Positions 1-25,110 of a DNA stretch of 25,110 nt are shown piece after piece. The stretch covers positions 1-25,110 of the forward strand of contig JAPYVP010000007.1 of NCBI GenBank assembly GCA_028276785.1, read 5' to 3'. How positions within the stretch are numbered: the first letter of the stretch is position 1; each line of letters starts with the position of its first letter. The position numbers and the translations under genes are program-made. The notes under the pieces were generated by a model. The model was not told the origin of the DNA and searched no databases. It worked only from the letters and a program-made list of their open reading frames with translations. The DNA comes from Candidatus Nanopusillus sp. GTDB taxonomy: Archaea > Nanobdellota > Nanobdellia > Nanobdellales > Nanobdellaceae.

Positions 1-447
1 TTCAAAAAAAATTCTAATATAAATATAATTGCGTTAGAATCTAATACAAAAGATTTTGTTCTAGATATAATAAATAAAATTGATAAAAAATTCAATATGG
101 GATTTAAAATTAATTTAAATATATATAAAAAAATTGAAGAAGTTGAAATAAAGGGAAATTCGATATTAATATTACCAATAGAAGGTGTATTTTTATCTTT
201 TTTATTATATAATTATAAAAAAGAGGAAAAATACAAATATTTAATTCAAAAAAACAATAAATATTTTTATAACATTGGATATAATATTTCAGAATACTAT
301 ATATCAAAATATTTGAATAAAGAACCCCACATATTTACAGATTATAAAGATATGCTAAATTTTATATATGAAATAATCTCTATGAAAGAAAAATATGTTT
401 TTGGCATAAAAAATATCTTAGATTACCTTTCAAAATATTATTTATAA
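1..447 (+). CDS. hypothetical protein, probably 5'-truncated by the window edge
   Basis: ORF track gives 97..447. The same frame is stop-free from nt 1 up to the ATG at 97, in a genome where stop triplets are frequent, so the gene likely starts upstream of the window. No recognisable motifs. Confidence 0.5.
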   Translation, partial: FKKNSNINIIALESNTKDFVLDIINKIDKKFNMGFKINLNIYKKIEEVEIKGNSILILPIEGVFLSFLLYNYKKEEKYKYLIQKNNKYFYNIGYNISEYYISKYLNKEPHIFTDYKDMLNFIYEIISMKEKYVFGIKNILDYLSKYYL

Positions 448-470
448 AAATTATACATTAAATATAAATA

Positions 471-881
471 ATGCCAGAATTCATGATTAGAGGGTATACA
501 TTGAATCAATTAAAAAGTATGAGTATTGAAGAATTTGCTCAAAAGGTTGCGGATAGTAGAACAAGGAGAACATTATTAAGGAGATTAAAAATTGGATTTC
601 CACCAGAATGGGAAAATTTCTATAGAAAATGTTATTTACAATTACAGGGAAAATATAAGAAAACAGTAAAAACACATGCAAGAGAAATAGTAATATTACC
701 TTCAATTGTTGGTGCAAAAGTTGGGGTATATAATGGAAAAGAATTTGTTGAATTTGAAATAAGACCAGAAATGATTGGAAGAAGGTTGGGAGAATTTGTA
801 TATACAACGAAGAAAGTTCAGCACTCAGCACCAGGTATTGGTGCTTCTAAATCTTCTAAGTTTATGAAAGCAAAGAAATAA
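471..881 (+). CDS. rps19: 30S ribosomal protein uS19 (S19p/S15e)
   Basis: ATG start. The translation carries the uS19 core (VKTHAREIVILPSIVGAKVGVYNGKEFVEFEIRPEMIGRRLGEF) and a basic tail. Confidence 0.93.
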   Translation: MPEFMIRGYTLNQLKSMSIEEFAQKVADSRTRRTLLRRLKIGFPPEWENFYRKCYLQLQGKYKKTVKTHAREIVILPSIVGAKVGVYNGKEFVEFEIRPEMIGRRLGEFVYTTKKVQHSAPGIGASKSSKFMKAKK

Positions 882-883
882 TT

Positions 884-1708
884 TTACATATTTATATTTA
901 TTAAAAACATACCCTTTGGAACAATTGGAATTATAATGTTAAATAGTATTATAACCATAAATAAAAATATTGTTATATATTTTGCTCCTGCTTTATAAGA
1001 ACCATCATACATCTTTCCCATAGACAATCCAGCAAAAACTGCCTGAATTATTGACATATAATACATTAGATCATTAATAAAATTAAAATCAATTTTTGAT
1101 GATTGTCCTGGCAATGAAATTTGTAAAAAGGGTAATAAAAATATTTGAAATGTAAATACTATACCTAAGAAAAACACAAATACAATATAAGAATGAATTA
1201 CATTTTCATGCATTGCTACCTTTTTATCTTCCTTTATTTTTCTAATCTCCATTATACTATTTATAATTGCTTCCAAACCCTGTTCAAGATTCCCACCTTC
1301 CTTATATATATCTATTAAAGATTGTATTGTTCTCTTAATCATTCTATTATTACTTTCCTCTGCAAATTGATTGAATGAATCTTCAATACTAATACCCCAA
1401 TCAATTCTAGATGATAAGTTTTTTACTAATTCATTAATTCTTCCATAATCGTTTTTTTCTAATTGTTTTAATGCAATTGGCAGTGATAATCCAGATTTCA
1501 ATAATTCTATTAAATCTACTGAAAATCTAATAAATTGTTCTTCTTTTTCTTTTTCTATATTATTAACAATTGTTTGATAGATTAAATAAGGAAATATGCC
1601 AACCACTATACCAGTTACAATTGAATTTAAAATACTAAAATTGAATATGAAATATAATAAAAATATGAGAATTATAATAATAAGTATAGTAACTATTTCC
1701 TCTCTCAT
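884..1708 (-). CDS. FlaJ/TadC-like type II secretion system F-domain membrane protein (second half of the platform)
   Basis: 274 aa. N-terminal TM segments are followed by a cytoplasmic T2SSF-like helical domain (LLKSGLSLPIALKQL...GISIEDSFNQFAEE...EGGNLEQGLEAI) and C-terminal TMs. Its start overlaps the upstream gene's stop as ATGA (1705-1708). Confidence 0.7.
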   Translation of the reverse strand: MREEIVTILIIIILIFLLYFIFNFSILNSIVTGIVVGIFPYLIYQTIVNNIEKEKEEQFIRFSVDLIELLKSGLSLPIALKQLEKNDYGRINELVKNLSSRIDWGISIEDSFNQFAEESNNRMIKRTIQSLIDIYKEGGNLEQGLEAIINSIMEIRKIKEDKKVAMHENVIHSYIVFVFFLGIVFTFQIFLLPFLQISLPGQSSKIDFNFINDLMYYMSIIQAVFAGLSMGKMYDGSYKAGAKYITIFLFMVIILFNIIIPIVPKGMFLININM

Positions 1709-3084
1709 TCTTTTGTTAATTTATTGAATAATATCATAAAGCCAACATTAATGATTGGTAACCCCACATATGTAATTATTTCTAATATCCCACGAATATT
1801 CATATTATATGTTTGCTGCAATATTGACAATAACATTACTCCAATAGATATTATTATCATTGGAATTGTTAATACCATCCCTACATACAAATCTGAAAAT
1901 GTTTTCATTATCTGATTAGTTCTCCTTAAAAACGCATTATATCTTATCATTTCTTGCTGAGAATATAATATTAAAAATTCTGATATCTTTCTCCCAGATG
2001 TAATGGTCAATATTAATTCTTCCAAAAAATCTTTTAGATCTTTTGATAACGTATCATCAGCAACAGATCTTAATGATTCTACTAAACCCCTTCCCAAACT
2101 TATTTTATCGTATATTTTTTTAAATTCTTTAGATAAATATCCATATTCTTCAGTTTCACTTATTATTTTTATTATATACTTTATTTCTATTCCCGCATCT
2201 GCTAATGAAGCCATATGTATTATAGCAAATGGTAAATTTCTATTTATATCCTCTACTATACTTTGCTTTTTATAATTAAAATACAAAATAAGCAATCCTA
2301 TCACAAACAAAAATATTAATACACCATAAATTAGATATAAAATATTTAAAAAGTATAATGAAATAAATATTGAAATAAGAATAATAATTGATGAAAATAA
2401 AAATATGACAGATAATAGTTCATCAGGTTCTATATTATAATAAGCTTCCCTCAATGAATATTTTAAGTAAAAATATAATTTTGGATTACTATTTAAAATT
2501 TTTCTGGATAAATTTCCAAATATTTTATATGAAAATCTTATTAACATATTTTTAATCTCTTGATAATAATCTATTTTATGTTCTTTAGTTAATTTTAATT
2601 TACGTTTTATTTTTTTCTTTCTTTCTTCTTTCTTTTTAGATAATATAGTTGATACTTCAATAAATCTTTTACTAATTCTTATCTCTTCTTTCTTAAATAT
2701 ATCAGGATAAACTCTATTAATATAATTTATTGTATCATTTATCTTCATTTGATAATATTGAATATTTTTGTTTTCTTCTTCACTTTTTCCTTCTATGTTC
2801 TTTAAAAATTCTATTATTTTTTGGCTATTATTTATTAAATTGATTAAATCATACAATATTAAATATTTAAATCTTTCTAAATACTTTATTTTCTTTTCAA
2901 CTATTGTTATCCTTCTTTTATATTCTTTCTCATCAAAATAACCATCTAAGTATAATCTATAAAAATATTTTTTTATCTCTTCCTTTCTTTTTATTTCCCT
3001 TACAATATTTTTTAGTTTATTAATGTATCTTTCTATTTCTTCTATGTTCTTTTCTAAGTTTATTAGAATATTTTTGTTAATCAT
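1705..3084 (-). CDS. FlaJ/TadB-like T2SSF-domain membrane protein with a long N-terminal K/E-rich coiled-coil extension (first half of the platform)
   Basis: 459 aa. Residues ~1-170 are charged heptad-like low complexity. TM segments and a T2SSF-like domain follow (NLPFAIIHMASLADAGIEI...ISLGRGLVESLRSVADDT...ITSGRKISEFL). It is divergent from the FlaI-like ATPase gene. Confidence 0.65.
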   Translation of the reverse strand: MINKNILINLEKNIEEIERYINKLKNIVREIKRKEEIKKYFYRLYLDGYFDEKEYKRRITIVEKKIKYLERFKYLILYDLINLINNSQKIIEFLKNIEGKSEEENKNIQYYQMKINDTINYINRVYPDIFKKEEIRISKRFIEVSTILSKKKEERKKKIKRKLKLTKEHKIDYYQEIKNMLIRFSYKIFGNLSRKILNSNPKLYFYLKYSLREAYYNIEPDELLSVIFLFSSIIILISIFISLYFLNILYLIYGVLIFLFVIGLLILYFNYKKQSIVEDINRNLPFAIIHMASLADAGIEIKYIIKIISETEEYGYLSKEFKKIYDKISLGRGLVESLRSVADDTLSKDLKDFLEELILTITSGRKISEFLILYSQQEMIRYNAFLRRTNQIMKTFSDLYVGMVLTIPMIIISIGVMLLSILQQTYNMNIRGILEIITYVGLPIINVGFMILFNKLTKE

Positions 3085-3126
3085 TATGAATAGTTTATAT
3101 ATTCTAGAATATATTAATCTTTTATC

Positions 3127-4620
3127 ATGATAAACATCAGATTTATTAATGATATAAAAATAAATGTACCCAAAAATAAATTTGAAACTAATATAACTTA
3201 TCCAATTGTAGAGCCCTTTTCATATGCACATATATATTTTGATAGGAGTACATATGATATTGTATATGAAATAATAGAGCCAAAATTAACTGAAAATGAA
3301 GAAAAAATATATAAAAACATAATTTTTTATATTGAAAAACTATTATATATTAAATTATCCGAAATAAATAACTTAAATGATGTTATAAATTATTTACAAA
3401 GATTATATGATTTTGTATTAAAAGATTTAGGAATAGAATTAGGACAATCCTCTTATGAAAAAATATTTTATTATATTTTTAGAGATCTTTATGGATATAA
3501 TAAAGTAGATTCTTTATTAAGAGATCCATTAATTGAGGATATTGAATGTTCTGGTCCGGGTTATCCAATATTTATTGTTCACAGATATTTTGGAAATTTA
3601 AGGACGAACATAATTTTAAATGATAAAGAAATTAGAGACCTAATTGAAAAATTTGCATTAAGAGCCGGAAAACATATATCATATGCAGAGCCAATTTTAG
3701 ATGCAACATTACCTGATGGATCAAGAGTAAATGCAACATATTCACAAGAAATTACTACGCATGGTCCAACATTTACAATAAGAAAATTTAGAGAAATTCC
3801 ATGGACTCCCATAGAATTAATAAGATTGGGAAGTGCAACTCCAGAAATATTTGCATATTTATGGTTAGCTGTAGAATTTAGAAAAAATATAATCATAATA
3901 GGAGGTACAGCTTCTGGAAAAACAACAATGTTAAATGCAATATCAATGTTTATACCACCAAGTGCTAGAATTGTTTCAATTGAAGATACAAGAGAAATAA
4001 GATTATATCATTCTAATTGGATCCCCTCTGTAGTAAAATATTCTTCTGATAAAAATAGAGAAATTGATATGTTTGAATTATTAAGAATGTCCTTTAGACA
4101 AAGACCAGATTATGTAATTGTTGGAGAAGTAAGGGGGGAAGAAGCATATGTAATGTTCCAGGGAATGGCTTCTGGTCATTCTTCTTTATCAACAATGCAT
4201 GCTGAAAATACAAGAGCATTAATAAGTAGATTAACAACACCACCAATAAATTTATCTCCAACATTAATTGAACTATTAAATGTTGTAGTAATAATGCAAC
4301 ATGATAATTTTCTTGGAACAAACCTAAGGAGGGTTAAAGAAATTAATGAAATTGTAAAATATAATAAATTTAATATTGCGTATAAGTGGAATCCTTTTAA
4401 AAGGGAATATTTGGAAAATCCTAAAAAATACTTATTTAGATTAATTGAAAATGAGTTTGGAATAAAATATAAAGAACTATATGAAGAATATCTTACAAGA
4501 TCAAAATTGCTATATAGATTATCTGAATTAAATATTTCAGATTTTCAAACTTTTAGTAAAATTGTACAAATGTATTACTATAATAAAGAGAATGTTTTGA
4601 AATATTATAATATTGAATAA
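3127..4620 (+). CDS. flaI: FlaI/ArlI-type archaellum or type IV pilus assembly ATPase (GspE/VirB11 superfamily)
   Basis: 497 aa. Walker A is GGTASGKTT. The Asp box/Walker B region is ARIVSIEDTREI ... RQRPDYVIVGEVRGEEAYVMFQGMASGHSSLSTMHA (His box). Confidence 0.88.
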   Translation: MINIRFINDIKINVPKNKFETNITYPIVEPFSYAHIYFDRSTYDIVYEIIEPKLTENEEKIYKNIIFYIEKLLYIKLSEINNLNDVINYLQRLYDFVLKDLGIELGQSSYEKIFYYIFRDLYGYNKVDSLLRDPLIEDIECSGPGYPIFIVHRYFGNLRTNIILNDKEIRDLIEKFALRAGKHISYAEPILDATLPDGSRVNATYSQEITTHGPTFTIRKFREIPWTPIELIRLGSATPEIFAYLWLAVEFRKNIIIIGGTASGKTTMLNAISMFIPPSARIVSIEDTREIRLYHSNWIPSVVKYSSDKNREIDMFELLRMSFRQRPDYVIVGEVRGEEAYVMFQGMASGHSSLSTMHAENTRALISRLTTPPINLSPTLIELLNVVVIMQHDNFLGTNLRRVKEINEIVKYNKFNIAYKWNPFKREYLENPKKYLFRLIENEFGIKYKELYEEYLTRSKLLYRLSELNISDFQTFSKIVQMYYYNKENVLKYYNIE

Positions 4621-4625
4621 AATTT

Positions 4626-4657
4626 GGGGTCGAGGGAATATATAGTCTCACGGGAAC
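4626..4657 (-). other. 3' half of the 23S rRNA processing stem
   Basis: 4632-4650 is the perfect reverse complement of 7567-7585 (19 bp). Flanking shorter pairings are 4626-4629/7590-7593 and 4653-4657/7562-7566. Confidence 0.75.
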
Positions 4658-7566
4658 TTCAAGCGGTCGGCTGAACTCCTTTTCGGAGCTTACACCGCCG
4701 CTCTGAGTCGGATCTTTTATCCGACCCCTTAACGGCCGCCTATTTTTGAGGGGGGCTTCACCCTTAGATGCCTTCAGGGCTTATCCCTTGGGGCGTAGCT
4801 ACCGGGCATGCCCTTCTCGGACAGCCCGTACACCAGAGGCCCCGGCCCGCCGTTCCTTTCGTACTAGGCGGACCTTCCCCTCAGGCGGCCAGCACTTCCG
4901 ACAGTTATAACCGAACTGCCTCGCGGCGTTCTGAACCCATCTCACGATCCCCTTTAATGGGTGGACACCCCCACCCTTGGCGGCTTCTGCACCACCAGGA
5001 TGGGGAGAGACGACATCGATGTCGCAAACCGCGGGGTCAATGGGGGCTCTCGCCCGCGACGGCGCTGTTACCCCCGGAGTAGCTTTTCCGCCAGCCCGTA
5101 CCCCCACTAGTGAGAGTACGGGGTTCGCTAGGCCCGGGTTTCCCCCCTGTGCCCCTTGATGGTCAGGGCACAGTCAGGCCAGCTTTTGGCCTTGTCCTCT
5201 ACGGCGGATTCCTGACCCGCCTGAGCTGACCTTATGGACCCTGCCGATACCTTTTCGGCAAGGTGCCGCCCCAGCCAAACCGCCCACCTGCCGCTGTCCC
5301 CTTTCGGGTTAGCCCTGAAGAACCTGGAGGCGGGTGTTTCATCGTCGCATCCTTCCTACCTAGCGGCAGGAATTCATTGCTCCCCGCTACCCTACACACC
5401 AGGTTCTTCAGAGCAACAACAGGCTGCGGTTAAGCTTCACGGGGTCTTTTTTACCCATCGGAAGTCCCTGGCCTTCTCACCAGGATAGCTTTTCAGGGGG
5501 CGCCGGCCCGGGACAGTGGCGGGCTAGTTACGTCGTTCGCAGAGCCAGCATTTAACTGGCAAGGCATTACGCTACCTTAAGAGGGTCAGAGTTACCCCCG
5601 CCGTTTACCGGTCCTTACCCCCCTTGAACGGGGGATTCAGATACCGGCACCGAGCAGACGTCACCCCCAGTACAAACCCTTTCGGGCTTGCTGGGAGCTA
5701 TGTTTTTGGTAAACAGTCCGCCCGTCCTTGTCACTGCGACCTGCGGTCCACACCGCAGGCATCCCTTCTCCCGAAGTTACGGGACCAATTTGCCAAGTTC
5801 CCTAGACCGGCTTGACCCCCACGGCCTTAGGCTTCTCACCCAGGGGACCTATGCTGGATTTCGGTACGATCGCCTCGAATCGCACCCTTTCCCTTTTCAT
5901 TGCCGGAAGGCCTCAGCGTAACCCTTTCGGGCCCATCAGGGTTTAGACCGGTTCTCACCATGACGGTACTCCCCGGTCCTATCCCCCTTGGCACGGTAAG
6001 TGGGTTTTACCCCACCCCCGTGTACGCCTAGCCCTCCGGGTCGGGAAAGGGCGTTGCGTTGCCGCATCTATCGGGGCGGTAGGGGAATATTAACCCCTTT
6101 CCCTTTCTCCAGACTCCTCTCGGAGCCTGGATTAGGATCGACTAACCCCAGGCTGATCTTCATTGCCTGGGAAACCTTTCCCCTTTCGGCCGACGGGATT
6201 CTCACCCGTCTGATTCTTACTACCGCGGGGATCTTCATTCCCGACGGCTCCAGGCTCCCTTTCGGGAACCCTTCTAGGCCATCGGGACGCCCGCCTACCT
6301 CACGCTGGCATTTGCCAGCGGACCGAGGTCTCGGCGGCTGGCTTAGACCCGTCCGTTTTCGGAGCCTACCCCCTCGTCGGGTGAGTTGTTACACACTCCT
6401 TAGATGATGGCCACTATTAGGCCCACATCCCCGATGTCTTAGGGGGCAGACTCCTTCAACATCGTTTAGCCAGCACTTTGGGGCCTTAACCTCGGTCTCG
6501 GTTGTTCCCGTCTCGGAGTTGCGGCTTTCCCGCAACCCCCGTTTCCCGGGCTACGGACCCTATGGCTTCGGAGTTGGACTCCGTACGGAAACCCGTACAG
6601 AATCCGTCGCTCTACACCATAGGGATCCTAACCCGAGACCTGGCTGGGGTCAGTTTCGGCGGGGACCGGCTATCACCGGGCCCGAGTGGCTTTTCACCTC
6701 TACCCCAGGGTCATGAGAGGAGTAAGCTCCACCTCTTCGGGCCTCCACGGGAAACCCCGCTTCACCCTGCCCCGGGGTAGATCGCCCGGTTTCCGGTCAT
6801 ACCCGAGTGACTAAACCGCCCTTATGGGACGGCGCCCCTCACCTGGAGAAACCCAGGTTGCGGGCTTTCGGTTTCCCTATGGCTTCGGCATGAACCTTAA
6901 CCTCGCCACTCGGGTATACTCCCCCGCAAGTTCTTCAAAACTCACGGTAGAACTAGCTAGCATCCTATCTGGTACTCATCTGTCACCAGATTTTCCCAGA
7001 TAGGATGCTTAACTAGCCCTACCAGACTATCCCCGCCCGGTTTCAGGCTCTTTTCACCCCCTGCCAAGGGTTCTTTTCACCTTTCGGTCGCCCTACTAAT
7101 ACGCTATCGGACTCGGAAAGTATTTAGCCTTGGGGGCTAGTTTCCCCCAAATTCCCGACGGAAATCCAACCGCCGGTACTCCGGAAACGGGAAATCCCGT
7201 TATTGTATTCCCATACGGGGCTGTCACCCTCTACGGCCCCGGACTTCCACCGGAGTTCTAGGAATACAATAACGGGAAGCTCCCGCTCCTTTACCCCACA
7301 TCTCCTCTAAATTACTTTAGAGGATTCGGTTTAGGCTTCTTCCCTTTCGGTCGCCCCTACTCAGGAAATCACAATTTGTTTTTTATTCCTGCGGGTACTA
7401 AGATGTTTCCCTTCCCCGCGTTCCCCTCCCTTACGGGATGCCTTTCGGCAGGATATCCCATTCGGGGATCCGGAGATCAACGGTTGCATGCACCTCCCTC
7501 CGGCTTTTCGCAGCTTGCCGCGCCCTTCTTCGGCTTCCGAGCCGAGGCATCCACCGGGCGGGTTCC
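4651..7566 (-). rRNA. rrl: 23S (large-subunit) ribosomal RNA; ends approximate
   Basis: A GC-rich ~2.9-kb block sits in AT-rich surroundings. On the minus strand, the 5' domain reads CCCGCCCGGUGGAUGCCUCGGC...GGGAAACAUCUUAGUACCCGCAGGAA. Also present are CCAAGGCUAAAUAC...GAAAGGUGAAAAGAACC and the sarcin-ricin loop AGUACGAAAGGAAC (revcomp of ~4856-4869). All ORFs called inside it are artefacts. Confidence 0.97.
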
Positions 7567-7594
7567 TGAGACTATATATTCCCTCTCATCCCCC
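7562..7594 (-). other. 5' half of the 23S rRNA processing stem
   Basis: Complement of 4626-4657 (see the partner feature). It lies immediately upstream of the 23S 5' domain on the minus strand. Confidence 0.75.
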
Positions 7595-7676
7595 TCATCT
7601 ATTATCATCAGGCTCACTTCTCTACCTTAGGTAGAGAAGATCATATACATAATATTAAATAATGTAATATTTAAAA

Positions 7677-9386
7677 ATGTATCACCGTGATTTTTCTACT
7701 ATGAAAGAAAGCATTTTAGATAAAAATGTCAATTTTTCTGAATGGTATAACAATATAATAAGAATTTCTAAAATCATAGATGATAGATATCCTATAAAGG
7801 GGATGCCTGTCTACTATCCAAACGGATATTTCGCAATTAGGAAAATATTAAATATTTTAGAAAATGAATTGGAAAAGTATGGATTTGAACCTTACTGGTT
7901 TCCAATATTAATTCCATATGAAATATTTAAAAGAGAAAGTGAACATATAAAAGGTTTTGAATCTGAAGTATTTTATGTTACTCCCTCAAAACCTGTAGAA
8001 GAAGAAAAAGAAATAAAGTACATATTAAGACCAACATCTGAAACAGAAATGTATTACATGTTTTCTTTATGGATAAGATCTTACAGAGATCTACCTCTAT
8101 TAACTTACATGACAAATACAGTATATAGATATGAAACTAAGGCAACAAAACCATTGGTTAGGGGAAGAGAAATTTTGTGGAACGAAGCACATACAGCACA
8201 TAAGGATTTAGATGACGCTGAAAAAATGATAAAGAAATCTATGGAAATATATTCAAAAGTTTTTTGGGATCATTTATCAATACCACACATATGGATAAGA
8301 AGACCAGATTGGGATAAATTTGCCGGAGCAGATTACACATTTGCTGCAGATACTATATTACCAGATGGAAAGTTTTTACAAATTGGAACTACACATTTAT
8401 TGGGGAGGAATTTTTCTAAAGCATTTAATATTATTTTTGAGGATGAACATCCATTTATAAAAATAGATAAAAACAAATTCGAGGCCTTTAATGAAAATAA
8501 TTACAGATATGAAATAGAAATTATTGAAGATAAAATAAAAATAAGATTATACGATAATAATAAAGAATTAATTAAATCTTATGAAGAAAAAATCGAATTC
8601 GATGAGGATATATCCGAAGATAATAAGAATTTAATAAACAAAATAAATAATATAATTAAAAATAAATTTAATGAAGATAAATTAGTCAATAAGAAATTTG
8701 TTTGGCAAACATCATTTGGAATATCTATGAGAACTTTAAGTGCAGTAATTTCAATACATGGAGATAATAAAGGTTTAATATTACCTTTTGAAATATCTCA
8801 CATTCAAATAATAATTATTCCAATATACTATTCTGAAGATGAAAGAAGTAAAATATTAAAATATTGTGAAGATGTATACAATTTATTAAAAGAAAAATAT
8901 AGAGTAAAAATTGATAAAGATGATACAAAAAGTCCTGGATGGAAATTTAATCAATACGAATTAATGGGAGTACCATTTAGGATATCTATCGGAAAAAGAG
9001 AATTAGAAAAAAATACAGTTACAATATCAGTAAGGCAATATGACAGTAAATCAAAAAATTATGAAATCAAATTAGAAAATTTATTAAATGAGTTAGATAG
9101 GTTAATTATTGAATATGATAAAGAGCTTAAAGAAAGGGCAAAAAAGTATTTTGAAAATAAAATATTAAAAATAGACAATTTAAAGGATTTGGAAAATAAT
9201 TTAGATAAAAATATAGCATTTAAGGTTCCTTTTTGTATGAAAGAAGAGTGTGCAAAGAATATTAAAGAAAAATATTCATTGGACGTAAGAGGAACCGATA
9301 TTATACCAGAAGATGCAAAGAATAAAAAATGTATTTTTTGCAATACAGATGCAAAATATTATGTATACGTAGGAAAAAGTTATTAA
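7677..9386 (+). CDS. proS: prolyl-tRNA synthetase, archaeal/eukaryote-like type, with an internal low-complexity insertion
   Basis: Class II motifs are present: ILRPTSETEMYYMF, YRYETKATKPLVRGREILWNEAHTAH, GTTHLLGRNFSKAF. The C-terminal Cys-rich domain (CMKEEC...CIFC) ends in the conserved terminal Tyr. The true start may be the second Met at 7701. Confidence 0.95.
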   Translation: MYHRDFSTMKESILDKNVNFSEWYNNIIRISKIIDDRYPIKGMPVYYPNGYFAIRKILNILENELEKYGFEPYWFPILIPYEIFKRESEHIKGFESEVFYVTPSKPVEEEKEIKYILRPTSETEMYYMFSLWIRSYRDLPLLTYMTNTVYRYETKATKPLVRGREILWNEAHTAHKDLDDAEKMIKKSMEIYSKVFWDHLSIPHIWIRRPDWDKFAGADYTFAADTILPDGKFLQIGTTHLLGRNFSKAFNIIFEDEHPFIKIDKNKFEAFNENNYRYEIEIIEDKIKIRLYDNNKELIKSYEEKIEFDEDISEDNKNLINKINNIIKNKFNEDKLVNKKFVWQTSFGISMRTLSAVISIHGDNKGLILPFEISHIQIIIIPIYYSEDERSKILKYCEDVYNLLKEKYRVKIDKDDTKSPGWKFNQYELMGVPFRISIGKRELEKNTVTISVRQYDSKSKNYEIKLENLLNELDRLIIEYDKELKERAKKYFENKILKIDNLKDLENNLDKNIAFKVPFCMKEECAKNIKEKYSLDVRGTDIIPEDAKNKKCIFCNTDAKYYVYVGKSY

Positions 9387-9387
9387 T

Positions 9388-9620
9388 GTGTAGCCGTAGG
9401 CTGCTTTTAGTATATATTTTTCTAAGCGGACAGGCCTTGTACCGCCAGGACATACTTCTCAAGGTACATATACCCTCTCCAAGTTTACCCAGAGTTGCCT
9501 CCGGGTATTAACTCTTCATCTTCATTGGGTATATGCCCGTGATTTCTGGTTATGTAGCCAGGGGTTTCCCCCTCCGATTTCTCGGTGGCTTATCGGTAAG
9601 CAGACCTTCCTACGGCCACC
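9388..9620 (-). ncRNA. structured GC-rich non-coding RNA; candidate minimal RNase P RNA (family and strand unconfirmed)
   Basis: A 233-nt GC-rich island between AT-rich flanks. Its termini pair (9390-9400/9609-9619, extended by 9401-9406/9598-9603). A tight three-way junction at 9556-9590 has two 4-bp hairpins that carry GAAA tetraloops on the minus strand. There is a 9-10 bp helix at 9467-9475/9527-9535. RNase P-like CR-I/CR-IV/CR-V strings occur in the correct order on the minus strand. A TTTATATA box lies 22-29 nt upstream on the minus strand. Confidence 0.5.
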
Positions 9621-9651
9621 TTTTTATATATTTCTTCTAACTATATAAATT

Positions 9652-9810
9652 ATGTCGGACCGTACACCATTATTTGCATACCTTGGATTATATAAGTTTG
9701 GAAAAGAAAAATCAAAAATAAAGTTAAATAGAAATAAAATAATAATACTTATAATTGTTTTTGCGGCTTTAGTATATATTGCAAATATTTATATATCATG
9801 CCTAATTTAG
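9652..9810 (+). CDS. small hypothetical membrane protein (52 aa), not in the ORF track
   Basis: ATG at 9652 opens a stop-free 52-codon frame (MSDRTPLFAYLGLYKFGKEKSKIKLNRNKIIILIIVFAALVYIANIYISCLI) with one clear TM segment. Its end overlaps the start of the next gene. A stop-free run this long is unlikely by chance at this AT content. Confidence 0.3.
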   Translation: MSDRTPLFAYLGLYKFGKEKSKIKLNRNKIIILIIVFAALVYIANIYISCLI

Positions 9811-10250
9811 AAGAAGATTTAGAATATAATAGAAGATATAAGGAAGTTTTACATATATTTAATGTTTCATTAAAAAATAATAAAGGGTTGGAGACGGTTA
9901 AAAGTTTTATAAAAGCAGTTATTGAATATTATGACTATGCAATTGAATTATACTTTAAGAAATTATATGAAAATAAAAAGATTGATGAAATTCCAGATAG
10001 TCCAATCAAAAGATATAAAAAAATAATTGAAATTATAAAGGACAAAGAACTTGAAGAATCATTAAAGTATTATAAACTATTAAAACTTGCTTTAAATGCT
10101 GATGCAAAGATAATAAATGAATATAGAAAAAGTATGGTTATAAAATTTAGGACATTAAGTAGAGAAGAATTTGAAATAAATATAAAAATGTTAAAAGATA
10201 TTACAGAATCTGTTAAAAAATTTTCTACAATTATTAGTAAATACATATAA
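9798..10250 (+). CDS. hypothetical all-helical protein
   Basis: 150-aa ORF with an ATG start. Its stop overlaps the MinD-like start (TAATG), suggesting co-transcription. No diagnostic motif recognised. Confidence 0.6.
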   Translation: MPNLEEDLEYNRRYKEVLHIFNVSLKNNKGLETVKSFIKAVIEYYDYAIELYFKKLYENKKIDEIPDSPIKRYKKIIEIIKDKELEESLKYYKLLKLALNADAKIINEYRKSMVIKFRTLSREEFEINIKMLKDITESVKKFSTIISKYI

Positions 10251-11005
10251 TGGCAAAAGTATATACAATATCATCTGGAAAAGGTGGAGTAGGAAAAACC
10301 TTCTTTTCTATAAATTTATCTAGAGCTTTATCATTATTAAACTTTAAAACATTATTAATTGATTTTAACCTAAGTACACCAAATATATCAATAAATCTTG
10401 GATTGGGTAATGAAAACAACAATATACATAAATTTTTAAGGGGCGAAATTGATATAAATGACTGTATAAAAGAGTATAAAGAAAACTTTTATATAATTCC
10501 TGGAAGTTTGGATATAAAGGACTTAATATATATTTCTACAGAAAAATTACATAAAGGGATAATGAAGATATATGACGATTTCGATTATATTATCATAGAT
10601 TCTGCCGCTGGAATTGGCAAAGAAGCGGTAGAAGCATTAAAAGCTTCAGAAGAAGTAATATTGATAACAAATGTTGAGAAATCATCACTGATAGATGCAT
10701 ATAGAGTTACAAAAGTTTTGGATAATTTGGATATAAAAACTTTTGGAATTGTTTTAAATAAAATTAAAGGACGAGTAAATTATGTAAGAATTGAAAGCTT
10801 TTTTAAAAAACAAATAATTGGAGTAATTCATTATGATAAAAATGTGCAAATTTCAATGGATAAAGGTATACCTTTAATAGACTACAATATAAATTCTGTA
10901 GCATCCAAAGATATAATAAAAATTGCAGAAGAAATAACCGGAAAGAATTTGGAAATTAGAAATAGCCTCATAGATAATATATTGAAAATATTTAAATGGA
11001 GATAG
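10250..11005 (+). CDS. minD: MinD/ParA-family P-loop ATPase
   Basis: Deviant Walker A SGKGGVGKT at the N-terminus, a Walker B-like YIIIDSAAG, and a MinD-like length of 251 aa. Confidence 0.85.
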   Translation: MAKVYTISSGKGGVGKTFFSINLSRALSLLNFKTLLIDFNLSTPNISINLGLGNENNNIHKFLRGEIDINDCIKEYKENFYIIPGSLDIKDLIYISTEKLHKGIMKIYDDFDYIIIDSAAGIGKEAVEALKASEEVILITNVEKSSLIDAYRVTKVLDNLDIKTFGIVLNKIKGRVNYVRIESFFKKQIIGVIHYDKNVQISMDKGIPLIDYNINSVASKDIIKIAEEITGKNLEIRNSLIDNILKIFKWR

Positions 11006-11271
11006 ATTTTGAATTGGATAAAATATTTGAAATATTAGATAGAAAAAAATATAAAAAAGTATTATTACAATTTCCAGATGGATTAAAACCATATTCAAAA
11101 GAAGTATACGATAAAATAAAAGAAAAATATAAAGATCTTGAAATATATATTTGGTTTGGATCTGATTTTGGCGGATGTGATATACCAATATATTTAGATA
11201 AATATGGGTTTGATTTGATAGTTCATTTTGGCCATTCAAAATTTTATAAATTAAAGATAGATGAACAATAA
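10996..11271 (+). CDS. dph2: N-terminal fragment (~85 residues) of diphthamide synthase Dph2; split gene or truncated relic
   Basis: The 91-aa ORF carries Dph1/Dph2 N-terminal signatures: KKVLLQFPDGLK, FGGCD (first Fe-S cysteine ligand) and LIVHFGHS. Archaeal Dph2 is ~330-340 aa. No Dph2-like sequence follows in any frame downstream. Confidence 0.7.
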   Translation: MEIDFELDKIFEILDRKKYKKVLLQFPDGLKPYSKEVYDKIKEKYKDLEIYIWFGSDFGGCDIPIYLDKYGFDLIVHFGHSKFYKLKIDEQ

Positions 11272-11494
11272 CATATTTCTAATCTTGTCAATTATTTTCT
11301 TATTTATTTCAATAATTTTATTATTTATTTATTTATTGTCAAATTCTTCCAATACAAAATTTGCAGGATTGATATTAATAGGTCCAATACCAATATTAAT
11401 ATCAAACTCTTACCAACTATCAATTATATTATTAATCATATTAGTTATTATTTTGATCATTCTTATTATCTTCTTTTATAAGATAGTCATATAA
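11261..11494 (+). CDS. hypothetical small hydrophobic protein (possibly spurious)
   Basis: 77-aa I/L-rich ORF with two or three predicted TM stretches. It overlaps the Dph2-fragment stop and, convergently, the last 54 nt of the HAD gene. Confidence 0.3.
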   Translation: MNNNIFLILSIIFLFISIILLFIYLLSNSSNTKFAGLILIGPIPILISNSYQLSIILLIILVIILIILIIFFYKIVI

Positions 11495-12127
11495 TTCTTT
11501 TAAATTTTTAAATACCATTGTAGCACCAGCAGAAAGTAATTCTCTTTTTTTATTTACACCACTAGCAACTCCTATTACATTTATTCCGGCCCTTTTTGCA
11601 GCAATAACACCATATATTGAATCTTCTATTGCCAATATTTCATTTGGCAATAGTGAAAATTCTCTTACTATCTTAATATAACCTTCCGGATCTGGTTTTG
11701 TCTGCTTTACATCATCAGAAGTTATTATAAAATCAAATAAATTATCTATATGTAGATGTTTTAAAATCTCTATTGTTAATCTTCTAGTATTTGAAGTAAA
11801 AATTGCCATTTTATATTTTTTATCCTTAAAATAATTTAATATTTGTTTTGCTCCCGGGTTAAATTTTATCTTTTCTATATATTCATTTACTATTATATTC
11901 TCAAATTCTTTCTTTAAATCTTCAATTGATATACTTAAATTATATTTTCTTATTATATTATATATTATTTCTTCTAAGGGCATTCCAAAATTATCTAAAG
12001 ATCCATCTAAATTTATACCGTATTTTCCCAATACTTCTTTATGAACTTCATCATAAACCTTTAAGCTATTTATAAGTGTCCCATCCAGATCCAATACTAC
12101 TCCCTTTAGGTTATAAAATATAACCAT
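11441..12127 (-). CDS. HAD-superfamily hydrolase (phosphoglycolate phosphatase / beta-phosphoglucomutase-like subfamily)
   Basis: Motif I is VVLDLDGTLINS, motif II is AIFTSN, and motifs III/IV are K...AIEDSIYGVIAAKRAG. 228 aa with a low-complexity Asn-rich tail. Confidence 0.85.
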   Translation of the reverse strand: MVIFYNLKGVVLDLDGTLINSLKVYDEVHKEVLGKYGINLDGSLDNFGMPLEEIIYNIIRKYNLSISIEDLKKEFENIIVNEYIEKIKFNPGAKQILNYFKDKKYKMAIFTSNTRRLTIEILKHLHIDNLFDFIITSDDVKQTKPDPEGYIKIVREFSLLPNEILAIEDSIYGVIAAKRAGINVIGVASGVNKKRELLSAGATMVFKNLKELYDYLIKEDNKNDQNNN

Positions 12128-12166
12128 AATTATAATATTTTAAAGAAAGATATAAAATAATTAATT

Positions 12167-13207
12167 ATGATTAAAATAAGGGAGGAGATAAGAAAAATAA
12201 TAATTAACAATTATGTTAAGGAAGGAAAAGATCCACTTGATTCTATAATTGGACAAGAGAATGCAAAGAGACAAATATTATCTTCATTAATTTCTGGAAG
12301 AAATATATTAATAATTGGACCTCCAGGTACTGGAAAAACAACTTTAGCAAAAAATATAGCAAAACTATTGCCAGAAATAGATTTTCCGGATGGAATTCCG
12401 TTATGGGCATACGAAGAATTCCCTTTTGTCTCAGAAGAATATAGAAAAAAATGGAGAGAAGGTCCTTTTATAAAAATAAAAGGTGAAGATAGATTTATTA
12501 GAATACAGGGTTCTTATGATTTATCTATTGAAGATTTGATTGGAGATATTGATCCTTCAAAGGCACTAAAATATGGTATACATTCTCTAGAATCTTTTAT
12601 ACCAGGAAAAATATTTAGGGCGCATCATGGAGTATTGTTTTTTGATGAAATAAATAGGGCTCCTCCAAAAGTTCAAAATAGTTTATTAGAATTGTTAGAA
12701 GAAAAGAAAATAACAATTGGAACATATGAATTTCAAATACCATTGGATATAATATTTATTGCCACAATGAATCCTGAAAGTTATTATGGAACAGAAAAAA
12801 TATCTGATGTATTACTAGATAGATTCGATATAATAAATTTAGATTATCCAAAAGATATTGAAGAAGAAAAGAAAATTATATTAAAATATGGGAAAAGCTT
12901 AGATGTTAATTTTCCAGAAAAATTGTTGGAATTAACAATTGAATTTATACAAAAATTAAGAAAAGATGATAAATTGGAAAAGAAACCATCGGTTAGATCA
13001 ACAATTGGTATTTATGAAAAAGCCCAAGCATTAGCAATGATGGATAATAAAGAAAATGTTGAAATCCAACATATATTCGAATCTTTATTATCAATATTAC
13101 CTCACAGAATAAGATTAAAACCATCATATAAGATGGAAATGAATGAGGAGGAATATATAAAAACTCAATGGAATTCTTTCATAATTGGAAAAGACTTTCG
13201 GAGTTGA
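12167..13207 (+). CDS. AAA+ ATPase, MoxR/ChlI-like
   Basis: Walker A is GPPGTGKTT. Walker B and sensor region: GVLFFDEINRAPPKVQNSLLELLEEKKITI ... IFIATMNP. The C-terminal lid carries SVRSTIG. Confidence 0.85.
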   Translation: MIKIREEIRKIIINNYVKEGKDPLDSIIGQENAKRQILSSLISGRNILIIGPPGTGKTTLAKNIAKLLPEIDFPDGIPLWAYEEFPFVSEEYRKKWREGPFIKIKGEDRFIRIQGSYDLSIEDLIGDIDPSKALKYGIHSLESFIPGKIFRAHHGVLFFDEINRAPPKVQNSLLELLEEKKITIGTYEFQIPLDIIFIATMNPESYYGTEKISDVLLDRFDIINLDYPKDIEEEKKIILKYGKSLDVNFPEKLLELTIEFIQKLRKDDKLEKKPSVRSTIGIYEKAQALAMMDNKENVEIQHIFESLLSILPHRIRLKPSYKMEMNEEEYIKTQWNSFIIGKDFRS

Positions 13208-14279
13208 TTCAGAAAATTTAATAAATAGACCTGGAGAATCTTTTAAATATAGTTCAAAAGATATTAAAAAAAGTATAAACGAATTAATTGAAAAGATGAT
13301 AAAAGAAGGATATCCAATATTTGATATAGATAAAATTATGGAAAATAAAAAAGAATATTCTGATATACTATCAAAACTAACTGAATACGATGAAAAAAGA
13401 ATAAGAGAGGATAAAGATTATAGATTTAATAAGGAATTTAAAAAATCTCTAAACAAATTAAAGGAAATATTAATTAGTGAGGGGTATATAGATGAAACTG
13501 GAGAATTAACTGAGAAATCTTTAATGGAATATTCTAAATATTTAATAGGAAATATAGAAAAGGAAATTGAAGGAATATTTGAATATGGAAAATATCTATC
13601 ATATTATATTGGAAATGATGAAGAATTCTACAAGAAATATTTTAGTATAGGGGATAAATATAATAAAATTAATATAAAAGAAACAATAAGGAAATTTATA
13701 AGGAATAAAGATGTTGTAAGATTCATTGTTGATGTTAAAAGAGAAAGTAAAGGTGGTAAATATATAATTTTATTGGATGTATCTGGAAGCATGATTGGAG
13801 AGAAAATATTTGAAGCAAAAAAAGCTTTAATATTGTTAATATCAAAGATATTAGAGGATAATAATCTATTAGATATAATATTATTTAACGATAAGATTGT
13901 TAAAGAATATAATAATGTTAGAGGGTTGAAAGATGTAATAGATATACTAAAGATTATACCAAATGGAAGTACAGATATTGCTTTAGCATTTAATTATTTA
14001 TTAAATAAAGGGGAAAGGGGGCATATAATATTAATAACAGATGCATTGCCAACAAAAGGAAAAAATCCGGTAGAAAGAACTTTAAAGTTAGCTAAAGAAT
14101 TAAGTCAATATTATTATATATCAATAATTGGTATACAACTAAATAGTGAAGGGGAAAAAATTGCAAAAGAAATAGTAAAATATGGAAGAGGAAGATTGTT
14201 TATTTCCAAAGATATAAAAGATCTGAAAAAATTATTATTATTAGAATATGAAATATCTAGACAACAGATGATAAAATAG
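13185..14279 (+). CDS. von Willebrand factor A (VWA) domain protein, partner of the MoxR-like ATPase
   Basis: The C-terminal VWA domain has a MIDAS motif (ILLDVSGSM ... GSTDI ... ILITDALPT). The track start at 13185 is a TTG that overlaps the ATPase gene by 23 nt, so the true start is uncertain (next in-frame ATG at 13296). Confidence 0.78.
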   Translation: MEKTFGVDSENLINRPGESFKYSSKDIKKSINELIEKMIKEGYPIFDIDKIMENKKEYSDILSKLTEYDEKRIREDKDYRFNKEFKKSLNKLKEILISEGYIDETGELTEKSLMEYSKYLIGNIEKEIEGIFEYGKYLSYYIGNDEEFYKKYFSIGDKYNKINIKETIRKFIRNKDVVRFIVDVKRESKGGKYIILLDVSGSMIGEKIFEAKKALILLISKILEDNNLLDIILFNDKIVKEYNNVRGLKDVIDILKIIPNGSTDIALAFNYLLNKGERGHIILITDALPTKGKNPVERTLKLAKELSQYYYISIIGIQLNSEGEKIAKEIVKYGRGRLFISKDIKDLKKLLLLEYEISRQQMIK

Positions 14280-14814
14280 TTTCTTCAGGCTTATTTTCTC
14301 CTATATATTTCTTATATTTTCCTGACAATTTTTTTCTTGCAACATCTAAATAGAAACTTATTCTACTTGTAAATTCTTGCTTATTATAATATATTGATAA
14401 AATAATATCCTTATAAAATACTTGAGCAGCTCTTGTATATGGCTTTCCAAATGCGTGTCTCATTCCCTGTGAAATTCTATCTGCACCAGCACCATATACT
14501 AATGCATGTTCTCTTACAACATGATGTGGATATTTCCTTATAATGAATAAGAATTCTTTTACTTCACTTTCCAAGTATTTTAATATATTTGTTCTTACTG
14601 ATTCTAATGAATAATCGGATATTTGAACATTGTGTAATGCAATTAAATGACCTACATATTTCCATTGACTTTTTGGTATATCTGTTACTCCCATAATCTG
14701 CATCCTAAGTTTTGACACTGGAGCACCTGGAATTTTGTTATAAGACTTACTATATGAAAATCTTGTATAAGGTCTTTCTATTTCCTTAAATATTCTCCAG
14801 GGTCTCTTCGCCAT
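14257..14814 (-). CDS. rpl10e: 50S ribosomal protein uL16 (L10e)
   Basis: N-terminus MAKRPWRIFKEIERPYTR..IPGAPVSKLRMQIMG plus MRHAFGKPYTRAAQV, both typical of archaeal L10e. Its 3' end overlaps the convergent VWA gene by 23 nt. Confidence 0.9.
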   Translation of the reverse strand: MAKRPWRIFKEIERPYTRFSYSKSYNKIPGAPVSKLRMQIMGVTDIPKSQWKYVGHLIALHNVQISDYSLESVRTNILKYLESEVKEFLFIIRKYPHHVVREHALVYGAGADRISQGMRHAFGKPYTRAAQVFYKDIILSIYYNKQEFTSRISFYLDVARKKLSGKYKKYIGENKPEETILSSVV

Positions 14815-14815
14815 T

Positions 14816-15286
14816 TTATATCATTTTCTTTAATAATATATTTATATCTTTTCCATAGTATCCATACGCACCACCCAAACTATATGGGACTTTTATACCC
14901 TTTCTTGGATAGCCCCCCGACGGGGGTTTTAACCTAAATACTTTCTTTATTTTTGGTATTGCATCTAAATCAACTTCATTATTTAGTAATTTTTCAACAA
15001 ATGTATTAATATCCATACTTAATGTTTGCTTAATATAATCTTCTGTTAGTCTCTTATTTCCTTCCAATCTTCCTCTCTTTAACAATAATTCTTTTAATGT
15101 TTCTTTATCTATTTCCCCCCATGCAACCCATGGTTCAACTTTTTTTATCATTCCCCTTATATCTTTTGTATCTTTCATTATTATCGCATAATTATTTCTT
15201 CTCAATCTTAAAAGATATAATGTATCCTTTACTTCCTTATTTGCTTTAACAGTTCCCTTTATCCTTACAATTGCTAATAACCCCAT
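14816..15286 (-). CDS. rpl30: 50S ribosomal protein uL30 (L30p/L7e)
   Basis: MGLLAIVRIKGTVKANKEVKDTLYLLRLRRNNYAIIM is the uL30 signature. The track start at 15301 is a TTG codon. The ATG at 15286 gives the canonical N-terminus and removes the overlap with uS5. Confidence 0.9.
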   Translation of the reverse strand: MGLLAIVRIKGTVKANKEVKDTLYLLRLRRNNYAIIMKDTKDIRGMIKKVEPWVAWGEIDKETLKELLLKRGRLEGNKRLTEDYIKQTLSMDINTFVEKLLNNEVDLDAIPKIKKVFRLKPPSGGYPRKGIKVPYSLGGAYGYYGKDINILLKKMI

Positions 15287-15287
15287 T

Positions 15288-16046
15288 TTATACGAATCCA
15301 ATCTTTAATCCAGAATATTTGGCATATTCTTCCTTTATTCTATATTCAACTGTTTTTCTTAACGCATTATAAACTGCCATTGCAAAATTATATCTCCTTC
15401 TAGTCTGTCCAAAAGATTTCATCCATAAATCTTTTATACCGGCTAATCTAAATATTTTTTTCATTTCTTCAGGTGCTACCAATCCAACCCCTCTTGGAGC
15501 TGGTAATAATACAACTCTTACAGAACCATAAGATCCTTCAACTTTAAATGGCAAAGAATGTGGGGTCTTAAATGCACATTCCCATGATCCACAACCTCTC
15601 GCAATTGGTATAATATTTAGTTTTGCATTTCTTAATGCCTTTTCCATACATAGGGCAATATCTGAAGATTTTCCCATCCCTACCCCGACATATCCATTTT
15701 CATTTCCAACAACAGCAACAGAAACCCATGATGTTTTATTACCTTCAGCTGTTTTTCTTTGAACCATTTTTACAAACTTTGGTCTTCTATATTTACCTTT
15801 AGATAATGATAATCTAATATATTCATATTTTAAATCTGGTATTAGTGCATCCACAATTTCTGGTTCTAATATTTTATATCCTTTTTTAAATATTTGCTCA
15901 ATTGAATTTATTTTTCCTTCCTTTACCAATTTACCAAGGTTTGTTTTTGGATTCCAAGATTCTATATCAAATTTTTTTGCCCCTATTTTTTCCAAAGCCT
16001 CCTGTTCTTTTTTTATTTCTTCAACTTCTTTTTGTTCTTCTACCAT
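15288..16046 (-). CDS. rps5: 30S ribosomal protein uS5
   Basis: WVSVAVVGNENGYVGVGMGKSSDIALCMEKALRNAKLNIIPI and GSVRVVLLPAPRGVGLVA are uS5 motifs. There is a K/E-rich N-terminal extension. Confidence 0.95.
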   Translation of the reverse strand: MVEEQKEVEEIKKEQEALEKIGAKKFDIESWNPKTNLGKLVKEGKINSIEQIFKKGYKILEPEIVDALIPDLKYEYIRLSLSKGKYRRPKFVKMVQRKTAEGNKTSWVSVAVVGNENGYVGVGMGKSSDIALCMEKALRNAKLNIIPIARGCGSWECAFKTPHSLPFKVEGSYGSVRVVLLPAPRGVGLVAPEEMKKIFRLAGIKDLWMKSFGQTRRRYNFAMAVYNALRKTVEYRIKEEYAKYSGLKIGFV

Positions 16047-16204
16047 TTTCTTTTAAATTTATATGACCATGCATAGGCCCTTATTTTACTACTTCTTCCA
16101 AATCCACAATGTGAACAATATCCCTTATCGGGATTATACGTTTTTCTACCACATCTTCTACATATAACATGATTTACTTTATTTGTACCACCCAATCTTG
16201 TCAT
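16040..16204 (-). CDS. rpl37e: 50S ribosomal protein eL37 (L37e), zinc ribbon; absent from the supplied ORF track
   Basis: Manual minus-strand translation gives MTRLGGTNKVNHVICRRCGRKTYNPDKGYCSHCGFGRSSKIRAYAWSYKFKRKW (54 aa). It has the CxxC...CxxC pattern and the RxYxW tail of eL37. Its stop overlaps the uS5 start by 7 nt. Confidence 0.85.
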   Translation of the reverse strand: MTRLGGTNKVNHVICRRCGRKTYNPDKGYCSHCGFGRSSKIRAYAWSYKFKRKW

Positions 16205-16259
16205 TTAATGATAATATAAAGAAATATTTTTAAAGTAAATAAGGAACTTAAAATAATCA

Positions 16260-17318
16260 ATGAATGTTGATATATCAATAATAATACCAACATTAAATGA
16301 AAAGGAAAATATTAATGAATTAGTAAAAAGAATAAGAAAAAGTTTAAACGATATAAGATATGAAATAATTTTTGTAGATGATGGATCAAAGGATGGAACG
16401 ATTGAAGAGATAGAAAAACTAAAAAAGAAATATAAAAATATAAAACTTATTGAAAGGGGGTCGAGAAAAGGTTTATCATCCGCCTTTTTGGATGGAGTAA
16501 AACATTCTAGTGGAAAATATATTGTATTAATGGATGCTGACTTACAACACCCCCCAGAACTACTGAAGGAAATGTATAAAAAAACTTTAGAGGGTTATGA
16601 TTTAGTTATTGCATCAAGATATATTAAAGGAGGAAAGATTGAAAATTGGAGTATTATAAGAGAATTTATATCAAAAACCGCAATATTTATTGCATATATT
16701 TTTCTACCAGAAACACTAAAAGTAAAAGATCCGTTAAGTGGATATTTTTTAATAAAAAAAGATCTATTAGATAACTTTAAAGTTTCTGATCCATTTAGTT
16801 ACAAAGTTTTATTAGATATATTAGTAAAAGTAAATTATAACAAATTAATAGAAATCCCATATACATTTAAAGAAAGAAAATATGGGAGATCTAAATTGGG
16901 TAAAAAAATAATCTTTTCATATTTGAAACAAGTTTTCTTATTGTTCGACATTTCCCAATTTATAAAATTCTATTTAGTAGGATTATCTGGTATTATTATT
17001 AACTTATTAGCTTTATACTTACTGATATTTTATTTTCCATTTTATATTTCTTCTTTTCTAGCAATTTTAATTTCAATTATATGGAATTTTATATTAAATG
17101 ATTTATTTGTATTTAAAACTAAAAAGAGAAAATTTTTAGAAAGATTTTTATTATTTCTTGGAGGTAGAGGTTTATTATCAAAACCTGCTCAATATTTATC
17201 AGCCCTATTACTTTATTATATTTTTGGGATAAATTACTTATTATCACAACTTATTGCTATATTTATTGCTGCTATAATTAATTGGGTATTCACAAAAGGT
17301 GTTGTGTATGGAAAGTAA
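16260..17318 (+). CDS. GT2 family glycosyltransferase (dolichyl-phosphate mannose/glucose synthase-like) with a C-terminal GtrA-like membrane domain
   Basis: SIIIPTLNEKENI, FVDDGSKDGT and VLMDADLQHPP (DxD) mark the GT-A fold. About four C-terminal TM helices follow. Confidence 0.85.
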   Translation: MNVDISIIIPTLNEKENINELVKRIRKSLNDIRYEIIFVDDGSKDGTIEEIEKLKKKYKNIKLIERGSRKGLSSAFLDGVKHSSGKYIVLMDADLQHPPELLKEMYKKTLEGYDLVIASRYIKGGKIENWSIIREFISKTAIFIAYIFLPETLKVKDPLSGYFLIKKDLLDNFKVSDPFSYKVLLDILVKVNYNKLIEIPYTFKERKYGRSKLGKKIIFSYLKQVFLLFDISQFIKFYLVGLSGIIINLLALYLLIFYFPFYISSFLAILISIIWNFILNDLFVFKTKKRKFLERFLLFLGGRGLLSKPAQYLSALLLYYIFGINYLLSQLIAIFIAAIINWVFTKGVVYGK

Positions 17319-17490
17319 AATTTATAAATTTCAAAATAGTATATATAATTGCTATTTTATACAAAAATAAAAGTGGTGCCATTATAATACGCTTTTGAAA
17401 TTTATAAATTTTATTTTAATAAATTTTATAAATAGAATTTTTAAAATTTTCTTTATCCTAGCAAAAAATATTTATAATATCTACAACCCA

Positions 17491-18780
17491 TCAATAACTA
17501 TTTGTCTTCCTATTTTTTACTATTCTGTAGATATCTTCCAAGTTATTAATTGGTATTTTAATTCTTTCCTTTGTATACCTATCTTGTAGTAAAACACTAT
17601 TCTCTAATAATTCTTTTTTTCCAACAATTAATAAAAACCCTATATCTTTATCTACTGCATATTTTATTTGCTTATTAAAATCCCTTTTCATTAAATCAAT
17701 ATAACAATTTAATCCAATTTCTCTCAATTTATTACATATATTCCATGCATCTTTAAATGTATCTTCAAAATATATTACACATATTTCTGTATATGTTTTT
17801 TTATCAACCTTAAATATTCCCAATTCTATTCCTGCATCAATTAATCTTTCTACTCCAATACTCCCACCAACAGCAGGTACTTCTTCATTTGTAAATAGTT
17901 TTAACAAATTATCATATCTTCCTCCTCCAGATAAGGATCCAATTTTTGGTTTTTCAACAATCGCTTCATATATCATACCAGTATAATAATCTAAACCTCT
18001 TACTAACGATAAATTTATTTCTATTTTACTTTTATCATTTAGTAAATCCAAAATATTGTTAAAATAGTTTATTTCTTTTGATAATTCTTCATATTTTGAT
18101 AAATAATCAATTACTTCCTGATTCCTTAATGATATTATTTCAACAATTTTATCAGACAATTCACCAACAATATTATTTAATTCTCTTTTTACATTTTCTA
18201 TTCCAATTTTATCTAATTTATCTATTATTGTATATACCTTTTTTATTTTTTCTTCACTTATATTTAATTTTTTCTCAAAAACAAATCTTAAAAATTCCCT
18301 ATCATTTATTATAATTTTATAATTTGAAAAATTAAATTCTTTAAATATAAAATTCACTATATTTAATATTTCTGCATCGGATTCTGGTTCTTTTGATCCA
18401 ATTATATCAAAATCTGCCTGATAAAATTCTCTATATCTCCCTTTTTGTGGATTTTCATATCTATAAGATTTATCTATTACATATCTTTTAAATGGTAGAG
18501 CTGGTCTATAATTTGAAAAAAATCTTGCTAGAGGTACTGTTTGATCGTATCTTAATGCATATTCTTTATCAGAATATGGTAATTTAAATCTCCATATTAA
18601 TTTATTTTCTGCCTCTTCTCCATATTTTCCTTTCAATGTATCCCAATATTCTATTGTTGGGGTTTCTATTGGATCAAATCCAAATCTTTGAAATATTTCC
18701 TCTATTTTTTTAAATATTTTATTTCTTAATATCTTTATTTCTGTAGGAAAATCCCTTAATCCTGATGGTAAATTATACAT
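17491..18780 (-). CDS. hisS: histidyl-tRNA synthetase
   Basis: Motifs LPSGLRDFPTE, RYDQTVPLARF, FKRYVIDKSYRYENPQKGRYREFYQADFDIIG and GGGRYDNL, plus an anticodon-binding C-terminal domain. Confidence 0.95.
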   Translation of the reverse strand: MYNLPSGLRDFPTEIKILRNKIFKKIEEIFQRFGFDPIETPTIEYWDTLKGKYGEEAENKLIWRFKLPYSDKEYALRYDQTVPLARFFSNYRPALPFKRYVIDKSYRYENPQKGRYREFYQADFDIIGSKEPESDAEILNIVNFIFKEFNFSNYKIIINDREFLRFVFEKKLNISEEKIKKVYTIIDKLDKIGIENVKRELNNIVGELSDKIVEIISLRNQEVIDYLSKYEELSKEINYFNNILDLLNDKSKIEINLSLVRGLDYYTGMIYEAIVEKPKIGSLSGGGRYDNLLKLFTNEEVPAVGGSIGVERLIDAGIELGIFKVDKKTYTEICVIYFEDTFKDAWNICNKLREIGLNCYIDLMKRDFNKQIKYAVDKDIGFLLIVGKKELLENSVLLQDRYTKERIKIPINNLEDIYRIVKNRKTNSY

Positions 18781-18822
18781 TATATTAAATTTAAAAATTG
18801 TTTAATAAAATATTTGGTATCT

Positions 18823-19269
18823 ATGGTCGCTCATAGAAAAAGAAAATATAGGAAATACCTTGGACAAAGATATGCTAGAAGGGGGTATAATGATAGAAAT
18901 AGAGGCAAGGGTAATAAGGGTGGTTCGGGTTTCTCTGGATGGAGATTTAAGAAACAAAAGTATATTAAGTTAATTAAAGAATTTCCAGAAAGATTTGAAG
19001 ATAAAAAAGGATTTACAAGTATTAAGTACAATATTGAAAAATCTATAATTAATTTAAGAGACTTAGAAGAATATTTTGATTATTTATTATCAGAAGGAAT
19101 AATAAAAAACGATGGAGAATATTATATAATTGATCTAGATGAAATAGGTGTTGATAAATTATTAGGAGCTGGAAAAATTAGTAAAAAAATGAAAATATAT
19201 GTAAGAGAAGCATCAGAAGGAGCGATAGAAAAGGTTAAAAACGTTGGTGGAGAAGTAATAATTAAATAA
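18823..19269 (+). CDS. rpl15: 50S ribosomal protein uL15
   Basis: HRKRKYRKYLGQRYARRGYNDRNRGKGNKGGSG is the uL15 N-terminal signature. The track start at 18814 is TTG, so the ATG at 18823 is preferred. Confidence 0.9.
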   Translation: MVAHRKRKYRKYLGQRYARRGYNDRNRGKGNKGGSGFSGWRFKKQKYIKLIKEFPERFEDKKGFTSIKYNIEKSIINLRDLEEYFDYLLSEGIIKNDGEYYIIDLDEIGVDKLLGAGKISKKMKIYVREASEGAIEKVKNVGGEVIIK

Positions 19270-19739
19270 TGGACTTATCATTACAGAAAAGGTTAGCATC
19301 TGAAATACTTGGTGTAGGAAAAGATAGAATATGGATAGATCCAAATAAAATACAAGAAGCATCCAAAGCCTTGAGTAGATCTGATATCTTAGATTTAATT
19401 AACAAAGGAATAATAAGAGTGAAACAGGTTAAGGGCCAATCTAGAACATGGGCAAATTATATTAAAGAACAGAAGAAAAAAGGAAGAAGGAGGGGGCCAG
19501 GATCTAGAAAAGGAGGAAAAAAAGCAAGACTTAGTAAAAAAGAACATTGGATTAAAAGAATAAGGGCAATAAGAAAATTATTAAGAGAGTTAAAAGAGAA
19601 AAAAATAATTGATAAAAAGTTATATAGAGAGTTATATAAAAGAGCAAAAAGTAACGAGTTTAAGAGTAAAAGAGCCATTTTAATTTATCTTAAGGATTTA
19701 GGAATATTAAAGAGTGAAAATGAAATTTTAAATAAATAA
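19269..19739 (+). CDS. rpl19e: 50S ribosomal protein eL19 (L19e)
   Basis: LSLQKRLASEILGVGKDRIWIDPN ... KGQSR ... KKKGRRRGPGSRKG is typical eL19. The start overlaps the uL15 stop (TAATG). Confidence 0.92.
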   Translation: MDLSLQKRLASEILGVGKDRIWIDPNKIQEASKALSRSDILDLINKGIIRVKQVKGQSRTWANYIKEQKKKGRRRGPGSRKGGKKARLSKKEHWIKRIRAIRKLLRELKEKKIIDKKLYRELYKRAKSNEFKSKRAILIYLKDLGILKSENEILNK

Positions 19740-19791
19740 TTTATAAAATTTTTTATTTAAAGTTTATAATCATTTCACTTATATATTCTTT

Positions 19792-19995
19792 ATGGCAACA
19801 CCATCTCAATTGAGAACGGAAATTGAATCTGCATTTAAAAAGGGTGTATCAAAAGACGACGTAGATAAAGTAGCACAACAAATAGCAAATAAATTGGGAA
19901 AGAAACCATCAGTTGTAAAAGCATTAATTACAAGATACGTAAATAAGGGAATGATAAAGGAACAGGGTGGAAAATATGTTTGGGCTGGACAATAA
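19792..19995 (+). CDS. small (67 aa) basic protein, possible winged-helix DNA/RNA-binding protein
   Basis: ATG start and visibly higher GC than neighbouring genes. The helix-turn-helix-like pattern ends in a beta-hairpin-like KGMIKEQGGKYVWAG. No family recognised. Confidence 0.6.
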   Translation: MATPSQLRTEIESAFKKGVSKDDVDKVAQQIANKLGKKPSVVKALITRYVNKGMIKEQGGKYVWAGQ

Positions 19996-20157
19996 AATTT
20001 TTTCTTAATTTATATTTTATAAAAATATTAATATAACGAAAAATTTAGAACATAAATTTAGTATCTACATAGATTGGCGAAAAGTTTTATTTACAAACCA
20101 ATAATCAAAAATATTCAGAATCTTAGTAATTTTCTAAATACTTAGTTTTATGATAAA

Positions 20158-21009
20158 TTATTTGCATAAAGTTTTAGCATATTCATGAATCGGTCCAAAT
20201 TGAATTGAAACAACTTCTAATTTATTTGGATCGAAAACAAAACTATAAACACAACCCTTAATAACATTTTGAATTTCTCCTGTAGGAGAAGTTATAATCT
20301 TTTTATAACAGAAAATGTATGGAGAAAAATAATGCCTACAATAAAGGTAATTTATATTTTCTCCCTTTTCATTTCCATAACTACATATGTAGTACCCAGT
20401 AGCACATACAGTGAAACCATCAAAACTTCCTGTAAATGCTGGATGTAGTAGTACATTATCTGATGTTAGATCATTTATAGTTCTTGGAGACCAAAGCAAT
20501 AGCCAAGAGGGAGTCTCCAAGTATTTTCTTATAGTATTTTCTATGAAGGACTTTACCTCTTTATATGGATAAGGATTTCCATTTATTAGTTCGTTTATTT
20601 TTGTGATAAATGATACCCCTAAATTTGATAGAAAAAGAGCACAAACAATAATAGCAACCAATAAAGAAGAAAAAATTCCTCTTTTTGATACATTTTTTGC
20701 TGAACCATAAGCTATAAGTACAGAACCTATTGTAAAAATCCAAAATCCTATTCCAACAAAGTTAACCAAGCTTATCTCATTAGAAGTTGATAAATAATAC
20801 AAAAAAGATAATGCAGAAATAATTAAAAATAACGAACCTGTAAAAATAATAGAATTTTTAGAAAGTAATAACCCAAGAATTCCAATTATAAAACCTAAAA
20901 CAATAAGAATAAGAAGAGCCATTAGGATATAATTCGCAGTTATAATATAATTAAATAAACTTGCCGATAAATTTGTCATCTGAATGTTTAATATTTCTTC
21001 TTGAAACAT
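20158..21009 (-). CDS. hypothetical multi-pass membrane protein with a Cys-containing C-terminal soluble domain
   Basis: 283 aa. About 5-6 TM helices lie in the first 135 residues. A globular C-terminal part follows with 7 Cys (CATGYYIC, YCRHY, FCYKK, KGC, TLCK). Confidence 0.6.
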   Translation of the reverse strand: MFQEEILNIQMTNLSASLFNYIITANYILMALLILIVLGFIIGILGLLLSKNSIIFTGSLFLIISALSFLYYLSTSNEISLVNFVGIGFWIFTIGSVLIAYGSAKNVSKRGIFSSLLVAIIVCALFLSNLGVSFITKINELINGNPYPYKEVKSFIENTIRKYLETPSWLLLWSPRTINDLTSDNVLLHPAFTGSFDGFTVCATGYYICSYGNEKGENINYLYCRHYFSPYIFCYKKIITSPTGEIQNVIKGCVYSFVFDPNKLEVVSIQFGPIHEYAKTLCK

Positions 21010-21026
21010 GGTAATCCATGTAATAT

Positions 21027-21563
21027 CTATAGGTAATCCGAATAAAGAGATAGAAATCCAGGGAAGAAAGAGTGAAAAAAGGACAAAAATAGTCCCAATA
21101 TAACTGTTCCATCTATAATTTCTGAAGTAAATCTTAATTTAAAGAATTTTTTTATTGATGGAAATTTAAAGAATCTTCTTTTTTTAGGAAATTTATTTGA
21201 AGATTTATCATATAAATTAATTTTTTTCTTTTCCATTTTTTCTATCTTATTTAAAGCCTTCGAATATTTTTCTCTTTCTTCTCTTTCCTCCATTTCAAAA
21301 TTTTCAAAATATTGCATCGTCCAAACAGAATCCGGATGACCACCCTCCTTTCTCCATTCTTCATAAAGTTTTTCCTTTAAAATAGGATCTTTAGTTTTTT
21401 CTATTGCACTCCAAGTTGTTACCAATTTGGGTTCTATATGTTTTTCACAAAACCATCCTTTACAATAAGGACATTGATAAAGTTTCTTTTCAGAAGAATC
21501 ACCTTCTCTTACTTTACATTCAGGACATATACCAAATTTTATATTTTCATTAGAATTTTCCAT
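21027..21563 (-). CDS. AN1-like zinc-finger protein with a C-terminal membrane anchor
   Basis: The N-terminus CPEC-x13-CPYC-x4-C-x2-H follows most of the AN1 zinc-finger spacing. The middle is charged and the C-terminal segment is hydrophobic (GTVILGLFLSFFHSFFPGFL). Confidence 0.6.
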   Translation of the reverse strand: MENSNENIKFGICPECKVREGDSSEKKLYQCPYCKGWFCEKHIEPKLVTTWSAIEKTKDPILKEKLYEEWRKEGGHPDSVWTMQYFENFEMEEREEREKYSKALNKIEKMEKKKINLYDKSSNKFPKKRRFFKFPSIKKFFKLRFTSEIIDGTVILGLFLSFFHSFFPGFLSLYSDYL

Positions 21564-21710
21564 AAGGGTTTATTTCAAAGAATTTTTATAAAATCTTATT
21601 ATTTATAAGAATTTTTCTTTCAAACTCTTAAGAAAAATTACTAACATCTAACATTTAATACCATATTTTCTTTGAATATTTTACAAGATTTACAATTAAA
21701 AATTATAATT

Positions 21711-21785
21711 TGCCCCCACCGGGATTTGAACCCGGGTCTCGGGGATGAGAACCCCGTATCCTGGACCTGACTAGACGATGGGGGC
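21711..21785 (-). tRNA. tRNA-Glu (anticodon CUC), 75 nt, no intron, CCA not encoded
   Basis: Minus strand reads GCCCCCAUCGUCUAGUCAGGUCCAGGAUACGGGGUUCUCAUCCCCGAGACCCGGGUUCAAAUCCCGGUGGGGGCA. Acceptor stem is 7 bp. The anticodon stem is CGGGG/CCCCG with loop UUCUCAU. The T arm is CCGGG-UUCAAAU-CCCGG. Confidence 0.92.
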
Positions 21786-22063
21786 TATTGTTTATTTAAT
21801 ATATATTCAGAATTTTGAGTTATAACTATTATATTTGTTCCATTATCATAACATATAATATTTTCCCACATACAAATGTTATAATATGTTTGATTTATGA
21901 TAGAAGAATAATTCGGATACAATAATAATTTGACATAGAAATCTTGTGCAATATATTTACCAATATTGGGTTGATAATAAAAATCATTTTGTAAATTAGA
22001 AACAAAGTACAATGTCATAAACAATATTAATATTAGATATAATAAAATAAATTGTGATCTCAT
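21785..22063 (-). CDS. small secreted/membrane-anchored protein with an N-terminal hydrophobic (pilin-like) segment
   Basis: The track start at 22069 is TTG. The ATG at 22063 gives MRSQFILLYLILILFMTLYF... and an ATGA overlap with the upstream gene. There are 3 N-x-S/T sequons. The stop codon shares its last base with tRNA-Glu position 1. Confidence 0.5.
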   Translation of the reverse strand: MRSQFILLYLILILFMTLYFVSNLQNDFYYQPNIGKYIAQDFYVKLLLYPNYSSIINQTYYNICMWENIICYDNGTNIIVITQNSEYILNKQ

Positions 22064-22404
22064 TTCCAATATATATATACATAATCTATTGAGCCATTAA
22101 TAATATAAAAAGTTGCAATTCCCTGTTCAGCTTCACTTAAATTTATATTATTAAATGCTAATTGTCCATTTATTTCAACATAATAATATGGTAAAATATT
22201 TGTAACAATTTGATATAAACTATCATTTAATTGTTGTGTATTATTTAGATACATATAATTTATTGATATCAATGATGCGTACAAATCTTCTTTATCATAT
22301 CCCCCAATATAAAAACTACTATAATATGTCGAAGTTAGAATAAAATATAAAACTATTATTACAACCACTAATTCAATAAATATTGATATACTAAAAGCCC
22401 TCAT
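22060..22404 (-). CDS. putative type IV pilin/archaellin-like protein (class III signal peptide)
   Basis: The N-terminus MRA|FSISIFIELVVVIIVLYF fits the archaeal prepilin pattern [KR][GA]|[F..][ILMVTAS]x3 followed by a hydrophobic helix. There are 4 N-x-S/T sequons. ATGA overlaps occur at both ends. Confidence 0.55.
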   Translation of the reverse strand: MRAFSISIFIELVVVIIVLYFILTSTYYSSFYIGGYDKEDLYASLISINYMYLNNTQQLNDSLYQIVTNILPYYYVEINGQLAFNNINLSEAEQGIATFYIINGSIDYVYIYWK

Positions 22405-22796
22405 TGAACTAATACACTAACTAAAAATAATGAGCCATTATAATAACAAACCCTGGTAAATGCTATATAATTATTTTGTATGTTTATTATATCACCATTA
22501 CCAAAAATATATTCTTGGCTAGTATTACTTAAATTTCTATATATTATTACATATGGGAAACTTGCTAAATTATTCATTATATTTGGATCAAAATTGTTTG
22601 ATGTTAAATTACAAATATTATCAGTATATTTCTCCGTTATTTCTTTAATCAAAACCCTCCCATGCATGAATTGATTGTATATAATTTGATATTTTTCATT
22701 AACATTATAAATATAAGAAACTTTTTCCATCAATAATAAGGTAACAAAAAATATTACCAAAACTATTACGAATAATTCAAAAAACCTGTCTAGCAT
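22401..22796 (-). CDS. small protein with an N-terminal hydrophobic helix, pilin-like or pilus accessory
   Basis: The N-terminus is MLDRFFELFVIVLVIFFVTLLLM. There are 4 N-x-S/T sequons. It is the first gene of a three-gene overlapping operon. Confidence 0.5.
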   Translation of the reverse strand: MLDRFFELFVIVLVIFFVTLLLMEKVSYIYNVNEKYQIIYNQFMHGRVLIKEITEKYTDNICNLTSNNFDPNIMNNLASFPYVIIYRNLSNTSQEYIFGNGDIINIQNNYIAFTRVCYYNGSLFLVSVLVQ

Positions 22797-22838
22797 ATAT
22801 TATATATTTTATAAACATTTTTATATATAGATGTGTAA

Positions 22839-23414
22839 ATGGATTCAAAACTTGTATCATTATTAAAGGAAAATAAAAAAATTGTTACTGTATCATCCAA
22901 TAATTTACCGATATCTAGAAAAGATTCTGAAATGGTTGGAAGATTTATTAAATATTTAACAATACCGTATGCAAAGAAGTATCTAGAAATGGTTGTTGAA
23001 AAGAGAATTGCAGTTCCATATTATAAATATCACAAAAAACAAGCACACCATAAAAATGTAATGGGAAAAGTTCCATATGGAAGATATCCAATTAAAGTTT
23101 CAAAATATTTTATCAAATTATTAAATTCTTTAGAAAACAATGCAAAAAATGTGGGATTGGATCCTAACAAGGTTGTAATTATTTCTGTTAATGTTTCTAA
23201 AGGAAATAAGTTTCCCGGAAGATTAAGAGTTGTAAAGGTAAAAACAGGTCCTGGTGGAGTAAAGAGAACTCTAATTGTTGTCCATAGAAAAGTATCCCAT
23301 ATTAAGATATATGGATTATATTTAGAATCTTTAGACACATCTAAAAAATTGAAAAGAAAAAGCTTAAAACAAATTGTTAAACAAATATTAGAAGAATGGC
23401 GTCAAAAAATATAG
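22839..23414 (+). CDS. rpl22: 50S ribosomal protein uL22 with a C-terminal extension
   Basis: ISRKDSEMVGRFIKYLTIPYAKKYLEMVVEKRIAVPYYKY ... GRYPIKVSKYFIKLLNSLENNAKNVGLD ... is the uL22 core. At 191 aa it is longer than the ~155 aa usual in archaea. Confidence 0.9.
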   Translation: MDSKLVSLLKENKKIVTVSSNNLPISRKDSEMVGRFIKYLTIPYAKKYLEMVVEKRIAVPYYKYHKKQAHHKNVMGKVPYGRYPIKVSKYFIKLLNSLENNAKNVGLDPNKVVIISVNVSKGNKFPGRLRVVKVKTGPGGVKRTLIVVHRKVSHIKIYGLYLESLDTSKKLKRKSLKQIVKQILEEWRQKI

Positions 23415-24073
23415 AAGAACTTTTAAAAGAACAAAAAATACAGGCAATTTTAGATAGAACTTTAAAAAATAGATTTAAAGGTAAATTAATTAGTAGAGTT
23501 GAATATTTTAAAATTTCAATGGGTACAAAAGTTGTTATATATTGTGCAAGACCTAGATTAGTTCTAGGAAGAGCAAACGAAAATTTAGATGAAATTAAGA
23601 AAATTGTGGAAAATATTGCAAATGTTAAAGAACCAATCATTGAAGTTGTTGGGGTAGAAAACCCATTATTAGATTCTGAAATTGTTGCAGATTTAATTGC
23701 ATCTCAAATAGAGAGATACGGAAACAGAGCAATAAGAAGAATAATGCAAAGAGTGATGGAACAAGTAATACAAGCTGGTGCTTTAGGTATTGAAGTGAGA
23801 GTTACTGGAAAAATAATTGGAGACAGAACATCTACAATAAGAGAACAAAAAGGATATATTAAAAAATCTGGAGAATTAAATAAAATAATTGGAAAAAGCA
23901 TAAGACATGCAAAATTACCTTCTGGAGTAGTCGGGGTACAGGTTAGGATATTAAAACCAACGGACAAATTACCTGATAGGATAAGAATAAAGGACTTATC
24001 GGAAATAAAACCGGAAGAATTAGAAAAAATAGATCCTTCTTTATTAGAAAAATTGGCTAAACAAGGTTCGTAA
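23396..24073 (+). CDS. rps3: 30S ribosomal protein uS3
   Basis: It has a KH domain (VVIYCARPRLVLGRANENLDEIKKIV) and the uS3 C-terminal domain (GALGIEVRVTGKI ... LPSGVVGVQVRI). It overlaps the uL22 3' end by 19 nt. Confidence 0.95.
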   Translation: MASKNIEELLKEQKIQAILDRTLKNRFKGKLISRVEYFKISMGTKVVIYCARPRLVLGRANENLDEIKKIVENIANVKEPIIEVVGVENPLLDSEIVADLIASQIERYGNRAIRRIMQRVMEQVIQAGALGIEVRVTGKIIGDRTSTIREQKGYIKKSGELNKIIGKSIRHAKLPSGVVGVQVRILKPTDKLPDRIRIKDLSEIKPEELEKIDPSLLEKLAKQGS

Positions 24074-25018
24074 TTATTTCAATCTGTCAATAAATATTTT
24101 TATAATATCTTTAGAATTTAATATTCCCAAAGTTCCCTTTACACATTTTCTTTCTGAGAAATTTTTTACAAATCCATATCTTGAATATTTTGAATATATC
24201 ATAACTGGTACTGGATCTGAAATATGCCTTCCTTTAATTGACGAAGTAGAATGATCTCCTGTAATTAATATTACATCAAAATATTCTTTTATCCTTTTTA
24301 CTAAATATTCATCAATTTCTTCAATTATTTTTTTCTTTCTAAATGGGTTTTTTAAGTGTGATAAAATATCTGGAGCTCTTATATGAATAAATATTATATC
24401 ATATTTATTTCTATTTGCTATTGCATATTCTGAAAATGAAAATAAATTTTCATTACTCTTTCCAGTAGTTCCTAAAGGTTTTTCATGAACAATTTTCAAA
24501 TATTTTGCTATGGATAAATGAATGGGACTTGAAGATAAATATAATGCTCTTACTTTATATTTATTTTCGAATAAATCTTTTTTATTTAAACCTTTATATA
24601 TAGTTTTATTTTTTATCTTATATTTCTTTAATTTTTCAATTATTTCATTATCATAATTATCAAAAATCAAAATATAATCATCATCTTTATATTTTATTGT
24701 ATCATATTCTCCTTCTATTTTTGGTTCTTCTTTTGATTTTATTTCAATTAAAAACTGATTTTCTTTCAATTCTTTATATATTAATGCTTTAAATATTATT
24801 TCATTATATTTAAAATCATAACCCAATAAAGATAAATTTGATTCAATACATCTTGGGACATGTCCTCTTTCTTTTGTATATAATAATCCACATTCAGAAT
24901 ATCTTACCAATTTATCAATATTTGGTTTTTCAGCATCTTCTAGAGGTGTTTTATATCTTAACTCCTTAATTAAATTATCGCCCAATCCATCTAATATAAT
25001 AAATATCCCCTTATCCAT
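24074..25018 (-). CDS. apgM: metalloenzyme-superfamily phosphoglycerate mutase, archaeal cofactor-independent (ApgM)-like, shortened
   Basis: N-terminal IFIILDGLGD...KTPLEDAEKPNIDKLV and C-terminal ILITGDHSTSSIKGRHISDPVPVMIYS match ApgM metal-binding motifs. It is 314 aa versus the ~400 aa typical. Its stop abuts the uS3 stop with no spacer. Confidence 0.62.
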   Translation of the reverse strand: MDKGIFIILDGLGDNLIKELRYKTPLEDAEKPNIDKLVRYSECGLLYTKERGHVPRCIESNLSLLGYDFKYNEIIFKALIYKELKENQFLIEIKSKEEPKIEGEYDTIKYKDDDYILIFDNYDNEIIEKLKKYKIKNKTIYKGLNKKDLFENKYKVRALYLSSSPIHLSIAKYLKIVHEKPLGTTGKSNENLFSFSEYAIANRNKYDIIFIHIRAPDILSHLKNPFRKKKIIEEIDEYLVKRIKEYFDVILITGDHSTSSIKGRHISDPVPVMIYSKYSRYGFVKNFSERKCVKGTLGILNSKDIIKIFIDRLK

Positions 25019-25057
25019 ATTATTTAAATTATTAAAATTTCTAAATATAATTATTAA

Positions 25058-25110
25058 GCGGCGGTGCCCGAGCGGACAAAGGGGCTGGGCTCAAGACCCA
25101 GTGGAGTAGA
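25058..25110 (+). tRNA. tRNA-Leu (anticodon CAA), 5' part; truncated by the window end
   Basis: GCGGCGGUGCCCGAGCGGACAAAGGGGCUGGGCUCAAGACCCAGUGGAGUAGA. The acceptor 5' strand and a class II-type D arm are present. The anticodon stem is CUGGG/CCCAG with loop CUCAAGA, and the start of a long variable arm follows. Confidence 0.85.

Follow-up and report, generated by a model that had tools for sequence, protein, structure and literature searches.

A short RNase P RNA, found with Infernal, and three protein subunits of the enzyme have been reported in Nst1 (Podar et al., 2013, PMC3655853). A 2026 PNAS study, in which the RNA of Nanobsidianus stetteri was modelled, describes P3 and P2 as deleted in the Nanoarchaeales (Nanopusillaceae), treats this as a loss that RNase P RNAs tolerate, and takes the model as an argument for P2 being a tertiary element that is not essential (PMC12974513). 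The RNA and its P2/P3-less shape are thus already known (2013, 2026), and Podar et al. had already pointed out in 2013 the significance of finding RNase P in reduced form in an organism related to Nanoarchaeum equitans. The present analysis reaches the published architecture independently and leaves that picture unchanged; what it adds is covariation across the whole family, the explicit loss of P15–P17, a K-turn signature in P12 and a putative promoter.

The window analysed here (the whole stretch of DNA examined, 25,110 nucleotides) derives from a genome of Candidatus Nanopusillus (Nanopusillaceae, Nanoarchaeota). Its RNA is the same orthologue as the Nanopusillaceae/Nst1 RNA, with the same locus beside proS, the same length and the same loss of P2 and P3, but belongs to a different Nanopusillus strain. 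With the type A RNA (RF00373 consensus) it shares P1, P4 with its bulged U, P5, P7–P12 and CR-I to CR-V, and it has a putative K-turn at the P12 position of the type A K-turn. It differs from type A in being without P2, P3, P15, P16, P17 and P6, in having P4 nested rather than in a pseudoknot, and in its length of ~233 nt as against the 288 positions of the RF00373 model. Type T RNA (the same as type P, of Thermoproteaceae/Pyrobaculum) is likewise a strongly shortened archaeal RNA from a hyperthermophile source. However, its catalytic domain is conventional and it is the specificity domain that has mostly been lost (PMC4919922; PMC12974513), which is the opposite of the situation in the window RNA. 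Type M RNA (Methanococcales, Archaeoglobus) resembles the window RNA in being without the L15 substrate loop, P16 and the P6 pseudoknot (PMC4919922), but it is without P8 and possesses P2, P3 and a P15 stem (PMC4919922; PMC6565675), whereas the window RNA has P8 and none of these three. The mitochondrial RNase P RNA of ascomycete yeasts (Rpm1-type) also has neither P2 nor P3 and retains P1 and P4 (PMC12974513). That RNA is, however, organellar and extremely AT-rich, while the RNA described here is cellular and has a complete specificity domain. Rpm1-type RNA has also lost most of its specificity domain.

The locus was recognised as a GC-rich island (9388–9620) with a G+C content of 0.41–0.47, compared with 0.20–0.25 in the flanks. 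It is bordered by the stop codon (9386) of the ProRS gene (proS, 7677–9386), which ends just before it, and by a 52-aa ORF beginning at 9652. The minus strand was found to match the archaeal RNase P model RF00373 over 9386–9622 with 70.9 bits (E = 7e-20), spanning model positions 1–288. This falls under the Rfam gathering score of 84 for the family, because the P2/P3 and P15 deletions are penalised. The match surfaced only when E-value filters were used on the sub-region 9330–9680, as a scan of the whole window at gathering thresholds found only archaeal LSU rRNA (4639–7578, minus strand) and a tRNA; the sub-threshold score plausibly accounts for the gene being unannotated by standard Rfam annotation. 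The most divergent of the genome orthologues (L010) reaches 91.3 bits, above the gathering score, and its RF00373 alignment shows the three deletions seen in the window RNA. A preliminary description of this DNA, made from the letters alone, had put forward a candidate RNase P RNA, preferably read on the minus strand, and had named SRP RNA among the families to be compared. The covariance-model check on both strands of 9330–9680 bears out this family assignment, with no significant match to archaeal SRP RNA or to any other family; no further Rfam family reached E < 0.1, the next best being a plant miRNA (E = 0.12). We consider, with a probability of about 0.93, that the island encodes the catalytic RNA subunit of RNase P in reduced form. 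Judged from its sequence, the Nanopusillus RNase P RNA is likely to be functional. Its features are collected in Table 1.

Table 1. Features of the Nanopusillus RNase P RNA gene and its putative expression signals, in the order in which the minus strand is read (positions in the window).
Feature	Positions	Strand	Details
RNase P RNA gene (RPR)	9388–9620	minus	~233 nt
Archaeal TATA box TTTATATA	9642–9649	minus	centred 25.5–26.5 nt upstream of G9620/G9619
P1 5' strand GUGGCCGU	9612–9619	minus	pairs with 9390–9397; 8 bp, 100% paired, 4/8 covary
CR-I	9599–9612	minus	J1/4 AGGA (9611–9608) and P4 5' strand
P4 5' strand AGG[U]CUGCU	9607–9599	minus	bulged U at 9604
P5 5' strand UACC	9595–9598	minus	pairs with GGUA 9440–9443; 100% paired, one A-U>G-C compensation
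P7 5' strand GCCA	9586–9589	minus	pairs with UGGC 9444–9447; 4/4 pairs covary
P8 hairpin CCGA-GAAA-UCGG	9585–9574	minus	2/4 pairs covary
P9 hairpin AGGGG-GAAA-CCCCU	9573–9560	minus	4/5 pairs covary
P10 5' (GG), P11 5' (CAUA, 9554–9551) and CR-II	within 9539–9559	minus	
CR-II ACCAGAAAUCAC	9550–9539	minus	aligned by Rfam to uggcACAGAAACGAcAC
P12	9463–9538	minus	proximal helix, K-turn signature, 5-bp middle helix, 9-bp distal hairpin with GCAA loop
CR-III UUGAGAAG	9462–9455	minus	aligned by Rfam to UGAAACGgcca
P11 3' (UAUG, 9454–9451) and P10 3' (CC, 9449–9448)	within 9448–9462	minus	
Linker CAAGGCCUGUCCGCUUAGAAAAAUAUAUACUAAA	9406–9439	minus	34 nt, nearly invariant, single-stranded
CR-V	9397–9411	minus	ACUAAA and P4 3' strand AGCAGCCU (9405–9398), abutting P1
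P1 3' strand ACGGCUAC	9390–9397	minus	comparative pair counts
T5 run	9374–9378	minus	10 nt past P1, within the 3'-terminal part of the ProRS coding sequence

Orthologues of the RNA are widespread among close relatives. The exact ProRS sequence of the window had no entry in a look-up. It shares 95% identity with its counterpart in a Candidatus Nanopusillus MAG, 90–91% with those of Nanobsidianus stetteri and Nanopusillus acidilobi, 65–72% with those of strain YN1, Nanobdella aerobiophila and other Nanopusillaceae, and 48% with the Nanoarchaeum equitans protein. In 13 Nanopusillaceae genomes the RNA lies just downstream of the proS gene, on the strand opposite to it, and is 73–96% identical; the two N. 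stetteri copies (L012 and L002) occupy the same locus and share 93–94% identity with the window RNA over its full length. When metagenomes were scanned with an invariant pattern of 30 nt taken from the RNA, 22 further hot-spring contigs were obtained, each with a full-length copy, of which those on L097 and L090 are clearly more divergent than the others. The RNA was not found in the proS locus of N. equitans (L014; 21.6 kb, that locus alone) or in a 'Woesearchaeota' locus (L013; ~20 kb of the genome).

The secondary structure was assessed by comparative pair counts. Over 35 sequences, 98.1% of the cells of the canonical model are standard pairs and 40 of the 65 pairs change on both sides; none of 500 shuffles matched this, and slid controls were 31–42% paired. 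The corresponding values over 14 sequences are 98.5% and 36 of 64 pairs. One pair, G9536-U9466, was unsupported and was removed from the model. An all-against-all covariation scan of single pairs in 14 sequences was far too noisy and was replaced by a stacked-helix scan. The fold of the minus strand has an energy of -91.7 kcal/mol (z = -6.39, 0/200 shuffles), and that of the plus strand is weaker (z = -3.42). The strand is fixed as minus by the 40 G·U cells in the model as against 7 A·C cells. Both the GC-rich structured character of the island and the minus-strand reading, as first described, are thereby upheld, and the helices that the description shares with the canonical model (the P1 core, distal P4, P8, P9 and proximal P12) do well in the counts.

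In the catalytic domain, eight of the 11 pairs first proposed for a terminal helix are conserved and constitute P1, and the single G·U of that helix (A·C on the plus strand) is present. The last three pairs compete with P4 and lose; they break in three sequences, and the rival P4 pair shows a G-C to A-U compensation. P4, which had been thought weak (2 + 4 bp), is an 8-bp helix with a bulged U formed by AGG[U]CUGCU and AGCAGCCU, 98.9% paired over the 35 sequences, with four of its eight pairs covarying (compensatory changes UA>CG, GC>AU and GC>AU). The adjoining conserved regions were aligned by Rfam as well, UAGGAAGGUCUGC of CR-I to GAGGAAAgUCC and CR-V (ACUAAAAGCAGCCUA in the Rfam layout) to ACAGAAGGgGGcUUA, the CR-V of the window RNA having ACUAAA where the consensus has ACAGAA. 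P2 and P3 are absent. The gap between P1 and P4 is 4 nt (AGGA), and in the Rfam alignments of the window RNA and L010 between 23 (window) and 25 model positions covering the P2 5' strand and P3 are deleted. In the absence of P2 and P3, P4 is nested directly inside P1 and does not form a pseudoknot. A pairing of ACCG with CGGU, originally interpreted as a P2-like helix, does exist, but its identity is P5.

The linker that follows P5 on its 3' side is made up of J5/15 (CAAGG), a vestigial P15 (GG-N4-5-CC), CR-IV (GCUUAGAAAAAU) and J/4, and P15–P17 and the P2 3' strand are missing from it. In the window RNA 37 of the 38 model positions of P15 are deleted in the Rfam alignment, and with L010 included 37–41 positions are reduced to 1–4 nt, leaving the invariant GG-N4-5-CC as the sole remnant. 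Of the earlier statement that P15–P18 are almost entirely missing, the absence of P15–P17 stands. The stacked-helix scan detected no conserved covarying helix within the linker or elsewhere outside the canonical model, which indicates that there is no cryptic P2 or P3. Two complementarities, CCUUG/CAAGG (9464–9460 with 9439–9435) and AAGGU/ACCUU, were rejected, as both are without genuine covariation and clash with supported pairs. The former is conserved and joins the P12 base/CR-III to J5/15, with two of its bases already paired at the P12 base; two conserved motifs may simply coincide here, or the bases may make a contact that is alternative or tertiary.

Sequence variants were observed among the relatives. 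In the copy at L090:8753–8995 (plus strand), the most divergent of the family, an A replaces the universally conserved bulged U of P4 (GGAAGGACCGCC; alignment A2, column 22). This copy is from a single metagenome contig, and the A may be due either to a sequencing error or to a genuine substitution at a metal-binding position. A C·A mismatch in P4 (A2 columns 24/229) is present in three metagenome copies that are closely related to one another (L098, L084 and L082), due to a change of U to C in the 5' strand without the compensating A to G. The RNA of Nanobdella aerobiophila has a 5-nt deletion in J5/7.

The specificity domain, which had been reported as almost entirely missing, is complete, as P7–P12, CR-II and CR-III are all present and covarying according to the Rfam alignment and the comparative counts. 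The spacer-free three-way junction (AGCCA/UGGCU) postulated in this region is 86.6% paired, with no double change in four of its five pairs, and did not hold; AGCCA pairs instead with UGGC at 9447–9444 to give P7, where all four pairs covary. The two 4-bp hairpins with GAAA caps that the junction was thought to enclose are nevertheless present, and are P8 and P9. All four pairs of P11 covary (alignment A2). P12 has 17 covarying pairs out of 26 (proximal 7/12, distal 10/14). Its proximal part includes the 9-bp helix 9467–9475/9527–9535, correctly identified from the single sequence and covarying at six of nine pairs, but the small hairpin placed within that helix (9491–9496/9510–9515) is 83.3% paired with zero compensation and was discarded. 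The conserved regions had been assigned out of place: the former CR-I is CR-II (marked by the Rfam layout as CAGAAAUCAC), the former CR-IV is CR-III, and the former CR-V corresponds to J5/15 and CR-IV.

A K-turn signature, defined by sequence alone, is found in P12, where an invariant AUGA (9519–9516) lies opposite GGA (9480–9478) and a second GA/GA is formed by 9523–9522 and 9477–9476; the register is ambiguous because AUGAAG is duplicated. The P12 K-turn of type A and type M RPRs is bound by L7Ae (PMC4245976), and L7Ae would be expected to bind at the P12 signature of the window RNA. In Nanobdella aerobiophila (L011:11683–11918, minus strand; alignment A1, columns 105–106/151–152) the first GA/GA tandem of P12 is changed to AA/UU, which is capable of Watson-Crick pairing, and the second, invariant AUGA/GGA is retained. 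This suggests that the second site alone is the essential K-turn.

With regard to expression, the TATA box occurs at a fixed distance in all 12 of the orthologues examined and is the probable promoter of the RNase P RNA. We infer a 5' end at G9620/G9619 and a 3' end between 9388 and the T-run, which is a possible archaeal terminator and is weak or absent in some orthologues. There is one tRNA gene in the window and none in most of the orthologous loci, and the AT-rich upstream sequence is ambiguous as to whether TATA boxes are placed for leaderless tRNAs. A second TTTATATA box is present on the plus strand (9623–9630), back to back with that of the minus strand in the region 9621–9654. It lies ~26 nt upstream of the ATG (9652) of the 52-aa ORF (9652–9810), which suggests a leaderless mRNA; this ORF has no Pfam match, and the position of its start codon is conserved across the orthologous loci.

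Several other features of the window were recorded. The archaeal 23S rRNA gene (4639–7578, minus strand) is complete, scoring 2530 bits and having a G+C content of 0.59 in a genome of ~22%. No 16S or 5S rRNA gene was found anywhere within the 25-kb window, which indicates that the rRNA genes are unlinked. Beside the 23S gene lies a gene for a T2SS-E/FlaI-like ATPase (3127–4620, plus strand), and near it are two genes for T2SS-F-like membrane proteins (884–1708 and 1705–3084, minus strand). These T2SS-like genes (884–4620) are probably part of the archaellum/pilus machinery reported for terrestrial Nanoarchaeota. A 91-aa ORF (10996–11271, plus strand) matches only positions 1–58 of the 302 positions of the diphthamide synthase profile and has the appearance of an N-terminal fragment from a split gene, in agreement with the split DPH2 that Podar et al. 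(2013, PMC3655853) list for Nst1. Around a tRNA-Glu(CUC) gene (21711–21785), several ORFs of 94–283 aa (20158–22796, minus strand) are without a Pfam match at E <= 0.001.

It could be argued that the locus is a decaying relic of an RNase P RNA gene, heading towards the type of loss seen in N. equitans and no longer giving a working ribozyme. The term 'partial degradation' was used by Podar et al. (2013, PMC3655853), P2, P3 and P15 have disappeared, no POP5 has been found and the Rfam score lies under the gathering score. However, helices would not survive double substitutions in a relic, whereas compensatory changes are seen here at 40 of 65 pairs with 98.1% of cells paired. The structure is under strong purifying selection over a family-level divergence at which ProRS identity falls to 57–65%, there is hardly any variation in CR-I to CR-V or in the 34-nt linker, and the putative promoter is conserved, so that decay appears improbable. 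An RNA that descends from RNase P RNA but now serves another function, on substrates other than pre-tRNA (compare RNase MRP in eukaryotes), would be in keeping with the remodelled catalytic domain and with the absence of L15, the site binding the tRNA 3' end. Against this, type M RNase P is likewise without L15 base pairing to the tRNA 3' end (PMC6565675), and both anchors that measure the tRNA, namely the CR-II/CR-III T-loop module and J5/15, have been kept (anchor roles: PMC6565675). A single RNase P RNA component was moreover described in Nst1 (PMC3655853) and is presumably the sole one. A change of function is considered less probable still than decay.

The preliminary description gave an RNA devoid of the S-domain and smaller even than type T, in which a P2-like helix was present, P3 was branched and P4 was weak. 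This architecture agrees with the length of ~233 nt, and its AGCCA/UGGCU complementarity is used by the minimum-energy fold of the single sequence. It is refuted by the comparative counts, in which the long-range P7 covaries at 4/4 pairs and the real P4 has 8 bp, and Rfam aligns the region in question to P7–P12 with CR-II and CR-III; very little credence can be given to it. The least credible reading of all, to the point of being negligible, is that the RNA belongs to another family, such as SRP RNA, or comes from the plus strand. The plus strand does beat its shuffles (z = -3.42), and the 11-nt identity to E. coli M1 RNA (rnpB) noted on that strand is real. However, this 11-mer is not conserved in the orthologues and is thus a coincidence, corresponding to P5-J5/7-P7 on the true (minus) strand, while the next best Rfam match has E = 0.12 and the ratio of G·U to A·C (40:7) favours the minus strand. 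The reading as a reduced RNase P RNA under selection is accordingly preferred.

We infer that such a reduced RNase P RNA is transcribed, bound by proteins and catalytically active. Transcription would proceed from the minus strand, starting ~26 nt past the TATA box near G9620. The catalytic domain is pared to a coaxial stack of P1, P4 and P5 with the single-stranded joiners CR-I, J5/15, CR-IV and CR-V. The CR-II and CR-III T-loop module would receive the tRNA elbow, positioning and cleavage of the 5' leader would fall to the J5/15 adenosine and the metal site at the bulged U of P4, and RPP21, RPP29, RPP30 and L7Ae may stand in for the lost RNA scaffolding. The M. jannaschii holoenzyme anchors the elbow of the tRNA through a T-loop structure made of CR-II and CR-III, an adenosine from the P5-P15 linker is stacked against the first acceptor pair, and the metal site is in P4 (PMC6565675; PMC4919922). 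The elbow anchor, the P5-P15 linker and the P4 elements of that enzyme are all present in the window RNA.

The lost parts can likewise be set against the M. jannaschii enzyme, in which the P2/P3 junction is the seat of Pop5, CR-IV is clasped by this protein, Rpp30 touches P2-P3, and a Pop5 helix packs on the P15 loop (PMC6565675). The P2/P3 junction and P15 loop of the M. jannaschii enzyme also mediate dimerisation. Among the proteins of Nst1, RPP21, RPP29, RPP30 and L7Ae were found and POP5 was not (Samanta et al., PMC4919917); a Pfam search of the window found no RNase P protein genes. As P2/P3 and P15 are lost, are the seats of Pop5 in M. jannaschii, and POP5 is unfound in Nst1, the lost RNA elements are the seats of the protein reported as missing. 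By this analogy a coupling of P2/P3 loss to POP5 loss is suggestive. That the RNase P of the Nanopusillaceae is a naturally pseudoknot-free, POP5-less and probably monomeric cellular enzyme is a tentative idea, and on balance a doubtful one. In such a POP5-less enzyme, CR-IV might be held by the nearly invariant 34-nt linker (9439–9406) or by an unrecognised protein.

The practical value of these results is modest and consists of a plausible reason for the missed Rfam annotation, a corrected anatomy and covariation support for the published architecture. For the biology of the family, the RNA represents an intermediate between normal archaeal RNase P and the complete loss in Nanoarchaeum equitans, and it indicates that an RNase P RNA can stay under selection without P2, P3 and P15. 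These two points are already in the literature (2013 and 2026).
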